DNA of 64,000 bases from Candidatus Doudnabacteria bacterium (lineage in GTDB: Bacteria > Patescibacteriota > Doudnabacteria > UBA920). Of the stretch, positions 1 to 64,000 are shown one piece after another. The stretch is from the NCBI GenBank assembly GCA_016788665.1, contig JAEUSF010000001.1, positions 48,222-112,221 of the forward strand. The letters are read 5' to 3'. The position numbers were made by a program, and so were the translations under genes. Positions within the stretch are counted from its first letter, which is position 1, and the number at the start of each line of letters is the position of its first letter. The notes beneath the pieces were generated by a model. The model ran no database searches. It saw only the letters and a list, made by a program, of their open reading frames with translations, and had not been told where the DNA came from.

Positions 1-1055
1 ATAATATTTTTGCTTTTTAAGGTTTTAGATAAGGTAAATAGAATAAAAAAAGTAAAACTTATGAGACCCGTTAGTCCTGTTTCCGTCCAAAAATTTAAAA
101 AAATATTATGAGGATAGTTGTGGGGTGGAAGAGTTTTGTCAGAAATTAAGTTGTTATATTCTTTTGCATAGCCGCCTAACCCTAAGCCGAATATTGGAGA
201 GCTTTTAATTGCTTTAATTCCGCTTTGCCATAGAGTTATGCGTGAAGAAGCAGACTTTTCCCCAGTAAAAGGAGAGAAGAGTTTTGTTTTTATGCTGGGA
301 GTGGCTAGGGCTATAATTATACCAATTGTTATGACTATAGCTGCGGTTTGGCGGATTTTTTTGTCTCCGGTCCATATGGCATAAAATGTAAGAGCGCCTA
401 CTATTCCTAACCAGCCTGCGCGGGAAAATGAAAATATGAGCCCCGTAATTCCAAAGAGCCAGGCTAGTATTTTTAAATTTGGGAAAGTTCGCGTCTTTGT
501 GCTTAATAATAAATCAGGTATTAAAAGCGCTAAGAGCGGAGCAATAAAAAGTGCGTAAAAATTAGGATGTAGAAAAAAGCTAACCGATCTTTTTAATTCA
601 ATGTCGTTGCCTTGAAAAAGAATTGGCAAGCCAAAGTTTGTAAAGTATTGGAAAATTGCGTACATACCGCATACAGAGACTGTAAAATATATTAAATTTA
701 TAAGTTTTTGTTTTTTTAAATTGTCGGTGAAAATATATTTTCCTATAACAAATAAAGAGACTGGTTGAACAAAAAGCACAAAAAATTGACCTAGGTTTTT
801 TATAGGCTCTCCTTGTACAAAAAGCGAGATTAGTCCAGAAAGCAAAAAAAGACCCACAAAAAAGTTTTCACGAAACAGTTTTTTTACAAACTGAAAAAAC
901 AAACCCAAGGCGTTCTGTTTTAAAAGCTGCAAAAAAAACATTAGCCAGACTGCTAAAACTCCCAGCATTAAAAAGTTGCCAGGAATGCCGAGCAAATTTA
1001 TTTTTATGAAATAAAGTGGTGAGATAAGCAGGCTAAGTAGAAATATATATAGCAT
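1..1055 (-). CDS. O-antigen ligase (Wzy_C)-like polytopic membrane protein, 3' end truncated by window start
   Basis: Not in the ORF track. Manual minus-strand translation from ATG at 1053-1055 (MLYIFLLSLLISPLYFIKINLLGIPGN...FSFSRAGWLG...HPHNIFLNFWTETGLTG...) runs without stop to position 1. It is hydrophobic, with SRAGW and H.HN...E.G motifs typical of Wzy_C/WaaL-family ligases. Confidence 0.5.
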   Translation of the reverse strand, partial: MLYIFLLSLLISPLYFIKINLLGIPGNFLMLGVLAVWLMFFLQLLKQNALGLFFQFVKKLFRENFFVGLFLLSGLISLFVQGEPIKNLGQFFVLFVQPVSLFVIGKYIFTDNLKKQKLINLIYFTVSVCGMYAIFQYFTNFGLPILFQGNDIELKRSVSFFLHPNFYALFIAPLLALLIPDLLLSTKTRTFPNLKILAWLFGITGLIFSFSRAGWLGIVGALTFYAIWTGDKKIRQTAAIVITIGIIIALATPSIKTKLFSPFTGEKSASSRITLWQSGIKAIKSSPIFGLGLGGYAKEYNNLISDKTLPPHNYPHNIFLNFWTETGLTGLISFTFFILFTLSKTLKSKNI

Positions 1056-1056
1056 A

Positions 1057-3651
1057 CTAAAAATTGTTGCCTGGAATTTCGTAATTTAGAATAATACTGG
1101 TATCAGCGGAATTGCCTGTTACGTCCACCGCTTTGGCTGCTATTGTGTGTTTGCCGTTTCCATAGTTATCTGGCAAATCAAAAATATATGGAATGGAATT
1201 TATGCTCTTTATAAAATTGCCGTCCACCGAAATATCTATTCTGGCAATGTTATTTTCTCCAGTTGCTGCTATTTCTATTCGGACTGGCAGGCTGAAGACC
1301 GAAGAGTTATCTTCGGGTGAGTTTATACTTATAGCGGGTGGATTGCCTATATTTGTTGGGGTTGTTGAACCGTTCAGTGAGGCAGGGTAACCAAAGCCAT
1401 TTTTTAAGGCCCAGCCATTTACTGCATTTTCCCAATTTTGATTTTTTGGATTCTCGCTTTTATAAACTAAGTATGTGCGGTAGATTATTTGATTAGGGGG
1501 TGTTAGAGGTGTGGCTGGCTGCCCGGTAAAAGAATCTATCTCGACCGCTTTATGTACGTCGTCGTATTCAGTAGGGATACTGTAGCTGGCAAAAATTTCT
1601 GTCTTTGTAGTTGGAGTAAGTTGAGTTGGAAGTTTGCCCGAAACACTGTCAACAACAATTTCTTGAATACCCGAAGGTCTTTCAAATCGTTCGACAGGAG
1701 TGTCTTTTAGGGCGTTGGTCATAAACTCTTTCCAGATTGGTGCGGCAACAATGACACCGTCAGCTCCCCTCTTCATAAGACATTTAGGGTTTTTACTTCC
1801 ACAATTATTTCCACTCCATACTCCTGCTGCCAATGACGGAGTAAATCCCATAGTCCAGCCGTCGTGCCAGTCGTTTGTGGTGCCGGTTTTAGCTGCTACG
1901 GGTCTTCCTGGTAGTGTTAGTGGTGAGTTGGAGCCGAATACGTAGCTCCGGGCATTGTTATCTGACATAATATCTGTCAGTTCATAAACTGCCTGTGGGT
2001 CTAAAACTTCTTGGGGCTTATTTTGAAATTCTTCGACTATTTGATTGCTTCTGTCTTGTATTTTTAGAATAAAAGTAGTGGCATTTTTTACGCCCTTGTT
2101 TGCCAAAGTTGCATATGCGCTTGTGTGGTCAACCAGTTTTACTTCGCATCCTCCCAATACCAACGAAAGGCCACAATTAGACAGGGGGCTGGTTATGCCA
2201 AGTTTTTTAGCTGTCTCTGTGGCATTATCTACTCCGACTAATGCCAGAGTTTTTACGGCAGGTATGTTTAAACTGCCTGCTAAGGCTTGTCTCATAGAGA
2301 TGGGTCCCCTTTCAGAACCATCGTAATTTTGAGGTATATAGTCTTTGTTATTAAACTTTCCGAAATTTGTTGTGACATCCATTAACATACTCGCTGGGGC
2401 ATATTTGTGTTCTTTGTCGAAAGCGGTTACATATACATATGGCTTAAAACTGGAACCAGGCTGTCTGGGGGCAGTGGCTACGTTGAATTGAGGTTCAAAC
2501 AGACAATTGTCACCAGATTTGCAGCTTTCTGGTGAAGATGTTCCAAAATAGTTTTTACTGCCCACCAGAGCCAAAATTTGGCCTGTCTTTGGTTCAATAG
2601 CAACCAAGCTGGAGTTGTTGGCGTTGTATTTTTTAGCGTTATTTTCTGCATACTTATTAACAGCATCCTCAGCGATTTTTTGTAATTTTGGGTCTAGTGT
2701 CGTGTACACTTTTAAACCACCTTCTTGCAAGGTTTTCTCACCAAACTTTTCAGCCAAATAGTCTTCCACCATAAAGACAAAATGAGGCGCGGTTATAGAA
2801 GTTCTTATGTTGCTAAAAGCCACCTTTTCTTCCTTGGCTTGTTTTTCCTGTTCCTGGCTTATGTAACCATCTTCCCGCATTCGCTGCAAAATGTAATTTT
2901 TTCTACCATCTAAAGTTGTTCTGTTGGGGCCGAATGGGTTGTAGCGGCTAGGAGATTGTGGTAAGGCTGCAAGATAAGCTGCCTCTGCTAAGCTTAAGTC
3001 TTTGGCGTGTTTTCCAAAATATCCTTGGCTGGCTGCTTCGGCTCCGTAAGTGTTTTTTCCGTAGGGAATTTCGTTAAGGTACATTTGCAATATTTCATCT
3101 TTTGTAAACCTGGTTTCCATAGCCACGCTTAAAATAACCTCTCTAGGTTTTCTGTCCCATGCGCTGTAGTTTATTAAAATTGCATTTTTTACCAGCTGTT
3201 GTGTTATGGTGCTGCCCCCTCCCCCACTCCTGTCCAAATTCACGGCCAGTCTGAAAACCGCCCTGCCTATTCCTGTGAAAGAAATGCCATGATGTTTATA
3301 GAAATCTTTATCTTCTATGGCAATAGTGGCCTTTTTCAAGTACTCGGAAATTTCTTCAGATGGCACCAGAGTTCTTTTTACTTCGCCGTGTATTTCGTAT
3401 AGCAAGGAGTTGTCGCGAGCATAAATCTTTGTGCTTTCGGCAACTTGTCTTTCTACTAGTTTGCCCGGGTCAGGTAGGTCTTTAGAGTAATATAAAAACA
3501 GTACGGCGAACAAAAATATTCCAACCGCTGCAGTTCTAAAAAACCAAAGTGCTAAAGTTTTTATATTCCACTTAAAACTTCGTCCTTTGGATTTTTTAAA
3601 TTTTATTTTTTTCCCAGCCTTGTCTTTGCTCTCAAAGCTATATATCCGCAT
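1057..3651 (-). CDS. mrcA: class A penicillin-binding protein (bifunctional glycosyltransferase GT51 / transpeptidase), PBP1A-like
   Basis: N-terminal TM, GT51 motifs (GGSTITQQLVKN, RKxxE), transpeptidase SSFKP (SxxK) and KTGTT motifs, C-terminal extension. Confidence 0.85.
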   Translation of the reverse strand: MRIYSFESKDKAGKKIKFKKSKGRSFKWNIKTLALWFFRTAAVGIFLFAVLFLYYSKDLPDPGKLVERQVAESTKIYARDNSLLYEIHGEVKRTLVPSEEISEYLKKATIAIEDKDFYKHHGISFTGIGRAVFRLAVNLDRSGGGGSTITQQLVKNAILINYSAWDRKPREVILSVAMETRFTKDEILQMYLNEIPYGKNTYGAEAASQGYFGKHAKDLSLAEAAYLAALPQSPSRYNPFGPNRTTLDGRKNYILQRMREDGYISQEQEKQAKEEKVAFSNIRTSITAPHFVFMVEDYLAEKFGEKTLQEGGLKVYTTLDPKLQKIAEDAVNKYAENNAKKYNANNSSLVAIEPKTGQILALVGSKNYFGTSSPESCKSGDNCLFEPQFNVATAPRQPGSSFKPYVYVTAFDKEHKYAPASMLMDVTTNFGKFNNKDYIPQNYDGSERGPISMRQALAGSLNIPAVKTLALVGVDNATETAKKLGITSPLSNCGLSLVLGGCEVKLVDHTSAYATLANKGVKNATTFILKIQDRSNQIVEEFQNKPQEVLDPQAVYELTDIMSDNNARSYVFGSNSPLTLPGRPVAAKTGTTNDWHDGWTMGFTPSLAAGVWSGNNCGSKNPKCLMKRGADGVIVAAPIWKEFMTNALKDTPVERFERPSGIQEIVVDSVSGKLPTQLTPTTKTEIFASYSIPTEYDDVHKAVEIDSFTGQPATPLTPPNQIIYRTYLVYKSENPKNQNWENAVNGWALKNGFGYPASLNGSTTPTNIGNPPAISINSPEDNSSVFSLPVRIEIAATGENNIARIDISVDGNFIKSINSIPYIFDLPDNYGNGKHTIAAKAVDVTGNSADTSIILNYEIPGNNF

Positions 3652-3708
3652 GGCTTAATTATAGAGTATTATGTATAATGTATCTAGTATAATGTAAAGT
3701 GCATATTT

Positions 3709-4896
3709 ATGTCATCTAATATAATTGAAGAAATTTTAACCCGGGGTGTTGAGGAAGTTATTGACAAAGAGCAGTTAAAAATTGCCCTAATGTCAAAAAA
3801 AAGTCTTAGAATTAAGCTTGGTATTGACCCCACTTCTCCCAATATTCATATAGGTAGGGCTGTGGTCTTATGGAAGCTTAGAGCGCTACAGGAACTGGGT
3901 CACAAGGTGGTTTTTATTGTGGGTGATTTCACCGGCCAAATTGGCGACACCTCTGACAAAGATTCCGAGAGACCCATGTTGTCAGATGAGCAGATAAAAA
4001 ATAATATTAAAACTTATTTTAAACAGGCAGGAAAAATTATAGATGCTAAAAAAGCAGAGATGCATTATAATTCTCGGTGGTTAAAGAAGTTGGGTTTCTT
4101 AGAGATTGGAAAAATTGCCGACTTGTTTGGTCTCCATGAGTTTGAGGCGAGGGAAAATATTTCTCGAAGGCTAAAAAGTGGAAAAAGAGTTTCTTTAAGA
4201 GAACTGCTCTATCCTCTAATGCAAGGTTATGACAGTGTTGCGGTTAAGGCCGATGTAGAACTTGGCGGGACGGACCAAAGGTTTAATTTGCTTGCGGGTA
4301 GGGTGATTCAACCGTATTATGGCCAAAAACCCCAAAATATTTTAATGACCACCCTAATGGAAGGAACAGATGGTAGAAAAATGTCTTCTTCTTGGGGAAA
4401 TGTAATAAATATTACCGACTCCTCAAAAGACATGTTTGGTAAAGTCATGTCGGTGGGAGATGGTCTTATAAAAAAATATTTTGTTTTAGCGACCCGAGTG
4501 TCTTTAGACAAGGTAGAAGAGATTTTAAGTTTGAACAAAAATCCCAGAGACCAAAAACTTCTATTGGCTCAAGAAATTACTTCTTTATATTATGGTCCTA
4601 AAGTTGCAGAGTCGGAAAAAGAAGCGTTTATAAAACAGTTTACAAAAGGAGAGTTGCCGGAAGAGATTGAAAAACGGAAAATTACTGGTAAATTGTTGCC
4701 GGCTGGGCAGTATAAGTTGTCTAAATTACTAAAAGAAACCGGGCTTGTTTCTAGCACAGGAGAGTCTAGAAGATTAATAGACCAAAAAGGTGTAAAAGTA
4801 AATAATGTGGTTAGCGGGGATGTTGATTTAGTTATAGATGGTAAACAAGAGTATTTGTTGCAAGTTGGAAAAAGACGGTTTCTAAAAATAGTATAA
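3709..4896 (+). CDS. tyrS: tyrosyl-tRNA synthetase with C-terminal S4 domain
   Basis: Class I HIGH-like region (PTSPNIHIGRAV), KMSSS (KMSKS variant), C-terminal S4-like RRLIDQKGVKVNN. Confidence 0.8.
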   Translation: MSSNIIEEILTRGVEEVIDKEQLKIALMSKKSLRIKLGIDPTSPNIHIGRAVVLWKLRALQELGHKVVFIVGDFTGQIGDTSDKDSERPMLSDEQIKNNIKTYFKQAGKIIDAKKAEMHYNSRWLKKLGFLEIGKIADLFGLHEFEARENISRRLKSGKRVSLRELLYPLMQGYDSVAVKADVELGGTDQRFNLLAGRVIQPYYGQKPQNILMTTLMEGTDGRKMSSSWGNVINITDSSKDMFGKVMSVGDGLIKKYFVLATRVSLDKVEEILSLNKNPRDQKLLLAQEITSLYYGPKVAESEKEAFIKQFTKGELPEEIEKRKITGKLLPAGQYKLSKLLKETGLVSSTGESRRLIDQKGVKVNNVVSGDVDLVIDGKQEYLLQVGKRRFLKIV

Positions 4897-4910
4897 TAAA
4901 AATTTAAAAA

Positions 4911-4947
4911 CCCTCCCGTTTCTGCCGATTGGCAGGGGGAGGGTTTT
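4911..4947 (+). terminator. rho-independent terminator after tyrS
   Basis: ccctccc...gggaggg stem followed by TTTT. Confidence 0.7.
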
Positions 4948-5216
4948 GCTAACGCTATTTTCTTGTTTACATTTCGGAAGAGGTGCTGCCCTCTTCTTTT
5001 TCTTCGGTGCCTTCTGTTACTACGCCGCCGTCATTGGTGGCTCCACCCATTGGTTCGTCGTCAAAAAACATATTGTTTCTCCTGTAGTTTCTTTAAAAGA
5101 AACTTTAAAGATTAAATTTTACAATTCTCCGACGAAGAAGAACTGTATAAAAATTATAACATAGCTAATTTTGGTGTCTACTAAAATATTAATTTGTCTG
5201 TTGATAAGATGGTAAT

Positions 5217-5708
5217 TTAAAGATATTTGGAGTTTCTGTAAAAATGACCTGCACATAATGCTACCGCCAAGGCATCTGCCGCGTCGTCGGGTTTGGGAAT
5301 TTTCTTAAGCTTGAAAGTTTTTTGCACCATGTACTGAACTTGTTTTTTCTCCGCTTTTCCATAACCGCAAATAAAGTTTTTTACTTGCAAAGGTGTGTAT
5401 TCTAAGACTGGTAAAGAATTTGTTTGGCAAATATATAAAGCAACTCCGCGGGCTTGTGCTACAGTTATTGCAGTTTTTTGATTTGATGTAAAAAAAAGTT
5501 TTTCAACTCCTACGGCTTCAGGAGAGTATTTTTTTATAATATCCTTTATGTCGTCACCCAATATTTTAAGACGCTCTGCGTCGCTTAAAGTTTTTTTTGT
5601 TTCAATAACCCCAAAGTCAACCAGTTTAAATTCGCCTGATTTTTTATGGCTTTCTATTATTCCGTAGCCGGTCGTGGCGGTGCCGGGGTCGATACCGAGA
5701 ATGATCAT
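5217..5708 (-). CDS. ruvC: crossover junction endodeoxyribonuclease RuvC
   Basis: MIILGIDPGTATTGYGII N-terminus and catalytic acidic residues; about 160 aa. Confidence 0.85.
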   Translation of the reverse strand: MIILGIDPGTATTGYGIIESHKKSGEFKLVDFGVIETKKTLSDAERLKILGDDIKDIIKKYSPEAVGVEKLFFTSNQKTAITVAQARGVALYICQTNSLPVLEYTPLQVKNFICGYGKAEKKQVQYMVQKTFKLKKIPKPDDAADALAVALCAGHFYRNSKYL

Positions 5709-5807
5709 AAATCAAAGTTTAAATATGAAAATGTAAAATTACAGTCGTCACCCGAACGGCGGCTCTATGCTTTTAACTGTGATCTTACATTTTTAATTTT
5801 AGTAAGC

Positions 5808-6527
5808 TTATAAGTTAGCGCTCGTATGCACACCAATAACATCTTCGTCACTCTCTAATTCTGCAAATAAACTGTCTACTTTGGGCTTTTGTTCTTCCGT
5901 AAGATCTACTCCCTGGGAAGATTCTTTAATAATATCGGCTTTGGCAATTTTTGCTCCGACAGAAGTGAGTGCGTCTTTTATTTTTTTTAAATCAATCGGG
6001 GTAGTGTAAACTTCTAGGCCTTCTTCGGACTCTCGTACGTCATTTGCGCCGGCATCTATGGCAGCAAGCTCGATTCTTTCTAAACTATTGTCTCGTTTAA
6101 CCAATATTTGTCCCTTGGTTTCAAATTGCCAGGCAACAGAGTTTTGTGCGCCTATGCTGCCGCCATGTTTTGAAAAAATATGTCTAATATTTTGGTAAGT
6201 CCTGTTGGTGTTATCGGTCGCGGTCTCTACTAAAAAGGCTGTACCAAAAGGTCCATACCCTTCGTAAATTGCCTCGGTAATGCTGCCAGCTCCCCCACCC
6301 ATAGCCGCTTTAATGGCTCGTTCAATGTTGTCGTTTGGCATGCCCTGATCTTTGGCGTAGTCTATTGTGCTCTTTAGTTTATAATTTACGCTTGGGTCCC
6401 CACTTCCCCCGCCTTCCTTTACGGCAATGCTTATTTTTTTCCCAAGTTTAGAATATAAAAGCCCGCGCTTTTGGTCGAGTGCGCCTTTGCTGCGTTTTAT
6501 TTGTGACCATTTAGAATGACCGGACAT
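5808..6527 (-). CDS. yebC: YebC/PmpR family DNA-binding transcriptional regulator
   Basis: MSGHSKWSQIKRSKGALDQKRG N-terminus, diagnostic of the YebC/TACO1 family. Confidence 0.85.
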   Translation of the reverse strand: MSGHSKWSQIKRSKGALDQKRGLLYSKLGKKISIAVKEGGGSGDPSVNYKLKSTIDYAKDQGMPNDNIERAIKAAMGGGAGSITEAIYEGYGPFGTAFLVETATDNTNRTYQNIRHIFSKHGGSIGAQNSVAWQFETKGQILVKRDNSLERIELAAIDAGANDVRESEEGLEVYTTPIDLKKIKDALTSVGAKIAKADIIKESSQGVDLTEEQKPKVDSLFAELESDEDVIGVHTSANL

Positions 6528-6556
6528 GTTCAGAATTAAGAAGTAAGAATTATGAA

Positions 6557-7225
6557 TTAAGATTTGAAACTAATGATAACAGTAATCTCCCCTTTTATGC
6601 TTGGTTTTTCTTGAAGTTGGTGGATTACATCTAGCGGGTTGCCGCGAATGAATTCTTCGTGGAGTTTGGTAAGTTCTCTTGCTACAACTACGTTAGCTGT
6701 GGGAAATGCATTTGCTATGTAAGAAAGGGTTTTTAAAATTCTTTCCGGAGATTCATAAAAAATTGCTGTGGCTTCTGCTGCTTCCGCGGCTTGTAAGGCA
6801 GAAACGGTTTTTGCAGCTGTCTTTTGCAAAAATCCGAGAAACATAAAACGGTCGGTGGGCAGGCCCGAGGCAGAAAGCGCTGCTATGGCAGCATTGGCGC
6901 CAGGGATTGGAATTACTTGTACGTTTTGGTTAACGCATTCTCTAACCAGTCTAAACCCCGGGTCGCTTATGCCAGGAGTTCCGGCATCGGTAATAAATGC
7001 ACCGTTTTGTTTGGAGAGTCTTCGGGCTAGTTCTTTAACTACTTGCTGCTCGTTATGTTCTGCGAATTGGAATATTTCTTTATTTCTGATATCTAAATGT
7101 TGAAGCAACCTATTTGAATAACCAGGATTTTCTGCAACTATAAAATCGCACGCTTTTAAGGTTTCTATCGCGCGTAAGGTTATATCCCCCAGGTTCCCTA
7201 TTGGTGTTGCAACAACGTAAAGCAT
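6557..7225 (-). CDS. rsmI: 16S rRNA (cytidine1402-2'-O)-methyltransferase
   Basis: MLYVVATPIGNLGDITLRAIETL...DFIVAE, tetrapyrrole-methylase fold typical of RsmI. Confidence 0.85.
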   Translation of the reverse strand: MLYVVATPIGNLGDITLRAIETLKACDFIVAENPGYSNRLLQHLDIRNKEIFQFAEHNEQQVVKELARRLSKQNGAFITDAGTPGISDPGFRLVRECVNQNVQVIPIPGANAAIAALSASGLPTDRFMFLGFLQKTAAKTVSALQAAEAAEATAIFYESPERILKTLSYIANAFPTANVVVARELTKLHEEFIRGNPLDVIHQLQEKPSIKGEITVIISFKS

Positions 7226-7268
7226 TTGATTTAAAAGAATTAAAGGATTTAAATGACTGACAAGATTA

Positions 7269-7571
7269 TTAGAAATTATTTGAATGCTTGCTAATAGATG
7301 TTGACCTTGATGCTGTCATGACAGCTGTTAGTTCGTCAGCTTCTTTTAATAAAGATTCAACTGTTACCTCGTTTAAAATATTGGAAGCAACCATAAGTTC
7401 TAACCAGCCTAATGTTTCGTCTGGCTCTTTTACCACAGTCCCCATTTTCAAAATAAAATCTTTTGGTAATTTACTCCTACAAGCAGCTCTGTAGTTACTG
7501 TATATGTCAGTACCCGATCTTAAAATTTGATCCCCTATTTTTCTAACCACTAACCCATGATTTTTCTCCAA
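7269..7571 (-). CDS. four-helix-bundle protein (23S rRNA intervening-sequence protein family, TIGR02436/PF05635-like)
   Basis: SNYRAA..S...DFI.K....E..ET..WLEL pattern shared with the second copy at 46749-47093; flanked by inverted repeats (see findings). Confidence 0.55.
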   Translation of the reverse strand: MEKNHGLVVRKIGDQILRSGTDIYSNYRAACRSKLPKDFILKMGTVVKEPDETLGWLELMVASNILNEVTVESLLKEADELTAVMTASRSTSISKHSNNF

Positions 7572-7690
7572 ATATTGTACAAGTTTAACAATCCTTACCG
7601 CAAACTTTTTGGTTCTTTCTTTTAATTCGTCGCGTGTTATAGGGTGTAATCATTTAAATCTTTTAAATGATGTCGACCTTTTAAATCATA

Positions 7691-7963
7691 CTACTCGTCA
7701 GTAGGTTCTAGTCCAAACATTTCTTCTATAAGCTGGTACTTATTATGGAGCATTTCTCGGTAATCTCCTAATTCCCATTTAGAGTCACCTTCCGCTTGGT
7801 CGTAGTCGTCTTGAGTTTTTTTCAGTTCCTCATTTATTTCTTCTAGGATTTCGTAAGCCTGATCTTCGGTTTGAGGGGCTTGGTCCATCCATTCTTCAAA
7901 AGTTAGATTTAAAAGTTTTTCGTACTTTTCTTGATATATGTTTCTAAGTTTGTCTTGGTCCAT
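7691..7963 (-). CDS. small acidic hypothetical protein (90 aa)
   Basis: Complete ORF, highly acidic (many D/E), no recognised domain. Confidence 0.4.
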   Translation of the reverse strand: MDQDKLRNIYQEKYEKLLNLTFEEWMDQAPQTEDQAYEILEEINEELKKTQDDYDQAEGDSKWELGDYREMLHNKYQLIEEMFGLEPTDE

Positions 7964-8548
7964 AAGTAGTGTTTATGCGGATCTGCGGATTGGTCGCGGA
8001 TATGCTGATGTCTATGGATTATGCATCAGTAGGAATCCGTTTATCCGTGTACAATCAGTAGGTCCGTGTTAATTTAGTAGCTCATTTATTTTACAATAAA
8101 ATTTGAAAATGAAAAACCCCTTGCATATCCACTAAGTGGTCATGACAAGAGGTTTTTGAAAAGCTGAAAATAAGAGTCTATAGCCGTGCGATTCACCGCA
8201 CAGCCAATTGTCCAAAAAATGAGGACAAAATGAGCACGGCTTGTGCTTTAGTTTTTTTATTCGATTGTATTTTGTTTTTGTTTCATTCTCCTTTTGGAGA
8301 AGAAAATTGCTTTTCTATATACAGTATAGCAGATTTTTGTCCGCTTGTCTAGAGTCTTTTTGCTAAATTATGAAGGTTATCAAAAATGATGTTGGTAATT
8401 TTTTGTAGTCTCCTTAGTCAAAATCGTATTTTTTACTTCAAAATCGAAAAGTTTGCTTTTTAAATCTTTAAATTGCCGGAAATTTGCGTGAATTTGATCA
8501 GTGTTATCATAGAATATAACTGCCAATTTTATTTTTTTTGAAAGCATA

Positions 8549-10012
8549 CTATATCCAATCAAAATTAATTGCTGCTAGATCGTCAAAAGTTATGGTTTTG
8601 CTTAGTTTCTCTGAAGCGGGTATATATTTTTGAGAAAAATAGTCGTAAAGGTCAGCGGTGGCTACCGAAAGAAGTTTGTTAAATTCCATTTTAAAAACTT
8701 GGTCTAAATATTCTTTAGTCATACCATTTTGAGCTATTATATCTGCAGCGTATAAAGCCCTAATTTGTTCGTTTATGCGTCCAAAAAAGATTGCTATGCC
8801 AGCTATAAACCCTGTCGTGTCGACTTCATTTATAAGGTCGTGCTCGGTGGAATATTCGGTGTTTTCTAAACTTTTTAACCACGCTTGTCTAAAGTGTTCT
8901 AAGTAGACCGTTGAGCCATAGCCCGTAAGAGGTTTTACTCCGGCATAAAAGTTTAAAACAGAAAAAATGGTAAAAAGACTAGGGTAAATTTCTTTTTTTT
9001 CCAGCAATTCAATCACAATGTCTGGTTTAAGTTCTATGCTTAAATGTTTAAAGCGTTCGTCCTCCGGCACAAGCTTATTGCCTTGGATGTACATCCTTAA
9101 AGAGCGGGGTTCGTTTGGATATTTTCGCCAAAAGAAATGTGTGCCTTTTTTTTCTTTTTCGTTCCAAGCGACCACTATGCCTCGAAAGTTATTTATTACC
9201 TTATTTCTGAGATTTTCTTCAAACAAAGAGGCGGAAACAAAATTGTCCTCTCTTAATATTTGCTTTAAGCATTCTGCTATAAGCTCCTCTTGAGTAATAT
9301 ATATAAGTTCAGGTAGACGCTTTCTTACAGAGCCTTCAAAAATTAAAGGCCAAGTATTTTTTACAATTAAGCTAACTTGATCGTTATAATTTGTACAACT
9401 TTCAAAATTTATATTATTTACTAAACTTTGGTATTTATCTAAAAAGTTTTTTTCCGACTCGTTAAATACGTTCCATCGTTTTATATTCTTTAAGCGGTCT
9501 ACAAAATTAAAGTCCCTTTTTGGTATAAAGTAAGAACAGTACTCTCTTTCGTTAGCGCTAAATAAAGGAACAGTTTTTCCATGAAATTGAAAACCACTTT
9601 TGCTGAAATAATTGTTAGGCGGTACATCGCCACTGGAAATTACTATGGTGGCAGATTGCCTGCGGCTTCCCTGTATTTTTGAAACGCTACTTATTACGTT
9701 TGAGGAAACTAAAATTGGGTGGTTAAGTATTTGGTGGTGATCTGCAATATTAAAAGATAAATTTTCTTCCAATTCAACTCTTAACTGGTTAATGGCGTCA
9801 GGTCCAAATAATGCAGTGATTTTATTTAGCAAAATTTTTTTTATTAAGCCTTGTCTAGTTTTGTGTATATTAGAAACTTTGAAATTATACAACTTATCAG
9901 AGTAAATATTGACCGGGTCTTTGACATCTAAAAAGCGTGCAAAAAGCGGCACATAATGTTTTATCTGTTCTATAATTTTTTCTTTTTCCAAAATAATTTT
10001 GTCGGTATCCAT
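8549..10012 (-). CDS. hypothetical protein (487 aa), no recognised domain
   Basis: Long uninterrupted ORF in the AT-rich context; no P-loop or other diagnostic motif seen. Confidence 0.5.
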   Translation of the reverse strand: MDTDKIILEKEKIIEQIKHYVPLFARFLDVKDPVNIYSDKLYNFKVSNIHKTRQGLIKKILLNKITALFGPDAINQLRVELEENLSFNIADHHQILNHPILVSSNVISSVSKIQGSRRQSATIVISSGDVPPNNYFSKSGFQFHGKTVPLFSANEREYCSYFIPKRDFNFVDRLKNIKRWNVFNESEKNFLDKYQSLVNNINFESCTNYNDQVSLIVKNTWPLIFEGSVRKRLPELIYITQEELIAECLKQILREDNFVSASLFEENLRNKVINNFRGIVVAWNEKEKKGTHFFWRKYPNEPRSLRMYIQGNKLVPEDERFKHLSIELKPDIVIELLEKKEIYPSLFTIFSVLNFYAGVKPLTGYGSTVYLEHFRQAWLKSLENTEYSTEHDLINEVDTTGFIAGIAIFFGRINEQIRALYAADIIAQNGMTKEYLDQVFKMEFNKLLSVATADLYDYFSQKYIPASEKLSKTITFDDLAAINFDWI

Positions 10013-10083
10013 GTCTGAATTGTAAAGAAAATATATATTATTTACAATATTCCAAATAAAAATCCGCCTAACGCGGATTTTTA

Positions 10084-10160
10084 TGGTGGGCGTGCCTGGA
10101 CTCGAACCAGGGACCCCGAAGGTATAAGCTTCGTGCTCTAACCAGCTGAGCTACACGCCC
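10084..10160 (-). tRNA. tRNA-Ile, anticodon UAU (reads AUA), CCA encoded
   Basis: Manual fold: GGGCGTG/TA/GCTC-AGCTGGTTA-GAGC/A/CGAAG-CTTATAC-CTTCG/GGGTC/CCTGG-TTCGAGT-CCAGG/CACGCCC/A/CCA. The D-arm is the canonical Ile type and the anticodon loop is CUUAUAC. Confidence 0.8.
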
Positions 10161-10320
10161 CCTACTACGCACCAGGCTTCGTAGGGCGAGCCTTATGCAA
10201 CAGGTTGTATTTAGTTAACCGCTTGTCCTCCGAAGCTTTACGCGAAGGAGGAAGCTACACGCCCATTGATAGATATTATAGTCGATGTATTACAAAGCAT
10301 CAAGTGTGTGTCTGTAAATA

Positions 10321-10346
10321 AAAAGGCACCCCTTAGGTGCCTTTTT
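10321..10346 (-). terminator. palindromic hairpin terminator downstream of gyrA (works on both strands)
   Basis: aaaaGGCACCccttaGGTGCCttttt. Confidence 0.65.
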
Positions 10347-10387
10347 ATTGTTTAGCTACTAGCCGCTCCCTACTTGCTACCAGCTTT

Positions 10388-12853
10388 TTAAATTACCGTT
10401 GCGCTGGCAACTTTGTCGCCTTCGTCGAGTCTCATGACTCTTACGCCCTGCGTAGCTCTGCCCAAGGTGGAGACTGCGTTTAAAGGTGTTCTAATAGTTT
10501 GTCCTGTTCTAGAAATAAGAACTAGGTCATGTTCTTCGCTGGAATTAAGTATGGACATGCTCACTATTTTACCGGTTTTCGGGGTAACCTTTAGTGTTTT
10601 TATACCGCTACCCGACCGTTTTTGGATTTTATAGTCAGTTAGCTTGCTCTTTTTTCCAAGACCGTTTTCTGTAATTACCAATACTTCTAAGTCTTTTACA
10701 TCTACGCCCTTTTTTATAACATCCATAGAAATAATTTGGTCGTCCTTTTTTATGCGCATGCCGGTAACTCCACTGGCGCCGCGGCCCATGGGACGAACAT
10801 CTTTTTCGCCAAATCTTATTGCCTGACCGTTTTCTGTGGAGAGAATTATTTGGTCGTCCCCCGTAGAAAATTCTACCCACTTAAGTTCGTCGCCGTATTT
10901 GAGGTTTATGGCAATCATTCCGCTTCTTCTGACTTTGGTGAACTCTTCCCTGTCGGTTTTCTTTATAAGTCCATTTTTGGTAGCCATGACAAGATATTTA
11001 GCTCCGTCTTTTTTGGAAAGAGTTAGTACGGCCTGTGCGGTTTCACCTTGGCTAAGTTCAAGAAAATTGACTAGAGCCTGGCCTTTAGAGACACGTGAGC
11101 CTTCAGGGAGCTCGTATACCTTGGTGAGAAAAACTCTACCTTTGTTAGTAAAGAAAAGTATGTCGTCATGAGTGTTGGAAGAAATAAGTTTTTCTACAAC
11201 ATCTTCTTCTTTTAGGGTTTGACCGATTACCCCTTTTCCACCGCGCGCCTGCTGCCTGTAGGTGTCTGGCGCTAAGCGTTTTACATAACCGGATTTGGTG
11301 ATGGTAATAATAACATTGCTTTCAGGGATAAGGTCTTCGGCGCTAAATGTGCCAATTGCATTTTTTACGACCTGAGTTCGGCGTTCGTCGCCAAACCTTG
11401 CCTTAAGGTCCTCTACTTCCTTTTTTATTATTGAGAGGATTTTTTTGTTTGACTTAAGTACTCCTTCCAAGTCTTCTATTAAAATTTTCTTTTCTTTTAG
11501 TTCGTCCTCTATTTTTTTTCTTTCGAGGCCTGCCAAAGTTTGCAGACGCATGTCTAGAATCGCATTTGACTGAATGTCGGTTAACTTGAATTTTTTCATC
11601 AAGTTTTCGTGTGCTTCGTCTCGGTTGACCGATTTCTTTATGGTATTGATTATGGCATCTATGTTGTCCAGCGCTTTTTTTAAGCCTTCCAAAATATGGG
11701 CGCGCTCTTTTGCCTTTTTAAGTTCGAATTCCGTTCTGCGTCGAATAACAATTTGCCTGTGCTCCAAATATTTTTCTAAAATAGTTTTCAGGTTTAGCAC
11801 ATGAGGCTCTATCCCGTCTACTAAAGCCAGCGTATTCATATGAAAAGTTTCCTGCATTTGGGTGAAGGAAAAAAGCTGGTTTAAAATTTTATTGGCAAGC
11901 GCGTCTTTTTTTAGGTCAATAACAATTCTCACGCCATCTTTGTCAGACTCGTCTCTTACGTCTCTTATGCCTTCAAGCTTTTTGTCTCGGACTAAGTCGG
12001 CAATTTTTTCTAAAAGAGTGGCTTTGTTTACTCGGTATGGTATTTCGTGTACTAGGATTTGATATGCGCCGGTTTTGGTTTCTACGATTTCTGTTTTGGC
12101 ACGCATAACAATACTGCCTTTTCCGGTAGCATATGCGTTCTTTATGGCCGCAACGTCGTAAATTATACCTCCTGTTGGAAAATCTGGACCTTGTATAAAT
12201 TCAAGGAGGTCTTCTACTGTGCTTTCAGGTTCGTCAATAAGCCTGATAATTGCATTTGCCAGCTCAGTAAGGTTGTGGGGCGGTATATCTGTCGCCATAC
12301 CCACTGCAATACCTAAGGTGCCATTTAAAAGCAAGTTAGGAAGTTTGCCTGGGAGCACTGCCGGCTCCTTACGTGTTGCATCGTAGTTGTCTCGCCAGTT
12401 TACAGTTTCTTTGTCCAAATCTACTAAAAGTTCTTCTGCCAAGGCGGACATTCTGGCTTCCGTGTACCTCATAGCGGCAGCCCTGTCTCCATCCATGGAA
12501 CCAAAGTTACCTTGCCCGTCTATGAGCGGATAGCGCATGGCAAATTCCTGTGCCATATGCACCATGGCGTCATACACTGCGGAGTCACCATGAGGGTGAT
12601 ATTTTCCAAGCACGTCACCGACTACGGCTGCGCTTTTTCTGAATTTTACATTATGTCGCAGGCCAAGTTCGTGCATTACGTATAAAATACGTCTGTGAAC
12701 CGGTTTAAGTCCGTCGCGTACGTCTGGCAGGGCGCGGCTGACTATTACGCTCATAGCATAATCTAAATACGACTCCTGCATTTCTTTTTCAATCGTACGG
12801 GCCTTTACAAGACCGATATCGTGCGAAATTTGTTCTTTTGCGTCTTTAGGCAT
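10388..12853 (-). CDS. gyrA: DNA gyrase subunit A
   Basis: [21 protein letters not shown], catalytic Tyr region, C-terminal beta-pinwheel repeats; 821 aa. Confidence 0.95.
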
Positions 12854-12858
12854 AGGTT

Positions 12859-13404
12859 CTATTTACTCGTTTTCTTAATATCTTTTTTTGTAAAATTTAA
12901 AATTTCAAAGTTTTTTATGTGGTGGTTTAGGTTGGTTTGGATTTGGGAAACAGAGGTTATTGCTTCTGTTAAATAAAAATTATTTAGTTGAGAAGGTTTG
13001 GTAGAAAAGAGGTCGGATAAATTGGTGGGCGGTAAATTTAAAATATTTGCCCAGTAATTAATGTCTTCAGCAAATCCTACCAGACTTTTACCGTGAGAAT
13101 GGCTCTTGTTTAAGGGCCTAAAGGCTTTCTTTATGGACCTGGCTTGTGTGTCCATGGTAAGCCCTGCTTGAGTATGTTCAATTTTTAAGGGATTGTGTTC
13201 CTGAAAAGGTGTGTGCTGTTTGAATTTTCGCGCGTCGTGAAAAGTTTTGTATTCACTAAGTGTTTCTCTGAGTTTGCTTAGGAACAAATTGCATTTGTCC
13301 AAAAAAATTTTAGCTCTTTCCAGTTGACCAGGTTGCTTAAACGCTTCGGTTATTCGAAAGTAGGTGTTTTGGTATTCTGTCTGTGGTGAATGTTGTTCTC
13401 TCAT
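12859..13404 (-). CDS. hypothetical protein (181 aa)
   Basis: ORF 5 nt upstream of gyrA on the same strand, overlapped by ATGA with the next small ORF; no recognised motif. Confidence 0.45.
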
Positions 13405-13613
13405 TTATTTTCGTTATACATTTTTTCCCCTTGGATTTTAACTTCTTTTGCTTGTTGTTTAAAAAAACTTGAAGCACGGTTTAGGTTGGGGCCCATGCGA
13501 TTAAATAATATCCAAATAGTTAGTAAAAAAATAACAACTACAATTATAATCGCCCACAGTAATCGGATCTTTTGTTCTCGGGGTTTATTTTGAATGGTTT
13601 TTATTAAAGACAT
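13401..13613 (-). CDS. small single-pass membrane protein (70 aa)
   Basis: One hydrophobic helix (LLWAIIIVVVIFLLTIWILF); 4-nt start/stop overlap with the downstream ORF suggests translational coupling. Confidence 0.4.
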   Translation of the reverse strand: MSLIKTIQNKPREQKIRLLWAIIIVVVIFLLTIWILFNRMGPNLNRASSFFKQQAKEVKIQGEKMYNENK

Positions 13614-13698
13614 TTAAATGCAGAATGAAGAATCGAGAATGCAGAAGCACAAGGAATGATTTTTTTACTTCTGCATTTTGCATTCTAAATTTTTTAAT

Positions 13699-14325
13699 TT
13701 ACCTCAGCGCTTCTAATGCGACCAGTTTAAAACCCTCTTCTGTTAAATCTTTTTTCTTTATTGTTAGCTTGTCAGTTTCTTCTTTTTTGCCGCCCATTTC
13801 CTTTATAAATTTTTCTAAAGGGTCCAGGTCAAAAATTAGATCTTTAGACTTGTAGTGCGAAGGGATTACAATTTTTGGTTCGAGTTCGTTAACTACCTTT
13901 GCGGCTTGAGAAGCTGAAAGTACGGTATTGCCGCCAACTGGCAAAATTAAAATATCAATTTCGCCCAGGTCCTCAATTTCCGACTCCTTCATATTCCATT
14001 CTTTTATATGAGTTAAATTCAAAATTCGCATGTCCTCAGCTTCAATAAGAAAAACAGTTATAAACTTGCCTTCTTGGTCTAAGGGGAAACCGGAAATACT
14101 TGCCCCTTTTATGTCGTAGTCGCCAGGGTCAGTGACTCTAAAAGGCTCCCCGGAAACGCCGGAGTCTTGGCTGTATGCTTTGTTATTTTTTTCCGCGAGC
14201 ATTAAGATGTCCGCTGCTCCTCGCGGAGAGACCAGCCCCGTGTCTTTATGGAAAGGGTCGGTAATAATTGTTGCTTCTTTTGTGGTAATTTTAAAGGATG
14301 AAAGACCAAAATATTGTATTTGCAT
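13699..14325 (-). CDS. MBL-fold (UPF0173-like) protein with degenerate metal-binding motif
   Basis: MQIQYFGLSSFKI...DPF... resembles UPF0173 metallo-beta-lactamase-fold hydrolases, but the HxHxDH motif is replaced by LMLAEKNN. Confidence 0.5.
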   Translation of the reverse strand: MQIQYFGLSSFKITTKEATIITDPFHKDTGLVSPRGAADILMLAEKNNKAYSQDSGVSGEPFRVTDPGDYDIKGASISGFPLDQEGKFITVFLIEAEDMRILNLTHIKEWNMKESEIEDLGEIDILILPVGGNTVLSASQAAKVVNELEPKIVIPSHYKSKDLIFDLDPLEKFIKEMGGKKEETDKLTIKKKDLTEEGFKLVALEALR

Positions 14326-14453
14326 ATAGTCGGATCTACGAATGTAAAGAGTCTACGAAAACCTATGAATTAAATAATTTTAATTACTAAATCTATACGA
14401 ATTATATACAAATTTGGGCAAAAAGAAAAGGCAAAAAATGCCTTTAGTGAGAG

Positions 14454-14672
14454 TTAAAAAAGCTCAAGTTGCATTGGCTGGATGGTCCCGCAGGTGTTGC
14501 AAATACAGCGCATGGGATTTCTTTGCGCCGTCTCCCAAATTTGCCTGCCCCCGTATTTAAGCCAAGCGGTAGCGTTTTCCCCGGGAGGCTTTAAGCTTTC
14601 GTCGTTGCAAGGTACAACCGTGCCTTTGCATGGTTGTCCGTTACTGGACCATGTCATAGGGCATTTTACCAT
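14454..14672 (-). CDS. small Cys-rich protein (72 aa), GC-rich, probable horizontally acquired gene
   Basis: Perfect SD (AGGAGG, 4-nt spacer) before ATG at 14670-14672. An intrinsic terminator hairpin (aaaaggcaaaaaatgccttt) lies about 14423-14445. GC is far above neighbours, and there are 6 Cys including a CxCxxC. Confidence 0.5.
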   Translation of the reverse strand: MVKCPMTWSSNGQPCKGTVVPCNDESLKPPGENATAWLKYGGRQIWETAQRNPMRCICNTCGTIQPMQLELF

Positions 14673-15022
14673 AGCTCCTCCTGCCGAGATTATGGCAAAA
14701 ACTAATTTTGAGTCACCTTGTATTCAATTCTCGCTCGGCTAGTCTTTTGAAAAATAGGGGTTTTAAGGGCTTGCTTTTTTTTGTAAAATAGGTATAATAT
14801 TAGAGCTTATTTGCACAAGCGCTATTTAAATAATTAACAACAAATAAGCTTAAAGCAAGGCGCTTGATTAATAATTAACCAATGTATAATCGTATTTAAT
14901 TTAACGCAACGATAAATTGATCGTTGTTTTTTATTCACTTTAAATAAATATTCGGTTATAAAATAATCTGTTCGGCCCTTTATGGCAGGCGGATTACGAA
15001 CGTCATTGGTAAAAACATTTTT

Positions 15023-16207
15023 ATGGAAGAAGTAATACAAACTCCGGTAGCATCCCCTATTCACCAGGCCACATACTCTGACGAGGCTAAGGTAGCCAGT
15101 ACCATGCAGGACTTAATTTCCTCTGGTGTGGAAATTAAAGTTTTAAAACCTGGTGACATGGTGGAAGGTGTTTTAATTTCCGCCGGTAAAAACGAAGTCT
15201 ATATAGATTTGGAAGGTTATGGTGTTGGAGTAGTTCGTGGTCGCGAATTGTACGACGACCAAGCTTCTATTGCCGCTTTAAACCCGGGTGATAAGCTTTT
15301 GGTTTCAGTGGTGGAATCGGAAAATAAGGAAGGCTTGGTAGAATTGTCCTTAAGGCAGGCTGGACAAAGTCGGGTTTGGCAGACATTGAAGGAAAAAGTT
15401 GAAAGTAAAGAAGTTGTGCGTACTAAAATTTTAGAAGCCAATAAAGGTGGTCTTATGGTAGAAATTAGCGGAGTAATTGGTTTTTTGCCGGTTTCCCAGC
15501 TTTCCATAGAGCATTACCCGCGCGTTGAAGATGGTGATAAAAGTAAAATTTTGGGCGCGCTTAAGTCCTACATTGGTCAGTTGTTCGATGTTCAAATAAT
15601 TACTGCAGAACCTGACGAAGAAAAGCTTATTGTGAGTGAAAAAGCTGTTATGGAAAAAGAAATGGAAGGCAAGCTTTCTAAACTCAAAATCGGCGATATC
15701 GTTGAAGGAGCTGTTACAGGGGTTGTTGATTTCGGTGCCTTTGTTAAATTCGGAGAACTAGAAGGGCTTGTGCATATTAGCGAGCTTGCTTGGCAGCGTA
15801 TAGACAATCCAAAGGATATTATAAAAGTTGGCGACAACGTTCGCTGTAAAGTTATTTCCATAGACAAGGGGCGTGTTTCTTTGTCTATAAAACAACTTTC
15901 TCAGGATCCTTGGTTGGAAGCGGTAAAAAAATACCAAATAGGCCAGGTAGTAAAAGGTAAGGTTAGCAAAATTATGCCATTTGGAGTCTTTGTTGAGTTG
16001 GACAAAGATATACAAGGATTAGCTCATATAATGGAGTTATCACACGACGCCGTTAAAAGTGCTGAAAATATTTTAAAAACGGGTGAAGAAAAAGAATTTA
16101 AAATTATTTCAATTGAACCAGGCGAGCATAGGTTAGGGCTTTCTTTAAAAGCTTTAACTGAGGCTCCTAAAACAGAAGAGGTTGTAGCAGAGGAAAAGGT
16201 GGAATAG
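15023..16207 (+). CDS. rpsA: 30S ribosomal protein S1 (short, 4 S1 domains)
   Basis: Repeated S1 OB-fold motifs (GDMVEGVL..., GDIVEGAVTGVVDFGAFVKF..., GQVVKGKVSKIMPFGVFVEL...). Confidence 0.9.
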   Translation: MEEVIQTPVASPIHQATYSDEAKVASTMQDLISSGVEIKVLKPGDMVEGVLISAGKNEVYIDLEGYGVGVVRGRELYDDQASIAALNPGDKLLVSVVESENKEGLVELSLRQAGQSRVWQTLKEKVESKEVVRTKILEANKGGLMVEISGVIGFLPVSQLSIEHYPRVEDGDKSKILGALKSYIGQLFDVQIITAEPDEEKLIVSEKAVMEKEMEGKLSKLKIGDIVEGAVTGVVDFGAFVKFGELEGLVHISELAWQRIDNPKDIIKVGDNVRCKVISIDKGRVSLSIKQLSQDPWLEAVKKYQIGQVVKGKVSKIMPFGVFVELDKDIQGLAHIMELSHDAVKSAENILKTGEEKEFKIISIEPGEHRLGLSLKALTEAPKTEEVVAEEKVE

Positions 16208-16215
16208 TAAAAATA

Positions 16216-16258
16216 AAAACGGCTTTGTATTCGCCAGATGGCGAACAAAGCCGTTTTT
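16216..16258 (+). terminator. rho-independent terminator after rpsA
   Basis: aaaacggctttgttcgcc agatg ggcgaacaaagccgtttttaa. Confidence 0.75.
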
Positions 16259-16291
16259 AAATTTGTACATAACCTTGGTAAACCGATTGGT

Positions 16292-16519
16292 TTACATCAT
16301 AGGTTTAGAGCTCATTTCACCTGCGCACATTTTGCAGGTCTGTTTGTGAGTAACTAATTCGTAAACTGCAGATAAGGCTACTAAGACGTAGACAACTTTT
16401 GACAAAGCAGAGCCTGCGCCAAAAATCATATCTACTAGGTTATAACCGAAGGCATGCAAACCCCAGTTAAGGCCTCCAATAATAACTAATATCCATGCTA
16501 CCATATGTAATGCTTTCAT
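16292..16519 (-). CDS. DUF378 family small membrane protein
   Basis: MKALHMVAWILVIIGGLNWGLHAFGYNLVDMIFG matches the DUF378 signature (IGGLNWGL). Confidence 0.65.
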   Translation of the reverse strand: MKALHMVAWILVIIGGLNWGLHAFGYNLVDMIFGAGSALSKVVYVLVALSAVYELVTHKQTCKMCAGEMSSKPMM

Positions 16520-16633
16520 GGATTCTCACCCCCTCTCGGATTTTTTGTTTCTTTTATAAGCATTTTTAACTATAAGTATTATAGCACACTATAAAACCCC
16601 TTTATTATAAGGGGTTTTATAGTTTGAAAAGGT

Positions 16634-18019
16634 TTACCAGCCAAAGAGTTTTCCAACATCCTCGGAGGTTTCTCTTCTTTTTGCTATTTTTATTTCGCCG
16701 TTTTGGGCAATGAGTTTAGCAGGAGAAGAAAGAAGGCAGTGGTGGCTTGCAAGGGCGTCTTGGTATGCGCCTGTGTCGAAGACCGCAATATATAATTCGT
16801 CACAATCGGCAAGTCTGGGAAGGAGAATATATTCTCCCCCGGCAGTATATCTGTCGTCGCTGTCGCAAGAAGAGCCGGCTAACCAAACTTGTTGAAGTTT
16901 ATGGGTGTTCATGTAGTTTACCGGAACCATATGCCACTTTTGGTGAATAGCCCAAGTGTCCAAAAGGTCATTCATAAAACTTCCGTCAATTACGTACCAC
17001 TTTTTATTGTTCTTTTCGCTTACATTTTTTTCGGCAAGAACTTTATAAATGGTAATTTGTGCCGGGGCAGCAACATAGCTTCCCCATTCTACTATTAAGT
17101 TAGGATGTTTAAGTTGTAAACGGTCTGATTCTTTTTTTGCAGTTTTAACTATTTGTTGAATAAGGCTTTTGCCGCTGTAAAAATGTTTTTTCTTTTCGAA
17201 GGGTACGCCCGCTCCCCCACCTATATCCAAAGTGTCTAAACCGGGATTTTTTTCCTTTAAGGTTTTAAATAGGCTTAAAGCCCTTTTCATAGGTTTTACA
17301 AAACCTTCGATAGTTTCGATTTGTTTGGAGATGTGGTAATGCAGGGTTGAGAGGTTTTTTATTTTACCTATTTTAAGTAGCTCCTCTTCGGTAAAACCAA
17401 AGCGGTTAAATTTTTTGTCCCAATGCGCCTGAACTTTAATATCTAAGTTTACGCGTATTCCGACTTCTCCCTTAAATTTCTTCAGTCTCTCGAGCTCGTT
17501 ATAGTCTTCTATTATAGGTACCACAATTAAGCCCTTGCCCCGAAGCTCTTCTATTAAGCTTATATATTTTTCAGTTTTGGGTCCGTTACATATAACTCTT
17601 ATTTTGGCATTAAATTTGTCTTGTTCTATCATTCTTTTCACAAGGAAAAGTTCGTTAGCGGACGCCACGTCTAAATTTGCACCTTCCGCTACAGCTGGAA
17701 GGACAAATTCTTTAGTTTGGTTAGCTTTCATGGCGTAGTGATAGTAAAACCTGCCTTTGTAGCCCAGGACTTTAATGTACGCATTAAAGGTTTCTATAAG
17801 GTCACGAACTCTATTTTCTATAATGGTGGGAAAAACTATCTCGGTTGGAGAGCCATATTTTTTTACAACATCAAAAATATTGTACTGATAGTTCCCTTCC
17901 CTGAAAATTAGTTCGCCGTCGGGGCCAATGTCAAAGTTTTGGGTGTTCACTTCTTCAAGTCCCATTCGCCAAAACTTTTTAAAACCATTTTTCCTTTTTG
18001 CAGCAGACTTTGTTGTCAT
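16634..18019 (-). CDS. PLP-dependent decarboxylase, Orn/DAP/Arg decarboxylase family (fold III)
   Basis: YAMKAN PLP-lysine motif (YHYAMKANQ), GGGAGVPF glycine-rich loop, CDSDD substrate-specificity region. Confidence 0.7.
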   Translation of the reverse strand: MTTKSAAKRKNGFKKFWRMGLEEVNTQNFDIGPDGELIFREGNYQYNIFDVVKKYGSPTEIVFPTIIENRVRDLIETFNAYIKVLGYKGRFYYHYAMKANQTKEFVLPAVAEGANLDVASANELFLVKRMIEQDKFNAKIRVICNGPKTEKYISLIEELRGKGLIVVPIIEDYNELERLKKFKGEVGIRVNLDIKVQAHWDKKFNRFGFTEEELLKIGKIKNLSTLHYHISKQIETIEGFVKPMKRALSLFKTLKEKNPGLDTLDIGGGAGVPFEKKKHFYSGKSLIQQIVKTAKKESDRLQLKHPNLIVEWGSYVAAPAQITIYKVLAEKNVSEKNNKKWYVIDGSFMNDLLDTWAIHQKWHMVPVNYMNTHKLQQVWLAGSSCDSDDRYTAGGEYILLPRLADCDELYIAVFDTGAYQDALASHHCLLSSPAKLIAQNGEIKIAKRRETSEDVGKLFGW

Positions 18020-18328
18020 TTGTTCTAGGCTTAGATATTTTTACCCAATAAGTGTTTAAAGGATAAAAAGGTTTAATATATAATAATTAACTGCTAATTC
18101 TATAATACTTTAGGCAATTTGTCAAGTCCTGTGGAAGGATATGAGCCAAAATAAAAACACGCATTCATTGTAATTAGCGTGCGTTTAAGGCGAGCCATTG
18201 ATTTGACCTTTTTGTTTTTGAGAATTTAAATATATTGTTTTTTAATTTTTCCAATGAGTAGACTTTGAAAATTATACGAGTAATTTAACACTCAAAAAAC
18301 TACTTGTCAATTTTTTAGGTAAGATTTA

Positions 18329-18415
18329 TGGTGCCCAGGGAGGGAATCGAACCCTCAATCCCTTGCGGGCGACGGATTTTAAGTCCGTAGCGTATACCAG
18401 TTCCGCCACCTGGGC
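18329..18415 (-). tRNA. tRNA-Leu, anticodon UAA, long variable arm, CCA encoded
   Basis: Manual fold: acceptor GCCCAGG/CCTGGGC, anticodon stem ACGGA/TCCGT with loop CTTAAAA, T-arm GAGGG-TTCGATT-CCCTC. Confidence 0.85.
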
Positions 18416-18552
18416 ATATATTTACTTAGTCCTGCTTCGCATGAAGCTACGTAGGACACTTCTTCGTTTGCGATATTTAAGTATTATCGAAAAAGAACCA
18501 TATGAATAGCAATGCTTGCACTTCATAGTTCCTTTTGGAAGGAACGAAGAAG

Positions 18553-18627
18553 TGGAGGTGCAGATGGGAATCGAACCCATGCATTGCGGTTTTGCAGACC
18601 GCCGCGTTACCACTTCGCCACTGCACC
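18553..18627 (-). tRNA. tRNA-Cys, anticodon GCA, CCA encoded
   Basis: GGTGCAG...GCGGT-CTGCAAA-ACCGC...ATGGG-TTCGATT-CCCAT-CTGCACC-T-CCA. Confidence 0.85.
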
Positions 18628-18632
18628 GAAAT

Positions 18633-18878
18633 TTATGTATCTATATATTTTATTTTTAACAATTCTTTTTGCTGTCCGCTTTTATAAAACTTTTCCTTTT
18701 TCATGGCTTCGCTTCTGGTCAGACAAGTTTCATAACTCAATAGTTTCCATGGTCTGTAACCTTTGGTGGATTTAACTCTGCCTTTGTTATGCTGAGTATA
18801 CCTTAGTTGAACATTTTCGCATGATCCAATATAGACGTCGCCATTCTGAAGGCTTTTAAGAAAGTATACGTAATACAT
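18633..18878 (-). CDS. small GIY-YIG nuclease family protein (YhbQ/UPF0213-like)
   Basis: MYYVYFLKSLQNGDVYIGSCENVQLRYTQHNKGRVKSTKGYRPWKLLSYE...EAMKKEKFYKS carries the GIY...YIG...R...E...N motifs. The ORF-track version (to 18980) reads through a tRNA-Cys fragment; I prefer the internal ATG at 18876-18878, preceded by TATAAT. Confidence 0.7.
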   Translation of the reverse strand: MYYVYFLKSLQNGDVYIGSCENVQLRYTQHNKGRVKSTKGYRPWKLLSYETCLTRSEAMKKEKFYKSGQQKELLKIKYIDT

Positions 18879-18936
18879 AGAAACATTATACTTTTGTAGG
18901 TTTTGTCCCCCTACGGGGGATCTGCCGTAGGCATGA

Positions 18937-18974
18937 CAGACCGCCGCGTTACCACTTCGCCACTGCACCGAAAT
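18937..18974 (-). repeat. exact 38-bp duplicate of tRNA-Cys 5' end (5 nt upstream + nt 1-33), followed by a GC hairpin
   Basis: 18937-18974 is identical to 18595-18632. After the break in the anticodon loop comes TCATGCCTACGGCAGATCCCCCGTAGGGGGA, then 7 more tRNA-matching nt (CAAAACC). Confidence 0.8.
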
Positions 18975-19021
18975 GTACAATGAGGTAATTTTACTTCATT
19001 TGAATTTTTTTTTCAATACTA

Positions 19022-19049
19022 AAACCCGTCACTTGTGTGACGGGTTTTA
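19022..19049 (-). terminator. terminator hairpin
   Basis: aaaacccgtcacttgtgtgacgggtttt. Confidence 0.7.
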
Positions 19050-19053
19050 TAGC

Positions 19054-19746
19054 CTATTTGGCAATAGCTAATTGCGGAAAGGTTGTAAGATTAGAATTTT
19101 GGGTTGCCATATAAGCTGCCAAAGTTCTTTCTTCCTGCGCAAGACTGGTTAATGCCATAAGTTCGGCGTACTTTTTTTTGGAACCATTTACCCAGGCATC
19201 AGATCCAGGGTAAACATAAATTCCGCGCATTTTTTCGAAAGTTGTATACTTTTCTTTATAAATAGGTTTCTCAAGAAGTTTACACATGTCTACAAACCAA
19301 TCTAACTTGGTCTTGTATTTTCTCCAAGCCGGATGACCTGGTTCTACGCCAATACCGCTACAGTTGTTGTCAGCACAGCGTCTTCCGAAGTTGCTTTCTA
19401 CCCAGGAAATAGCTAATGCACGCTGCCATTGAGGCTGCTTTGTAATTTCGCTTGAATAGGCGGACAACGGAGAATTATGGTCTTCTAAATAGTCTTTAAG
19501 TCGAATTGTTAAAGGATCGTTACTAGTAATTTCTTCTATAGTAAGTAATTTTTGGTTTTCGTCAGTACTGTCTTTAAACAGGACTGAGGGGTCTTGGATA
19601 TTAAAAACTAAGGCAGTTTTATTCTTAGAAGTCTGGTTAGCTAAAGCCAGATGAGGATTCATGGCTGGCAATAAAGCTAATATAGCGACCAAAGCGCCAA
19701 AGGTGCTCTGGTTAATGGCAGACTTTAAGTTGAAAAGAGCTTTCAT
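19054..19746 (-). CDS. secreted hypothetical protein with signal peptide
   Basis: N-terminal signal (ALVAILALLPAMNPHLALA). The ISWVESNFG segment weakly resembles lysozyme-like/glucosaminidase folds; this is a low-confidence functional guess. Confidence 0.45.
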   Translation of the reverse strand: MKALFNLKSAINQSTFGALVAILALLPAMNPHLALANQTSKNKTALVFNIQDPSVLFKDSTDENQKLLTIEEITSNDPLTIRLKDYLEDHNSPLSAYSSEITKQPQWQRALAISWVESNFGRRCADNNCSGIGVEPGHPAWRKYKTKLDWFVDMCKLLEKPIYKEKYTTFEKMRGIYVYPGSDAWVNGSKKKYAELMALTSLAQEERTLAAYMATQNSNLTTFPQLAIAK

Positions 19747-20118
19747 TCTTATATCAGACTCCTTTCTTCCCTCTTGCTTTGAGTAAACAAAACAAGGTTG
19801 ATTATTTAAGGAACATTAGGTCCAGTAATGGACCAACCCAAACCATTCGACACGATTATTTATATAAAAGCAATATGGTCTGGGTAAATAAAAAAGTGCA
19901 GGTAGCACTTTCTTAATGTAAGTATACGCTTTTTAGCGCTTTTTTTCAAGCCCTTTTTGTCTATTTTTAGCTTAAATAAGCGAAAATACATTTATTTAGT
20001 TTTAAAAACAGCCAAAATCAGCCCTCTTATATAAGCCAAAATCTGACTAAGTTTAGAAAGGGAGAATTGTGTTCAGATAGTGTTAAATACCTTTACTTAA
20101 GCCAAAAGGCAAGGCGGA

Positions 20119-20769
20119 CTACAAAATTTTTATGTCAATTTCCCCATAGCTTTTAACAACTATATCGGCGTTTGCAATTTTTTGGGTTTCGAATGTGGTT
20201 CCAAGCCCCACGCAAAACATGTTTGCGCGTTTTGCTGCCTCTATACCTCTTGGTGAGTCCTCTATTACCACACATTCTTCTGGAAGCGAGCCCGTTTCTT
20301 TGGCGGCAAAGAGAAAAATAGCCGGGTCTGGTTTAGATTTGTTTTCTACTTTTGATATGCCAAATACCTTATTTTCAAAAAGTTTAAAGAGGCCAAGCTT
20401 TTGGTCTATCATTTTAAGAAAATCGTCGTTCGATGAGGTAGCTATGCAGGTTTTAAAACCCAGTTCCTTAATTTGTCTGTAAAAGTCTAAGAAACCGGGT
20501 ATAAACCCGATATTGTTTTGAAAGCTTTGGTCGAGGAGGCTTTTTCTTTCTCCATACAAAGTTTCTAGGTCCCCTGTAAAATTATATTTTTCTTTTAGAA
20601 CTCTAGTACCTTCTTTAATTTCTCTGCCCACCAGCAAGTCTTTTATTTCCTCTAACTTATAGGCAGTCCCGTGTCGCTTTAGAAATTCAAAATCTGCTTT
20701 CATGTAGACTTTTTCGGTGTCTACAACCACCCCGTCCATATCAAAAATTATTGTTGTATATTTTGGCAT
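20119..20769 (-). CDS. HAD-IA family hydrolase (beta-phosphoglucomutase-like phosphatase)
   Basis: Motif I IIFDMDGVVVDT; motifs II-IV (S/T, K, DD) present. Confidence 0.75.
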   Translation of the reverse strand: MPKYTTIIFDMDGVVVDTEKVYMKADFEFLKRHGTAYKLEEIKDLLVGREIKEGTRVLKEKYNFTGDLETLYGERKSLLDQSFQNNIGFIPGFLDFYRQIKELGFKTCIATSSNDDFLKMIDQKLGLFKLFENKVFGISKVENKSKPDPAIFLFAAKETGSLPEECVVIEDSPRGIEAAKRANMFCVGLGTTFETQKIANADIVVKSYGEIDIKIL

Positions 20770-20881
20770 AAAAATAGTTTAGCAGAAGCTGGTAAAACAA
20801 AAAAACTCCCATTGTTAGTTTTTAGTCCGCTTTATTCTTTGTCTATAATTAATGAGATTTAATTGAATAATAAATTATTTA

Positions 20882-21376
20882 TTATTTTTGAATTTTAAAG
20901 GAAGCAGCGCTTTGCCCCGCAGTTATTATATTATTACCGTTTGCGGAATATAATTGTATGCCTAATTTATAATCTCCGGGTTTTACGGAGTGGGTTTGCC
21001 AATTGGAACAGACTAAAAGCCCGTCCCACTTGAAGCTGGTTTTCGAATTTGCCAATGCTGTTGCGTCGCCACCTTTACTGCAGTCTGAATTGTTGGTTAT
21101 GCTGCCTAAAGCTTCCTCGCCGTTAGACGAAAGGAGTCTAAGATAAATTGTCGCATTCGTAGGAGGGTTTAACACGCTCCAAGACAGTGGTATATCAGCG
21201 CCCTCTCCTTGGGTAAATATTGAACCGCTTGGTAATACATTAGAAATCATGGCTTCAGGAGTTGTGGACGCGTTTTGGTTGACTATAGATTGTTTTTGAG
21301 TTTGTTGGGTCAAGCCGCACCCTGCTCCTAACACAGCAATTATAGAAAGAAAAAATAATAATTTTTTTATAAACAT
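20882..21376 (-). CDS. putative lipoprotein / secreted protein
   Basis: Preferred start MFIKKLLFFLSIIAVLGAGCGLTQ has a signal peptide and lipobox-like LGAGC; the ORF-track N-terminal extension to 21493 is unlikely. Confidence 0.5.
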   Translation of the reverse strand: MFIKKLLFFLSIIAVLGAGCGLTQQTQKQSIVNQNASTTPEAMISNVLPSGSIFTQGEGADIPLSWSVLNPPTNATIYLRLLSSNGEEALGSITNNSDCSKGGDATALANSKTSFKWDGLLVCSNWQTHSVKPGDYKLGIQLYSANGNNIITAGQSAASFKIQK

Positions 21377-21671
21377 GAGTATGTGGTTATATGACCTAAA
21401 CTTTACGACATTGAAAGTATAACAAAAAACTTTTGGTAGTAACAGGTGTTTTGAAAATAGCAAACTCCGCGTCCGGAAGGTTGTTGGCCGCACTAAATTT
21501 GTGGAAATAAATTACCAAGCAAGCTTGGGACCACTTTCGTTTGATTCCTCTTTCACGCCATAAACTAAAAGAAATCGCCCCACCCATAAAGGGTGAGGCG
21601 TTTTCTTTTGGAGCTGCCTAGTTAAGGATGTTAGAACTATGGTTATGGGAAACAGTAAGTCCTTAGAGGTG

Positions 21672-23948
21672 TTAAAATTTTTCTTTTAAAGAATAAAACA
21701 TGTCATCAATTTGTTTGTACTCGGAAGAATCAGTACTCGACGAAGTTCTATAGTCTTCTGGGTCTATATCCACATATTTTTCATTTTCTAGCTCATGTAC
21801 CTTATGCTCTAGCTGTTTTTCAATTTCTTTAATATCAACTTCTAACTCCTCGCTTATTTCTCTAAAATCAGTTTTTAAATCCTCGTAGGAGCCTTCAGAA
21901 ACGTAATCAATTTCGTTTTCTAGTATATCATTTATTGAACTTTTTATTTCATCAGACAATTTAATTTTTTTATATTCCTCGGGAAAAATTTCCGCAAATT
22001 TAATAAAATATTTTACATCCTCAATTGACTCCATCGTTTTAGAAAAGAAATCGACAATGCCAGTTTTATCAAATTTGGTGAAAGGAGCAATTATTTCTAG
22101 TATATCAATATAAAAATTTTTATCTTCCCCTTTAATTTTATTATATTCAATATGTCCAAATATTTTAAAAACAAAATTCTGCCATTCCAAATCTTCGTTT
22201 AAACTCAAATTATTGATTGCTAATTTGAGTTTATATAAAATACTCGTCGACCTCCTAGCCCAATAATAAATAGCGTCAGCGCTAAAAGAATGTACAGTTC
22301 TTATCAAATGAGAGATTTTAAAATCAGAAAGTCCATTTTTTATATTTTCTTTAATTGTTTTAACTTGTTTTTTGCTTAGGATTATTTTTTCATTGCTCTC
22401 TTCATTAACCGAAAAAACTGTAAAAAATTGATTCAAAAAAATAACGTTCGTGATTAGGTCGTCAACTAAATCGGAATCTCTTTTTAGGTAATTTAGCAAA
22501 AAATCTTTGATTGAAGGATTTTGGAAGTCAATATATATTTGACCTCTTCCATCTCTTTTTGAAGATATGAATGTATTTTCAAGCTCCTTAATAGAGTCTT
22601 TTAATGAAAAGGAGTTAAAAGTAAAATTGTATTTTTTTGAATATTTTTGGGCAAATTTTATAAATGCTTCCTTTAAATCTTCAAATAACGCTGGGCCTCC
22701 CATAGAAAGCAAAACCATTAGTAAGCATTTGGAAAAATTAGTAATTTGCTTTTCATAACTGTGTTTCCATATCAATTCAGGGTTGTCTAGGTAATTAATA
22801 AATTTGTCAAAAAATTTTAAAGGCTTTATATTTTCCCAAATGCTAGGATTTGTAATAGTTTCAATTATCCTAGGATTATAATTGGGATGGTTAATAATAC
22901 CCATATAGTTTTTGTCCTCAAGGATGTTTTCTATATAGGGCTTGCTTATGTTTGAAAAATATAGATGATTGTATAAAATTCTTGACTTAACAAGTTTATT
23001 ATATTTTGATAAATCCAAAATACATTTTGCCAATTGAAGATTTTTATTATCTAGGCGTTCATAATTTACCAGGGCTTGATTTAAAATATATTCTCTTGTA
23101 GTCAGAATTAAGATTTTATTTTTAGATTTATTAACCAAGTCAATAAATTTAATTATTCTTTCATCCTCGTTGTTAGATATTTTATTTTCTAAAAAATTAG
23201 TTCCCAAAAAATCATCAAAAAGAAAAATTTGTTTTCTTTCAGGATTTAGAGCCTTGTATCCCTCCCCAATGTTATCAGATAAGTACACAAAATCTTCAAA
23301 GTCATTAGCCAAAAAATGATATACCAGTATTCTAGCCAATGTCGTTTTGCCTATACCTGGTATTCCCGATATTATTACGTACTTTTTTTTACTTAAGATT
23401 TCGAGAGCTTCGTTATAACTATCGTTCTCAACATACACTTTAATATTCTCTTTAATTGATTCTTCCTCGAAACTCGATTGATTGTATACTTTACTTTGTA
23501 CCAACTTTTCAAGAATAGAAGTACTAGATAACCATAACTTGAAATGTCTTTTTTCTACATCGGGGAATTTTCCGAGTAAATTATTTAAATCGCTTCTGCT
23601 GAAGATGTCATTAGGAGAAATGATTATAGGCTTACATAAATCAAAAATAGTTTGTTTTTGTTTTCGTGATAAAGGTGAGGATGTTGTTAGTATATATCTT
23701 TTTGGTTTAAGTTTAATCGCTTTTCCGGCCTCTTTTTTTATATTTGAAATTAAGGAATTATAATTTTCGTATCTTTTACACTGCACAATAATTGTTTCCT
23801 CTTTGTCTTGATAGCAACGTAAATCAATTCCACCATCTCGACCAGCAATAAAACTTTCCAGACGAATATTAAGGAATTTTTGAAGCAAGTCCCTAGACAG
23901 AACCTCAAATTCAATCGACGATAAATTTAAAAAATTATAAATATCCAT
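21672..23948 (-). CDS. Avs-like antiviral STAND protein: N-terminal Mrr-like PD-(D/E)xK nuclease + STAND (NB-ARC-type) NTPase + helical C-terminal domain
   Basis: Residues about 10-70: FEVLSRDLL...GRDGGIDLR...IIVQCKRY (Mrr_cat-like, D...QxK). Walker A VIISGIPGIGKTTLARIL, Walker B KQIFLFDDFLG, then ILILTTREYIL (NB-ARC/STAND TTR motif). About 430 aa helical C-terminus. 3-nt gap to the upstream OLD gene. Confidence 0.8.
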   Translation of the reverse strand: MDIYNFLNLSSIEFEVLSRDLLQKFLNIRLESFIAGRDGGIDLRCYQDKEETIIVQCKRYENYNSLISNIKKEAGKAIKLKPKRYILTTSSPLSRKQKQTIFDLCKPIIISPNDIFSRSDLNNLLGKFPDVEKRHFKLWLSSTSILEKLVQSKVYNQSSFEEESIKENIKVYVENDSYNEALEILSKKKYVIISGIPGIGKTTLARILVYHFLANDFEDFVYLSDNIGEGYKALNPERKQIFLFDDFLGTNFLENKISNNEDERIIKFIDLVNKSKNKILILTTREYILNQALVNYERLDNKNLQLAKCILDLSKYNKLVKSRILYNHLYFSNISKPYIENILEDKNYMGIINHPNYNPRIIETITNPSIWENIKPLKFFDKFINYLDNPELIWKHSYEKQITNFSKCLLMVLLSMGGPALFEDLKEAFIKFAQKYSKKYNFTFNSFSLKDSIKELENTFISSKRDGRGQIYIDFQNPSIKDFLLNYLKRDSDLVDDLITNVIFLNQFFTVFSVNEESNEKIILSKKQVKTIKENIKNGLSDFKISHLIRTVHSFSADAIYYWARRSTSILYKLKLAINNLSLNEDLEWQNFVFKIFGHIEYNKIKGEDKNFYIDILEIIAPFTKFDKTGIVDFFSKTMESIEDVKYFIKFAEIFPEEYKKIKLSDEIKSSINDILENEIDYVSEGSYEDLKTDFREISEELEVDIKEIEKQLEHKVHELENEKYVDIDPEDYRTSSSTDSSEYKQIDDMFYSLKEKF

Positions 23949-23951
23949 AAA

Positions 23952-25913
23952 TTAAAGAGACTGGAATAAAGTAGTTATAACGCTAGGTATGTTTTGTTTG
24001 TCTTTAATTACAGATTTTATTAATTTGCCACTTTTTTCTCCCTTACTTGGCAGGCAGGCTTTTTTCTCTTTATTACTATCAAGATAAACTTTGTCACTTA
24101 GTAGCTTGTAAAACTTATGTTCTCTATCATTCTTTAAATCTTTTCTAATTTCTCTAAAAACACTCTCGTCATAATTAAGACCGCAACACTCTTTTAAAAC
24201 TTCAATCCAAACGCTGTCGTCTATGGAATCTTCTAAGTCATAAGTCCCAATCAAAGTAATATTTTTAGCGGATAAAGCTGAATCAGAGTCAAGCAGGTAA
24301 TAAACATGTTCTTCGCTTTTTTGAAAGTTTTTTAAAAGCTCTTCAAACATAGTTTTATTTTTTTTACATTCATCTTTCCCCCCTAGATTAATAAGTTGAA
24401 TTGAATCCTGCATTAGTGTTCTTCCAAAATACAACTCATAAAAATAAGGTATTAAAATTTCTTCGGTGGGTCCTTCTACACACAAAAATTTATCGTAAAA
24501 TAAGAAGTCGCTACTTTTAACTTTTAATGAGTTTAGGACATCTTCAACATTAGAGCATTCTAAAATTTCAGAATAACCATCTTTCAAAGTAAAACGTTTT
24601 ATATTTTTAATGTTCAGTCTGTCAACAAAAATTGTCGAATGAGTGCTAACAAAAACTTGATAATAACTTTGAGATAATTTTTTTAAAATATTATATAAAT
24701 CTCTTTGAGCAGCAGGGTATAGATGAATTTCTGGTTCATCAAAACACCATAGAAATTTTTTTCTAATATCTTCAGTCGTTATTTTTTGTAAACTTGCCCA
24801 TTTAATAAATGCAAACCAAATCTGTTTTTTTACTCCCTCTCCTTGTGACTCCAGTCTTATATCACCATCACTACTAGTTTTATTTATCATAATATCTGAA
24901 ACATTTTCCTCAATATTAAAACTAACTGCTGCTTTTATGGCAGTAATATTTGGGAGTTCTTCAAAAAGATTGCCGGCTTTCCCTGCAAGTTCTTGATTTA
25001 CTTCTTGTGTAACGGTTTCACTGAGTTCCTTTGCACTTGTTTGCAGCGTATTTTTATATCCTTCTATTTTTGAAGCCATTGAATCAGCCGCAAGTTTTTC
25101 GACATCTTTTAGAGTTACGTTCCAGTCAATATAACGACAAACTGGGAAAAACCCCTTATCTTTTTTTACAAAATCTTTGTGCTCAGCCCAGCTTAGCTCC
25201 ACATCACTTTTACTATAAATTGCCCTAATCAATTCAATGTTTTTAAATCTCCCTTTTTTATTTTCGTTTACAACTTCATCATTTGAAATATCCAATTCAC
25301 CCTTTTTATCTTTTAAAAAAGTTTGATTTTGACTCCAAAGCTGTAATGGATTCGATTTTGTTTCTTTAAGGCAAACAAAATATTTACCCGAGGAATTTTC
25401 CTTTGTAAATTGCTTGAGTATATATAGTTTATTTTCGGTTAAACTTTCTATGCTCCACTTAAGTATGTTAGTCGAGCTTTCGACAAAATCTTCACTAATA
25501 TCTTTTTCTTCAATTTTAAACTCCCCGATTATTGTCGTTGTGTTTTCAGTAAAATTAAAGATGGGTAAATTTAACTTTTCAAAGATTGAGTTATAATCTA
25601 ACTCGCTTATGCCCGTGTTTGAAATATCTGAAGTTAATTGGCCTTCTTTCGCAATATGAAAAGTACTATCCGTTTCTAATAGTAAACAAATGGCTTTTAA
25701 AAAAACAGATTTTCCAGCATCATTTATGCCAATGAAAACATTTGGAATATCCGGCTGTAAATCGACTATGACGTTTTTACAACTTTTGTAATTTATAATA
25801 GCCAAACGTTCTAAAATCATATTGATATTTTTTATTAAAGGCACCGCTGAATCAATTATAGGCTTAATTTTGCGAACAAACAAGTATAAATTTGTACAAT
25901 TTTTTAAGAACAT
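23952..25913 (-). CDS. OLD-family (overcoming lysogenization defect) nuclease: ABC/AAA_15-type ATPase + Toprim
   Basis: Walker A FIGINDAGKSVFLKAI; long coiled insertion; Walker B/D-loop LWCFDEPEIHLYPAAQ; Toprim glutamate FLCVEGPTEEILIP and DxD YLLDSDS. A probable true start is the internal ATG at 25818-25820 (MILERLAIINYK...). Confidence 0.85.
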   Translation of the reverse strand: MFLKNCTNLYLFVRKIKPIIDSAVPLIKNINMILERLAIINYKSCKNVIVDLQPDIPNVFIGINDAGKSVFLKAICLLLETDSTFHIAKEGQLTSDISNTGISELDYNSIFEKLNLPIFNFTENTTTIIGEFKIEEKDISEDFVESSTNILKWSIESLTENKLYILKQFTKENSSGKYFVCLKETKSNPLQLWSQNQTFLKDKKGELDISNDEVVNENKKGRFKNIELIRAIYSKSDVELSWAEHKDFVKKDKGFFPVCRYIDWNVTLKDVEKLAADSMASKIEGYKNTLQTSAKELSETVTQEVNQELAGKAGNLFEELPNITAIKAAVSFNIEENVSDIMINKTSSDGDIRLESQGEGVKKQIWFAFIKWASLQKITTEDIRKKFLWCFDEPEIHLYPAAQRDLYNILKKLSQSYYQVFVSTHSTIFVDRLNIKNIKRFTLKDGYSEILECSNVEDVLNSLKVKSSDFLFYDKFLCVEGPTEEILIPYFYELYFGRTLMQDSIQLINLGGKDECKKNKTMFEELLKNFQKSEEHVYYLLDSDSALSAKNITLIGTYDLEDSIDDSVWIEVLKECCGLNYDESVFREIRKDLKNDREHKFYKLLSDKVYLDSNKEKKACLPSKGEKSGKLIKSVIKDKQNIPSVITTLFQSL

Positions 25914-25953
25914 CGTAGTATAAATTTGATTATTTGATTAACTAATCAAGCTA

Positions 25954-26148
25954 ATGCAACACGGCGGACAAAGACCAAATTCGGGTCGTCCCAAAGGTAG
26001 TAAATCGAAAAATACCCTAGAGCGTGAAGCCCTAAGGCAATTTATATTTGACGAGGTTAAACGGAACCAAAAGAAAATTGTCGCTGCGTTAATCCGCCAA
26101 GCCACAAAAGGGCAAAGAAAAGGTGTCAGGTACAATTTTAGCAAATGA
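25954..26148 (+). CDS. small basic DNA-binding-like protein with phage terminase-small-subunit-type N-terminal motif
   Basis: MQHGGQRPNSGRPKGSKSKNT... (GRPKGS motif common in phage TerS/HTH proteins). Divergent from the OLD-STAND operon across an inverted-repeat operator. Confidence 0.4.
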   Translation: MQHGGQRPNSGRPKGSKSKNTLEREALRQFIFDEVKRNQKKIVAALIRQATKGQRKGVRYNFSK

Positions 26149-26209
26149 CCTTTCGGCTTCGCTCAGGCTCCAAAGAAAAAATTTCCAAAAAATGTGGAAG
26201 TTTTTTCTT

Positions 26210-26231
26210 TGGAGCGGCTAAGGGGAATCGA
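26210..26231 (-). repeat. 22-bp direct repeat of the tRNA-Gly 3' end (pseudo-tRNA fragment / att-like)
   Basis: tggagcggctaaggggaatcga is identical to 26418-26439. Confidence 0.8.
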
Positions 26232-26417
26232 CCCGCCCACGGTGGATTTTCAACTCCCTTTGGTTGTTTCAAATCTCACCTAACGCGGGCCCGTCACTAC
26301 CAAAAACTGCGCTCGCTCGCTTTTGGTTTCCGCCTTTGGCGGAACCGTTCCCGTTCGATTCCTCCAAGCCATTACAAACAAAAAATCCGATTACCGTAAA
26401 GGCAATCAGATTTTTTG

Positions 26418-26491
26418 TGGAGCGGCTAAGGGGAATCGAACCCCTATCCTCTCCATGGCAAGGAGAAGTTCTACCATTGAACCATAGCCGC
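26418..26491 (-). tRNA. tRNA-Gly, anticodon GCC
   Basis: GCGGCTA...TCTCC-TTGCCAT-GGAGA...GGGGG-TTCGATT-CCCCT-TAGCCGC-T-CCA. Confidence 0.85.
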
Positions 26492-26536
26492 AAGTAATAA
26501 CTATTTTATCAATTCTATTTAATTTGGCAAATTTTT

Positions 26537-26611
26537 TGGTGCCGCGGGTCAGGATCGAACTGACGACACGACGCTCTTCAGGCGTCTGCTCTACCACTGA
26601 GCTACCGCGGC
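26537..26611 (-). tRNA. tRNA-Phe, anticodon GAA
   Basis: GCCGCGG-TA-GCTC-AGTGGTA-GAGC...GACGC-CTGAAGA-GCGTC...GTCAG-TTCGATC-CTGAC-CCGCGGC-A-CCA. Confidence 0.85.
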
Positions 26612-26614
26612 TTG

Positions 26615-26847
26615 TTTAACTTGTTTTTTAAAAGCCTTCTTCCAGCTGCTGTTTTTAAATACAATTCTCTTTTTCTAGCTTCGTCGAATGTATTAAGTTC
26701 TTCAGTATAAACTATTTTAATATTTTCCATTCTTGAAGTGGTTTAAGTATGTCCGTATTTGTGTTCTTTAAGACGTCTTTCCAGATCCTTAGTCATTCCT
26801 TTGTATAGCTTACCATCTTTATCTCTCAATACATATACAGTATACAT
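26615..26847 (-). pseudogene. frameshifted GIY-YIG nuclease gene (second copy of the tRNA-associated cassette)
   Basis: Minus strand from ATG 26845-26847: MYTVYVLRDKDGKLYKGMTKDLERRLKEHKYGHT then stop. Shifted frames continue ..KPLQEWKILK.. and ..VYTEELNTFDEARKRELYLKTAAGRRLLKNKLNK, the same family as 18633-18878. Confidence 0.65.
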
Positions 26848-26862
26848 AGTTATATAGGTATT

Positions 26863-26929
26863 GGCGTCTGCTCCCCGCCCGACTGAACGGCTTCAGTCGT
26901 TCGGGCGGGTACCACTGAGCTACCGCGGC
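26863..26929 (-). repeat. truncated tRNA-Phe 5' duplicate (nt 1-20 + 37-bp GC hairpin + nt 21-31)
   Basis: 26910-26929 equals tRNA-Phe 5' end (taccactgagctaccgcggc). Hairpin cccgcccgactgaacggcttcagtcgttcgggcggg; then ggcgtctgctc matches the next 11 tRNA nt. Confidence 0.75.
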
Positions 26930-27072
26930 TCGTTTGGATTACTATGAGCCCGCACTACGCCTTGATTACATCTAGGCTTCGGCGCGCAGCCTTCGCAATA
27001 ATACAACTTTCGATAAATCTTCAAACTTGGTTTACGCTTTTTGGCGTAAGCCAGCCGAAGCTTTAGCGAAGG

Positions 27073-27149
27073 CTGGTGGGCAATAAAGGATTCGAACCTT
27101 TGGCCTTCTCGGTGTAAACGAGACGCTCTAACCAACTGAGCTAATTGCC
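27073..27149 (-). tRNA. tRNA-Val, anticodon UAC
   Basis: GGGCAAT...TCTCG-TTTACAC-CGAGA...AAAGG-TTCGAAT-CCTTT-ATTGCCC-A-CCA. Confidence 0.85.
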
Positions 27150-27341
27150 CGTAATAATTTCAATGCCTCAGAGACGAGACTTGTATAAGCAGATTTAATT
27201 TTATGACGCTTGTCCGCTATAGCCACTTAAGCGACAGCGGCGGAAGCTAATTGCCCTAAGTTTATATACTAAATGTTTTTTAAGCCACAAATCTTTTTTC
27301 GCCTGCTGTAATTAGCGTAAAAAACTTGCCCAAATACTATA

Positions 27342-27659
27342 TCAAGAAAGAGCTTTTTTAGCAAGGCTCTCGGAGAGCTTTGCTAGCGTTTCTATGCTGT
27401 CTTCCGGACTCGTTTTGCACTTTCTGGTTTGTCCGCAAATAAGGCATTTATGGGTTAGTATATATTCACCTTTTCTATATTCAACATGAATAGGTTCCAT
27501 TTGGCCTTCACATTTTTCTGCCCTGTCACCTGGGTTAATGTCCACGTGCTTGCTCCATAGGCATTGGGGACAATGATTGGTATAACCACTACCCTTAACT
27601 TTAGCTCCACAGTTTTTGCAAGCAAAATTTTCAATTCTTTTTTGAAACATTTTTACCAT
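27342..27659 (-). CDS. RNHCP domain zinc-binding protein
   Basis: FACKNCGAKV...GYTNHCPQCLWSKHVD matches the RNHCP (PF12647) signature. Confidence 0.65.
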   Translation of the reverse strand: MVKMFQKRIENFACKNCGAKVKGSGYTNHCPQCLWSKHVDINPGDRAEKCEGQMEPIHVEYRKGEYILTHKCLICGQTRKCKTSPEDSIETLAKLSESLAKKALS

Positions 27660-27745
27660 AAAAAGATTATATCAAAATAAATAACATACTTAAACTTATT
27701 TTACCTAAGCAATAAAAAATTCCTGGTATGTCCAGGAATTTTTTA

Positions 27746-27831
27746 TGGTGCCCGAGGAGGGACTCGAACCCTCAAGCCGTGAAGGCACACGCACCTCAAG
27801 CGTGCGCGTATACCAATTCCGCCACCCGGGC
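27746..27831 (-). tRNA. tRNA-Leu, anticodon GAG, long variable arm
   Basis: GCCCGGG...CACGC-TTGAGGT-GCGTG-GCCTTCACGGCT-TGAGG-GTTCGAGT-CCCTC-CTCGGGC-A-CCA. Confidence 0.85.
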
Positions 27832-27898
27832 TAAGCTATTTATTTTTTAACCTGCTTATTATAATATATCTATATAAATAAATCTAGACTAAAAATAC

Positions 27899-28471
27899 AT
27901 GTATATACCAGTTATATTAGGTTCTGTTAGAGAAGGCAGAAGAAGTATTGACCCTGCTAAGTTAATGGTAGAGAGGATTAAGGCAATGGGGCACGAGTCA
28001 GTCTTGGTTGATTTCAAAGAAATGCCACTGCCTTTTTTTGACTCGGCTGTGGTTCCAGTGGCAATGAAGGGTGTGTATCCAAACGAAAATGCTCAAAAGT
28101 GGAGCGGTATAGCTCTTAAGGCAGACGCGTTTGTTTTAGTTGTTTCTGAATATAACCACGGATATAGTGCGGTTTTAAAAAACGCATTAGATTGGCTGTA
28201 TATGGAGTTTTCTAAAAAGCCTTTTGGCATGGTAGGCGTTTCGGACGGTAAGTTTGGAGCCATGAGGGCAATGGAACAACTCAGGTCGGTTATAGAGAAT
28301 TTTGGAGCGTTTGCTATAAGGGAAGTTGTACCCTTTGGGCCGGTTCAAGACGCATTCGACCAAAGCGGAAAACTTATAGACGAGTCCTATAACAAAAAAA
28401 TTGAAGGCTTGTTAACCAATTTGGTTGAGTTTGCAGGAGCAATGAAGCCAATAAGACCGAACTTAAATTAA
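27899..28471 (+). CDS. NAD(P)H-dependent FMN reductase family oxidoreductase
   Basis: MYIPVILGSVREGRRS... flavodoxin-like fold typical of SsuE/ArsH-type reductases. Confidence 0.75.
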   Translation: MYIPVILGSVREGRRSIDPAKLMVERIKAMGHESVLVDFKEMPLPFFDSAVVPVAMKGVYPNENAQKWSGIALKADAFVLVVSEYNHGYSAVLKNALDWLYMEFSKKPFGMVGVSDGKFGAMRAMEQLRSVIENFGAFAIREVVPFGPVQDAFDQSGKLIDESYNKKIEGLLTNLVEFAGAMKPIRPNLN

Positions 28472-28545
28472 AAATGCAAAATTCAGAATGCAAAATGGTA
28501 GGTGCTCTGTTATACATTTTGCATTTTTAATTTGTAATTTTGCAT

Positions 28546-29550
28546 TTAAATAACTTTCCACTTCCCCACTTCGTCTTTTACAAGTTTTCCTGCTACAGAA
28601 AAACCCGCAGCCAGCTTGTGTCCACCCCCTCCAAATATTCTTGCTACTTCTGAAACATCTATCCCCTTTTGTAGTTCGCTTCTCAGGCTTCCTTTTATTA
28701 CTCCGCCATCTTGTTTTAAAAACATGGCGAATTTGGCCTCAGGAACTGCGTTCAAGGTTTCTACAAAGCCTTCAAAGGCGTTTTGAGGAAGGCTAGAGTC
28801 AAGTTTTTTTATATCATCCTCTGCCATAATCGAATAGATGATTTTAGTTTTTTCATCGTAATAGGTATTTTTTAAAGCATTCCCCCAGGCTGCAAAGCTC
28901 TTTGGGGTTTTGTTTTTGTACGTATTTTTTATTATTAGACTTAGGTTGGCTCCGCGGCTTAAGAGTTCTCCCGCTGCTTTGAGCGTTGAGCTTTGCGTAT
29001 TACTGTGCCTGAAAGATCCTGTGTCGGTTATAATGCCGGTTAAAAGACAAGTGGAAATATCTTTGGTAATTTCCCAGTCGCAAAATTTAAAAAAATCATA
29101 AACCAATTCGGCAACGGAAGATTTTTTAGCGTCAACCATGTTTATATGACCGAAGAGTTTGTTGTCGTGGTGGTGATCTATGTTTATAAAGGGCAGGTTT
29201 AGTTCTAAAATATTTAGACTTCCGCAGCGTTTTTTTTCTCCGCAGCCGCATGCAATAACTAAGTCGAAATTCTCATGCTCAATATCGTCCTTGATTGTAT
29301 GACTGCCTGGCATAAATTGCAAAGACTCCGGGACGCCTTTTTTTATAGCGCATTCCACCCGCTTTCCCATTTTTTCCAGTTGCAGCTTAAGTGCCAGGAC
29401 GCTTCCCCCGTCGTCCCCGTCCATGTGCTCGTGCATGGTAAGTAAAACGGAGCTAGTGGCTTCCATTGCTTGTTTCGCTTTGTTAAATTGTTCAAGTATG
29501 TTTAAAGACATAGTAAAAATTTCAAATACCAAATTTAACATTTCAAACAA
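28546..29550 (-). CDS. nrnA: DHH/DHHA1 phosphoesterase, NrnA-like nanoRNase/pAp phosphatase
   Basis: DHH motif (INIDHHHDN), DHHA1 GGGH (FGGGGHKLAAGF). The N-terminal 13 aa of the ORF-track call are encoded by an intergenic repeat; an alternative start is ATG 29509-29511 (MSLNILEQ...). Confidence 0.8.
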   Translation of the reverse strand: MFEMLNLVFEIFTMSLNILEQFNKAKQAMEATSSVLLTMHEHMDGDDGGSVLALKLQLEKMGKRVECAIKKGVPESLQFMPGSHTIKDDIEHENFDLVIACGCGEKKRCGSLNILELNLPFINIDHHHDNKLFGHINMVDAKKSSVAELVYDFFKFCDWEITKDISTCLLTGIITDTGSFRHSNTQSSTLKAAGELLSRGANLSLIIKNTYKNKTPKSFAAWGNALKNTYYDEKTKIIYSIMAEDDIKKLDSSLPQNAFEGFVETLNAVPEAKFAMFLKQDGGVIKGSLRSELQKGIDVSEVARIFGGGGHKLAAGFSVAGKLVKDEVGKWKVI

Positions 29551-29611
29551 AATGCAAATGCCAAAGTATAATTCAAATACTAGGAATTAATTTGAGATTT
29601 GTAATTTGAAA

Positions 29612-29968
29612 TTACTTTTCTTCCTCGTGAATTTTTCGAATAAGCTTGTCCACGTGTTCTACATATCTGGGGCTGGTGTCGAGGTGAAAGCTTATGCGTG
29701 GAAATATTTTGGTGTTCATGGAGCCGTTTAGGCGGCCTTGAATTTCAAATATATTATTTTCCAAAATTTTTAAAATGTGGGCGTCGTCCCCGCCAAGTAT
29801 GGAGACCCATATTTTTGCCCATTTCATGTCTTTGCTAGTTTCAACTTTGGAAATAGTAAGAAGCCCATTTTCGCCTTGGAGGGTTTCGTGCAGGACTGGG
29901 CCAAGTACGTGTTCTATGAGCGAGTTAACTTTAGCTATACGGTTTGCTGGCTTTTGTAATTTTTTCAT
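29612..29968 (-). CDS. rbfA: ribosome-binding factor A
   Basis: 118 aa, KH-like RbfA sequence immediately downstream of infB (conserved infB-rbfA order). Confidence 0.85.
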   Translation of the reverse strand: MKKLQKPANRIAKVNSLIEHVLGPVLHETLQGENGLLTISKVETSKDMKWAKIWVSILGGDDAHILKILENNIFEIQGRLNGSMNTKIFPRISFHLDTSPRYVEHVDKLIRKIHEEEK

Positions 29969-30091
29969 AAAATTATTTTAACATTGACTACGTATTCTAC
30001 ATAAATTTTTTCGTTTTAGCAAGGCTAATAAAAAACCCGCCCTTAGGGTAAAAGAACGGATTTTTTTTATAGACTCAATCGCTTTTGTACT

Positions 30092-32020
30092 TTACAAAGT
30101 TTTAAGTTTTATTTTTTCTTCGTAAGCCTCTATAACGTCGCCCTCTTCTATTTTTACTTGGGTTTTAAGTTTGGTTCCGAATTCTTCACCCATATGTACA
30201 TTTTTAGCGGCGGCTTTGTTATGCTGTAGTTCTTCTATTTCGGCTTTGCCTATTTCAGCGCCGTCTCGGTAAATTGTGATTTTGGAAACTTTGGTTAGCT
30301 GTCCTTCTTCTACTCTTCCGCCAATTATAATTTGCCCTTTTTCTCTTCGGAAAATTGCCAGTATTTTGGCTTTGCCCATAATTATTTTTTCAGTTTCTGG
30401 GGTAAAGAGTTTTATGACCGCACTGGTAACATCTTCTATGAGTTCGTATATGACTTCGTAAGTGTCTATAATTACGTTTTTTTGTTTAGCCAAGTTTTCT
30501 GCACGAGGACTTATTTTATTTCTAAAGTTTAGAACGGCAGCTTTTCCGTTGGTTGCGGTCATTATGTCGTTTTCGCTTATTTCGCCGACCCCTTCTGACA
30601 AAATATTTATTTTAACTTCGTCGTTTTTTAGTTTGGCAATAGATTGTTTTATGGCTTCTAGGCTTCCTGCTACATCTGCCTTTAAAACTAAATTTAAAGA
30701 TTTTGTCTTTATGTCGCCTTGTATTTGGCTTTTTGACTGAAGCTTGTGACTTTGAAGTTTACGTTTTGTTATGACAGCTATTTGCTTGGCTTCGTCTAAG
30801 CTGGACAGGGACTGTACAATGTCCCCTGCCTGAGGAACTTCGGAAAGACCTGAAATTTGAGCTGGGGTGGAAGGAGTGGCTTCTTTAAGTCTTCGGCCTG
30901 TTTCGTCTTCCAGTGAGCGTATGCGTCCGAAAGCAGCTCCGGCAGAGACAATGTCTCCAACTTTAAGTGTGCCGTTTTGTATTATAACTGAAGCAGTAGC
31001 GCCTTTACCCTGTGTAAGTTTAGATTCAATAACTGTACCAATGGTTTTGCCTGAAGGGTTGGCGGTAAAATTTTCAACTTCTGCTGTGAGCAATATCATT
31101 TCGAGTAAGTTGTCTATACCTTTGTTTTGTTTGGCAGAAATTTCAACTGCTATGGTTTTGCCTCCCCATTCTTCGGTTAGAACCCCTGCTCCCGCGAGCT
31201 CCTGTTTTGCTCTCATAACATTGGCGTCTGGTTTGTCGACTTTGTTTATGGCGACTATCATCGGAGTGTTCGAAAACTTGGCGCGGTTTATGACTTCTAG
31301 TGTCTGAGGTCTTACTCCGTCGTCTGCTGCTATAACTAAAACAATTATGTCGGTAACATTGGCACCTCTGGCCCGCATTTCCGAAAAAGCTTCGTGACCT
31401 GGCGTGTCTAAAAAGGTTATTTGTTTACCATTGTGTTTTATTTGGTAAGCGCCAATGTGTTGGGTTATTCCGCCGCTTTCACCGTCTGCTACTTTTGTTT
31501 TTCTTATGGTGTCCAAAAGGGTAGTTTTTCCGTGGTCAACATGGCCCATTATTGCAACAATTGGAGGACGGGATTTTAAGTTGGCCTGTAATTCGGTTTT
31601 TAAAACCTCGTGTAAAAAACCAATTCCAAAATGTTGTTGTGTGTTATCGGCTTGGCTGCTAACTTCAAAACCCAAATCTTGTGCGACTATGCTGGCGGTG
31701 TCGAAATCAATCTCTTCGTTTATGGTAGCCATTACGCCATTTTTTATTAACTCCTTTATAACGTCGACGACGGGGATGTTAAGTGAAACGGCAAAATCCC
31801 TAACTTTTATAAAAGTTGGGAGCTTGATGGTTTTAACCGAAACAGTTTCTTCTGGTGCCGCTGCTTTTTTTACTATTCCAAGCGCGTCGGCAATTTTTTT
31901 TGCAAGCGCATTGTCTATTTTGTTAGCTCTGGGCGATATAAAAAAACCTTTCTCTTTTGCTTTCACGCGGAGGTCTTGTATGGAAATATTTAATTGGGAC
32001 GAAAGCGAAGAGAGGTCCAT
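30092..32020 (-). CDS. infB: translation initiation factor IF-2
   Basis: GTPase motifs ([21 protein letters not shown]) and C-terminal IF2 beta-barrel domains. Confidence 0.95.
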
Positions 32021-32143
32021 TTAGTTAAATGCAAAATTATAAATGCGAAATGCAGAGTGAAATTTCTATAACTTGTTTACAGTATCATAAAAGTATAATA
32101 AAATCAAGTATTTTTGCATAAAAAAAACCGCTTGAATTTTACT

Positions 32144-33568
32144 TCAGGCGGGTTGCGCTTTTGCGATTTTAATTAGATGCCCAACAGGAGTTGGGTACTG
32201 ACGGGTGTAACACGCATAGCAGTACCTTGTATCTTGTCCGTCGTTAACCGCCGTTTGGAGTTTTTCCAAAGGGAGATAACCCAAGCTATTTGCTCCCAGG
32301 AATTTTCGCGTTTCGTCCAGCGACATGCGGTTTGCAATAAGTTTGCTTTCGCTCGGGGTGTCTACTCCGTAGAAGCACGAACCTGTGGTGGGCGGGCACG
32401 AAATACGGACGTGCACTTCGGTAGCACCGCTTTCTCGAACCATACCTACTATTTTTGCCAGCGTGGTGCCGCGCACAATTGAGTCGTCGACCAGGACAAC
32501 TCTTTTGCCTTTAAGGAGTTGATGTACCGGGTTAAACTTGTTTTGTACTTGTTCGTCGCGGTAACGCTCGTCTCCTTCAATGAATGTCCTGCCAACGTAG
32601 TGGTTTCGGATGATTCCTCTAACTAAAGGAATCCTGGATTCCATGGAGTAGCCTTCTGCAGCCGCAATGCCTGAGTCGGGCACGGCGACCACAGCGTCGG
32701 CTTCCACAGTGTGGGTTTGGGCTAGGAAGCGGCCCATGGTTTGGCGGTCCTGCATTACAAACCGTCCAAACACGACTGAGTCGGGTCTGGAAAAGTACAC
32801 GTGCTCGAAGACGCAACGCGACTCTGGGGCGGGGCCTCCATACGAGTCTGAAGAACTCGTGTTGTGAGAGGAAAAAAATATCTCACCAGGCTGAATTTCC
32901 CGCACGTACTTAGCGCCAAGATGGTCTAGGGCGCAGGTTTCCGAGGCAATGACTTGGAAAGTTCGCCTCCCGTTGTCAAAGCCTACTCCCAAGACTAGTG
33001 GTTTAAAACCGTGTTTGTCTCGGATGGCGTAGACGCCTTCGGTGGAAAGAATGACTAGCGCGAACGCTCCCTCGACTTCTAAGAGCGCCTCTTTTATTGC
33101 CGCGAGTAAATTGGGAGCTTTGGCATGAGCGATGAGCAGCAGTATGACTTCCGAGTCGCTCGTGCTTACCGGGGTTATGTCCCTGAGCGCTAAACGAACT
33201 CTCAGTTCGTCGGTGTTCGTAACGTTACCGTTGTGGGCCAATGCAATTGGCCCAAACCTTGACTCGAAGTAAAACGGCTGGGCGTTTAGAACTGCCTTGT
33301 CGCCACTTTTTTCGCCTTGGGTTGCGTAGCGGTTATGCCCAATTGCAAACTGGCCTTTAAGTTCCTTGGTTACGCTGGGAGTCAGGGCATTTCTAACCAA
33401 GCCGAGCCCTTTTTGGACTTTTATTTTTTCGTCCCCTAAGACGGCCACGCCGGCGGCTTCTTGGCCGCGGTGCTGCAGTTGAAACAGCCCGTCGGCAGCT
33501 ATTCTTCCGGCTTCCGGGTGTCCGCAGACACCCACAACTCCGCATTCTTCCTTGAACTTGTCGAACAT
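32144..33568 (-). CDS. purF: amidophosphoribosyltransferase
   Basis: N-terminal nucleophile Cys (ECGVVGV), class II amidotransferase domain, type I PRTase motif VVLVDDSIVRGTT, C-terminal Cys cluster. Confidence 0.85.
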   Translation of the reverse strand: MFDKFKEECGVVGVCGHPEAGRIAADGLFQLQHRGQEAAGVAVLGDEKIKVQKGLGLVRNALTPSVTKELKGQFAIGHNRYATQGEKSGDKAVLNAQPFYFESRFGPIALAHNGNVTNTDELRVRLALRDITPVSTSDSEVILLLIAHAKAPNLLAAIKEALLEVEGAFALVILSTEGVYAIRDKHGFKPLVLGVGFDNGRRTFQVIASETCALDHLGAKYVREIQPGEIFFSSHNTSSSDSYGGPAPESRCVFEHVYFSRPDSVVFGRFVMQDRQTMGRFLAQTHTVEADAVVAVPDSGIAAAEGYSMESRIPLVRGIIRNHYVGRTFIEGDERYRDEQVQNKFNPVHQLLKGKRVVLVDDSIVRGTTLAKIVGMVRESGATEVHVRISCPPTTGSCFYGVDTPSESKLIANRMSLDETRKFLGANSLGYLPLEKLQTAVNDGQDTRYCYACYTRQYPTPVGHLIKIAKAQPA

Positions 33569-33595
33569 CTCTTTATCCCCCTCTGAGTTTTGGAA

Positions 33596-33720
33596 TACAA
33601 AAACCCCGCTACTTGCGGGGGCTTAAGAGGTTACACTGCGGCCTTGGACATAAGTCTTGGGCCGATGTGAAAATCTCATAGGCAGGCATTATAACAAAAG
33701 TTTAGTTTTAGGCAAAGTTT
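33596..33720 (-). promoter_or_regulatory. purF promoter (TTTGCC-17-TATAAT) and leader intrinsic terminator (candidate attenuator/riboswitch)
   Basis: Minus orientation: cTTTGCCtaaaactaaacttttgtTATAATg, then about a 115-nt leader ending gcccccgcaagtagcggggttttt, about 25 nt before the purF RBS GAGGGGGA. Confidence 0.55.
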
Positions 33721-33728
33721 TTTAAAGG

Positions 33729-34463
33729 TTAAAGCCTATTCCAAATAAAATTGAAAATGGATTGTAAACCGGCAGAAATTTCTTTGCTTCGGATTATTAC
33801 TCCCACCGGTTCGCTGTCTTCCCTGTATACAGCAAAAGAAACATTGTTGCCGTATATATTTATACCTAACGGCATGGAAAAAAACTTTTCTTCAACATTT
33901 TTTACTTCTCTTAGCTCATGCGTGTCGGATTTCATTTTAAAAATGCCGGCCGTTTTGGGACCGCTAATTAGCATTTTGAGAGGAATTTTTTTTCTCACTC
34001 TCGCCCATATGTAGTCTTTTTTTATGTACTTAGATATTTCGGGTTGTATTTTTTCTATGCCAACAATTTCTAGAATTGGCTCCCCTTGTTCAATGTGGTC
34101 TTGGTAAACTTTTTTTATTCCCTCTATGCCTTCATATAGGGAAATTTTGGGTCGCGATTTTGCCGTGAGCATTAAAGATTGCAGAAGTGGAATTTGGTTT
34201 TGTAAGGCTTCAAGCTCCAACTTTTTTGCCTCCAAAAACTTTTGCGGGTCTTCGGGGACTAAAAATTGTCTCTTGCCTTTTATGCTTTTGGAAATTAGAC
34301 CCTTTTCAAACAGTTTGGGAATAACTTCGTAAAGGGTTGGTCTTTTAATACCCGCTTTTTCCGCCAGCTGTTTGTGGAGAGATTCTCCTAGTTCTAAGGC
34401 GGCCAGGTAAATTTGGCTTTCTGTTTTAGATAAGCCTAAGTTTTCAAGAATTTTTGAATTCAT
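33729..34463 (-). CDS. TrmB family transcriptional regulator
   Basis: N-terminal winged HTH (LGLSKTESQIYLAALELGESL...GIKRPTLYEVIPKLFEKGLI), TrmB-like C-terminal domain. Confidence 0.65.
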   Translation of the reverse strand: MNSKILENLGLSKTESQIYLAALELGESLHKQLAEKAGIKRPTLYEVIPKLFEKGLISKSIKGKRQFLVPEDPQKFLEAKKLELEALQNQIPLLQSLMLTAKSRPKISLYEGIEGIKKVYQDHIEQGEPILEIVGIEKIQPEISKYIKKDYIWARVRKKIPLKMLISGPKTAGIFKMKSDTHELREVKNVEEKFFSMPLGINIYGNNVSFAVYREDSEPVGVIIRSKEISAGLQSIFNFIWNRL

Positions 34464-34569
34464 GTAAAAAGTGTAGTATTTTTTGACACTTTTGTAAAGT
34501 AGAATGGCTAATTATCTGTTGGCAATACATAATTAGTCGTCACTAAGTGACGACGGAAAGGAGGATTTA

Positions 34570-34929
34570 ATGGTTTCGAATATCCCGATTCTTACAAATC
34601 CGCAAATGCCGGGTGTCAGTGTGTTGCCGTTCGGAACGGTTAGAGCTGGCCTGCCTCAAAGTGTTCTGGTTAGAATGGAGCCTTGTGCTGTTATCCCAGG
34701 ACATGTTCATGAAGTGGATGCAGAAATGTATCCCGTCAGCGGCTCAGCGTGCCTGATTGCAGACGATTCAAATTTCAGTGGGCGTCTGGTCTGTGTCGGG
34801 AACCAGGTCAAGTTTGCCGCCAGGCGACTTCACGGCTTTGTTGCCGGGCCCGAAGGTTTTTCTTTCGTGTCCGTTAACGGAGGGATTGTCGACGCAGAGC
34901 CTGGTCGTTGGGATATTACTTTCGTCTAG
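34570..34929 (+). CDS. cupin domain protein, GC-rich (probable HGT)
   Basis: Perfect RBS gaaAGGAGGatttaATG. A cupin His cluster (GHVHEVDAEMYPVSGSA). GC about 52% versus about 37% for neighbours. An own terminator (ccggcagagcataagcatctgccgg) follows at about 34944-34980. Confidence 0.6.
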   Translation: MVSNIPILTNPQMPGVSVLPFGTVRAGLPQSVLVRMEPCAVIPGHVHEVDAEMYPVSGSACLIADDSNFSGRLVCVGNQVKFAARRLHGFVAGPEGFSFVSVNGGIVDAEPGRWDITFV

Positions 34930-35032
34930 TCAATCTGTAACAAAAAAACCGGCAGAGCATAAGCATCTGCCGGTCATTTTATTATTTAAATTTGAATTCC
35001 GTGCTATCTGGATTTGTCTGTGCATTTACGAA

Positions 35033-35875
35033 CTAAAAGGTTCTATTTTTTCCAACAATCATTCTAAGCCTTTGGGGAATTATTTCTACTGTGGCCGGAA
35101 ATTTAGCAACTATGCGGCCCAGCATAGAAAGTGGTAGTCCGCGTGGTTCCAAAAATTCTATTTTCTTGCATTTTATAATTGTGGACTTGGGTACGTTTTC
35201 TAACACACCTTCCGCTATATCTTTTTTGTAGCGGAAAATCTCCATTTTGTTTAAAGGTTCCAAAATTAGAAGGTCCATATTGCTGTCCGTGGGGTTGGCT
35301 ATTTTTTGGTTTTTACTGGAAGTCGAGCGAATGTTTACGGCCAGTCCGCCTAAGGCTTCTAGGTCAATGGTATAAGAGTCATCTATTCTAACTTTTAAAC
35401 TCTTGGGTTCGCTAGAAAGAAGCTTGAGTCCTGACCAAAAACCTGTCGATTTTATATTTTGACTCATTACTCCAAATTCTAATGAAGAAATAAAGTAGTT
35501 ACCTGAGATTTTGCACAAATCTATTCGTTCAATGCGTCTGGCGGCTATGGTTTTTACAGCTCCCAGTAAGTCGCCTATGCCTAAAATTTTAGACAAAAAA
35601 GATTGGTCGTCTAAAGGTACGAAGCCTAAGGTGAAGTCGCGGCCCTTGAGGGCGGCTAGTAAAAGGTTAAAAGTATCGTCACTGCCACAGGCTACTAGAG
35701 TCTTGCAAGCTCTTTGGCTGGCAATTTCTACCAAGTCTTGAACCGACCTTAAGGGTGTCACGCGGGCTACTTCTCCTCCAATTTTAAATTCGGCTAAAAG
35801 ACCCGAAAGCTGAGTTTGAAGCCTTTCGAATTTTTCTATAGGTATATTGCCTTGGTCTAAAATATAGTAGTACAC
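35033..35875 (-). CDS. diacylglycerol kinase catalytic-domain family lipid kinase (YegS/BmrU-like)
   Basis: DAGK_cat-like N-terminus (LVACGSDDTFNLLLAAL; degenerate GGDGT). Confidence 0.55.
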   Translation of the reverse strand: MYYYILDQGNIPIEKFERLQTQLSGLLAEFKIGGEVARVTPLRSVQDLVEIASQRACKTLVACGSDDTFNLLLAALKGRDFTLGFVPLDDQSFLSKILGIGDLLGAVKTIAARRIERIDLCKISGNYFISSLEFGVMSQNIKSTGFWSGLKLLSSEPKSLKVRIDDSYTIDLEALGGLAVNIRSTSSKNQKIANPTDSNMDLLILEPLNKMEIFRYKKDIAEGVLENVPKSTIIKCKKIEFLEPRGLPLSMLGRIVAKFPATVEIIPQRLRMIVGKNRTF

Positions 35876-35964
35876 AAATAAATTTCAAATATCAAATGCC
35901 AAATTTCAAATAAATACTTGGCATGATTTTGAATTTGAAATTTGTAATTTGTAATTTTATATTA

Positions 35965-36363
35965 TTATTCCCCTTCTACTTCTGCCTGGGGGCTTTTTTT
36001 GCCATTGCCGTTACCATTGCTCCCCATGCTGCATTTGCCTGAAAATTGAGCTCCGTCTTCTACGCGCAAAATTTGGCAAGTAATATCGCCTGTTACTTTG
36101 GCTGTGCTTTGGAATACTAGGTGGCCTGAAATTTTTAAATTTCCCAATATTTCTCCGCCGATTACTCCATTGCCCGCTACTATATCGGCGCTAATTTTTG
36201 CTCCCTCGTTTACATAAACGCTCTGAGTAGTTTTTACCTTTCCTGCTACCTGTCCTTCTATTTTTATATTGCCTTCGCTATTTAAGTCGCCTTGAATTTT
36301 TACCGAAGGGCCTACGACGGTTTCTGCTGCGGCGTTTAAATTGTCGTCTAATGTGCTGTTCAT
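35965..36363 (-). CDS. bactofilin family cytoskeletal protein
   Basis: Repeated beta-helix pattern (IEGQVAGKVKT..VYVNEGAKISADIVAGNGVIGGEILGNLKISGHLV). Confidence 0.8.
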   Translation of the reverse strand: MNSTLDDNLNAAAETVVGPSVKIQGDLNSEGNIKIEGQVAGKVKTTQSVYVNEGAKISADIVAGNGVIGGEILGNLKISGHLVFQSTAKVTGDITCQILRVEDGAQFSGKCSMGSNGNGNGKKSPQAEVEGE

Positions 36364-36460
36364 AATAAATTCCTTATGGCTGCAAAAATACTAAATTCGC
36401 ATAATGCGGTACGAAAATAAAAATAGATTTCCGTATTTTTTTGTAGTTCAGGCAGCTTGT

Positions 36461-36961
36461 TTATTTACTAATCAAATTTTTATGGTGAGTATTGGCTCTT
36501 TCTATGGCTTGTAGTTCTTCTTGTGTTAGCTGTATGTCGCATTTACCTTCTGTTATTTGTTTGGCATAAATTCGGTTTTGTTCTCTTCCGTGAATTGAGG
36601 TTATAATCATGCCCGTGTTATGAGCGTCTAAGAGCGCTATTACAAAACTTAAATTTCCGCTTGCTCCGTCAAAAGGATTGAACTTTACTACCCCAGCTTT
36701 TTGAATTCCTAGCAGTTGGTCGTTTTTTAAATTTTTTATGCGGTTTTCTAAAATAAGTTGGTTGCTCTGAAGAGTGTGAAGGCCTTCGGTAAGTTCGTGA
36801 ATTACGGCTTCTAGGTCTTTTGAGGTGCTACCAGTAAAAAAAATTTTTCTAAGTGCGTTTAGGCTTCGGAGTTGCAAAAGTGACCAGGTTGCCAAACCCA
36901 GAGCCAGAATTCCAACAAATATTCCAATAAAACCAATATAATTTATGCCCATAGCCTGCAT
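36461..36961 (-). CDS. DUF4446-like membrane-anchored protein
   Basis: N-terminal TM and FNPFDGASGNLSFVIALLDAHNTGMIITSIHGR...IYAK resemble DUF4446. Confidence 0.45.
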   Translation of the reverse strand: MQAMGINYIGFIGIFVGILALGLATWSLLQLRSLNALRKIFFTGSTSKDLEAVIHELTEGLHTLQSNQLILENRIKNLKNDQLLGIQKAGVVKFNPFDGASGNLSFVIALLDAHNTGMIITSIHGREQNRIYAKQITEGKCDIQLTQEELQAIERANTHHKNLISK

Positions 36962-37042
36962 ATTGTAGCATTGACGCTGGTTGCTTTCAACTAAGCAAAA
37001 TGTTATTATTTATTGGAATTCTATTAAATGTAATAAACTTTT

Positions 37043-37240
37043 ATGTCTAATAAAAATACTTCCCAGTCTTTTAAAGCGGCAGGCTCCGAGCACGTAGCGG
37101 AATATGGCGTTATAAAGCACGATTTGGTCAAAGTTGTAATTCTGAATGCGGTTTATTTGGCAGCCATAGTGGCTTTGTATTTAAGTAACAAACAAAGCGG
37201 TTTCCTGGAAAAATGGTTTGCAAAAGTGTTTAATTTTTAA
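37043..37240 (+). CDS. small membrane protein (65 aa)
   Basis: Hydrophobic helix (VVILNAVYLAAIVALYL) and a dedicated terminator (aaagccagaactactaagggttctggtttttt) at 37247-37287. Confidence 0.35.
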   Translation: MSNKNTSQSFKAAGSEHVAEYGVIKHDLVKVVILNAVYLAAIVALYLSNKQSGFLEKWFAKVFNF

Positions 37241-37301
37241 ATATATAAAATAAAAGCCAGAACTACTAAGGGTTCTGGTTTTTTGTTTGGCGGCAGTGAG
37301 C

Positions 37302-37445
37302 TTATGTGTTGGCTTTGGTGGTGGTTTTTTCCTGCGCACACTTCGGGCACTTGGGCACTTTGCCAATATAACCTCGTATTTTCAGTCTCCCGTGCTTGGG
37401 GCAGCTAAATGTCCTTAGCCCTAGGTAGTTGTGAAGAGCCCGCAT
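37302..37445 (-). CDS. small zinc-ribbon protein (47 aa)
   Basis: Preferred start MRALHNYLG... is preceded by RBS aaaGGGGGGtccaaATG. CPxH...CPKC four-ligand zinc ribbon; the ORF-track N-terminal extension is rejected. Confidence 0.4.
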   Translation of the reverse strand: MRALHNYLGLRTFSCPKHGRLKIRGYIGKVPKCPKCAQEKTTTKANT

Positions 37446-37595
37446 TTGGACCCCCCTTTCTTTTGTTCCTGTCTGTAGTTTAGCAAAATTCAAAAAGGTG
37501 CAAAATAAAGGGTAAAAATTTGCATTTAATATAGTTGCGTGAAAATATTTTATTGCTATAATATATAGCATATACGCTATATTAAATATATCAAT

Positions 37596-39107
37596 ATGTC
37601 AGAAACTAAAAAAATAGGGCAGTTTATTTCGGAGCTTAGGCAGGAAAGAGGTTTGACGCAAGGTGAGTTGGCGCAAGCATTAAAAACCACACAGTCCGCC
37701 GTTGCAAGAATGGAAAAAGGTCAGCAAAATTTTTCTACAGAAATGCTTAGTAAAATAAGCAAAGTACTAAACAAGGAAATTATTACTTTGGCGGGGCAGA
37801 GCGTGAATTTTAAAGTTGAGGGCGGGCATAAATTAAAAGGCAGAATTGTTACGAACACTTCAAAGAATGCCGCCTTGGGTCTCTTGTGTGCTTCTCTGTT
37901 AAACCGCGGGGTTACAACTCTAAAAAATGTTCCTAAAATAGAAGAGGTTTTCAGAATTTTGGAAGTTATAAATAGCATTGGGGTAAAAACCGAATGGAAA
38001 AATTCTGACTTGGTTATAGTGCCTCCGAAAAAGTTTAGTATAGAAGGGCTTAATTACGAAGCGGCAATAAAAACCCGCAGCGTTATTATGCTTATGGGGC
38101 CCTTAATACATTTTGTTAAAAAATTCTCACTCCCCTTTGCAGGCGGGTGTAAGCTTGGGGAGCGAACTGTCGCACCCCATTTGTTTGCTTTGGAAAGTTT
38201 GGGAGTGGAAATAAAAACTGTGCATGATCATTACGATGTCGAAGCTAAGAAGTTAAAACCGGCAGAAATTGTTTTGTATGAAATGGGTGACACCGTTACA
38301 GAAAATGCTCTTATGGCTGCAGCGCTTGTGCCTGGTAAGACCACAATAAAATATGCATCGGCAAATTATATGGTTCAAGATATGTGTTTGTTTTTGGAGC
38401 ACATGGGGGTCAAAATCGAAGGAGTGGGTACTACCACTTTAATGGTGTGGGGTAAAGAAAAAATAGACGAAGATGTGGAGTTTAGCGTTATGGAAGACCC
38501 TATAGAGTCAATGATGTTTTTGTCATTGGCTGCTGTAACCAATTCGTCTATTGTGATAGAGCGTTGCCCAATAGATTTTTTGGAGCTTGAATTGTATAAA
38601 ATGCGCAAAATGGGTTTTAAATATAAAATTATAAAAAGTTATAAATCTGGTAATGCCCATACCAATTTGGCAGATATCCAAACTTTTGAGTCCTCGCTGG
38701 TGGCCTTGGGTGAAAAAATTCATCCTCTGCCTTCAAATAGCGGCATAAACATAGACAATTTGCCATTCTTTGTGCCTATAGCGGCAAAAGCTAAAGGTAA
38801 AACTTTAATTCACGATTGGGTATATGAGAATCGTGCTATATATTATTTGGAGCTAAATAAGCTTAGGGCAAATATAAGTTTGGCAGATGCTCATAGGGTT
38901 TATGTTGAAGGACCGACTAAGTTTAAGGCGGCGGAAGTTATTTGTCCGCCCGCACTTCGTCCGGCGGTAATTATTTTAATTACTATGTTGGCGGCTGAGG
39001 GTACCAGTATTTTGCGAAATGTTTATTCCATTGCACGCGGATACGAAGATCTGGCTAGTCGACTTAAGTCCCTTGGTGCTAAAATAGAAGTATTGAAAGG
39101 TATATAA
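37596..39107 (+). CDS. murA: UDP-N-acetylglucosamine 1-carboxyvinyltransferase with N-terminal XRE-type HTH domain fusion
   Basis: Residues 1-62 form a complete HTH_XRE (FISELRQERGLTQGELAQAL...). Residue about 70 onward is canonical MurA (KLKGRIVTNTSKNAALGLLCA...; active-site Cys in FAGGCKLGERTVAPH). TATAAT promoter upstream. Confidence 0.85.
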   Translation: MSETKKIGQFISELRQERGLTQGELAQALKTTQSAVARMEKGQQNFSTEMLSKISKVLNKEIITLAGQSVNFKVEGGHKLKGRIVTNTSKNAALGLLCASLLNRGVTTLKNVPKIEEVFRILEVINSIGVKTEWKNSDLVIVPPKKFSIEGLNYEAAIKTRSVIMLMGPLIHFVKKFSLPFAGGCKLGERTVAPHLFALESLGVEIKTVHDHYDVEAKKLKPAEIVLYEMGDTVTENALMAAALVPGKTTIKYASANYMVQDMCLFLEHMGVKIEGVGTTTLMVWGKEKIDEDVEFSVMEDPIESMMFLSLAAVTNSSIVIERCPIDFLELELYKMRKMGFKYKIIKSYKSGNAHTNLADIQTFESSLVALGEKIHPLPSNSGINIDNLPFFVPIAAKAKGKTLIHDWVYENRAIYYLELNKLRANISLADAHRVYVEGPTKFKAAEVICPPALRPAVIILITMLAAEGTSILRNVYSIARGYEDLASRLKSLGAKIEVLKGI

Positions 39108-39152
39108 AATTTTTGTAATTCTGGTTTCATAATCCGGAGTTATGTTTAAGGT

Positions 39153-39728
39153 ATGGACTCTTTTTTAACAACACATTTGGCAGAATGGGGCAATTTTCCT
39201 TATTTGTTAGTTTTTTTCGGAATGCTTATAGAAGGTAATTTAACTTTATTTGCCTCAGGTGTTTTGCTGTCTCAGGGGGTGTTTGACCCGTTGCCTATTC
39301 TTCTTACTACTTTTGCCGGAGCTTTTGCGGAAGACTTCTTATGGTATAGGTTAGGTTTTAGGGTAAAGCAACATACTCATAGAACCGCTGAGTGGGCTGC
39401 AAAAATTACAAATTCGTTTTCAGGGCATTTAAAAAAGAAAAATTTTCGCACCCTGCTTATTTCCAACTTTGTTTATGGTATTCATAGGGCTGTACTTTTT
39501 AGAGCTGGTATGGAAAAATTTCAGTCAAAAAAGTTTTTTAGAAATGTAGCTGTAAGTTTGTTAATTTGGATAGCATTAGTAGGCGGACTTGGTTACTCAG
39601 CCGGAGCTTCGGTGGGACTTTTGCAAGAATATTTTAAGTTTGCTCAAATTTTACTTTTGGTTTTGGTTATTTTATTTCTGCTATTTGAGAGATATGTTGT
39701 CTCAGGGAGACTTAGAAAACGGTTATAA
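39153..39728 (+). CDS. dedA: DedA/VTT family membrane protein
   Basis: LLVFFGMLIEGNLTLFASGVL...FAGAFAEDFLWYRLG matches the DedA signature. Confidence 0.8.
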   Translation: MDSFLTTHLAEWGNFPYLLVFFGMLIEGNLTLFASGVLLSQGVFDPLPILLTTFAGAFAEDFLWYRLGFRVKQHTHRTAEWAAKITNSFSGHLKKKNFRTLLISNFVYGIHRAVLFRAGMEKFQSKKFFRNVAVSLLIWIALVGGLGYSAGASVGLLQEYFKFAQILLLVLVILFLLFERYVVSGRLRKRL

Positions 39729-39730
39729 AA

Positions 39731-39771
39731 AATTGAGACCTTTGCTACTAGCAAAGGTCTCAATTTTTTTT
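39731..39771 (+). terminator. rho-independent terminator after dedA
   Basis: gagacctttgcta cta gcaaaggtctc + T-tract. Confidence 0.75.
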
Positions 39772-39829
39772 TGGATGGTGTGAATGACTATAAAGGAAGG
39801 AAAAGATTATATTTTTATCCAGTTGCCTT

Positions 39830-39903
39830 TGGTGGACTCACCGGGAATCGAACCCGGGCCTCAGCAATGCGAATGCCGTGTAATACCACTTTACTATGAG
39901 CCC
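39830..39903 (-). tRNA. tRNA-Ala, anticodon CGC (G3:U70 present)
   Basis: GGGCTCA...CGGCA-TTCGCAT-TGCTG...CCGGG-TTCGATT-CCCGG-TGAGTCC-A-CCA. Confidence 0.85.
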
Positions 39904-40112
39904 GACAAGGGTAACAGGACCACTGGAATATGGTCTTTTTTGTGAAGAAAGTAATAACTTATTAATTTTAGAACATTATGTTATAGTAGTAAAACTACAT
40001 AATGTAGAATGTTTACGCAGGCACTACGGAGTTTTGTTTTTGGGTTATTGTCTGAATATTATTCAGACAACCTGCCCACTGCTTTACCGTAAACTATAAA
40101 CAACTTTAATCT

Positions 40113-40583
40113 ATGTATAAAATTACAATTATAACTTTGGGAAAATTTAAAGAAAAAGCATACAAGGAGTTGGAAAGCGAATTTTTAAAGCGCCTATCCC
40201 CTTTTGCTAAAGTAAAGATTATTGAATTGCCTGAAATTCCGTATTTTAAAAATGCTGACACAGAAAGAATAAAAGAAAAAGAGGCAGAAAAAATTGTTCA
40301 GGCTATTCCAGACGGAGCGGTTGTTATTCTACTTGAAGAAAAAGGCACTTTGCGAAATTCTAAGGACTTTTCAGTGTTTTTGGAAAGGATTGGAAGTATT
40401 GGTAACGAAATTGTTTTTGTTATAGGTAGTGGCTTAGGCCTACATAAGTCTCTTAAGGAGTATTCGAATTATTCAATTTCGCTCTCCCCTCTTACTTTTT
40501 TACATAACATGGCAAGAGTAATACTCGAGGAACAAATCTATAGAGCTGTTACCATAATAAACGGAAAAGAATATCATAAATAA
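40113..40583 (+). CDS. rlmH: 23S rRNA (pseudouridine1915-N3)-methyltransferase RlmH
   Basis: 156-aa SPOUT protein, MYKITIITLGK...VFVIGSGLGL. Confidence 0.85.
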   Translation: MYKITIITLGKFKEKAYKELESEFLKRLSPFAKVKIIELPEIPYFKNADTERIKEKEAEKIVQAIPDGAVVILLEEKGTLRNSKDFSVFLERIGSIGNEIVFVIGSGLGLHKSLKEYSNYSISLSPLTFLHNMARVILEEQIYRAVTIINGKEYHK

Positions 40584-40640
40584 TATTTTAAAACGGTTTT
40601 GCTAGGTAGGTTTTAAAATATATTTTGAGACAGGTTTTGC

Positions 40641-42062
40641 TTAAATCCCCTTTTGGGGATTTTTTATTCCAGCAATAATTACTAGAGTTCCCCATAGTAA
40701 TAGTTGCGCTTGGTTTAACGTGTAAAAATAGTGGTCAAATTGCATCAAAAATAAGAAACATAGCAAAATGCACAGAATCAAAGCATTTTCTGTGAGGGTG
40801 TTATCTGCTTTAAAAGTAATAAAGAGTTTTTTTAGAGCACTAAAAAAAATAAATAAAATTATAAGTAATCCTGGAATTCCTAACTCAGCTCCAGCGAGAA
40901 CAAAATAATTATGTATAGGTTGCTTTTCCCACGAATTTAATGATCTGCCTGAGTATTGCTCCATGTGTAACACACTCTCCCCCACACCCAAACCCCAAAT
41001 TGGGTTGGATTTAATTGCTGCCAGGCCAATTTTTATATATTCCTTTCGCTCGGCTGAGGCAGCGTCTGAGATAGTTACTCTTGTTGCAATTAATGAGGAA
41101 AATATTAGGCCCAAAGTGACAAAAGTTAGTGTAGGAATAATAAACTCTTTTGCCCATGGGACTCTCTTATTTTTTAAGTAAGCGGTCAAAAAAAGTAATA
41201 AAATGCCAAATATAGCTGCTATTATGGCCGCTCTGGAAAAAGTTAGCAGTAGACCAAGTGAGTTTACGAAATAAACCAAGGTTAAAGCGATTGTTTGGTA
41301 AAGTTTGGTGCTGCGAAATAAGAAATAACTGCATATTAAAAGTGAAATGGCCAAAAAAGCGCCCAAAACGTTTGGGTGAGGAAAGGTGCCATAAGCTCGC
41401 ATATACACGCCGTCCGCTAAGGCTATTTTCGCTACACCCTGCATAGTTGGTAAGATTTTTGATTCTCCCACAAAATACAAACCTAGGGATTTTTGAAGAA
41501 AAAACTGAAGAATGGCAAGAAATCCTTGAAAAAACGAAAAAAATAGAAAACCCTTTAAAATTGGTTGGAGGGTGAATGTTGCATGCGAAACAATAAATTT
41601 TATAGTTTCATATGCAACATAAACAATAATCAGCCATCTTATACTGTAAAAAGTCTGAAAAGAATAAAAAGCGCTATTGTTCAAAAAAATCTCTAAAATA
41701 AGCCAGATAATAAGAATAATATATGAATACTTATACAGCTTATTGGAGGGTTTTGTGTCATTTTCTTCTTGTGCAGGAGGATTGTTTAAAGAGTCGTAAA
41801 TCCCACGTGGGAATTTGTAGCTAATTAGTAGCCCAGTAATTAAAATATCGCTTAAATAAAAGGAAATTGTTGTAAAATCCGAATATTCTCCCAAATTATA
41901 ACTTTGGGGCGTTACGAACACCCACCTGACTGAGAAAAACAAAGAAATAAAAAGTAGAGTAATGAATATATTCTTGTATTGACAAATTATATACTTTATT
42001 GTGTGATGCATTCGAATTAAGTTAGGGCAGATATTTTTCGATTCGTGTAACCATTTTACCAC
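40641..42062 (-). CDS. O-antigen ligase (Wzy_C) family polytopic membrane protein
   Basis: Many TM helices, TFSRAAIIAAIFG and HNYFVLAGAELGIPGL motifs (Wzy_C). Confidence 0.6.
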   Translation of the reverse strand: MVKWLHESKNICPNLIRMHHTIKYIICQYKNIFITLLFISLFFSVRWVFVTPQSYNLGEYSDFTTISFYLSDILITGLLISYKFPRGIYDSLNNPPAQEENDTKPSNKLYKYSYIILIIWLILEIFLNNSAFYSFQTFYSIRWLIIVYVAYETIKFIVSHATFTLQPILKGFLFFSFFQGFLAILQFFLQKSLGLYFVGESKILPTMQGVAKIALADGVYMRAYGTFPHPNVLGAFLAISLLICSYFLFRSTKLYQTIALTLVYFVNSLGLLLTFSRAAIIAAIFGILLLFLTAYLKNKRVPWAKEFIIPTLTFVTLGLIFSSLIATRVTISDAASAERKEYIKIGLAAIKSNPIWGLGVGESVLHMEQYSGRSLNSWEKQPIHNYFVLAGAELGIPGLLIILFIFFSALKKLFITFKADNTLTENALILCILLCFLFLMQFDHYFYTLNQAQLLLWGTLVIIAGIKNPQKGI

Positions 42063-42134
42063 GAACAGTTTTCTGATATAATTTTGATTGTTATTGTTGT
42101 ACCTTGTAGTTTAGTTTGACCCTTCGCCTGGTCT

Positions 42135-42209
42135 GCTCTTGTAGTTCAATGGATAGAACAGCGCCGTCCTAAGGCGTGGATGTAGGTTCGATTCCTACCG
42201 AGAGCACCA
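42135..42209 (+). tRNA. tRNA-Arg, anticodon CCU
   Basis: GCTCTTG-TA-GTTC-AATGGATA-GAAC-A-GCGCC-GTCCTAA-GGCGT...GTAGG-TTCGATT-CCTAC-CGAGAGC-A-CCA. Confidence 0.8.
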
Positions 42210-42371
42210 TAGGCGTGGGGTTATAACAAAATAGTGGAATTATTGCACAATTTATTTTTTGTTTGGAACTGTATAGTTTGTTGGTATGTTGCAGAAAATG
42301 CATCCAAATGTGCAGCTAGTAGTTACCACTTATAACGGCTTATTTAAAAGAAAAATTAATCCTAAAACAAA

Positions 42372-42704
42372 ATGATAGATCCAGAATTACAACATTATTT
42401 GTCCGGCATTAATCAGCATTTGGGCGAAATTAAAAAAAACCAAAAGGTTGGTGTTTGGAGAGCATTTTTTAATGGGGTCTTTGGTGCGTTGGGGTATGCT
42501 GTAGGACTGGCTATTGTTGTTGGAATTTTAGGGTGGATATTAAAGGAAACGGGTTATTTGGGAAAGTTTAGACAACAAGCAAGGGACTTTCAATCAATTA
42601 TAAATGAGTTAAAAAATTTAAGACAACCATTTAACGAAACAGGGGAGAGTGTAATTACATTGCCGGATGGAAGGGAAGTAAAGGTTATTTCTCCCACAGA
42701 GTAA
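42372..42704 (+). CDS. hypothetical small membrane protein (110 aa)
   Basis: One or two TM helices (FFNGVFGALGYAVGLAIVVGILGWIL); no known motif. Confidence 0.45.
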   Translation: MIDPELQHYLSGINQHLGEIKKNQKVGVWRAFFNGVFGALGYAVGLAIVVGILGWILKETGYLGKFRQQARDFQSIINELKNLRQPFNETGESVITLPDGREVKVISPTE

Positions 42705-42760
42705 AATCTTGAAGTATTTCGCAATATAAGTTAAAATTATTTGAGTTAATTGTAATAAAT

Positions 42761-42834
42761 GGGCCAATAGTATAGTGGTAATACACATCCATGGCATGGA
42801 TGGGTTCCGGGTTCGATTCCCGGTTGGTCCACCA
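42761..42834 (+). tRNA. tRNA-Ala, anticodon GGC (G3:U70)
   Basis: GGGCCAA...CATCC-ATGGCAT-GGATG...CCGGG-TTCGATT-CCCGG-TTGGTCC-A-CCA. Confidence 0.85.
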
Positions 42835-43015
42835 GCCTTTCAGCCTTCGTAGCCGGTAATTAGATTTAAGTTTTATCGTTTTGTTTTGCATTACTTACAA
42901 CATAAGCATTTAAACCAAGTTTGCTTCGACTAAGTGGGCGCTAAAGCTTTTGGCTGGCTTGCGCCAAATGCGGAAGCTTGAGTAAAAGGTTTGTCGAAGG
43001 TTGTTTTGTAAAAAA

Positions 43016-43089
43016 CGGGATGTAGTATACCGGTAGTACGCGCGCTTCGGGTGCGTGAAGACAGGGTTCGATTCCCTGCATCCCGACCA
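43016..43089 (+). tRNA. tRNA-Pro, anticodon CGG
   Basis: CGGGATG...CGCGC-TTCGGGT-GCGTG-AAGA-CAGGG-TTCGATT-CCCTG-CATCCCG-A-CCA. Confidence 0.85.
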
Positions 43090-43319
43090 GACTTCGCTGA
43101 AGCTACGTCTGGCCTTTGGCCAGCAAGCAATCCTAAAAGATTTATCGAAGCTTGGTTGGGTAACTAACGAAGTCTGTGTCCACCGAAGCCCCGCCAGGGC
43201 GGGGCGTAGGCGGACTATTCAATGTGGATCAAAAGTTTTTAGAAAGCTAATATTGGTGAGTGTTAGAACCCCCTAAAAGGGGGTTTTAATATGCTTCAAT
43301 ATAATGTTAAAATTAACCT

Positions 43320-44081
43320 ATGAATGAACAAATGGTTATAGAAAAGCAATTGTTAAGTTTTGTGTGCAAAGGAAACAAAAGTGGACGTGCGGTTTTGTTT
43401 TTGCACGGTTGGAGAAGTCAAAAGGAGGTTTGGCAGGGGACTTTTGATGCATTGTTAAAAGAACATCCTGAATTTTGTATTATTGCTTTAGATTTGCCGG
43501 GCTTTGGGAGTTCGTCTTTACCAGTAGGGGATTGGAAGGTTGGGGATTATGCTGACTTGGTTGCAGAATTCATAAAAAAAATGGAATTAAAGGACTTGGT
43601 TTTAGTTGGGCATTCTTTTGGGGGGAGAGTGGCGGTTAAACTGTCTTCAGTGCGAACTGATTTGGTAAAAAGGCTAGTGTTGGTAGATGCAGCCGGTTTT
43701 GTAATGCAAAAAGCAAAGAAAGATGCCTTAAATCTAGCTGCGAAGATTGTTAAGCCTTTGTTTAAACCAAAGTTTATGCAAGGTTTAAGAAAAAAAATTT
43801 ATAAGAGCTTGGGCGCGGAAGACTATGTGGAAACGCCTGAGTTAAGGCAAGTGTACTTAAATGCTGTAAATGAGGATTTGACTCCAAATTTAAAAAGAAT
43901 TTTACAGCCTACTTTAATTGTGTTTGGAGAAAACGATGCTGATACACCCGTAGCATACGGTAAGCAAATGAATAGTCTGATTTTAAACTCAAAATTGCAG
44001 ATTATAAAAAATGCCGGCCATTTTAGTTTTGTAGATAAGCCCAATGAGTTTGTAAATTTATTGAATGATTTTATAAGTTAA
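43320..44081 (+). CDS. alpha/beta fold hydrolase
   Basis: HGW..S nucleophile-elbow GHSFGG, typical alpha/beta-hydrolase layout. Confidence 0.75.
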   Translation: MNEQMVIEKQLLSFVCKGNKSGRAVLFLHGWRSQKEVWQGTFDALLKEHPEFCIIALDLPGFGSSSLPVGDWKVGDYADLVAEFIKKMELKDLVLVGHSFGGRVAVKLSSVRTDLVKRLVLVDAAGFVMQKAKKDALNLAAKIVKPLFKPKFMQGLRKKIYKSLGAEDYVETPELRQVYLNAVNEDLTPNLKRILQPTLIVFGENDADTPVAYGKQMNSLILNSKLQIIKNAGHFSFVDKPNEFVNLLNDFIS

Positions 44082-44083
44082 TC

Positions 44084-45547
44084 TTGTGTTCTTGCCTGCC
44101 AAATTCTAAGGTGAAAAATATGAAAATTTTTAACGTAATAAAATACCAGCTTTATTTGCTTCAGCTGGAAAATTATGAACTGGTTCGTTATTTTGTTTTG
44201 CTTTTTAAAAAAGGCATATTACCGCCGGTTGGATTACGAAAAAGCCTTGTTTGGACTAAGAAAGCCCTATTGCTTTTTAGTTTGGCTGTTGCTACCCATT
44301 TGGTATTGCCAGCTGTTGTTTTCTTTTATTTTACTTCAGGGCTTTCGGTGGTAAGTGTTAGGTATTATGCATTGTGCGCCTTACTGCTTACTGCCTACTA
44401 TTTATTACAGTTTCTATACTTTATACTTTATACTTTATACTCTGTTTTATTCTGGCCGCTGGATTTCATAGTGAAGCAAATAATTATCAAAAAAGCTAAG
44501 TTCAAAGTAAAATATCTTGGTTCCCGAATAAAAATAATAGGTATTGCTGGTAGTTATGGTAAAACTACCATGAAGCATGCGCTTACTAAAGTACTGGGTG
44601 AAAAGTTTAAAGTGCTCAGTACCCCGGAAAGTGTAAATACTTCAATCGGTGTAGCAAGGTGGATACTAAAAGAAGTAGATGAGTCAGCTCAAATTTTAAT
44701 AATTGAAATGGGGGAGCATTACCGAGGTGACATTGAGGCGCTTTGTAAAATAGCCAGGCCAGATATTTCTGTTATAACCGGCATTAACGAAGCACATTTG
44801 GAGCGTATGGGCAGTTTGGACGAAATTGCGTCGACGGTTTTTGAGGCGGTGAGTTATTCAAAACCGGGAGCCGTAATTGTACTAAATGGTGACGACAAGA
44901 ATGTTATGGGTCTTTACAAGGAATTTGTTTGGAAAGACCATAGAGTGGAGAAGTTTCAAATTTCAAATTTCAAATTTCAAAAATTTAACGCCGAAGAGCT
45001 TTTTTGGACGGGTAACCATCCTGAAGCAGGGGAAATAAAAATACATTTATTAGGCGAGTACGCTTTGGGGTATGCAGATGCGGCAATTCAGGTTGCTAAA
45101 AGCTTTGTTATTTCTTGGGAAGAAGTAAGAAGGGGTATAGAAAAAATAAAGCCAGTAGAACATAGGTTGCAACCAATTAGGTCGGCGGGTGATTTGTTGA
45201 TAATTGACGATGCTTACAATGGTAATCCAGAGGGCGCAAGTGAGGCTATTAGGGTTTTGTCACGCATTGAAAATCGAAGGAAAGTTTATATTACTCCTGG
45301 ACTTGTAGAGATGGGCAAGGCGACGAAAGAAGTGCATATTGAAATAGGTGAGCAGTTAGTTGGTGTAGCAGATATAGTAGTGCTAATTAAAAACAGCGTA
45401 ACACCGAGTATAGAATTAGGAATTAAGAATAGAACAGAAATTATTTGGTTTAACACAGCTCAGGAAGCACACTCAAAACTGAGTACTATTTTAAAGCCGG
45501 GAGATGTGGTGGTATTCCAAAATGACTGGGGAGATAACTATGTTTGA
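44084..45547 (+). CDS. murF: UDP-N-acetylmuramoyl-tripeptide--D-alanyl-D-alanine ligase (MurF) with hydrophobic N-terminal extension
   Basis: Mur ligase motifs GIAGSYGKTT, PDISVITGINEAHLERMGSLDEI, DAYNGNP, PGLVEMG. The N-terminal about 120 aa is predicted TM, unlike the canonical MurF N-domain. Contains heptamer tandem repeats. Confidence 0.8.
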   Translation: MCSCLPNSKVKNMKIFNVIKYQLYLLQLENYELVRYFVLLFKKGILPPVGLRKSLVWTKKALLLFSLAVATHLVLPAVVFFYFTSGLSVVSVRYYALCALLLTAYYLLQFLYFILYTLYSVLFWPLDFIVKQIIIKKAKFKVKYLGSRIKIIGIAGSYGKTTMKHALTKVLGEKFKVLSTPESVNTSIGVARWILKEVDESAQILIIEMGEHYRGDIEALCKIARPDISVITGINEAHLERMGSLDEIASTVFEAVSYSKPGAVIVLNGDDKNVMGLYKEFVWKDHRVEKFQISNFKFQKFNAEELFWTGNHPEAGEIKIHLLGEYALGYADAAIQVAKSFVISWEEVRRGIEKIKPVEHRLQPIRSAGDLLIIDDAYNGNPEGASEAIRVLSRIENRRKVYITPGLVEMGKATKEVHIEIGEQLVGVADIVVLIKNSVTPSIELGIKNRTEIIWFNTAQEAHSKLSTILKPGDVVVFQNDWGDNYV

Positions 45548-46709
45548 AATATCAAATATCAAATATCAAATATCAAAGTTAAGGCATGTCTTTACAAGGC
45601 CTAGAGTAAGCTACGAGCCGCTTATTGAAGTGAGGATTTCTAAAGAGGCGATTTTGCATAATCTAAAAACTTATAGAGAAGCTTATCCAAAGTTTGGATT
45701 CGTGCCAGTTTTAAAAAGCAATGCCTATGGGCATGGGTTAGTAGAGGTTGCGAGTATTTTAGACAAAGAGAATGCGCCGTTTTTTATGGTGGATTCTTTT
45801 TATGAAGCTTTGGTTTTAAGAAGAGCAGGAATTAAAACCAAAATTTTGGTGTTAGGCTACGCTACGCTTGAGCAAATAAATAAAAATAATTTAAAAGATG
45901 TAAGCTTTGCGATTATAGACTTAGAGCAGTTAAAAAATATTTCAGCTAACTTAATAAGGAAAACTTTTTTTCATTTAAAAATTGACACGGGAATGCACAG
46001 GCAAGGCATGTTACCTGGGCAAGTAATGGAGGCGGTAAAAATTATTCGAAGCAACAGTAATTTTATTTTGGAAGGTGTGTGTAGTCATTTTGCTGATGCG
46101 GATGGAAAAGACCAGTCTTTTTCAAAAGGACAAATAAAACTTTGGAATGAAGTTTCGAGAGATTTGCAAAATCTATTTAGTTCTATTAAATTTTTGCATT
46201 TGTCCAATACGGGTGGGGCGTTTTATTTACCCGAAATAAATGCGAACGTGGGACGTTTGGGTATTGGCCTGTATGGATTCAATACTTCCCATTTTAGCAA
46301 TTTGAACTTAAAGCCAGCTTTAGAAATGGTTTCGATTGTAACTTCCATAAAAACTATTTCCGCTGGAGAAAAAGTAGGCTACAATAATTTATATACCGCT
46401 ACGCGGCCGACTAAAATTGCAACAGTGCCAGTTGGTTATAACGAAGGTTTGGATCGCAGATTATCCGATAAGGGCTTTGTAAAAATTAATAACTCCTTTT
46501 GCCCTATTGTGGGACGTATAAGTATGAATATGTGCAGCATAGATGTTACAGAAATAAAAAATATAAAGTTAGAGGATGAAGTCGTTGTAATAAGTAGAAA
46601 TTCACAAGATAAAAATTCAGTAGAAAGTATATCGGAGCTTACGGGTCAGATACCTCATGAAATTTTGGTTGATGTGCCAGGGTATTTAAAAAGAGTTGTT
46701 AGTGGTTAA
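45540..46709 (+). CDS. alr: alanine racemase
   Basis: PLP-lysine motif VLKSNAYGHG; start ATG 45540 overlaps the murF stop (ATGTTTGA). The ORF track gives an alternative start at 45504. Confidence 0.85.
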   Translation: MFEISNIKYQISKLRHVFTRPRVSYEPLIEVRISKEAILHNLKTYREAYPKFGFVPVLKSNAYGHGLVEVASILDKENAPFFMVDSFYEALVLRRAGIKTKILVLGYATLEQINKNNLKDVSFAIIDLEQLKNISANLIRKTFFHLKIDTGMHRQGMLPGQVMEAVKIIRSNSNFILEGVCSHFADADGKDQSFSKGQIKLWNEVSRDLQNLFSSIKFLHLSNTGGAFYLPEINANVGRLGIGLYGFNTSHFSNLNLKPALEMVSIVTSIKTISAGEKVGYNNLYTATRPTKIATVPVGYNEGLDRRLSDKGFVKINNSFCPIVGRISMNMCSIDVTEIKNIKLEDEVVVISRNSQDKNSVESISELTGQIPHEILVDVPGYLKRVVSG

Positions 46710-46748
46710 ATTTGTAATTTTATAGTTTTTAATTTTTAAATAAACCCT

Positions 46749-47093
46749 ATGAACTATGATCTCGAGGAGCGTACAGCAAAGTTCGGTGAGAATATTTTAA
46801 ATTTTTTAAAAACTATTCAGGCAGATCATATAACCAAGCCTTTAATAAACCAGCTTGTTCGCTCGGCAACAAGCATAGGTGCTAATTATATGGAGGCGAA
46901 TCAAGCAAGTTCAAAAAAAGATTTTTACAATAAAATAAGAATTTCTCAAAAAGAGTCTAATGAAACCAAGCATTGGATAAGAATGTTATCAACTGTTATG
47001 GGAGAAGAAAAAGAGCAATTAAGAAATTTTTGGAAAGAAGCGCATGAATTAACATTAATTTTTGCAAAAATATCGAAAAGTAATCAAAAGTAA
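46749..47093 (+). CDS. four-helix-bundle protein (23S rRNA intervening-sequence protein family, TIGR02436)
   Basis: SIGANYMEANQASSKKDFYNKIRISQKESNETKHWIRM is the canonical signature; inserted between alr and ddl. Confidence 0.75.
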   Translation: MNYDLEERTAKFGENILNFLKTIQADHITKPLINQLVRSATSIGANYMEANQASSKKDFYNKIRISQKESNETKHWIRMLSTVMGEEKEQLRNFWKEAHELTLIFAKISKSNQK

Positions 47094-47131
47094 ATTATTT
47101 AAAAATTATAAAATTACAAATTAAAAATTAT

Positions 47132-48310
47132 ATGCACATTGGAGTTTTTTTTGGCAGCGGAAGTGTTGAACACGACATTTCTATAATTACCGCTAACTTA
47201 GTTATAAATGGGCTTAAGAGCTTAAACCATTCTGTGACTCCTGTTTATATTACCAAGCAAGGTAAGTGGATGCTGGGCGAAGAGCTTGGTGACTTAAAGC
47301 TTTTTTCTGACCCAGCCAAAAAAGTAGAAGATCAAAAAAAATATTCAGAATATTATTTAGATATGCAGGAGTCGGTGGGAAAGATGGTGTTTAAGAAAAA
47401 AGGTTTAATGGGTAAGTCAGTAGCCATAGATTTAGCTTTTCCAGCCATGCACGGGACTCTTGGTGAGGACGGGACTTTGCAAGGATTGTTTGAAATGTTC
47501 CGTCTGCCTTATGTGGGCTGCGGGGTCGCAGCGTCGGCGGTGGCAATGGATAAGGCTCTGACTAAAATTGTTATGCAGTATGCAGGTGTTAGAACAACTA
47601 AATTTAAAGTGTTGTTCAAAAATGATTGGGAGAAGGACAGCGAGTTAGAGAAAAGTAAAGTAAGAGAACTGGTTTTTCCGGTTTTTGTTAAGCCTGTACA
47701 TTTGGGTTCTTCTATAGGCATTGGTAAAGCGAAAGATGAAAAAGAATTGGAGCAAAAAATAGAAGTAGCTTTCTTTTACGATCATAAAATTGTGGTGGAA
47801 GAAGCAGTGGAAAATTTAATGGATGTTACCTGCTGTGTAATAGGAAACAATGAAACCGATACACAGGCTTCAAATTTGCAGGAGTCGGTTTATACCCAGG
47901 ACATGTTTAATTTTGAAGATAAGTATATAACCGACGGGGGTAGCCAAACAGGCAAGGCTCAAAATAAGATGGTTATTCCTGCAAGATTAAACAGCGAGCT
48001 TACTAAAAAAATTCAAGATACTGCGAAAGTGGTTTATAAAGCTGTTGAGTGTACAGGTATTGCCAGGGTAGATTTTTTAGTAAATACTAAAACTAATGAA
48101 TTTTTTGCCAATGAAATTAATCCAATGCCTGGAACGTTGTATCATCATTTGTGGAAAGCCAGCAGCGTCGAGCTTCCAGATTTGTTAACAAATCTTATTA
48201 ATTTTTCGCAGGAGCAATACAAGGAAAAGCAGAGCGTAAATTTTACATTTGAGTCGAGTGTTTTAAAAGGATTGGGCGGGAGTAAGGGTAAGCTTGGAAA
48301 GCTTGGTTAA
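47132..48310 (+). CDS. ddl: D-alanine--D-alanine ligase
   Basis: ATP-grasp architecture, N-terminal HIGVFFGSGSVEHDISIITA, C-terminal catalytic motifs. Confidence 0.9.
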   Translation: MHIGVFFGSGSVEHDISIITANLVINGLKSLNHSVTPVYITKQGKWMLGEELGDLKLFSDPAKKVEDQKKYSEYYLDMQESVGKMVFKKKGLMGKSVAIDLAFPAMHGTLGEDGTLQGLFEMFRLPYVGCGVAASAVAMDKALTKIVMQYAGVRTTKFKVLFKNDWEKDSELEKSKVRELVFPVFVKPVHLGSSIGIGKAKDEKELEQKIEVAFFYDHKIVVEEAVENLMDVTCCVIGNNETDTQASNLQESVYTQDMFNFEDKYITDGGSQTGKAQNKMVIPARLNSELTKKIQDTAKVVYKAVECTGIARVDFLVNTKTNEFFANEINPMPGTLYHHLWKASSVELPDLLTNLINFSQEQYKEKQSVNFTFESSVLKGLGGSKGKLGKLG

Positions 48311-48411
48311 ATTTATGTTTCATCGGAATTCTGCCTTTGGGTGGTGGAACACAAGCAAAATGCTGTTGGTTTAATAAAAAACATTCAACAAATTTTATTT
48401 TTTTTACAAAT

Positions 48412-48442
48412 ACAGTCCTCTATATATAATATAGAGGACTGT
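48412..48442 (+). terminator. perfect 31-bp palindrome (terminator/promoter element) between ddl and rnhB
   Basis: acagtcctctatatataatatagaggactgt; contains TATAAT. Confidence 0.5.
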
Positions 48443-48469
48443 ATTTAAATAGAGTATTATAAATTTGCA

Positions 48470-49105
48470 ATGGACATTGATTTTGAAAATAAAAAATTAC
48501 TCGACGGGTATTCGGTGGTTATTGGTTGCGATGAGGTTGGGAGAGGTTGTTTAGCTGGTCCGGTTGTCGCTTCTGCGGTAATAATGAAGCCGGGGGTTAT
48601 AGTGTCAAACTTAGAGGTTAGAAAAATTAAAGATAGTAAATTGTTAAGTGCAAAAAAAAGAGAGGAGTTGGTAAAAGTAATAGAGGAGTGTTCGATATGG
48701 AGCATTGCCGAAGTTGAAGAAGAAGTTATAGACAAAATAAATATTCATAACGCTAGTTTGCTTGCCATGAAAAAAGCGATTATGGGTTTAGTGTTTCCTC
48801 ATTTAACTTCTGGCGGTACAAATGGAGCATTTGTTTGTGTTGATGGAAAATTTGTTATCCCAGAGTTAGATATAAAGCAGCAGGCTATAGTGGGAGGAGA
48901 TAATAAAATTTTTTCCATTGCAGCTGCTTCCATAATTGCAAAAGTCTACAGAGACGAGCTTATGAACAAGCTTCATATTAAACATCCTGAATACAACTTC
49001 GCAAAACATAAAGGCTATGCAACTTTATACCATAGACAAATGATACAAAAGCATGGGCTCGCTGTGTGCCACAGACGTAGTTTTTGCAAAAAGTTATTTT
49101 TGTAA
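48470..49105 (+). CDS. rnhB: ribonuclease HII
   Basis: GCDEVGRGCLAGPVVASAV catalytic motif. Confidence 0.9.
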   Translation: MDIDFENKKLLDGYSVVIGCDEVGRGCLAGPVVASAVIMKPGVIVSNLEVRKIKDSKLLSAKKREELVKVIEECSIWSIAEVEEEVIDKINIHNASLLAMKKAIMGLVFPHLTSGGTNGAFVCVDGKFVIPELDIKQQAIVGGDNKIFSIAAASIIAKVYRDELMNKLHIKHPEYNFAKHKGYATLYHRQMIQKHGLAVCHRRSFCKKLFL

Positions 49106-49324
49106 AATTTATTTACTGATTATTAGATTCAAAAGGTCGGTAAATATTTTATTCCAATATTTATTTTATTTTACCCGCGCACCTTTTATTGACAATGGTG
49201 CTAGAAGATATTAGCTAACTTGTATAGTTAGGGGTTTGGACAGGGCGTGGCTTGTAATTTCTGAAAAGTATTCTTATTGGCTGTTTACGGTTTTAGAAAC
49301 AGTTGTTATAATGCTTAACGATTC

Positions 49325-49415
<91 letters not shown>

Positions 49416-49509
49416 GTTTCTCTTAAGCTTCCTCTGGACCGTATTCATCCACATATGTTTTAGGAGAAGTGTAAGATTTAGAGAAGGGTAATGAAGAATA
49501 TACCTGATT

Positions 49510-50091
49510 ATGAAAATTTTATTCATTAGGCATGGTAGAACCACAGGAGATGATGAAGATCGGTATGGTGGTGACTATGACGATCATCTGTCTGTTCAAG
49601 GACAAGAACAGGCTAAAATTTTAGCAGAAGAGTTAAAAAAATACCCCGTAGAGTATATTGTTTCCAGTCCTTTGATGCGTGCGCGTGAAACGGCAGAAAT
49701 AATTTCTCAAGGAAGCATACCCGTTAAGATCGAACCCCAGCTTAAGGAAAGAAATCAGTACGGTGTTCTTACAGGGAAAATTAAAAGCATAGCTAAGCAT
49801 CAACAACCTGAGCTGGTTGAGAAATTAAAAGATAGATTCGAAACCCTCCAAGGTGCTGAGTCTTACGATAAATTTGTAAATCGTATACAGCAGGCTTTTG
49901 ATATACTTATATCAAATAAAAAAAATAACTGTGTAGCGGTGGTTTGGCATGGGGGCCCCATGAAGGTTTTATTTAGAGAAATTTTAATGAAAGGTGAGGT
50001 AGAGTGTGGAGATTGTGCGTGGGTTGAGCTTGAAAATAAAAATCAAGATTTAATTATAGTTAATTCAAAGAAAATTGAATTTTTATTTTAA
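49510..50091 (+). CDS. histidine phosphatase family protein (phosphoglycerate mutase-like)
   Basis: RHG catalytic motif (ILFIRHGRT), second His in VVWHGG. Confidence 0.7.
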   Translation: MKILFIRHGRTTGDDEDRYGGDYDDHLSVQGQEQAKILAEELKKYPVEYIVSSPLMRARETAEIISQGSIPVKIEPQLKERNQYGVLTGKIKSIAKHQQPELVEKLKDRFETLQGAESYDKFVNRIQQAFDILISNKKNNCVAVVWHGGPMKVLFREILMKGEVECGDCAWVELENKNQDLIIVNSKKIEFLF

Positions 50092-50156
50092 AATAGACGC
50101 TGCTAAACTCTTTTAAGAACGGTATAAGCTTTTTATTATATTGGTGTTAATAATTT

Positions 50157-50780
50157 ATGCTCATAAAATTTAATAATATTGTTTTCGATTGGTCGGGGGT
50201 TATAAAGGATTGCGTTGAAGATCACTTATTTGTGGTAAACCACATGTTTAAGGAACTTGGCGCGCCGGAAATAACTATGGAAGAGCTCAGGGCAAATTGG
50301 GTACAGCCGTATATGCTGTTTTATAACAAATATTTACCGTCTCTAACATTGGAACAGGAGCATGATGCATACAGAAGAGCTATTGCAAAAGCGCCAAAAG
50401 CAAAGCCATACCCGGGTATAGCCGAGGCTATTAAAAGGTTTAAAGACAAAAGTATTAATATGGCGGTTGTCAGTTCCGATTTTCCTGAGACCCTTTTTCA
50501 AGAAATTGAAGTGTTTGGACTTAAAAACATATTTCTTGATGTTGTTACAAATGCTCACAATAAGTCGGATAGTCTGGGTGAATTAATTCAAAAGCATAAT
50601 TTCGTTCGGGAAGAAACTATTTTTATTGGAGATTCTAACCATGAAATAGAAGCAGGTAAAAACCAAGGAATAAAGACAGGGGCGGTAACTTGGGGTTACT
50701 CTGAGAGGGAAAGACTATTGGCTTCCATGCCCGATTTTTTGGTTAGTAGTATAAAAGAATTGGAAGACTTGGTTAAATAG
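50157..50780 (+). CDS. HAD family hydrolase (variant motif I DxS)
   Basis: IVFDWSGVIKD motif I-like, Rossmann-like HAD core, DSN motif IV. Confidence 0.55.
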   Translation: MLIKFNNIVFDWSGVIKDCVEDHLFVVNHMFKELGAPEITMEELRANWVQPYMLFYNKYLPSLTLEQEHDAYRRAIAKAPKAKPYPGIAEAIKRFKDKSINMAVVSSDFPETLFQEIEVFGLKNIFLDVVTNAHNKSDSLGELIQKHNFVREETIFIGDSNHEIEAGKNQGIKTGAVTWGYSERERLLASMPDFLVSSIKELEDLVK

Positions 50781-50845
50781 ATTTATTGTATAAATGTGTT
50801 ATTTAAAAAAACAGGCGGCAAGTCTGTTTTTTTATATCACACAAG

Positions 50846-52243
50846 GTGTTACTCGACGAAGTGAGAAAAATGCTACATAATGGAAAAAACAGATTAACGA
50901 ACAAAACCAATATGCATAAATATTATGGCGGGGAAACAGAGAGGGCTTTAAAAAATTTTCCTTTTAGTACGCATAAAGTTCGGCAAGAATTTGTACGTGC
51001 CTTGGTTTTTATAAAAAAGGCAGCTGCTTATGCAAATTTTGAGGACAAAGGTTTTGGTATGGAAATAAGCCGCGCCATCTCGAAAGCGTGCGATGAGGTT
51101 TTGGGTGGTAAGCATGAGCAGCAATTTTTATTGCCAGCCTTGCAAGGTGGTGCGGGAACTTCTGTTAATATGAATGTCAACGAAGTTCTTGCTGGTTTAG
51201 CAACCGAGATGTTAAACAAGCAAAACAAAAAGTTTAAAGTGCATCCTAACGATCATGTTAATCGTTCTATGTCGACTAATGACGCAAATCCTTCCGCTGT
51301 GAAAATAGCCGCGTTATTTTTAAAGGAGAATTTAGAACTCGCTTTGGAAAATCTTGTAAAAGTTTTTGAATTAAAAGGGGTAGAATTTAAAAAAAATAAA
51401 AAGTTAGGCCGAACTCATTTGCAAGATGCTGTGCCTACTACTTTGGGCGCTGAGTTTTTTTCATACGCGGCTACTATTCAAAGACATTTGGGCAAGATTA
51501 AAAATACCTCTGGTTTACTGCAGGAGTTAAATTTGGGCGGCACGGCAATTGGTAATTCAATAAACGCAGATGCTGTATATATTAAATCTGTTTATAAAAA
51601 TTTAAATAAGTTCACGGGGCGAAAGTTTAGGCCTGCAAAAAATTTAATGTCTCTGACTTCGAGCCAAACAGATTTTTTGGCAGTCTCCCAGGCTGTTACG
51701 TCGCTTTGCGTAGACCTTTCAAAAATTGCTAATGATATAAGACTTTTGGCTTCGGGCCCAAGAGGAGGTTTGGGTGAGATAAGTTTGAAAAAGTTGCAAA
51801 AAGGTTCTTCCATAATGCCTGGTAAGGTGAACCCTGTTTTGCCAGAGACGGTAAACCAGCTTTATTTTTTAGTTTCGGGTAACAATTTGGCAATAGAGCA
51901 TGCTGCTCACGCTTCCCAATTGGAGCTGGGGGTCATGGTTCCCGTTATTGCTGACAAGCTCTTAGAGAGTCTGAAGTTAACCACTGAGGTAATTTCTGAA
52001 TTTGCTAAAAATTGCATTGTTCCTATGGTGGCAAATGCAAAAGAGTTAGAGAAGTATTTGGAAAATTCAACAGCGTTCTCTACCTTATTTGTGCCATTGC
52101 TGGGTTACGACGTGGTAAGCGAAGTGGTTAAAAAGTCTGTGCTGGAAGGTAGGACTTTAAGGGAAGTAATGCTAGAAAAAAAACTTGTAACTAATGAGCA
52201 GTTTGAAAAGGTAATTAACAATTTTAAGAAAAATGTACATTGA
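50846..52243 (+). CDS. aspA: aspartate ammonia-lyase (fumarase/aspartase class II lyase family)
   Basis: Signature GSSIMPGKVNPVLPETVNQ...QLELGVMVPVI matches aspartase more closely than fumarase C. Confidence 0.65.
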   Translation: MLLDEVRKMLHNGKNRLTNKTNMHKYYGGETERALKNFPFSTHKVRQEFVRALVFIKKAAAYANFEDKGFGMEISRAISKACDEVLGGKHEQQFLLPALQGGAGTSVNMNVNEVLAGLATEMLNKQNKKFKVHPNDHVNRSMSTNDANPSAVKIAALFLKENLELALENLVKVFELKGVEFKKNKKLGRTHLQDAVPTTLGAEFFSYAATIQRHLGKIKNTSGLLQELNLGGTAIGNSINADAVYIKSVYKNLNKFTGRKFRPAKNLMSLTSSQTDFLAVSQAVTSLCVDLSKIANDIRLLASGPRGGLGEISLKKLQKGSSIMPGKVNPVLPETVNQLYFLVSGNNLAIEHAAHASQLELGVMVPVIADKLLESLKLTTEVISEFAKNCIVPMVANAKELEKYLENSTAFSTLFVPLLGYDVVSEVVKKSVLEGRTLREVMLEKKLVTNEQFEKVINNFKKNVH

Positions 52244-52844
52244 TTTAACAAGGCCGTTTAACGGCACTATGCCGGTATATCCTGGTGACCCATTGCCGAG
52301 CTTATTAAAGATAGCAAATTGCGATGTAGATGGATTTGAAGATCATGAGCTAAAGTCTGCAATGCACGTTGGGACCCACATGGATGCTCCGGCTCATATG
52401 ATAGCCGGAGGTAAAAAAATTTCTGAGTACGGGCCTGAAAAGTTTATTGGTCAGGCGGTTTTACTTAACGCTGCGGGGTTGTCAGAAATTTCAGAGGAAA
52501 TATTAAGTAAGGCAGATATTAGTCAGAGCGATATGGTAATTATTAAAACTGGCTGGGAAGATAAATTTTTTGAACCAGAATATTTTGCAGATTATCCAGG
52601 ATTGACAGAAAATTTTGCAAAAAAACTTTTAGGACTAGGGGTGAGTATATTAGGTTTAGATACTCCAAGTCCAGACAGATCTCCTTACGCTGTACACAAA
52701 ATTTTATTGTCTGGTGAAGTATTAATAATTGAAAATTTAACAAATTTAAAAAGGTTGCCGGAAAATAAAAAGTTCGAGCTTATTGCTTTGCCGCTTAAAT
52801 TAGAATCGAACGCCTCGTTTTGCCGCGTCGTTGCAAAAATTTAA
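52233..52844 (+). CDS. cyclase family protein (kynurenine formamidase-like)
   Basis: Putative cyclase (PF04199)-like HxGTHxDxPxH region (MHVGTHMDAPAHM). Confidence 0.6.
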   Translation: MYIDLTRPFNGTMPVYPGDPLPSLLKIANCDVDGFEDHELKSAMHVGTHMDAPAHMIAGGKKISEYGPEKFIGQAVLLNAAGLSEISEEILSKADISQSDMVIIKTGWEDKFFEPEYFADYPGLTENFAKKLLGLGVSILGLDTPSPDRSPYAVHKILLSGEVLIIENLTNLKRLPENKKFELIALPLKLESNASFCRVVAKI

Positions 52845-53944
52845 AAATGAAAAAAATTTTAATTTTATATACATCGGCCGGTTTAGGTCATAAGACCATG
52901 GCTTTTAATTTGGGTAAGCAGGCAGAGAGCAAGGGATTTGGGGTTAGTTATTTAGACGTATATGAGGCCGAGGACGGAATTTTAGTTTCTGTAGGTAGAG
53001 TTGTGTATAAACTTATTTACGAGCACTTGCCGTGGGTATGGAGGTTTGTCTATACGAACAAAAGCTTTATAAACTTTTCGTTGAAATTCAGGCTTCGGGT
53101 AGCGGCCAAAAAACATATTGAAACAAAAAAAGTAATAGATAATTTGTTGCCGGATATGATAGTAACAACTCAGACCTCAGCTTCTGCCATTGTGGCTTAC
53201 CTGAAAAAACATGGTCTTTATAAGCAGCTATTTGGCATTGCTTTTTCGGACTTTCATTTGCACAGGTTTTGGCTGTATGAGCAGGCGGATTTTTATTTGG
53301 CAAACACCTTGGAGCAGAAGGCCGAAATGATCAAATTAGGTGTGGATAAAGAAAAAATTTTTGTTTGTGGTATGAGTTTGGAAAAAGCCTCGATTGTTGC
53401 GCCGCAAGTTGTAAGGGAGAGGTTGGGTGTTGAAGTGCGCGAAAAAGTTGTTCTTTTTACGGGTGGTTCGTTAGGGTATGGTATAGATTATAAATTGGCA
53501 AGGAGGCTTTCGGAGTATGAAAATGTTAGAGTCTTTATTGTGTGTGGAAAAAACGCTCAATTTTACGAGAGCTTAAAACAAATTTTTAAAGATACTCGTG
53601 TTATGGTATATGGGTATTATGAGCCAATGAAAGAATTGTATTCTTTGGCAAATGTTTTTATTTCTAAACCAGGGGGATTGTCGGTTAGTGAAGCGTTATC
53701 CTATTTTTTACCAATTATAATTTCTGGAGTGTTGCCTGGTCAGGAAGAAAAAAATTTGGAATTCTTAAATAAGAAAGAATTGGTTGTAAAAACAGGCGAA
53801 GACCTTTTGGGTATTGTTTTAAAAGAGTTGAATACAGGCAGTTTTGCAGCAAAATTGAAAATGAATCCCAATAGACAGCTCTTGTTAGACGGAGAGGTTG
53901 GTGCGGGGGAGGTTATGGGGAATTTGCTTCACGTAAGCTCTTAA
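52820..53944 (+). CDS. GT28-family glycosyltransferase, MGDG-synthase/UgtP-like diacylglycerol glycosyltransferase
   Basis: N-terminal KILILYTSAGLGHKTMAFNL; C-terminal GT-B domain with FISKPGGLSVSEAL. A likely start is the internal MKKILILY. Confidence 0.6.
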   Translation: MPRRCKNLKMKKILILYTSAGLGHKTMAFNLGKQAESKGFGVSYLDVYEAEDGILVSVGRVVYKLIYEHLPWVWRFVYTNKSFINFSLKFRLRVAAKKHIETKKVIDNLLPDMIVTTQTSASAIVAYLKKHGLYKQLFGIAFSDFHLHRFWLYEQADFYLANTLEQKAEMIKLGVDKEKIFVCGMSLEKASIVAPQVVRERLGVEVREKVVLFTGGSLGYGIDYKLARRLSEYENVRVFIVCGKNAQFYESLKQIFKDTRVMVYGYYEPMKELYSLANVFISKPGGLSVSEALSYFLPIIISGVLPGQEEKNLEFLNKKELVVKTGEDLLGIVLKELNTGSFAAKLKMNPNRQLLLDGEVGAGEVMGNLLHVSS

Positions 53945-54054
53945 GAGTGAATATTGGGTAAAGGGACGTTATTTTAATGAAACAATAGAGTTGTTTAAAG
54001 TTTGACTAATTCGTGTGATTTGTTTATCATATTTTTGTAATTAACTTAAAATCC

Positions 54055-54612
54055 ATGCCCAAGAAAGAAAAAGCTTCGTTTTTCGGTAAAATAATGGGAG
54101 CTAGTATAACCGAGGACGAACAACCAGAACCAGTGCCTGTTTCACCTGCAGTTGAAGAAGCTGAAGAGCTTCTGGAAGAGGAGCCTGAAGAGGTTGAAGT
54201 GGTAACTGTTGAAGAAGAGGAAGTAGAAATTCCTGAACAAACCAAAACAAAAGAGCAAAATGAAGAGTGGATGTCAGATTTTGAAGGGCAGCTAAATATA
54301 GATATGTACCAGACAAAGGACAATGTTGTTGTAAAGTCTACCATTGCAGGGGTAAGGCCGGAAGATATAGATATTACAGTTGCAAACGACATGCTGACCA
54401 TCAAGGGTAGTAGAAAAAAAGAAGACTCAGTAAGCCAGGACGACTATTTTTACCAGGAATGCTACTGGGGAAATTTTTCAAGAAGTGTGATTATTCCTAT
54501 AGATATAGATAGTGAAGCTATAGAGGCAGACTTAAAAGACGGAATTTTAACAGTTATAATTCCTAAAGCGGCAAAAGCCAAAACCAAGAAAGTTAAAGTA
54601 AAAGGTTTATAG
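54055..54612 (+). CDS. Hsp20/alpha-crystallin family small heat-shock protein with acidic N-terminal extension
   Basis: ACD core (DMYQTKDNVVVKSTIAGVRPEDIDI...GILTVIIPKA); a terminator hairpin follows at 54626-54660. Confidence 0.85.
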   Translation: MPKKEKASFFGKIMGASITEDEQPEPVPVSPAVEEAEELLEEEPEEVEVVTVEEEEVEIPEQTKTKEQNEEWMSDFEGQLNIDMYQTKDNVVVKSTIAGVRPEDIDITVANDMLTIKGSRKKEDSVSQDDYFYQECYWGNFSRSVIIPIDIDSEAIEADLKDGILTVIIPKAAKAKTKKVKVKGL

Positions 54613-54803
54613 AAATGTCTTATTTAACCCCATCTCTTTGTAAGAGGAGATGGGGTTTAAAAATGGCTTAGAAAATGGTACAATCTTATTAAGAAAACAA
54701 TAAAGATCCGACTTTCTTCTTTATTCTTAAAAGAAGAATACGAGCTGCCAACTTGATTTTTGAGAAAGTTATTTGGCAAAATTTGGGTTAAAGGAAAAAT
54801 TTA

Positions 54804-57050
54804 ATGGGAAAAAATAAAAAAGAGAATAAAGAAAAAAAATTTGAAATGCCGAAAGCGCCTGAGCTTAATTTGGCATCAGAGACAAAACGAGGAATCATGG
54901 TTGTGATTTTTGTGGTGCTTTCAATTGTTAGTTTGCTCGCGGTGTTGAATGTTGCTGGTAGTTTGGGGCAGAGTTATTTGGCGCTGCTGAATTGGTTTAT
55001 GGGTGTGTTGGGATATTTTGTTCCGGCTATTTTGCTATTAGTAGCTGTGCTTTTGGCAAAACACAAAATAGCTTCCGAGGAAGGAAGTGTGGACTCCTCT
55101 TTTTATTGGAGGGTTTATCTAGGATCTTTTTTATTGACTGGAGCAATTGCGGGACTTGTGCATGTTGCTTATTTAACTTCGGGAGAAGGTGCTTTTGTTT
55201 TGGCGTCTGAGGGTAGGGGCGGTGGTATGTTGGGGGCTGTGTTTGCGAGTTGGTTGTTTAGCCATTTAGGCATGTTGGCGTCGGGTATTATATTATTTGC
55301 ACTTTTGGTAATAGGCGTTATGGTGGCGTTTGATATAGCTTTAAGTGCTTTGTGGGCGAAGAAGAAATTGCCGGGTGGTTTGGCAAGTCCGGCTGCATTA
55401 CAGGGCGTTAAAATAAACAGTATGGCAAGCCAGGGTTTTGTAAATGAAAAAGTTGTGTCAAAAAATCCTAAACTAAAAAGCAAGGAAGACGAGAGTTTGG
55501 AAGAGGAAGCGGAACAGTTGCAGACACCTAAGCCTATAGTAATAAAAACTCCACAAATACCCAGCGGGCCCCAATTGGAAAGTTTGGCAATTGCCGATAG
55601 GACAGACTGGAAGTTGCCCCAATTCGATTTGCTAGAGGATAGTAAAAATAGCGTGGACAGCGGAAATATTGAACTTAATGTTGCCATAATAAAAAAGACG
55701 CTTGGTGATTTTGGTATTGATGTCGAAATGGGAGAAGTTAATGTGGGTCCAACTGTCACGCAATATACGCTCCGTCCGACTACTGGAGTAAAGCTTTCCC
55801 AAATAGCGGCATTGCAGAACGATCTTGCCTTGGCGTTATCGGCTCAGACTATAAGAATGGAATTACCTATTCCGGGTAAGCCCCTGGTTGGTATTGAGGT
55901 TCCAAATAAAACCTCTGCCATAGTTAGACTTAGGCAGGTTTTACAAAGCGTGGAATATACAGGGCATAAGTCAAAACTTGCCTTGGCGCTAGGTCGTGAC
56001 GTGGCTGGTAAGGCAGTTGTGACTGATTTAGCCAAAATGCCACACTTATTAATAGCAGGTGCTACAGGTACGGGCAAAAGCGTTTCTATAAATTCCTTGT
56101 TTATTTCATTGCTTTATAGAAACACTCCTCAGGACGTAAAGTTTATTGTGGTTGATCCTAAAAGGGTGGAAATGACCCCATATAACGGTATACCTCATTT
56201 ATTAACTCCGGTTATAACTGACCACGAAAAAGCCGTGAATGCGTTAAAATGGGCTGTTGCTGAAATGGACAGAAGATACAAGTTATTGGCGGAAGCGGGC
56301 AAGCGAAATATTTTGGAATACAATGAAGAAAATGGTTTGCCCATGCCTTATATTGTAATTTTGGTTGACGAGTTGGCTGACTTAATGGCTGTAGCACAAG
56401 CTGATGTTGAATCTACTATTGTTCGTCTGGCTCAAATGGCTCGTGCGGTGGGTATTCATTTAGTTTTGGCAACACAGAGGCCAAGCGTGGAAGTTATTAC
56501 GGGTCTTATAAAGGCAAATATTACTTCTCGTGTAGCTTTTGCGGTTGCAAGCCAAATTGACAGCAGGACGATTTTAGATTCTTCCGGTGCCGAAAAGCTT
56601 TTGGGGAACGGGGATATGTTGTATACTTCCGCAGAGTCCAACAAACCTAAGCGTATTCAGGGCGCGTATATTGGTGAGAAAGAAGTGAAAAAAGTTGTTG
56701 ACTTCTTTAAGGCGCAAGCTGGGGCTGTGTTATACAACGAAGAGATTGTGGAAAAGCCAAAAAGAGCTATGGGTATTCCTGGCTTTGAGGGTTCTGATAG
56801 TGGTGACGGGGACGCTCTATTGGCGGAGGCAAAGGACGAGGTTATGAGGGCAGGCAAGGCCTCGGCTTCTCTTTTGCAAAGACGCTTGAGAGTTGGTTAC
56901 GCTAGGGCAGCTAGATTGCTGGACTTATTGGAACAGCAGGGAATAATTGGCCCAGGTGATGGAGCTAAGCCAAGAGAGGTTTATGGAGTTTCGTCGGCAG
57001 AAAAAGCGGAGTATGGAATAGAAGAAACTGCGTCTGAAAGCGAACAGTAA
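54804..57050 (+). CDS. ftsK: DNA translocase FtsK
   Basis: N-terminal TM segments, Walker A LLIAGATGTGKSV, RecA-like motor, C-terminal winged-helix gamma domain (LLQRRLRVGYARAARLLDLLEQ). Confidence 0.9.
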   Translation: MGKNKKENKEKKFEMPKAPELNLASETKRGIMVVIFVVLSIVSLLAVLNVAGSLGQSYLALLNWFMGVLGYFVPAILLLVAVLLAKHKIASEEGSVDSSFYWRVYLGSFLLTGAIAGLVHVAYLTSGEGAFVLASEGRGGGMLGAVFASWLFSHLGMLASGIILFALLVIGVMVAFDIALSALWAKKKLPGGLASPAALQGVKINSMASQGFVNEKVVSKNPKLKSKEDESLEEEAEQLQTPKPIVIKTPQIPSGPQLESLAIADRTDWKLPQFDLLEDSKNSVDSGNIELNVAIIKKTLGDFGIDVEMGEVNVGPTVTQYTLRPTTGVKLSQIAALQNDLALALSAQTIRMELPIPGKPLVGIEVPNKTSAIVRLRQVLQSVEYTGHKSKLALALGRDVAGKAVVTDLAKMPHLLIAGATGTGKSVSINSLFISLLYRNTPQDVKFIVVDPKRVEMTPYNGIPHLLTPVITDHEKAVNALKWAVAEMDRRYKLLAEAGKRNILEYNEENGLPMPYIVILVDELADLMAVAQADVESTIVRLAQMARAVGIHLVLATQRPSVEVITGLIKANITSRVAFAVASQIDSRTILDSSGAEKLLGNGDMLYTSAESNKPKRIQGAYIGEKEVKKVVDFFKAQAGAVLYNEEIVEKPKRAMGIPGFEGSDSGDGDALLAEAKDEVMRAGKASASLLQRRLRVGYARAARLLDLLEQQGIIGPGDGAKPREVYGVSSAEKAEYGIEETASESEQ

Positions 57051-57189
57051 ATATAATTAAATTCTAAATTGCAAATATTTGGGTGCCAGTAAAATTCGGA
57101 GTTGGCTTCTTAAGTAAGAATTAACCCTGAAACTTTCGGCTTCTGCGTATTCGTTAAAATTTGTAATTTGGTACTAAAGATTTTGATCA

Positions 57190-58134
57190 TTGGAATTTGA
57201 AACTAAAAAAATCAATAGTGAAACTTTGGGTGAGTATCTAAAAGCTGTAAGGCAGGCTTTTAGATTAACCATTCCTGATGTGGCAGAGGCAACGGGCGTT
57301 AATTCCAAGTTGGTGACGGTCTTAGAAGAAGGCAAGATGCAAAATTTGCCCGCAGATGTGTATGTAATTGGGGCTTTAAATAAGTTGGCTAAGTTTTATA
57401 ATCTTAGTGAAAGCGAGCTACAGTTTCAGTATAAGAAAGAAAGATCTATAGCGAGGCATATAACTGGTAAAACAAACCCGGCGGTTATGCAGATTACCAA
57501 TTTTTGGAAGCAGCTTGTTATAACGCCTAAGGTTTTATTGTTGCTCGGAGCTGGTTTATTTGTTGCTTTTACTGTTATTTATTTATTGTGGCAAGTTTCA
57601 GCAATTAATAGGTCGCCTGATTTGGAGATTATTAGCCCAAAAAATGAAGAAGTAGTAAAAAGTTTGTCAGTTAAAGTTGTAGGGCAGACGGACAGAGGAG
57701 CAAGTGTTTTGGTAAACGGGCAGGAAATTTTTGTAGATAATCAGGGTAAGTTTTCCAACATGTTAAGTTTGGTTCCGGGGGTCCAAGAAATTACAGTGCT
57801 TTCAAAAAATAGGTTTGGTAAAGAAAGTAAAAAGGCTGTTAAAGTCATAATTGAAAATTCAAGTGAGTTACAAAATAATCAGGTTAAACTTGAGTTAAGG
57901 TTCTCAAGCGCGGTAAATATAAAATACGTAAAGGATTCTGATCAGGCAGTTGAAAGAGATTTTAATGCTGAAGAAAATTTAGTAATCGAAGCAAAAGAAA
58001 AAATTGAGATTATAAGTGTCGGTGACGGCGGAGCGGTACAAGGCGTTTTAAATGGGCAGCCTTTAGGTCCTTTGGGAAAAAAAGGGGAGCCTTTAACAAA
58101 AGTTACTTTTTATAAAGAGTCCGGCGGGAATTAG
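57190..58134 (+). CDS. rodZ: RodZ-like cytoskeleton protein (N-terminal HTH, TM, C-terminal DUF4115-like)
   Basis: XRE-like HTH (LGEYLKAVRQAFRLTIPDVAEATGV), single TM (VLLLLGAGLFVAFTVIYLLW), beta-rich C-terminus. Confidence 0.5.
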   Translation: MEFETKKINSETLGEYLKAVRQAFRLTIPDVAEATGVNSKLVTVLEEGKMQNLPADVYVIGALNKLAKFYNLSESELQFQYKKERSIARHITGKTNPAVMQITNFWKQLVITPKVLLLLGAGLFVAFTVIYLLWQVSAINRSPDLEIISPKNEEVVKSLSVKVVGQTDRGASVLVNGQEIFVDNQGKFSNMLSLVPGVQEITVLSKNRFGKESKKAVKVIIENSSELQNNQVKLELRFSSAVNIKYVKDSDQAVERDFNAEENLVIEAKEKIEIISVGDGGAVQGVLNGQPLGPLGKKGEPLTKVTFYKESGGN

Positions 58135-58262
58135 TAAAGAGCAGGGCTGTTAAATAAAATTTTATATTTATGGGTTACACTGACAGGCAGGATTATGTGT
58201 AAGAACCATTTTAGTCTTAAAAATAGGTTTATAAAATTTAAGTAGTCTTATAAAGGAAAAAT

Positions 58263-59336
58263 ATGCCAAAAAATAATTCAAAAGCAAATTCTGTTGATAC
58301 TGGTAAGTGGAAGGCGGTTACTTCCGCACTGGACCAAATTAAGGAAAAATTTGGCGATGGAAGCATAATGAAGCTTTCCGATACAAAATCTTTAAACATA
58401 GAGACAACTCCGACCGGGTCAATATCTTTAGATTTAGCGTTGGGGGCTGGCGGGGTACCTAAGGGAAGGGTTATAGAAGTCTACGGTCCTGAGAGCAGTG
58501 GTAAAACCACGCTAACTCTTCATATGATTGCCGAGGTTCAGAAAAAGGGCGGGTTGGCAGCCTTTATTGATGCAGAGCATGCTCTGGACCCTGAGTATGC
58601 TAAACGTATAGGTGTTAAATTGGAGGATCTGCTTATTTCCCAGCCTGATAATGGCGAACAGGCTTTGGATATTTGTGAGACCTTGGTTCGTTCTAACGGC
58701 CTTGACCTAGTAGTTATTGATTCGGTAGCCGCCTTAACCCCAAGGAATGAAATAGAGGGAGAGATGGGAGACAGTCATATGGGCCTTCAGGCCAGACTTA
58801 TGAGCCAGGCCTTAAGGAAGCTAACGGCTATAATTTCTAAAACTAGTACCACAGTTATTTTTATAAACCAGATTCGCATGAAAATTGGTGTTATGTTTGG
58901 TAACCCGGAAACAACTACTGGTGGTAACGCGCTAAAGTTTTATGCAAGCGTGAGGCTGGAGGTTAGGCGAACTGCGCAAATAAAAAATGGTGACAAGATA
59001 GTGGGTAACAGAGTTAAAGTTAAGGTAGTAAAAAATAAAATTGCTCCACCGTTTAAAGTTGCAGAGTTTGATATTATGTATAACGAGGGGATTAGTGCCT
59101 CTGGTGACTTGTTAGATACTGGGGTATTGATTGGGGTTATAGAAAAGTCTGGTAATACTTATATGTTCGGGAGCGTGAAGCTTGGGGTAGGTAGGGAAAA
59201 TTCAAAAACCTTCATAAAAGAAAATCCGGTAGTAATGAAAGATATAGACGTAGCGGTTAGAGAGAAAGTTAAAAGCGGAGAAGCCGTGGTGCCAAATAAA
59301 GCTCCAGAAGAAGTTTCTGAAGAGGAGAAAGAATAA
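58263..59336 (+). CDS. recA: recombinase RecA
   Basis: [18 protein letters not shown] Walker A, L1/L2 loops, 357 aa. Confidence 0.95.
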
Positions 59337-59473
59337 GTTGGTGGTCGCAATTTGTAATCTGCGACGAAAATCTTGGTGGATACCATTATCTGCCTAATAT
59401 TTTTACTGAACAAAGTTAAACTGAAGAATCAGAAAAATCTAAAACTCAAATCGGATTTAGAACATAAAAAATT

Positions 59474-59509
59474 ACCGCCCCTTTTAGCCTTCTGGCCGAT
59501 TGGGGCGGT
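59474..59509 (-). terminator. GC hairpin terminator between recA and the convergent gene
   Basis: accgcccc ttttagccttctggccgattg gggcggt. Confidence 0.6.
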
Positions 59510-59531
59510 TTAAGTTTTGCAAAGCGAAATA

Positions 59532-60137
59532 CTAGTCTTTGGGGTGTAAAAGTGAATCCCACATGGTGGTTCCACTGTCTTCCCAGTACTCGCAACCACT
59601 ACTCCAGTTCCTCCATGTTTGTTTGATCCACGTTTCCTCGGGTGAAGGAAGGTCAAATTTCCTTATCTCAAGCAGGAGTGCTATTTGCAGTACTGCTTTG
59701 GCGACAGTTTTGGAAAATTCTTCATCGTTTTTAACATCGACCGCCCAACCTATTCCCGCTGTGCTGTAGCCGGGGATTGTGGAGCGGTTTTGCTTCTTAC
59801 GAAAAGCAATGTGGTAATGAGTTTGCCATTGAAGTTTTTCTCTAAGTATTCCGCCTTTGCGGAGTAGCTCAAGATGCTCATAGACCACCCTTCTGAAATC
59901 TTTGGGCAGTGCCCATTGCCTGAAAATCAGGAATAGCTTTGCTTCGTCTTCTTCCTCGTCCCTTTCGCACACAATCATGCACGGGTGAAATGGTGGATCA
60001 ACAAAGCCCTCCAGGTTTCCCCATCTGACGAGCTCTTGTTTATTGGATTGGGGTATGTTGGTCTCCAGTACCCCACCTTCAAGCGTTTCAAAGTTCCAAA
60101 CAATTCGGTGAATTGTTCTTTTAGTCTTTTCGCTCAT
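59532..60137 (-). CDS. hypothetical Trp-rich protein (201 aa)
   Basis: Preferred start MSEKTKRT... with RBS aaaGGGGtgcgacATG; the ORF-track N-terminal extension to 60185 is unlikely. No recognised domain. Confidence 0.45.
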   Translation of the reverse strand: MSEKTKRTIHRIVWNFETLEGGVLETNIPQSNKQELVRWGNLEGFVDPPFHPCMIVCERDEEEDEAKLFLIFRQWALPKDFRRVVYEHLELLRKGGILREKLQWQTHYHIAFRKKQNRSTIPGYSTAGIGWAVDVKNDEEFSKTVAKAVLQIALLLEIRKFDLPSPEETWIKQTWRNWSSGCEYWEDSGTTMWDSLLHPKD

Positions 60138-60280
60138 GTCGCACCCCTTTAAATTACTCTGAATTTTAAAGTGTAACAGTAACATTTAATTTGTCTATAA
60201 TTATAATTAGTATGTTAATAAAAGATTGATTTTTGTTATTAAATATAGTAATATTAGTATGTCTAAAAAAGTAGACAGAT

Positions 60281-61024
60281 ATGAAAGAATTAGCGGAAAG
60301 TTTAGAAAAATTAGGATGGCATAATAAAAAAGCCAAGGTTTACTTGGCTCTTTTGCAGGTGGGCGAAGGCAGCGTAATAGATATTGCCGACAAAGCTGGA
60401 CTTAAAAGGACTAGTGTTTATAATATTTTGCCGGAAATGGTGAGGGAAGGCATAGTTACAATCGGTTTTAAGCAGGGTAAGAAGTATTTTTATGTAGAAA
60501 ACCCTAAGAATTTAAAACAAGACTTTGCAGACAAAATAAATTACATAGACAAAATTTTGCCGGAACTTTCTGCTATTCATAATGTAATTCCATATAAACC
60601 TAAAATTTCTTATTATGAAGGTGTGGGTGGAATGAAAGAATTATATTTAGATACTTTAAACAGTTTGCACAGTGGTGATGCCATTTTAAGCTATACGGGT
60701 TTTAAAGACTATTATGAATTTATGCCCAGAGAATTTATGGATTGGTACGTAGAAGAAAGAGTAAAAAGGAGAATAAGAATAAAAATGATAGTACCGGATT
60801 CTGAAACTACGCGAGAAATACTGCCCCAGCAACAAGCGACTCTGAGGGAAATAAAAGTTGTCCAGGAAAATAAATGGCAGTTTTCCGCGGATACGGAAAT
60901 TTTCGCAAATAAAGTCGCCCTAATTTCCCACACGGAAAATTTTATCGGCGTAATTATAGAAAGTAAGGAAATAAACCTTATGCAGCGTATGGCTTTTGAA
61001 ATTATGTGGAATGGGTTAAAATAA
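60281..61024 (+). CDS. TrmB family transcriptional regulator (paralog of 33729-34463)
   Basis: N-terminal wHTH (KVYLALLQVGEGSVIDIADKAGLKRTSVYNILPEMVREGIV) and TrmB C-terminal domain. Confidence 0.65.
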   Translation: MKELAESLEKLGWHNKKAKVYLALLQVGEGSVIDIADKAGLKRTSVYNILPEMVREGIVTIGFKQGKKYFYVENPKNLKQDFADKINYIDKILPELSAIHNVIPYKPKISYYEGVGGMKELYLDTLNSLHSGDAILSYTGFKDYYEFMPREFMDWYVEERVKRRIRIKMIVPDSETTREILPQQQATLREIKVVQENKWQFSADTEIFANKVALISHTENFIGVIIESKEINLMQRMAFEIMWNGLK

Positions 61025-61030
61025 GAGCCT

Positions 61031-63358
61031 ATGTCAGAAAATAAAAAAATTTATTGCAGTTTAGATATTGAAACTTCTGGGTTTGATCCTTTAAAGGACG
61101 AAATTTTAGAAGTAGGCTTTGTAAAATTCCAAATTTCACCTGCCCGGTCTGGTCATTCAGGTGGGAATTCCGAATTTCAAATTCTTGAAGAGTGGACACG
61201 GGTGTTTAAGCCTACAAAGCCGGTGGACGCCAAAATTTTGGGACTTACCGGGATTAAACAGGCGGAATTAGACGCTGCGCCAGAATTTTCAGAGTATAAA
61301 GAAATTTTACAGAGCAAGATCTCGGGGACTGTTATAGTCGGGCATAATGTAGTTTTCGATATAAAGTTTTTGGAAGAGGTTGGAATAGTTTTTTCGGGCC
61401 AGGTTGTAGATACTCTTGACTTGGTGCAGTGGATTTTGCCTACGCACCATTCGTACAACCTAGAAAACTTGATGCACTATTTTGGGATTAAACATCCGGA
61501 TGCGCATCGTGCTTTGGCTGACGCAAAGGCTTGTTTGGAAGTCTTAAAGTGTATGCTTAAAGAATTCTCTGCGTTTAGTAGAGAATTAAAATCTAACATC
61601 TATTCACTTATAGAGCCTTTTGCGTTTGAATGGAAAGATTTGCTTAAAAAAACAAATAATAATTGGGTTGAGTTGGGGTCTGTGGTAAAGCGCAAAAATA
61701 AATCTAAAAAAGAAGATTTGCAAAAGTTAAAATTTAAGGCGGGACATATTTATAATTTTGTGCTTCAGGAAGATTGGCAAGAAGCGGTGTTAAAGAATTT
61801 AAGTTTGGTGCGAAAAAAAAGCTTAATTGTTTTTCCAAAAAAACAAGACGCGGTAAGGTTCTGGAAAGAAGAAGGTGTGGGCGTAGTTTGGGAAGGTCGT
61901 TATGCATTTGATAAAACTAAGTTTCAAGCATTTAAAAATAAAACCCTTTCACCAGAAGAGGCTAAGTTTTGTTTAAAGGTTTTGGTTTGGGAAGATACCA
62001 ATTGGCAGACTGAATCTGTATACGACTTAAACTTGAGTTTTTTTGGTGCACAATTTAAAGATTATGTGACAACGGGAACAGTGGTCAGTAATGAAAAAGA
62101 AAAAGTTTTGTCGTGCGATATAAATACTTTTTTGCTTCTTGAAAAAAATGGTGACTTTCAAAACAGGCAGATAGTGTTTGTTGGTCTGGCAGAATTTGAG
62201 CAGGCCATTTCTTCAAATTTGACGGAAAAAGTTTCCTGGAGTTATGTAAACTATATTTTAAAAACCATATATAACCCTGAAATTAATTATGGGAAAATTG
62301 AACATAAGAAGACTGTAGAAGATTTGCTAAATGCGAGCGACCTCTTTTTTGGTTTGGTTAGCGCGATACTACAGACTGATCCGCCCGGATTTTTGGATGT
62401 AAGTCTAACGGATGAATTTGTAAGTTCTGTAAATTACAATAAGGTTAAAGAGGCGGCCGCAAGTTTTGCGGCTAAGCTAAATAGTTGGGGAAAGGTGTTG
62501 GAGTCAGAGGATTTACAGAATGTGGAAAATAATTTAAACAAATTTTTTAGTCAGGAATCCAATCGGGTTAAATGGATTGAGCTTTCGGAAAAGCGCTGCG
62601 CATTTAATAATGCCCCTTTATTAATTTCCGAGTATGCGGATGAGATTTTCAAAAAACATAAAAGCAGTTTTTTTGTAGACAGTCTGGCACCGCGCCAGAC
62701 TGTAAAATATTTTGTTGATAGGTTGGGGGTAAGTTTGTGGGGCTACGAAGAAGTAAAGCTCGAGAAAGGGTCTTCGGATGATTTGTTTTCTCGTATGGCA
62801 AAAGTGACATGTCATGCTCTTTCTAAAGGGTTGGATTCGGGTGAATTGTTAAAGCTGCTTTCTGACTCGAGCCTCCCAGCGGCAGTGCTGTTTGGTTCGC
62901 CAAAAATTCTTAAAGATTTTTATTCTGAGCACTACGAGTACTTAAAGTCGTTTGCCAGTCTGTCTGTACAAAATTCCACGGGTGGAACTAATAAATTGTT
63001 TAATAACTTTAAAATTAATTCGAATGGGGTTTTGCTTGCAACAGACCGGACTATTTTAAAAGCCATTCTTAGCAATACAGAAAATAGCCGGCCCGTGAAA
63101 CTGGGTGTTAAGACTTTGGTTGTTTTACGGTTACCCTTTGATCCAGTGAGTCATCCGTATGCCCAAGCCTTGGCAGCAATATATCCCAATGCTTTTCAGG
63201 CCATGGCTTTGCCAAAAGCTTTGTATAATTTTCATAAATTAGTTACTTTTTTTAGCAGTAAAGATTTACGAAGTATTTACTTGTGCGATTTAAAGCTGGG
63301 TAAGGAGTATGCGCAAGCATTTTGCGAATATTTAGATGTTTATTCAGGCAAAGCATAA
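61031..63358 (+). CDS. dinG: DnaQ-like 3'-5' exonuclease fused to DinG-family helicase-like domain (no Walker A detected)
   Basis: DEDDh exonuclease motifs (CSLDIETSG, VGHNVVFD, HRALADA) in the N-terminal 180 aa. A long C-terminal domain resembles the DinG C-terminus (LLATDRTILKAI...) but lacks GxGKT. Confidence 0.6.
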   Translation: MSENKKIYCSLDIETSGFDPLKDEILEVGFVKFQISPARSGHSGGNSEFQILEEWTRVFKPTKPVDAKILGLTGIKQAELDAAPEFSEYKEILQSKISGTVIVGHNVVFDIKFLEEVGIVFSGQVVDTLDLVQWILPTHHSYNLENLMHYFGIKHPDAHRALADAKACLEVLKCMLKEFSAFSRELKSNIYSLIEPFAFEWKDLLKKTNNNWVELGSVVKRKNKSKKEDLQKLKFKAGHIYNFVLQEDWQEAVLKNLSLVRKKSLIVFPKKQDAVRFWKEEGVGVVWEGRYAFDKTKFQAFKNKTLSPEEAKFCLKVLVWEDTNWQTESVYDLNLSFFGAQFKDYVTTGTVVSNEKEKVLSCDINTFLLLEKNGDFQNRQIVFVGLAEFEQAISSNLTEKVSWSYVNYILKTIYNPEINYGKIEHKKTVEDLLNASDLFFGLVSAILQTDPPGFLDVSLTDEFVSSVNYNKVKEAAASFAAKLNSWGKVLESEDLQNVENNLNKFFSQESNRVKWIELSEKRCAFNNAPLLISEYADEIFKKHKSSFFVDSLAPRQTVKYFVDRLGVSLWGYEEVKLEKGSSDDLFSRMAKVTCHALSKGLDSGELLKLLSDSSLPAAVLFGSPKILKDFYSEHYEYLKSFASLSVQNSTGGTNKLFNNFKINSNGVLLATDRTILKAILSNTENSRPVKLGVKTLVVLRLPFDPVSHPYAQALAAIYPNAFQAMALPKALYNFHKLVTFFSSKDLRSIYLCDLKLGKEYAQAFCEYLDVYSGKA

Positions 63359-63481
63359 AAAATTATAGTTATCCACATACATTTTTTGTTCGTTTTAAAG
63401 TCTATTAAAATTTAGCCAAGTAAACATGTTGTAAGAATCGCTTGAGAAATCGGGCTTTTTTTGTTTTGACGCAATACAGAA

Positions 63482-63516
63482 TTGACAAAGTGCGAAAATT
63501 TTGCTAAAATTTATAT
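63482..63516 (+). promoter_or_regulatory. strong sigma70-type promoter (TTGACA-17-TAAAAT), followed by boxA-like motifs
   Basis: ttgacaaagtgcgaaaattttgctaaaat; downstream GCTCTTTAAAAAATTTAACG (63550-63569) and GCTCTTAAAG (63601-63610) resemble boxA (TGCTCTTTAACAATTTATCA). Confidence 0.55.
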
Positions 63517-64000
63517 ATACAGTTTAGAAAATTACAGAAACAAAAAGCTCTTTAAAAAATTTAACGTCCAAACCCGCCTGCATATGCACGGAGGAAATCT
63601 GCTCTTAAAGTTTAGAATTTAAGATCGGGTTTCCTTCTACTTCCCGCTCATAGCGTGCCATTCTCACGCTGATTGCAAAAACAAAAACAAAAAAAATGTA
63701 GATTGCTTCGTTCCCCAACAAGCAATTATCGAAAATCTCAAAATAAGATTTTCAAAAGTTTAGGGTCAGCTTCGGTTGACCGTAAGGGAAGTTGAAGTGC
63801 AGTTTGAAAACAGATTGGGTTTCGGACGCTTTCCTCCGCTGTTATGCGGAGAGGCTTGAAACGCCAGAGTGCTAGAAGTTGCGCAAACATTTGTGCGACG
63901 CCTAGCCGAGCAATTCAGGCTATAGCGCCTACCGCTGGTCGATTTAATTTATATTATTGCGACCCCCAAGCGGGGGCGCTTTTTCATTTGTGGAAACTTT

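Follow-up and report, generated by a model that had tools for sequence, protein, structure and literature searches.

P4-like satellites, P2-like prophages and tycheposons insert into tRNA genes, where att scars remain in tandem. In phage lambda, cosB comprises three R sites that bind Nu1 and immediately precede the Nu1 gene, and in many other cases the pac site is within terS or beside it. The accessory genes of PICIs include defence systems. In a published component list, PICI accessory genes are placed beyond terS, away from the integrase, and the PLEs of Vibrio cholerae are described in the same source as satellites with a large serine recombinase, some of which have a homolog of the small terminase TerS (PMC10085698).

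In this study, a 64,000-nt stretch of a Candidatus Doudnabacteria contig (hereafter the window) was analyzed around a 64-aa open reading frame that is divergent from an operon of an OLD-family gene and a STAND gene (OLD-STAND). The small gene and the palindrome in front of it are probably the promoter-proximal stump of a phage-satellite-like mobile island, with the OLD-STAND operon as the cargo of that island at tRNA-Gly. This reading builds on the truncation of the gene, its family membership, the TerS position of the family in phages, the architecture of related islands, the synteny with one of them and the conservation of the array of repeats, all of which were observed directly. An island would have inserted at tRNA-Gly(GCC), bringing the OLD and Mrr-STAND cargo, and the stretch from terS codon 55 through the recombinase gene would later have been lost. 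What is left in the window would then be the OLD and Mrr-STAND genes, the terS promoter with its TTGATT array, 54 homologous codons, and a 22-nt duplicate of the tRNA-Gly 3' end.

The intact relatives of this locus resemble PICIs and SaPIs in their size (~5-11 kb), in combining an integrase and replication-like genes with an orphan small terminase and no large terminase or structural genes, and in the placement of accessory genes past terS, opposite the integrase end. They differ in that their integrase is a large serine recombinase, whereas that of PICIs is a tyrosine recombinase, and in that neither an alpA/stl/merR-type regulator nor a capsid-morphogenesis gene was recognized among their scanned genes. 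Moreover, their TerS is related to DUF5681 and their hosts are CPR bacteria and Planctomycetota. The window copy differs further in having no integrase, replication genes or intact terS. PLEs share the large serine recombinase, in some cases a TerS homolog, and an anti-phage role, but they are ~18 kb long and specific to Vibrio and phage ICP1, as compared here by description; PLEs are not known to be integrated in tRNA 3' ends. With P4-like satellites, P2-like prophage hotspots and tycheposons, the relatives have in common a mobile backbone with one slot in which defence systems are interchangeable. Those elements, however, use tyrosine recombinases and other core genes, and the slot described here lies between the terS promoter and a conserved block of 113 nt.

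The small gene and its terminase family

The small gene lies at 25954-26148 on the plus strand, and its translation (MQHGGQRPNSGRPKGSKSKNT..., 64 aa) is encoded divergently from the minus-strand OLD ORF at 23952-25913, a layout that the first-pass annotation had described with correct coordinates. It belongs to a DUF5681-related family of phage small terminases (TerS) but is truncated at its 3' end. Over codons 1-54 it is homologous to the relatives, homology with full-length relatives ends at codon 54 (~position 26116), and the final 10 codons are unrelated sequence. The closest homolog, P0001, which is also the sole close one, is 104 aa long and shares 91% amino acid identity over the aligned stretch before the two diverge. 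A family HMM of 71 members matches the window at 25942-26145 (E 5e-22) with positions 1-59 of 100 covered, and other pieces of this HMM were found nowhere else in the window. Family relatives are ~100 aa long (291 representatives at E<=1e-3, phmmer with P0001 as query), and the family core reaches ~residue 75 in alignments of 26 and 71 members. Neither the whole core from residue 1 to ~75 nor the C-terminal part is present in the window ORF, and the region missing from it is part of the most conserved core of the family, KELLDRxLGK.

The small protein has a basic GGxRxGxGRPKGSK tail, which is followed by a helical domain. AlphaFold2 predicted helices at residues 19-37, 39-51 and 55-66, a C-terminal beta-hairpin and a disordered basic tail for the full-length protein; for the window ORF it predicted two confident helices only, helix 3 and the C-terminal beta-hairpin being absent. 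The truncated protein, without helix 3 and the C-terminal part in these models, is probably inactive. A second truncated copy of the family, P0006 (69 aa), is located elsewhere.

The end of homology at codon 54 bears out an earlier suggestion that the gene might be a phage-derived remnant. Because it is a cut-off copy of a small-terminase gene, a scar with a conserved control site is likelier than a regulator devoted to the defence operon; the small gene in the window is most likely such a scar. No excess of amino acid change was detected in the remaining 54 codons. By-eye comparison with the related locus L001 gave five amino acid differences, only one of them clearly on the window branch. 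This counts against a relic and implies that the stump is recent or still under selection. The junction at ~26116 may also stem from a chimeric metagenome assembly instead of a true truncation.

The TerS-like character first suggested by the N-terminal motif is supported by the phage members of this real ~100-aa family, which occupy the TerS position. In five independent phage contexts, a family member lies directly upstream of the next ORF with an overlap of 11-44 nt, and in four of these the next ORF is the large terminase (TerL). The gene order is HNH, family member and Terminase_3 TerL in phage contig L010 (51% identity), while in L020, L023 and L024 (L023 and L024 being one context) the family member is followed by a Terminase_6N TerL. 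The gene after the family member in L025 is homologous to these TerL proteins, and in L021 the family member precedes a 661-aa ORF with an intein, then a gene of portal size and one for a capsid protein. In addition, PHROG 18735, annotated as 'terminase small subunit', is matched by 6 of the 71 family members. No TerL was found in the window or in L001-L005, and the window ORF overlaps no TerL gene.

DUF5681 (PF18932), a Pfam entry with no function assigned, is matched weakly by 23 of 26 family members; the scores of the window ORF (19.0 bits) and P0001 (20.7 bits) are both below the gathering cut-off of 27.5. The best viral structural neighbours of the AlphaFold2 model are DUF5681 proteins of uncultured tailed phages. 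The only paper found on DUF5681 lists a protein with this domain in a phage virion proteome (PMC8954984). Helix-turn-helix Pfam families matched neither the small protein nor the family, and fold searches gave weak results. A profile search of PDB sequences returned chance-level matches only. Exact-sequence look-up of the 64-aa product in gene collections found nothing on record, and tblastn of annotated phages and plasmids with a family member gave no match.

Intact related islands and the remains at tRNA-Gly

Intact islands, whose hosts include Doudnabacteria and Saccharibacteria, have a fixed layout in which variable anti-phage cargo points one way, and the terS-like gene, one to five small genes (some replication-like) and a large serine recombinase gene point the other way. 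Recombinase homologs lie downstream of the terS-like gene in L001-L005, and a large serine recombinase is present in L006 as well. Where the contig includes the tRNA, the recombinase ORF reaches into the 3' end of a tRNA gene on the minus strand, which is tRNA-Gly in L002, tRNA-Glu in L004 and tRNA-Trp in L005; in L001 it reaches into a tRNA 3' end at the contig end, and the contig of L003 ends inside the recombinase gene. The interval from terS to the tRNA (in L003, to the contig end) is 3.4-5.8 kb, leaving no room for structural genes. Replication-type domains are present in L004 (AAA_25) and L006 (DUF3987), and L001 and L002 (read sets SRR11476867 and DRR438482) carry homologous proteins of 141-147 aa without a significant Pfam family, that of L001 looking winged-helix-like. 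Among the genes scanned in L001-L005, Pfam recognized no alpA, stl or merR homolog. In IMG/VR, a search that reaches close relatives only, the terS set found relatives in a single phage contig and the L002 recombinase found none.

The co-occurrence of the gene with a large serine recombinase in L001-L006 would also fit a protein that serves in the islands as the recombination directionality factor of that recombinase, with the array being promoter and 5' UTR only; the factors that serve serine integrases are small proteins of diverse kinds, and their sequences give them away only with difficulty. However, the same family precedes TerL in phages with no serine recombinase nearby, and the known directionality factors act on the recombinase and need no DNA-binding tails, so that this function is very improbable. 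The stump of a phage-satellite-like island is preferred here.

Defence or candidate-defence cargo lies beside terS at five of six loci. The cargos adjoining the gene and its array are unrelated to one another: PDC-S06; a C5-methylase with Vsr and PDC-M33A; a type I restriction-modification system with an OLD-like gene; an HNH protein with a methylase; and unknown proteins. The slot of L005 holds two proteins (486 and 455 aa) that matched neither Pfam nor PADLOC. In the window, the cargo consists of two minus-strand genes separated by 3 nt. The first (23952-25820) encodes an OLD-family ATPase-TOPRIM nuclease (Pfam AAA_15, 2.9e-30, from residue 32; OLD-like_TOPRIM, 3.2e-10; PADLOC Old, 3.3e-38). 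Its frame is open to 25913, and its likely start is the ATG at 25820, since the Pfam AAA_15 and PADLOC GajA/AriA models begin at residue 32 of the OLD ORF; with this start the intergenic region would be 25821-25953 (133 bp) instead of 40 bp. The second gene (21672-23948) encodes a 758-aa Mrr-type nuclease fused to an nSTAND3 NTPase (Pfam nSTAND3, 1.2e-53; Mrr_cat, 7.7e-07; PADLOC PDC-S73, 1.5e-161 over the full length), and exact-sequence look-up of this protein found nothing on record. As the STAND protein has these domains and no Avs match, the connection drawn by the first-pass annotation to terminase sensing by Avs proteins finds no support; the island architecture accounts for a terminase-like gene beside a STAND gene.

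L002 has the same flanking tRNAs as the window (tRNA-Leu and tRNA-Cys on one side; tRNA-Gly, tRNA-Phe and tRNA-Val on the other), shares with it homologous flanks, the left block of the island and the terS region, and holds an intact island at tRNA-Gly(GCC). The interval is 3.84 kb in L002 versus 294 bp in the window, and relative to L002 the window has lost ~3.8 kb, a stretch that begins at codon 55 of terS and takes in the recombinase gene. No recombinase was found between 18.6 and 26.5 kb of the window, and a primase-replicase module is absent from the window.

The window also has the foreign base composition and the direct repeat of a tRNA 3' end that mark tRNA islands. GC content is 26-32% at 21.6-25.9 kb versus 38-44% on both sides. 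On the left, GC falls from ~40% to 26-32% at a conserved non-coding block (21568-21680), made up of a bidirectional terminator hairpin, then TTTTCTTTTGGAGCTGCC, a degenerate tRNA-3'-end-like stretch. By blastn, 113 nt of the block align with L002 3020-3129 at ~80% identity, and a 161-nt MAFFT alignment has 83% mean column identity, although the adjoining cargo differs; the block is a candidate for the left junction of the island. A degenerate third copy of the tRNA-Gly 3' end at ~21609 (~16/17 nt with a gap) was considered as the left att site; its alignment is not above background, and it is therefore reported as a candidate only.

On the right, the stump is followed by a junction segment (26117-26209) with no homolog in any related locus and with an AT-rich hairpin at 26167-26215 (I3; 21-nt arms, 95% complementary) that may be a bidirectional terminator. 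No homolog of 26117-26417 was found among all fetched loci, with blastn and tblastx both used for the junction segment, and the strong folding energy of this region (z -9.8) comes mostly from two terminator hairpins. Next, at 26210-26231 on the minus strand, 22 nt repeat the 3' end of tRNA-Gly(GCC) exactly, beginning in the T-loop and including the CCA. It matches 26418-26439, extends to 32 nt at 91% identity with its flank, is not expected at all in shuffles, and has the form of an att-type scar. This duplicate separates the stump from the tRNA instead of marking the far end of the cargo; L005 has a left-hand tRNA-3'-end copy of the same extent, its identity ending in the T-loop region. The 186-bp spacer behind the duplicate (26232-26417), which contains a copy of part of the att core in inverted orientation (26355-26385) as well as the tRNA terminator (26378-26418), is probably the residue of an element end, and tRNA-Gly(GCC) itself, the integration target, lies at 26418-26491 on the minus strand. 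Rfam identified tRNAs only, a permissive scan of 25800-26700 giving chance-level microRNA-type matches on the hairpin.

The TTGATT array and the predicted promoters

TTGATTA occurs at 25926-25932 and 25934-25940 on the plus strand and at 25943-25949 on the minus strand, the latter two forming the perfect palindrome TTGATTAACTAATCAA (25934-25949). The array of half-sites (25926-25949) thus comprises TTGATT at 25926, TTGATT at 25934 and AATCAA at 25944; it covers the predicted transcription start and the 5' UTR of the small gene and ends 4 nt ahead of its ATG. The perfect 7-bp inverted repeat that had drawn attention to this region is present, but it is not significant on its own, as the window holds 109 such repeats with spacers of 0-6 nt versus ~56 expected under a first-order Markov model. 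The TTGATTA word is not enriched either (12 copies versus 18.7 expected). Such numbers, together with an ORF product that has no exact record in gene collections, would suit the view that nothing here is functional, the ORF being spurious and the repeats arising by chance in AT-rich DNA. This view is extremely improbable and is effectively refuted already, both by the family matches (HMM E 5e-22) and by the conservation of the position and sequence of the array across loci with unalignable flanks.

The clustering, in contrast, is greater than chance would give: this is the only place in the window where three TTGATT/AATCAA hexamers fall within 24 nt, and any such cluster appeared in 9 of 300 simulations. 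Six of eight related loci have two or more copies of AATCAA or TTGATT in the 40 nt that precede the ATG (15 occurrences in total), while no hexamer in 2000 shuffles was found in more than 4 loci or more than 11 times. The window, L001, L002 and L003 each have a single exact palindrome TTGATT-N4-AATCAA, always just 5' of the homologous ATG, and it was found nowhere else in the 25 fetched loci. L008 and L009 have a full-length gene, 65% identical, without the array.

The predicted promoter of the small gene (25892-25921, plus strand) has a -35 element TTGTAC (25892-25897), an 18-nt spacer and a -10 element TAGTAT (25916-25921). The putative OLD-STAND promoter (25855-25883, minus strand), read by eye, has a -35 element TTGTTT (25883-25878), a 17-nt spacer and a -10 element TATAAT (25860-25855); both promoters are below the scan threshold. 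In the window and L001-L004, the first half-site begins 4 nt after the -10-like hexamer, and a TTGT -35-like element lies 18-20 nt upstream of that hexamer in L001-L004 (18 nt in the window, L002 and L004). The position and geometry of the array, between the -10-like hexamer and the ATG, are kept in relatives whose flanking DNA no longer aligns, which upholds its original description as an operator. A dyad-symmetric site over the predicted transcription start of the small gene itself is conserved among homologs, the promoter hexamers being predicted. The likeness to phage repressor-operator systems lies in a palindromic operator over the regulator gene's own transcription start. We infer that the TerS-like protein binds the three half-sites and that, in intact islands, the array serves as an autoregulatory operator over the transcription start, with repression through this binding. 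In the window, the array is probably vestigial, and the OLD-STAND operon would be driven by its own back-to-back promoter.

The 64-aa product could instead be a functional shortened DNA-binding protein that represses or tunes OLD-STAND via the palindrome. The ORF is intact with a conserved promoter geometry, its 54 codons keep 91% amino acid identity to the relative at 80% nucleotide identity, the GRPKGSK basic tail and two confident helices are retained, an extra minus-strand TTGATT (25855-25850) overlaps the predicted OLD -10 element, and the truncated copy P0006 provides a second case. However, the gene and the array are the core of the island and stand beside five unrelated cargos, and the array lies over the start region of the small gene, ~45-70 bp from the predicted OLD -35 element, and not over the OLD promoter. 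Nor is the extra half-site kept in L001-L003; such hexamers number 53 in the 64 kb, and to find one of them in a region of 133 bp is no surprise. In addition, the missing part of the protein belongs to the most conserved core, KELLDRxLGK. A repressor of the defence operon, as the first-pass annotation had also proposed, is thus quite improbable, and a stump with a control site inherited from the island remains the preferred reading.

A stronger competitor concerns the array itself, which could be a packaging site (pac or cosB-like) for the TerS-like protein and not an operator; the orphan TerS would direct a helper TerL to the island DNA, and the window would hold a dead pac site. The family holds the TerS position in phages, the islands have terS without terL or structural genes, exactly one such site is present per element, beside terS, and in phage contig L010, where only 12 nt of intergenic DNA precede terS, a variant array TAGATTgtTAGATTtttTATCAA extends over the end of the HNH gene. 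The R sites of lambda cosB and the terS-linked pac sites provide precedent, and the array resembles the cosB/gpNu1 system in having several short sites of mixed orientation immediately upstream of a small-terminase gene. It differs in that its half-sites are 6 bp long and 8-10 bp apart, within 24 bp between the -10 element and the ATG, whereas lambda has longer R sites, distributed across ~100 bp and separated by an IHF site. The fixed place 4 nt past the -10-like hexamer and right before the ATG is operator-like, and the phage members L020, L021, L023 and L025 have no array upstream of terS. A packaging site in place of an operator is therefore unlikely.

The packaging and operator functions of such an array are not mutually exclusive. 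Two other roles were considered and rejected. An IHF-type site (WATCAANNNNTTR) was dismissed for the AATCAA half-sites by inspection, as the downstream TTR is absent. The palindrome as an RNA hairpin was likewise set aside, because its arms are invariant and the loop alone varies, giving no covariation support.

Islands with satellite hallmarks in CPR bacteria

Beyond the locus itself, the window may tentatively be viewed as preserving a degraded member of a family of minimal phage satellites, so far undescribed, whose hosts are CPR bacteria (Patescibacteria). In such a family, an orphan DUF5681-type TerS and the TTGATT array would hijack the packaging motor of a helper, the island would insert at tRNA 3' ends by means of a large serine recombinase with an ORF that extends into the tRNA, a slot beside terS would hold interchangeable anti-phage systems, and cargo-less relatives would occur in Planctomycetota. 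No described satellites in CPR hosts surfaced in a full-text literature search, and compact CPR islands with the hallmarks of phage satellites are now pointed out. If this broader reading is true, defence cargo stays fixed beside the tRNA once the mobility genes decay.

For the window alone, the biological consequence is modest: the presence of OLD and Mrr-STAND genes beside tRNA-Gly would be explained by their being the cargo of a small integrative element whose mobility genes have since been lost. For the protein family, the position in front of TerL suggests that DUF5681-type proteins are phage small terminases, giving them a concrete and testable role. Moreover, the slot beside terS offers a practical place for finding new defence genes.

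Identity of the small gene facing the defence operon

The TTGATTA copies, the palindrome and the 64-codon ORF (window 25954-26148, plus strand) reported in the first-pass annotation were all found where it had placed them. A word-indexed search returned a sole close homolog of the ORF, a 104-aa protein (P0001) with 91% identity over the aligned stretch and divergence beyond it. An exhaustive phmmer search with P0001 recovered 291 cluster representatives at E ≤ 1e-3, nearly all of 85-130 aa, and their alignments share the core GGxRxGAGRPxGSK...T.E.EALR..........NK..I..ALI..A..G....A.KELLDR.LGK, which extends to about residue 75. The family match of the window ORF ends at residue 54, as expected of the remnant that the ORF had been suggested to be. 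The family HMM aligns to it over positions 1-59 of 100 only (E 5e-22) and detects no second piece of the gene anywhere in the window. Pfam DUF5681 was matched weakly by 23 of 26 family members, and the window ORF scored 19 bits, under the 27.5 cut-off. In the AlphaFold2 model of the full-length protein (71 aligned sequences, mean pLDDT 79.9), residues 1-18 form a disordered basic tail, three helices span 19-37, 39-51 and 55-66, and a beta-hairpin closes the C-terminus; the window product retains only the tail and two confident helices. A small GIY-YIG ORF directly adjoins tRNA-Cys at window 18633-18980; the locus of P0006, a second shortened copy (69 aa), also carries a GIY-YIG gene, overlapping the 3' end of the terS stump there.

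Genomic context answers what the family is. In phage locus L010, an HNH endonuclease gene is followed by a family member (51% identical to the query set) and then by a Terminase_3 large terminase. The family member precedes a Terminase_6N large terminase in L020 (an IMG/VR contig), L023 and L024, with NinG and Mom upstream in the latter two, and in L025, with RusA and YopX upstream, it precedes a 474-aa protein homologous to these large terminases. In L021/L022 the gene after it is a 661-aa ORF with an intein, and a portal-sized gene and a capsid gene come next. Across all five phage contexts, the family member and its downstream neighbour share 11-44 nt. Its place in phages is the small-terminase position, bearing out the earlier TerS-like reading. 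The 661-aa gene of L021/L022 (3120-5105) carries PT-HINT and intein-splicing domains and had no phmmer match from the other TerL sequences; it is probably an intein-interrupted large terminase.

Related islands and the decayed copy beside tRNA-Gly

The close relatives of the window gene lie outside phages, the nearest genome-resolved ones in Doudnabacteria and Saccharibacteria. Loci L001-L005 share a common layout, in which minus-strand genes end about 130-150 bp before the plus-strand small gene, which is followed by one to five small genes and, last, by a large serine recombinase (Resolvase, Recombinase and Zn_ribbon_recom domains). The small genes of L001 and L002 encode homologous 141-147 aa proteins with no significant Pfam family, of which that of L001 looked winged-helix-like from its sequence; the small-gene block carries AAA_25 in L004 and DUF3987 in L006. 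Where the contig includes the tRNA, the recombinase ORF terminates within the 3' end of a tRNA on the minus strand: tRNA-Gly in L002, tRNA-Glu in L004, tRNA-Trp in L005 and, at the contig end of L001, a tRNA 3' end of unassigned type. The L003 contig stops within the recombinase gene. The overlaps span 12-49 nt (L001 ~6380-6410, L002 14014-14025, L004 15498-15546, L005 13533-13547), and the recombinase frame runs into the opposite-strand tRNA so that its stop codon lies inside the tRNA gene; an attP core located right where the recombinase gene ends may account for this. L006, from Planctomycetota, is a cargo-free 4.8-kb element between two tRNA-Ser(cga) copies. No large terminase was found in L001-L006 or in the window. 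The islands match much of the component list of phage-inducible chromosomal islands (PMC10085698), having an integrase, replication-like genes, an orphan terS and accessory genes beyond terS, but differ in their serine recombinase and in having no recognised regulator and no capsid-morphogenesis gene.

Opposite the small gene lie mainly defence genes: PDC-S06 in L001; a C5 methylase, Vsr, PDC-M33A and DUF6339 in L002; a type I restriction-modification system, YgjP and an OLD-like nuclease in L003; an HNH protein, a type II endonuclease (weak match) and a C5 methylase in L004; two unknown proteins in L005; and OLD with Mrr-nSTAND3 (PDC-S73) in the window. The two L005 proteins, encoded on the minus strand (455 aa, 7043-8410; 486 aa, 8418-9878), fill the slot that holds defence genes in all the other islands; neither matched Pfam or PADLOC, and both are candidates for new anti-phage proteins. 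A 113-nt non-coding block is shared at ~80% identity between the window (21568-21680) and L002 (3020-3129), where the neighbouring cargo genes are unrelated; this block and the terS promoter bracket a swappable cargo slot.

Besides this block, which lies at the left edge of the cargo, the window and L002 share a decarboxylase gene, tRNA-Leu(taa), tRNA-Cys, a homologous 219/230-aa gene, the small gene with its promoter (window 25863-26116), and tRNA-Gly(gcc), tRNA-Phe and tRNA-Val. From the end of small-gene homology to tRNA-Gly, L002 has 3.84 kb, comprising the terS remainder, two small genes and the recombinase, whereas the window has 294 bp with a homolog in none of the fetched loci. The window holds a decayed island where L002 has an intact one. 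The 294 bp include an AT-rich hairpin (26167-26215) and, at 26210-26231, 22 nt that repeat the tRNA-Gly(GCC) 3' end exactly from T-loop to CCA, at a distance of 208 bp from the intact gene. Behind this duplicate comes a 186-bp spacer (26232-26417) with an inverted partial core copy (26355-26385) and the tRNA's terminator. The duplicate and spacer suggest a second integration or rearrangement at tRNA-Gly. L005 likewise has left-hand tRNA-3'-end copies, two in tandem, with identity ending in the T-loop region as in the window, indicating that such scars recur in this element family. One of them (tRNA-Trp, 6761-6781) marks the left boundary of the island; the second, an exact 17-nt copy past its left end (5939-5955), brackets a Ham1-family gene and forms a window-like tandem att scar.

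GC content is 26-32% in the window cargo versus 38-44% in the flanks, and a candidate left junction at ~21609 is statistically not secure. The shared flank and the island are separated by a HAD hydrolase gene plus a 203-aa ORF (window 20119-21493); neither has a counterpart in L002, which has a 146-aa gene in that place. A full-length homolog (65% identical) at 7998-8294 of L008/L009, 2.7 kb from a tRNA-Glu and without the TTGATT array or a downstream recombinase, may come from a further island whose decay took another course.

The TTGATT array and the predicted divergent promoters

TTGATTA occurs before the small gene at 25926-25932 (+), 25934-25940 (+) and 25943-25949 (-), the last two forming the palindrome TTGATTAACTAATCAA (25934-25949). 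Perfect 7-bp inverted repeats with 0-6-nt spacers number 109 across the window, where TTGATTA is not enriched as a word, and a lone repeat of this kind means little. More notable are three TTGATT/AATCAA hexamers inside 24 nt, a cluster present at a single place in the window and arising in 9 of 300 simulated sequences. Upstream regions were aligned on the first half-site, each row opening with the -10-like hexamer and closing at the ATG: TAGTAT-aaat-TTGATTatTTGATTaactAATCAAgctaATG in the window, TATTAT-aagc-TTGATTaataAATCAActTATCAAgtttATG in L001, TAATAT-gatt-TTGATTtactAATCAAgtTATCAAgtttATG in L002, TAAAAT-gagc-TTGATTaaacAATCAAgaAATCAAaatATG in L003 and TACGAT-gaac-TTGATTgtTTGAATtaaaAATCAAactgaATG in L004; in L005, the ATG is preceded by TTGATTatTTGATT. 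The window and L001-L004 have a TTGT -35-like element 18-20 nt 5' of the hexamer and three half-sites, spaced 8-10 bp, that begin 4 nt past the hexamer, so that transcription is expected to start inside the array. The upstream flanks are 37% identical (ungapped) at -40 to -1 versus 29% at -90 to -41 and otherwise unalignable, and none of 2000 shuffles equalled the array hexamer statistics. Each element has the exact 16-bp palindrome a single time, at the small-gene upstream position only. The middle half-site of the window is inverted relative to L001-L003, and its dyad therefore derives from sites 2 and 3 instead of 1 and 2. The half-site arms are invariant among loci and variation is confined to the spacer, which argues for a protein-DNA site over an RNA hairpin, invariant arms permitting no covariation test.

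The OLD reading frame extends to 25913, and its start is probably ATG 25820, because the Pfam AAA_15 and PADLOC GajA/AriA models begin at residue 32; the intergenic region would then be 133 bp. It is plausible that the OLD-STAND operon has its own minus-strand promoter (-35 TTGTTT 25883-25878, -10 TATAAT 25860-25855), its -35 lying 8 bp from that of the small gene. Both promoters fall under promoter-scan thresholds and are hence inferred. A 34-bp imperfect tandem duplication (71% identity, 25868-25935) spans the divergent promoter region, with AGTATAAATTTG in both copies giving two TATAAA boxes 34 bp apart. A lone AATCAA (TTGATT on the minus strand) at 25850-25855 overlaps the predicted OLD -10 and is the sole sequence hint that the small protein might reach the defence promoter. 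This half-site is within chance expectation and not conserved in L001-L003, and the proposal that the small protein represses the defence operon did not hold; nor did the proposed Avs link.

Proposed role of the array and fate of the window copy

The TerS-like protein itself, with a GRPKGSK tail motif that we liken to an AT-hook, would be the binder of the array, which in intact islands would serve as an autoregulatory operator across the transcription start. Its position before the ATG is operator-like, as first supposed. The main rival reading, compatible with an operator, takes the array as the island's packaging recognition site, and phage L010 keeps it alive: there, a variant array overlaps the HNH stop codon, with a 12-nt gap and little room for a promoter. 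The window array is expected to be vestigial, since the window protein lacks the family's most conserved part.

The small gene and its array in the window are most likely a scar. More broadly, CPR bacteria have compact islands that target tRNAs with a serine recombinase and combine an orphan small terminase with a swappable slot for defence genes; this pattern, undescribed on a limited literature search, is of moderate interest.

Follow-up and report, generated by a model that had tools for sequence, protein, structure and literature searches.

The 3' ends of tRNA genes are classic landing sites of mobile DNA, and short repeats found there are routinely read as scars of integration. Williams is said to have treated, in 2002, the integration sublocations in tRNA genes, and an article of 2003, 'Traffic at the tmRNA gene', reportedly dealt with integration at the tmRNA gene. 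Here we describe a locus at a tRNA-Gly gene in a stretch of 64,000 nucleotides from Candidatus Doudnabacteria (the whole stretch is called the window). It shares with islands and prophages at tRNA and tmRNA 3' ends the direct repeats of the 3' end, the regeneration of the tRNA by DNA of the element, the serial accumulation with older, decayed copies further off, and a defence cargo of foreign GC content, and the repeat itself belongs to this well-known class of tRNA-end att duplications. It differs from them in that the unit between the exact repeats is free of genes and has a conserved fold whose closing stem uses the repeat, and in that relatives have recombinases of the large serine type (LSRs) at this site, not tyrosine integrases.

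The LSR elements of the relatives resemble the integration systems of the phiC31, Bxb1 and A118 type in the domain architecture of the recombinase, in the position of its gene beside one junction, in the small accessory HTH_17 genes, and in that the two junctions share no more than a short segment (CCGCTCCA). In contrast to these systems, they target the 3' end of tRNA-Gly or tRNA-Asp and the recombinase ORF ends in tRNA antisense; the window keeps only the distal junction and, among the 29 ORFs scanned, no recombinase.

The folded unit, termed E, can be compared with two further groups. Like integron arrays, E units are inserted successively at a fixed site, with the newest nearest the insertion point and some genes in between, and, like an attC site, the unit ends in a structured imperfect palindrome with variable sequence and conserved fold. 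Unlike integron attC sites, E is a branched multi-helix structure and not a bulged hairpin, most units are devoid of an ORF, and the repeat is a tRNA 3' end. Moreover, 29 window ORFs scanned with Pfam included no IntI-type or other tyrosine recombinase, and upon inspection the ends of E, which read GGC..GGGGAAUCG and ..UUAGCCGCUCCA, show no attC R''/R' cores (GTTRRRY/RYYYAAC). The second group are tRNA-like modules, i.e., the tRNA-like domain of tmRNA, the YrlA Y RNA, viral tRNA-like structures and mascRNA, with which E shares an acceptor-strand helix and an NCCA end. Unlike these, E has no tmRNA match with Rfam or ARAGORN, its type B is devoid of a local T-arm hairpin, the first acceptor pairs are usually missing, and the tail is copied from whichever tRNA adjoins.

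The apparent scar here belongs to a conserved folded element, which is tailored to the tRNA (Gly, Asp) or tmRNA next to it. Should E be expressed as a mimic of tRNA ends, or work in recombination as a module, it would be a new player in the traffic at tRNA genes, and this would matter most in the genome-reduced Patescibacteria, in which each tRNA is assumed to be single-copy.

The repeated tRNA-Gly 3' end and the enclosed segment

The 22-mer TGGAGCGGCTAAGGGGAATCGA is present in the window in exactly two plus-strand copies, at 26210-26231 and 26418-26439, which have the same orientation and are identical at 22/22 positions. No third match exists in the window at up to three mismatches, none was obtained in 100 shuffles, and none is expected by chance. 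The copy at 26418-26439 (copy 1) is the true 3' end of the tRNA, i.e., its last 22 nt from the T-loop to CCA. The exact direct repeat from which the earlier note had started is thus real, and the same is true for the high GC content that it had assigned to the enclosed 186 bp: GC is 0.46-0.51 over 26100-26500 and about 0.50 over 26200-26400, compared to 0.25-0.32 in the island (21800-25900) and about 0.37-0.42 in the flanks. The tRNA-proximal part of the locus, in tRNA sense, consists of the following features.

26491..26418, minus: tRNA-Gly(GCC), CCA encoded (ARAGORN; Rfam tRNA model, 68.9 bits)
26379..26417, minus: A-run, hairpin of 16-18 bp and T-run (sequence, fold; layout the same in all relatives)
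26210..26370, minus: E', an element of type A with a closed fold of several helices (fold, covariance model, homologues, covariation)
26170..26209, minus: second A-run, hairpin and T-run, after E' (AAGAAAAAA..TTTTTTCTTTGG; sequence comparison)
26147..26171, minus: remnant of a decayed small tailed unit, 'type D', GGAGCCUGAGCGAAGCCGAAAGGUC (sequence comparison)
25954..26148, plus: ORF of 64 aa (Pfam DUF5681, E = 0.0022, weak and below the cut-off)

The enclosed 186 bp consist of a terminator hairpin (26379-26417) and the structured element E (26210-26370; the copy of the window is called E'). No ORF exists between the two exact repeats, and neither ARAGORN nor the Rfam tRNA and tmRNA models found a tRNA or tmRNA over 26210-26417. 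The hairpin, with which the inserted cassette starts, follows directly after the CCA of tRNA-Gly and differs from the ancestral tRNA-Gly terminator described below; from its sequence it looks like a bidirectional intrinsic terminator. The hairpin after E' has the same form as the hairpins 3' of E in L007 and L014 (L numbers denote loci), and the type-D remnant, the tail of which has decayed, has a relative in L009, namely, the unit that follows tRNA-Gly there. A small ORF related to the 64-aa ORF abuts the tRNA-Gly array in L021 (tblastn, blastn), and the 64-aa ORF is probably a truncated neighbouring gene and not part of E.

A scan of 185,579 species-representative genomes with the 22-mer yielded 38 loci, nearly all of them in Patescibacteria assemblies, and the gene order tRNA-Val/Phe/Gly is common to many of these loci.

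A conserved folded element behind tRNA-Gly

In the predicted fold, the 5' strand of E', GGCUUGGAGGAAUCGA (26370-26355), pairs with UCGAUUCCCCUUAGCC of the tail and thereby closes a body of several hairpins. The last 22 nt of E' (26231-26210) are repeat copy 2, i.e., a copy of the tRNA-Gly 3' end including CCA. The predicted minus-strand fold of the segment has a free energy of -96 kcal/mol (z = -7.5), and both strands fold far better than shuffled sequence. With the covariance model, E' scores 34.9 bits (E = 6e-6).

Inspection and covariance model R1 revealed homologues of E downstream of tRNA-Gly, as single or tandem copies, in no fewer than 10 other Patescibacteria assemblies (L005, L007, L014, L018 with two copies, L019, L021, L027 with two in tandem, L029, L105/L107 and L113); a further homologue is found in L108. 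The layout is the same in every tRNA-Gly case, namely, the tRNA, a hairpin with A- and T-runs, E ending in ...AUUCCCCUUAGCCGCUCCA, and another such hairpin. L007 is a syntenic relative with about 74% nucleotide identity in one flanking gene; it contains the same duplication with copies 214 bp apart, and the stretch between them is homologous to the E' segment. Comparison of the two showed that the core of E is invariant, while the hairpins differ by compensatory changes, which were also found in the homologue of L113. RNAalifold with six sequences gave 36 pairs, 16 of them with double changes. In a 13-sequence alignment that was fitted to the model, so that its pair counts lean towards that structure, 96.8% of the cells were paired and both-side changes occurred in 22/35 pairs; slid controls reached at most 9 such pairs and about 45% pairing, and none of 500 shuffles attained the observed score.

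The earlier note had taken the 186 bp for a decayed foreign remnant, so that the two repeats would be attL and attR of an integrated element around non-functional, decaying DNA. Three observations would be in agreement with such a remnant: the direct repeat does not differ from the tRNA 3' end, integration at this tRNA is proven for relatives, and no integrase is encoded by the 29 window ORFs scanned. However, many genomes have kept the segment, with compensatory changes, and the truly decayed older copy in the window (E_old, see below) has lost both structure and tail. Both findings that the earlier note had named as refuting its reading were obtained, since in L007 and L113 the duplication encloses a homologous segment but no island, and the segment is a conserved structured element. 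Phage or plasmid similarity, which the earlier note had proposed to look for, was not detected, as blastn of the 186 bp in distant mode gave no match in the phage or in the plasmid collection. With strong covariation in a structured element, we regard a decaying remnant as highly improbable.

Rfam 15 gave no match at E <= 1 over E of the window, L005, L029, L108, L110 and L042, and at gathering score only tRNAs were found over the window. A known ncRNA was rejected on this basis, together with the absence of a tmRNA in the ARAGORN scan. A guide RNA of the TnpB/IS200 type, an IS110 bridge RNA, a retron and a T-box were also considered and rejected: no such protein is encoded by the 29 scanned window ORFs, and there is no Rfam match. 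Literature searches retrieved no description of E-like elements, and a report on tRNA group I introns of Patescibacteria (PMC13011429) does not mention them. The E family, having no Rfam match and no literature description that we found, appears to be new.

In viral contigs, the exact 22-mer was found only inside a phage tRNA, and the tail of type B had no match in viral sequences. A viral scan with the 5' motif gave 61 matches, of which only L042 was real according to the covariance model. A metagenome scan with the type-B tail recovered 9 loci only, several of which are tRNA-Gly variants.

The base pairs of E are almost purely of the Watson-Crick type (95%; 382 Watson-Crick, 7 G.U and 5 A.C pairs) and are strand-symmetric. 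Such pairing is unusual in an RNA, and selection acting on DNA hairpins would account for it just as well. Tandem G.A motifs (GC-GA-GNN...NNC-GA-GC), which are conserved, are present on the tRNA-sense strand only and favour RNA.

The tail of the element follows the neighbouring gene

E is not confined to tRNA-Gly. In L118, a copy with a covariance-model score of 51.5 bits lies behind tRNA-Asp. Its tail AGUCCCGUCCGGUCC reproduces the 3' end of tRNA-Asp without a difference as far as the discriminator, which is missing together with CCA, and its 5' strand has GGAGGACU in place of GGGGAAU, so that the closing helix is kept. In the viral contig L042, two consecutive, shorter E-like units lie just past phage lysis genes. 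Each has the tail GACUCCCCUCAUCUCCACUCA and the matched 5' strand GAUGAGAGGAAUCG, and the 21-mer of the tail is the 3' end of a tmRNA gene that is seen in L116; the base composition of this phage-flanking contig is different. One exception was encountered in the genome of L018, where two E-like copies devoid of a tRNA tail (L110) reside in a defence island far from tRNA-Gly.

Accordingly, the body motif UCGAACGGG is intrinsic to E, and the outer closing helix and the tail are specific for the adjacent tRNA or tmRNA. Such a personalisation to tRNA-Gly, tRNA-Asp or tmRNA appears to be new as well. It can be extended to the tentative view, which we hold to be possible and yet doubtful, that E is a retargetable RNA cassette of a new class, mimicking tRNA ends: the folded body would travel between genomes and targets, the tail would be a copy of the local tRNA or tmRNA 3' end to which the 5' strand adapts, and the tail would serve both as homology for insertion, with no recombinase of its own, and as an acceptor/T-arm mimic. 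Examples would be a decoy for nucleases, integrases or processing enzymes at a hotspot of mobile elements and defence.

Gain and loss of cassettes

The insertion of a unit can be read directly from two relatives. L018 and L005 are collinear save for an exact block of 214 bp, composed of ATTCCCCTTAGCCGCTCCA, the hairpin and the E1 body, which is present in L018 only. Its point of insertion lies inside the tRNA 3' end; beyond it, the two loci have terminators that are 41/42 identical, and an orthologous E follows. The tandem copies of L018 are of different subtypes, and the newer one lies between the tRNA and the ancestral terminator. In L027, a tandem pair of units is nearly identical. At many loci, further small units ('types C and D') likewise end in UUAGCCGCUCCA or in decayed versions of it.

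An unoccupied site is found in L026, where only about 175 bp separate a conserved anchor from tRNA-Gly. The distance from this anchor (about 19882-20040 in the window) to tRNA-Gly is 6.4 kb in the window. Among relatives the interval is hypervariable, from 0.18 kb (L026) through about 1 kb (L034) and 1.35 kb (L007) to 2.1 kb (L025). Of these close relatives, L026 and L034 have no E and L025 has a different unit.

These data bear on the view that E is a resident, non-mobile ncRNA gene, inherited vertically beside the tRNA, with extra copies due to local tandem duplication and with a 22-bp identity that is unrelated to recombination; the tail would be kept because a tRNA-like 3' end is useful, e.g., for processing by RNase P or the CCA enzyme or for stability. 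In many genomes E occupies the same place, past the terminator of the tRNA itself, its 5' strand fits the tail in three different RNAs, the window keeps one intact copy while the other has decayed, and the identical tandem duplicate of L027 is what local duplication would produce. Nevertheless, the occurrence of E is patchy even in the closest relatives, with the empty or differently occupied sites just mentioned. The two copies of L018 cannot be explained by simple duplication, since they are of different subtypes and the new one is on the tRNA side of the ancestral terminator. In addition, one body combined with tails of tRNA-Gly, tRNA-Asp and tmRNA, and found in a phage-flanking contig, requires transfer and retargeting. 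We consider a resident gene unlikely.

Large serine recombinase elements and the defence island

LSR genes encoding proteins of 500-540 aa (domains Resolvase, Recombinase and Zn_ribbon_recom) are found at tRNA-Gly in L020/L111, L002/L113 and L024. They lie directly downstream of the tRNA on the opposite strand, and the antisense strand of the tRNA 3' end (TGG AGC GGC TAA) supplies their last codons, W-S-G-stop. Paralogues with about 59% identity are similarly placed at tRNA-Asp (L118, L119). The elements have sizes of 7.6 kb (L111) and 4.1 kb (L113), and their cargo comprises a type IIG restriction-modification enzyme, Bro-N, HTH_17 and a rolling-circle Rep, which in L111 has a weak match to Phage_CRI. 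The distal ends in L111 and L113 read ...CCATA(A/G)TTCTATAATCGTCCCTTA(A/G)ACCGCTCCA and are followed by the terminator and, in L113, then by a type-A E with tail.

The suggestion of the earlier note that the tRNA-Gly 3' end is an integration site is thus borne out by LSR elements at exactly the same position in relatives, in which this 3' end is the LSR attachment site (attB). Reading frames of LSRs that terminate inside tRNA genes appear to be new, and LSRs with their stop codon inside a tRNA are a potentially useful source of naturally defined attB/attP pairs. E was not found inside the LSR elements. The idea that E is the element-side arm of an LSR element was rejected, since the LSR element and E are kept apart, in L113 as well as in L118, by a displaced tRNA end plus the native terminator, and the arms do not resemble E.

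The island of the window and its distal end comprise the following features.

23952..25913, minus: OLD-family ATPase-TOPRIM nuclease, cargo, GC about 29% (Pfam AAA_15, OLD-like_TOPRIM; PADLOC Old, 3.3e-38)
21672..23948, minus: Mrr_cat-nSTAND3 NTPase (PADLOC PDC-S73), cargo (Pfam; PADLOC, 1.5e-161)
21628..21642, minus: distal end of the island, CCATAGTTCTAACAT (alignment with the attR arm of LSR elements)
21609..21627, minus: decayed, displaced copy of the tRNA-Gly 3' end, CCTTA[ACTAG]GCaGCTCCA in tRNA sense (sequence comparison)
21567..21608, minus: ancestral tRNA-Gly terminator, gcctcaccc..gggtggggc, TTTCTTTT (comparison; terminator scan)
21454..21559, minus: E_old, a decayed and truncated older E (blast; alignment with L007)

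The nSTAND3 protein is 100% identical to a record of Candidatus Doudnabacteria. Beyond this record, the closest homologues share 47% identity with it, and those with a name belong to Bacteroidota; together with a GC content of 28%, this indicates that the island has been acquired horizontally. A look-up of the exact proteins of the window flank genes and of P0001 retrieved no record. The motif CCATAGTTCTAACAT at the distal end matches the element-side arm of attR (CCATAGTTCTATAATCGT) in the LSR elements of L111 and L113, and the window at 21628-21642 (CCATAGTTCTA...) aligns with attR of both, although the site has decayed and has a 5-nt insertion in the core. The weak third copy of the repeat that the earlier note had hesitated to assert is adjacent, at 21609-21627, and is a real, decayed copy of the tRNA 3' end.

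The sequence that follows, 21567-21608, agrees at 38 of about 42 positions with the terminator located immediately 3' of tRNA-Gly in L007. A terminator of this ancestral type directly follows tRNA-Gly in L005, L007 and L014, and more diverged versions are found in L021 and L038. E_old is collinear with E of L007 and has kept the 5' motif GGCGUGAAAGAGGAAUCAAACG, its tail is lost, and it has no significant covariance-model score; a hairpin with T-run follows at 21423-21453. Altogether, 21650-21400 of the window are collinear with the tRNA-end/terminator/E region of L007, including the first 30 nt or so of E. Therefore, the ancestral locus consisted of tRNA-Gly, the terminator and E. Compared with this layout, about 4.8 kb (21609-26417), including the OLD and Mrr-nSTAND3 genes, have been inserted between the tRNA and the terminator, and this DNA has lost its recombinase.

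The island is an ordinary degraded integrative element. The earlier note had proposed that the region from 21.6 to 26.4 kb was inserted and that the island was bounded by the two exact repeats; the former agrees with the ancestral layout, while the latter has to be abandoned, because the island lies outside the repeats. Nor does OLD begin immediately past the distal repeat, as a hairpin, the small decayed unit and the 64-aa ORF (25954-26148, about 40% GC) intervene. The statement that the window contains no integrase was reproduced with Pfam for 29 of its ORFs, which include no integrase or transposase domain and no Resolvase, Recombinase and Zn_ribbon_recom protein adjoining the junction.

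The LSR elements also bear on the question whether E might act as DNA. As a folded site in single-stranded or cruciform DNA, its closing stem would rebuild the double-stranded attachment region of the tRNA gene for a recombinase, in analogy to integron attC sites, the folded attP of the CTX phage or a rolling-circle single-strand origin. The pairing statistics described above, with about as many G.U as A.C pairs and no strand asymmetry, and the stable folding of both strands would be in line with this, as would the integron-like cassette arrays at one fixed place, the rolling-circle Rep in the LSR element of L111, and the E-like copies inside the mobile defence island in L110. However, the tandem G.A motifs, which are typical for RNA, are found on the tRNA-sense strand alone, the LSR elements themselves are free of E, the closing stem does not reach the CCGCTCCA segment common to the LSR att sites, and an IntI-type integrase and attC cores were not found in the scans mentioned at the outset. 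A DNA-level site is, in our view, quite unlikely.

Proposed history and possible function

The explanation of the whole locus that we regard as probable is a cassette, composed of the terminator hairpin, E and the copy of the tRNA 3' end, that has been inserted at the 3' end of tRNA-Gly(GCC), next to an island delivered by an LSR. The 22-bp repeat would then be the junction signature of a small cassette inserted exactly at this 3' end. The 3' strand of the closing stem of E is a copy of the T-stem/acceptor 3' strand of the neighbouring tRNA, and the 5' strand is matched to this tail. Cassettes would enter and leave the locus as whole units, through recombination in the tRNA 3'-end sequence that they have in common with the gene, and newer units would push older ones away from the tRNA. 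Most simply, this may be recombination of the RecA type, with the tRNA gene as one arm and the tail of 19-22 nt as the other; alternatively, a dedicated recombinase might act in trans. Mobilisation of the cassettes by the LSRs is unlikely because, upon inspection, the junction of the small cassette looks like attB and not like LSR attP. The window contains recA at 58263-59336. A homology arm of 19-22 nt is at the lower limit for RecA-type recombination.

Seen in tRNA sense, the order in the window would thus be tRNA-Gly, the new terminator, E' with its exact tail, a hairpin, the decayed small unit and the 64-aa ORF, followed by OLD, STAND, an LSR-type attR with decayed tail, the ancestral terminator and the decayed E_old. 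An LSR element would have delivered OLD and Mrr-nSTAND3 and would later have lost its recombinase end, which would provide a concrete history for the fixation of an OLD and STAND defence pair after recombinase loss. At the tRNA-proximal place where the recombinase would be expected, the new terminator, E', the hairpin, the decayed type-D unit and the 64-aa ORF are found instead. This end may have arisen by later insertion of small units and a subsequent deletion, or by replacement through recombination with DNA of a relative; for the order of events that placed E' between the tRNA and the island, more than one reconstruction would be possible.

E is located between two terminator-like hairpins. 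There is no room for a promoter of its own because only 8-20 nt separate the preceding hairpin from E. A promoter-like site of tRNA-Gly was found at 26530-26503 (promoter scan), and E may be transcribed by read-through from this site. Within the explanation favoured here, it is conceivable, at somewhat less than an even chance, that in such a read-through transcript the closing helix and the NCCA tail would form an acceptor/T-arm mimic that would serve as a substrate or decoy for proteins recognising tRNA ends. Two motifs of E, GGAAUCGAACGGG on the 5' side and GGACG...CCCC on the 3' side, are reminiscent of the termini of tmRNA, which is a resemblance only.

Elements at tRNA and tmRNA ends

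The E family, folded elements of about 160 bases behind tRNA-Gly with a tail that copies the adjoining tRNA or tmRNA 3' end, is not confined to Patescibacteria or to tRNAs. This follows from the viral contig IMGVR_UViG_3300032167_000473 (L042), in which two shorter E-like units of about 105 nt (11830-12160), each with a tmRNA gene's 3' end as its terminus, are located where a phage region ends, just past the lysis genes. Two tandem E-like domains without any tRNA tail (15631-15860, 58.6 bits) are present in L110, in a defence island far from tRNA-Gly, where they are flanked by a gene for 93 aa and a HEPN_AbiU2 gene and have a 'tRNA-Gly native'-type terminator upstream. This island also contains a large serine recombinase (LSR), a Toprim primase-like gene and an nSTAND3 homolog.

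Small units of 50-100 nt, named types C and D, were observed downstream of tRNA-Gly in the relatives' loci L007 (about 300-390), L014 (3230-3300), L012, L025, L038 and L009. They contain many GAGCGA motifs, their 3' end is UUAGCC(G)CUCCA or a decayed form thereof, and they could be related to E in reduced form.

CCA ends are also the insertion site for a third kind of element, as a shared leader shows. The leader G(C/A)CTTCGCTAAAGCTTCG(G/T)CTGGCTTACGCC is conserved between the window (27043-27073), where it begins directly after the CCA of tRNA-Val, and the relative's locus L021 (5660-5690), where it follows directly on the CCA that ends an E tail, and in both cases a GIY-YIG gene is situated downstream.

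Recombinase and GIY-YIG genes overlapping or adjoining tRNAs

In Patescibacteria, LSR genes on the opposite strand overlap a tRNA at its 3' end, either tRNA-Gly or tRNA-Asp:

L111, 10001-11510, opposite strand to tRNA, LSR gene
L113, 8124-9636, opposite strand to tRNA, LSR gene
L024, opposite strand to tRNA, LSR gene
L118, 7164-8731, opposite strand to tRNA, LSR gene
L119, 8001-9566, opposite strand to tRNA, LSR gene

At tRNA-Gly the proteins encoded by these genes end in W-S-G, with the stop codon TAA falling on tRNA positions 63-65. For an LSR paralog in L120 the overlapped 3' end belongs to a protein-coding gene rather than to a tRNA.

Two GIY-YIG genes of the window are found at the 5' side of tRNAs:

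18633-18980 (region 18593-18980), GIY-YIG ORF, 5' side of tRNA-Cys
26602-26860 (region 26581-26930), fragmented GIY-YIG gene with internal stop, 5' side of tRNA-Phe

Both are accompanied by a duplicate of the tRNA 5' part, a pattern resembling insertion of the homing type in which the target is duplicated. The tRNA-Cys duplicate comprises 33 nt (18937-18969 equals 18595-18627), while that of tRNA-Phe is in two pieces, nucleotides 1-20 at 26910-26929 and 21-31 at 26863-26873, separated by a 36-nt hairpin.

The variable region and its border

A block at about 19882-20040, between the gene for a 230-aa secreted protein and the variable region, looks non-coding, yet its nucleotide sequence is shared with L007, L025, L026 and L034 at 69-80% identity; no Rfam family reached its gathering score over it. 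The genes for the OLD-family nuclease and Mrr_cat-nSTAND3 (PDC-S73) adjoin with a gap of 3 bp (21672-25913) and, because of this adjacency, could together constitute a defence unit of two genes. For OLD, an internal Met at about 25820 (MILERLAI...) is probably the real start.

Follow-up and report, generated by a model that had tools for sequence, protein, structure and literature searches.

A tRNA-gene cassette encoding a predicted GIY-YIG mini-nuclease in Candidatus Doudnabacteria, and its probable membership in a homing-type family of mobile ORFs

The tRNA-Phe cassette

The window analysed here, a 64,000-nt stretch of a Candidatus Doudnabacteria contig, carries on its minus strand a compact cassette that runs into the 5' end of an intact tRNA-Phe gene (Table 1). 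The cassette has three kinds of parts: a reading frame for a GIY-YIG nuclease of ~80 aa, a palindromic GC-rich DNA module and duplicated tRNA sequence. The order given in the initial annotation (tRNA nt 1-20, hairpin, nt 21-31, TATATA, GIY-YIG ORF, intact tRNA-Phe) was recovered in full, except that the hairpin, present as described, measures 36 nt and not 37 nt. The hairpin is a clean insertion between nucleotides 20 and 21 of the tRNA copy (between GGTA and GAGC). Its pattern occurs once in the window, compared with no occurrence in 100 shuffles, and the hairpin region folded as DNA gives -20 kcal/mol (z = -3.4). Duplication extends imperfectly into the leader, and the AAACAA before the intact gene is itself the end of the ORF. 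The spacer ahead of the ORF has no evident Shine-Dalgarno sequence and gave no match in a promoter search; its TATATA may serve as the -10 element of a leaderless mRNA.

Table 1. Cassette features and related remnants in the 64-kb window
Feature	Position	Strand	Remarks
tRNA-Phe locus: leader AAACGA	26935-26930	-	5/6 match to AAACAA before intact tRNA-Phe
tRNA-Phe nt 1-20, displaced copy	26929-26910	-	20/20 identical to intact gene
Palindromic GC-rich hairpin CCCGCCCGAACGACTGAAGCCGTTCAGTCGGGCGGG	26909-26874	-	36 nt; outer stem CCCGCCCG/CGGGCGGG
tRNA-Phe nt 21-31 copy GAGCAGACGCC	26873-26863	-	Rest of displaced fragment
Short spacer with TATATA (26856-26851)	26862-26848	-	TATATA 3 nt before ATG (26847)
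GIY-YIG frame, 81 codons	26847-26602	-	In-frame TAA, codon 35 (26745-26743); TAG 26604-26602 inside tRNA-Phe, 10-nt overlap
Intact tRNA-Phe(GAA)	26611-26537	-	
tRNA-Cys locus: promoter-like site TTGAAA-17-TAAAAT	19016-18988	-	Just upstream of tRNA-Cys fragment
tRNA-Cys nt 1-33 copy	18969-18937	-	33/33 identical; raw numbering, through first anticodon base; repeat reaches 8 nt into leader (18977-18970)
Double-hairpin module, TCATGCCTACGGCAGA + TCCCCCGTAGGGGGA	18936-18906	-	31 nt; within anticodon
tRNA-Cys nt 34-40, CAAAACC	18905-18899	-	After module
Intact GIY-YIG ORF, 81 aa	18878-18633	-	
Intact tRNA-Cys(GCA)	18627-18553	-	Begins 5 nt past ORF stop codon
ORF-less remnant at tRNA-Val	27256-27151	-	nt 1-12 copy (27256-27245), hairpin TCCGC...GCGGA, CAAGCG, ~60 nt; directly upstream of intact tRNA-Val (27150-27074)
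ORF-less remnant at tRNA-Ile	10264-10161	-	nt 1-12 copy (10264-10253), hairpin TCCTCC...GGAGGA, CAAGCG, ~60 nt; directly upstream of intact tRNA-Ile (10160-10084)

The reading frame had been described as broken by a stop after 34 aa and by two frameshifts. The stop is there, as an in-frame TAA at codon 35. Direct translation shows no frameshift: one frame spans all 81 codons, is open elsewhere, and has the nonsense codon as its sole lesion. With the stop read as K, the frame matches the Pfam GIY-YIG family (PF01541; E = 5.9e-15; 55.8 bits against a cut-off of 22.6), and match and TAA together bear out the description of a disabled GIY-YIG cassette at tRNA-Phe. An alternative genetic code that reads through codon 35 was rejected, since 24 of the 36 long ORFs in the window end in TAA, more than in any other stop codon. 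All 23 clade-invariant residues are kept, so the lesion is either young or, possibly, an artefact of assembly. Exact look-ups of two neighbouring proteins and of the Cys-locus protein, made in search of strain variants of the contig with which to check the TAA and find empty alleles, returned no record. The best reading is that the Phe copy is a recently inactivated family member in which one change made the TAA, with no other decay.

The predicted nuclease

The protein is a predicted GIY-YIG nuclease of the Slx1/UPF0213-like type that consists of the catalytic domain only. Residues Y5, Y16, G18, R26, H30 and E62 are invariant, and the catalytic Tyr/Tyr/Arg/His/Glu set is conserved. A structure model of high confidence (pLDDT 95.5) matches GIY-YIG structures. 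The sequence neighbours are the UPF0213 proteins 1ywl and 1zg2 (E = 1.1e-9) and Slx1 (1.8e-5), and the best Foldseek matches are 1zg2 and Slx1, the latter with a TM-score of 0.63-0.73 at 27-33% identity. The cassette protein thus has in common with UPF0213 proteins (EF2693, BH0048) and with the nuclease domain of Slx1 a stand-alone GIY-YIG core; Slx1, however, also has a C-terminal zinc-finger/RING domain and a Slx4 partner, and the 81-aa protein, core only, has neither. To our knowledge, UPF0213 proteins have no known function and no reported linkage to tRNA.

Homing enzymes with the same catalytic motif are built differently. In I-TevI and the Seg-type enzymes the catalytic domain is tethered to a C-terminal DNA-binding domain, and SegB has separate DNA-binding regions, whereas the 81-aa cassette protein has no such domain. 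The NCBIfam model for group I intron endonucleases (TIGR01453) reaches just 19.6-21.6 bits, far under its cut-off of 56, and matches the N-terminal motif only. Searches of PADLOC and PHROGs, for defence and phage families, likewise gave only sub-threshold motif matches.

A sister cassette at tRNA-Cys

A second cassette lies in the window at tRNA-Cys, with an intact ORF; its product scores 54.4 bits against PF01541 (cut-off 22.6), and the annotation of a Candidatus Doudnabacteria MAG contains the identical protein. The layout of the two loci had been called identical, and in outline it is; the module, the insertion point and the extent of the fragment (nt 1-33, then 34-40 at tRNA-Cys) differ. 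Nor should the Phe cassette be thought of as a second copy of the Cys cassette, which is misleading: the two belong to separate clades, carry different palindromic modules at different points in the tRNA, and encode proteins that are 32% identical when aligned. A promoter-like site precedes the tRNA-Cys fragment, and none was found between the Cys ORF and tRNA-Cys. Both displaced fragments in the window are 100% identical to the adjacent tRNA and so give no local sign of foreign origin.

Recurrence of the arrangement across bacteria

The survey covered 163 independent related loci from Patescibacteria genomes, groundwater and soil metagenomes and Bacteroidota, comprising 83 metagenomic loci of the Phe clade and 80 genome loci of sister clades. 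At ~130 of the 163 (~80%), the ORF stops at the 5' end of a tRNA gene on the same strand, or runs into it. The tRNA arrangement is present at 73/83 Phe-clade loci, and at 55/80 sister-clade loci a same-strand tRNA lies at most 60 nt from the ORF end or overlaps it; this recurrence strongly upholds the view, first drawn from the two loci of the window, that coincidence is unlikely. These location statistics are also the support for calling the nuclease putatively tRNA-targeting. An upstream tRNA 5' fragment was found at 47/62 loci, compared with 2/62 for a control region, and most loci have such a fragment with a palindromic module breaking it up. Once the hairpins are removed, the fragments of 55 loci give unbroken alignments to the tRNA that start at nt 1 and end at nt 15-49 (Cys-type fragments were delimited by local alignments). 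Mirror-image versions also exist (L038, L068, L071).

Partial tRNA genes in prokaryotes are classically explained by the integration of mobile elements (PMC9897764), and the repeats could in principle be attL/attR scars left by an island with an integrase, since reduced to one ORF, or else duplications by chance or misassembly beside an unrelated pseudogene. We regard this explanation as very improbable. No more than 318-342 nt separate the repeats, an interval filled by the GIY-YIG frame; there is no integrase; the duplicated part is the 5' and not the 3' part of the tRNA; a conserved module sits within the fragment; and the compact layout recurs in ~130 independent assemblies. Integrase-borne islands and prophages resemble the cassettes in having a tRNA gene as target, but they are 9-120 kb long and encode a tyrosine integrase, and the part of the tRNA that they duplicate is mostly the 3' end (PMC9897764). 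The cassette, unlike them, is an integrase-free insert of ~0.3 kb with a 5' duplication and a hairpin module in the partial copy.

Decay of the family is seen at several loci. Premature stops occur in 2/83 and 3/80 copies (~3%), and remnants that lack the ORF are found at the related locus L082 and, within the window, at tRNA-Val and tRNA-Ile (Table 1). The earlier suggestion that the elements decay after insertion is therefore supported by both nonsense copies and ORF-less remnants.

Palindromic modules

The type of module follows the ORF clade (18/28, 36/52 and 66/83), and the two sequence-specific types, CCTGCC...GGCAGG and CCCGCCCG...CGGGCGGG, are nearly missing from distant flanks (0-3 copies in 320 kb). 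Most hairpins (71/88) lie at most 150 nt upstream of an ORF, the rest mostly in extra tRNA-like copies. The modules are co-inherited with the nuclease clade and confined to redundant tRNA copies. Over the whole window at gathering thresholds, and in sensitive scans of both cassettes, Rfam reported tRNAs only, with no ribozyme, intron or riboswitch. A group I intron in the tRNA gene was accordingly rejected, only tRNA passing the Rfam threshold and the downstream tRNA being complete alone. Because both orientations are common, an oriented RNA motif was also rejected for the Phe-type hairpin.

Several features of the modules suggest a different reading, in which the palindromes themselves are the mobile parts and enter nearby tRNA copies in one orientation or the other. 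The GIY-YIG protein would serve them as a structure-specific nuclease or 'transposase' that cuts hairpins, once extruded, and the loops of tRNA genes; the ORF would owe most of its spread to local events of duplication and recombination. Modules do occur in both orientations (44 vs 26) and at several sites that are loops or junctions of the tRNA (between nt 9 and 10, at 12-14, between 20 and 21, in the anticodon loop and in the T-loop), with up to two per fragment. They are also present inside full-length extra tRNA copies (L042, L051, L124, L155), and a tRNA-Phe fragment at L134 carries, at another position, a module that differs by 1 nt from that of the window. Compensatory changes preserve the stems, although this was seen in 17 hand-picked modules of canonical length, so that its significance is overstated. 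The resemblance of the nuclease to the structure-specific Slx1 points the same way. Against it, the insertions are clean, with no target-site duplications, no dispersed copies lie outside cassettes, and linkage alone may explain why module and ORF occur together; moreover, we know of no transposition chemistry among GIY-YIG enzymes. On balance this reading appears improbable. A MITE-like nature of the module was rejected on similar grounds: inverted termini are present, but the fragments are contiguous without the module, leaving no target-site duplication, and there is one copy in the 64-kb window and 0-3 in the 320 kb of distant flanks.

Short GC-rich hairpins or double hairpins are also known from AT-rich organelle genomes, as the GC clusters of yeast mitochondria and the double-hairpin elements of Allomyces. 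Insertions of these mini-elements are clean and occur in both orientations, and endonuclease ORFs are found alongside. They are, however, dispersed in intergenic DNA, whereas the cassette modules are confined to redundant tRNA copies beside a nuclease gene.

Signs of mobility and the case for a host function

One ORF clade occupies at least 17 tRNA species, and pairs of ORFs at 75-85% identity share the same tRNA in only 11/52 cases. Tandem arrays occur at 14/80 loci. The displaced fragment is clearly closer to the tRNA of another genome than to the adjacent tRNA at 13/28 and 14/55 loci, and other Patescibacteria have compact tRNA clusters in which tRNA-Phe carries no cassette (L008). The many tRNA hosts, the arrays, the foreign-type fragments and the empty tRNA-Phe site are indirect support for homing. 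Scans of IMG/VR found no relatives in viral contigs and thus no candidate vector, a point against the homing-type reading.

The opposite possibility is that the cassette has been domesticated. The nuclease would then be co-transcribed with the tRNA and might, for example, guard tRNA genes, which are common integration sites, against invading elements, or take part in repair, with fragment and hairpin serving as a 5' UTR, an operator or an RNA-stabilising element. Such a role would fit the ~97% of ORFs that are intact and the invariance of the catalytic residues, as well as the promoter-like site upstream of the tRNA-Cys fragment, since fragment, ORF and tRNA are probably one transcript and a palindrome between promoter and ORF could act as an operator. 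The Cys clade is found at tRNA-Cys in 27/28 loci, across many Patescibacteria phyla, a conservation that also favours a host role and could alternatively stem from old vertical inheritance. A host feature is harder to reconcile with the patchy distribution, the pseudogenes and ORF-less remnants, the tandem arrays and the fragments of foreign tRNA type. The occurrence of modules in both orientations, and also in tRNA copies downstream of the ORF, argues against a fixed UTR or operator role, and known defence families give no match. We consider domestication unlikely.

A proposed homing-type mechanism

The observations together suggest that the cassettes probably belong to a selfish, homing-type family of mobile ORFs specialised on tRNA genes. 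Its members would, on the same somewhat better than even confidence, be very small elements (about 340-400 bp) at the 5' side of tRNA genes. In the mechanism that we propose, the nuclease would break a tRNA gene, and recombinational repair off an occupied allele would bring in the ORF together with replacement sequence for whatever part of the tRNA was broken. Since that replacement would be copied in with the ORF, an intact tRNA would be rebuilt directly downstream of the ORF, and the old 5' part would stay upstream as a dead fragment. The cassette comes to lie between the tRNA promoter and the tRNA, so that transcription must cross the ORF to reach the tRNA; the reading frame itself often terminates within the tRNA. 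The module may mark or disrupt the nuclease site in the dead copy, or may be the structured substrate of a structure-specific nuclease; it also breaks up the direct repeat, through which the cassette could otherwise be deleted. Two points complicate this scheme. The protein has no DNA-binding domain to account for sequence-specific recognition of tRNA genes, which counts against homing. In addition, the rebuilt tRNA retains the module-site sequence, GGTA followed by GAGC, so a simple immunity in which insertion destroys the target does not apply.

A more aggressive variant is that the cassette is a replacement drive for tRNA genes. The nuclease and its cognate module would inactivate the resident tRNA copy, the module entering a tRNA loop, and the only working tRNA would be brought or rebuilt behind the ORF under the same promoter. 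With the working tRNA tied to the ORF, a host that shut off or removed the nuclease gene would forfeit an essential tRNA, and the module would be both a weapon and a lock against excision. We think this variant rather unlikely.

The logic of the homing-type reading is, by analogy, that of the free-standing homing endonucleases such as SegB of phage T4, combined with that of the mitochondrial mobile ORFs (mORFs), which arrive with a substitute for one end of the gene. SegB acts on a motif conserved among tRNA genes, and when it homes it takes the neighbouring tRNA genes along (PMC2330249). Like the cassette ORF, it is a free-standing GIY-YIG nuclease gene among tRNA genes; its conserved target allows many tRNA genes to be cut, and it spreads by break repair (PMC2330249). 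It differs in size, its amplified fragment of 687 bp being ~3x as long and its site 27 bp (PMC2330249), compared with 81 aa of catalytic domain only in the cassette. SegB is also phage-borne and cuts near tRNA 3' ends, whereas the cassettes are chromosomal and lie at tRNA 5' ends, and it is accompanied by neither the hairpin module nor the displaced tRNA fragment that the cassettes have.

The mORFs bring a replacement gene end that displaces the native one, as in Allomyces atp6 and in Glomus atp6, atp9, cox2 and nad3 (PMC3630166). In both systems an endonuclease ORF (LAGLIDADG or GIY-YIG in the mORFs) sits in a host gene with a replacement gene end, and the native end persists as a displaced, unexpressed duplicate (PMC3630166). 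An ORF placed between a functional gene and a displaced duplicate end is what is found in the window and family-wide (47/62). The replacement in mORFs is often of foreign type (PMC3630166), and some related loci have foreign-type fragments; the mirror-image loci L038, L068 and L071 match the mORF order exactly. The mORFs, however, are found in protein-coding genes of organelles, replace the 3' end and encode larger proteins. The cassettes occur at tRNA genes of bacterial chromosomes, usually with a 5' duplicate, and have a clade-specific palindrome in the displaced piece.

Implications

We found no published description of these cassettes in the literature searched, which included a search for the Bacteroidota palindrome as a literal string, and a 2026 survey of tRNA introns in Patescibacteria makes no mention of them. 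They are common in Patescibacteria and Bacteroidota, and cultured Bacteroidota carriers include Pedobacter psychrophilus CCM 8644, Gaetbulibacter aestuarii JCM 17455 and Muriicola sp. SD30. They also have practical consequences for annotation. The hairpin-bearing tRNA copies confuse tRNA finders, as in the 'tRNA-???' calls of ARAGORN at L030 and L042, and ORF ends are mis-called because the ORFs run into the tRNA.

If the homing-type reading is true, the cassettes would be among the smallest autonomous selfish elements of bacteria, made of an 80-aa nuclease and a palindrome of 20-36 bp and specialised on the most conserved genes available. They would offer a minimal nuclease-plus-palindrome pair for study and would give a role to the large orphan annotation class of UPF0213 or 'GIY-YIG nuclease family protein'. 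They would also constitute a second, integrase-free route by which partial duplicates of tRNA genes arise.

The disabled cassette at tRNA-Phe

The tRNA-Phe locus holds one recently disabled member of a cassette family in which an ORF of about 80 aa with a GIY-YIG nuclease domain lies 5' of an intact tRNA gene and is preceded by a 5' fragment of that tRNA, itself interrupted by a palindromic module. The initial annotation described the locus correctly except for the hairpin, which measures 36 rather than 37 nt, two supposed frameshifts, and a layout said to be identical to that at tRNA-Cys. The window has a single hit to the hairpin pattern, against none in 100 shuffles; as DNA the hairpin folds at -20 kcal/mol (z = -3.4). 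The ORF is a single 81-codon frame (GIY-YIG domain, E = 5.9e-15) without frameshifts; its sole interruption is a TAA at codon 35, in agreement with the reported premature stop after 34 aa. TAA is the most frequent stop among the long ORFs of the window (24/36), so the assembled gene is a disabled one. At this codon relatives have K, Q, I, T, R, E, M or V. Because the Phe copy retains all 23 clade-invariant residues, 15 of them beyond the stop, the lesion is either one recent substitution or an error of assembly. Look-ups by exact protein sequence found no strain variants.

The two cassettes of the window share an outline, but their modules are unrelated in sequence and are inserted in the D-loop (Phe) and the anticodon (Cys), and the aligned proteins are only 32% identical. 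The proposal of a second copy of the Cys cassette is therefore not borne out, while that of a disabled GIY-YIG cassette at tRNA-Phe stands; the cassettes are two lineages within one family rather than a single element in duplicate. The protein at the Cys locus matches, with 100% identity, one annotated in the Candidatus Doudnabacteria (Patescibacteria) MAG to which the window belongs.

The surroundings of the Phe locus contain other tRNA pieces. A 13-nt match to the tRNA-Ala(CGC) 5' end, GGGCTCATAGTAA, lies 9 nt upstream of the tRNA-Phe fragment and may be what is left of a lost tRNA-Ala or an earlier cassette, since a tRNA-Ala gene immediately precedes tRNA-Phe in L008, a related locus. Further tRNA debris around the cluster consists of a 22-nt tRNA-Gly(GCC) 3'-end copy, about 200 nt downstream of the intact tRNA-Gly, and a T-arm-like GTTCGATTCC between the two on the opposite strand.

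Coordinates of cassette features, in the window unless a related locus is named
Feature	Position	Strand	Remark
tRNA-Cys nt 1-33 copy	18969-18937	-	raw numbering
Double-hairpin module	18936-18906	-	31 nt
tRNA-Cys nt 34-40 copy	18905-18899	-	
Short spacer	between tRNA-Cys nt 34-40 copy and Cys ORF	-	contains TATAAT
Cys-locus GIY-YIG ORF	18878-18633	-	intact, 81 aa
Intact tRNA-Cys	18627-18553	-	
Six leader bases	directly 5' of tRNA-Phe fragment	-	
tRNA-Phe nt 1-20 copy	26929-26910	-	
GC-rich hairpin	26909-26874	-	36 nt, CCCGCCCGAACGACTGAAGCCGTTCAGTCGGGCGGG
tRNA-Phe nt 21-31 copy	26873-26863	-	
Spacer AATACC + TATATA + ACT	between tRNA-Phe nt 21-31 copy and ATG	-	
Phe ORF start ATG	26847	-	
Phe ORF premature TAA	26745-26743	-	codon 35
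Phe ORF final TAG	26604-26602	-	inside tRNA-Phe
Intact tRNA-Phe(GAA)	26611-26537	-	
tRNA-Ala(CGC) match	26939-26951	-	
tRNA-Gly(GCC) 3'-end copy	26210-26231	-	
T-arm-like sequence	26353-26362	+	
tRNA-Val remnant	27151-27256	-	12-nt 5'-end copy GGGCAATTAGCT, hairpin TCCGC...GCGGA, CAAGCG, no ORF
tRNA-Ile(TAT) remnant	10161-10264	-	GGGCGTGTAGCT, hairpin TCCTCC...GGAGGA, CAAGCG, ~60 nt, intact tRNA
Module-bearing full-length tRNA copies	L042:2734-2828; L051:~2727-2830; L124:~1520-1618; L155:~925-1022		

A family linked to tRNA genes

The cassette ORFs are linked to tRNA genes and share a common anatomy. A pattern-based scan of one genome per species gave 220 relatives of the Cys-type protein, of which 80 loci were examined. 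At 55 of these the ORF stops within the 5' end of a same-strand tRNA or no more than 60 nt away from it; at 50 the distance is about 20 nt or less, the usual overlaps being 10, 18, 21 or 23 nt. The closest 28 loci span many Patescibacteria phyla and lie at tRNA-Cys in all cases but one (27/28); the remoter loci, chiefly from Bacteroidota, lie at tRNA-Arg, Met, Asn, Ser, Lys, Gln, Glu and Leu. At 47/62 loci a repeat of the adjacent tRNA's 5' part is present some 45 nt upstream of the ORF, against 2/62 in a control region. Intact relatives of the disabled Phe ORF number more than 300 (65-77% identity). Among 83 metagenomic loci of this Phe clade, a same-strand tRNA starts -7 to +60 nt from the ORF end in 73, so that the recurrence at tRNA 5' ends in both sets (73/83 and 55/80) bears out the earlier view that the architecture is no coincidence. 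At least 17 tRNA species serve as hosts (Ala-TGC 19, Thr-TGT 11, Ala-GGC 10, Phe 4, and others). A hairpin with outer stem CCCGCCCG/CGGGCGGG lies near the cassette at 71/83 loci, almost always within the upstream tRNA 5' fragment.

Numerous family proteins end in ...GLVAKW, ...GAVAKW, ...GPLA or ...PR, residues encoded by the first bases of the downstream tRNA, whose D-loop TAG serves as stop (L003, L010, L032, L041, L060 and L061, with proteins P0010, P0032, P0041, P0060 and P0061; also Phe-clade proteins). The tRNA host rather than the protein family thus determines the annotated C-termini.

The protein itself consists of the GIY-YIG core alone, in which Tyr, Tyr, Arg, His and Glu are invariant, and lacks the DNA-binding extension that defines homing endonucleases of the I-TevI/Seg type. 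Its nearest sequence neighbours with solved structures are the UPF0213 proteins EF2693 and BH0048 (E = 1e-9), which have no known function, then Slx1, with I-TevI weaker. The best superpositions of the high-confidence predicted structure (pLDDT 95.5) are with BH0048 and the nuclease domain of Slx1 (TM 0.63-0.73, 27-33% identity), the I-TevI catalytic domain reaching TM 0.5. The protein falls far under the cut-off of NCBIfam TIGR01453 and has no significant match in PADLOC or PHROGs, and scans of IMG/VR contigs found no relatives.

Palindromic modules

Once the hairpins are cut out computationally, the fragments align gap-free from tRNA nt 1 to nt 15-49, several with 37-40 matches over 40 positions; the module is thus a clean insertion without target duplication. 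Three module types follow the three ORF clades: two tandem 15-nt hairpins in the Cys clade (18/28 loci, strict pattern), a 20-nt perfect palindrome CCTGCCTGCCGGCAGGCAGG and its expansions in the Bacteroidota clade (36/52), and CCCGCCCG...CGGGCGGG in the Phe clade (66/83). Across 320 kb of flanking sequence lying over 600 nt away from the ORFs, the Bacteroidota module occurs three times and the Phe module never. Phe-type hairpins lie within 150 nt upstream of an ORF in 71 of 88 cases, the rest mostly in extra tRNA or tRNA-like copies. Their most frequent site is GGTA|GAGC, as in the window; others are 9|10, 12-14, the anticodon loop and the T-loop, occasionally with two modules per fragment. 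The nearest relative of the window's Phe module differs by 1 nt and sits at 12|13 of a tRNA-Phe fragment in another genome (L134).

In the Cys-type module two hairpins form a palindrome, the second having the reverse-complement form of the first. Compensatory changes preserve the stems of this module (98% of cells paired; both-sided changes in 32 cells vs 10.9 ± 2.2 in shuffles), an optimistic estimate since the 17 canonical modules were picked by hand. Phe-type modules occur in both orientations (44 vs 26); this, like the overall symmetry, favours a palindromic element at the DNA level over an RNA motif with a fixed orientation. Rfam gives no matching family. The Phe-type module, in the window as in the family hairpins, has three arm pairs ordered P1 P2 P3 ... 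P2' P3' P1', and hence two mutually exclusive folds, each with a one-sided bulge of 4-5 nt.

Turnover and decay

The cassettes turn over and show signs of mobility. Only 11 of 52 Phe-clade ORF pairs at 75-85% identity occur at the same tRNA; one Phe-locus and one Thr-locus ORF are 84% identical. A second GIY-YIG copy lies within 2.5 kb at 14/80 loci, mainly in tandem. In mirror-image loci (L038, L052, L071 (Melioribacteraceae), L068 and L059) the intact tRNA is followed by the ORF and a module-interrupted 3' fragment of the same tRNA; L038, L068 and L071 also show a duplicated 3' flank, of at least 43 nt in L038, where modules occupy the anticodon loop and the T-loop. Four loci (L042, L051, L124, L155) contain a full-length tRNA copy killed by a D-loop module beside an intact copy of the same tRNA. 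ARAGORN calls the copy in L042 'tRNA-???' with a 4-base anticodon, and those in L124 and L155 normal tRNA-Ala or tRNA-Val with shifted coordinates overlapping the hairpin, a pitfall for annotation.

The fragment is clearly closer to another genome's tRNA than to the adjacent one at 13/28 Cys-clade and 14/55 Phe-clade loci; three of these better matches are to another isoacceptor or amino acid. In L019 the functional tRNA differs from the fragment throughout, both acceptor strands included. The tRNA-Cys fragments of L018 and L019, from two Yanofskybacteria, are near-identical to each other and to the window's functional tRNA-Cys, and the functional tRNA-Cys genes of these two loci differ markedly from one another, which bears on whether the fragment or the tRNA travels with the ORF. 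In L134 an ORF and functional tRNA-Phe of one type lie between two module-bearing copies of another, each preceded by about 25 nt of ORF 3' end. Other Patescibacteria have tRNA-Phe without a cassette in compact clusters, such as Arg-Ala-Phe-Gly in L008.

Decay after insertion, as the initial annotation proposed, is seen in premature stops (2/83 and 3/80 copies) and in remnants without an ORF, at L082 and, in the window, upstream of tRNA-Val and tRNA-Ile. The tRNA-Val one, with its 12-nt copy about 100 nt upstream of the intact tRNA-Val, looks like a cassette minus its nuclease gene. Upstream fragments of this kind accompany 4 of the 12 tRNA genes in the window.

Proposed mechanism and significance

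Anatomy, tRNA linkage, the pairing of module type with ORF clade and turnover are all shown, whereas the mode of action is inferred. The cassette most likely works by break and repair. The nuclease would cut a tRNA gene, and repair templated by an occupied allele would bring in the ORF plus tRNA sequence restoring a functional gene immediately 3' of it, leaving the old 5' part stranded upstream. Free-standing homing endonucleases share this working principle: T4 SegB, for instance, recognises a motif conserved among tRNA genes, and adjacent tRNA genes are carried along with it (PMC2330249). The scheme also matches the gene-end replacement of mitochondrial mobile ORFs: these arrive with a new end for the gene, and the native end persists as a duplicate that is not expressed and often differs in origin (PMC3630166). 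A promoter-like site immediately precedes the fragment at the Cys locus, and the stretch from ORF to tRNA has none; transcription of the tRNA therefore probably runs through the ORF. In cases such as the Phe frame, with an ORF that terminates within the tRNA, RNase P cleavage would remove the stop codon.

The module may disrupt the nuclease site in the dead tRNA copy, may be a structured substrate of an Slx1-like enzyme, may break up a direct repeat otherwise able to delete the cassette, or may be a separately mobile insertion. A weak point of the scheme is that the rebuilt tRNA keeps the sequence that contains the module in the dead copy, so simple target-destruction immunity does not explain persistence.

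Partial prokaryotic tRNA genes are known to arise by integrase-mediated integration and CRISPR acquisition (PMC9897764). A 2026 survey of Patescibacteria tRNA genes reports group I introns only (PMC13011429), and a survey of the GIY-YIG superfamily does not mention tRNA linkage (PMC1564403). We found no description of the cassette family in the full-text literature searched, which covers only a minority of subscription journals, so a prior description is possible. We place the family with mobile endonuclease ORFs of the homing type that show gene-end duplication, and its interest lies in the family more than in the Phe pseudogene.
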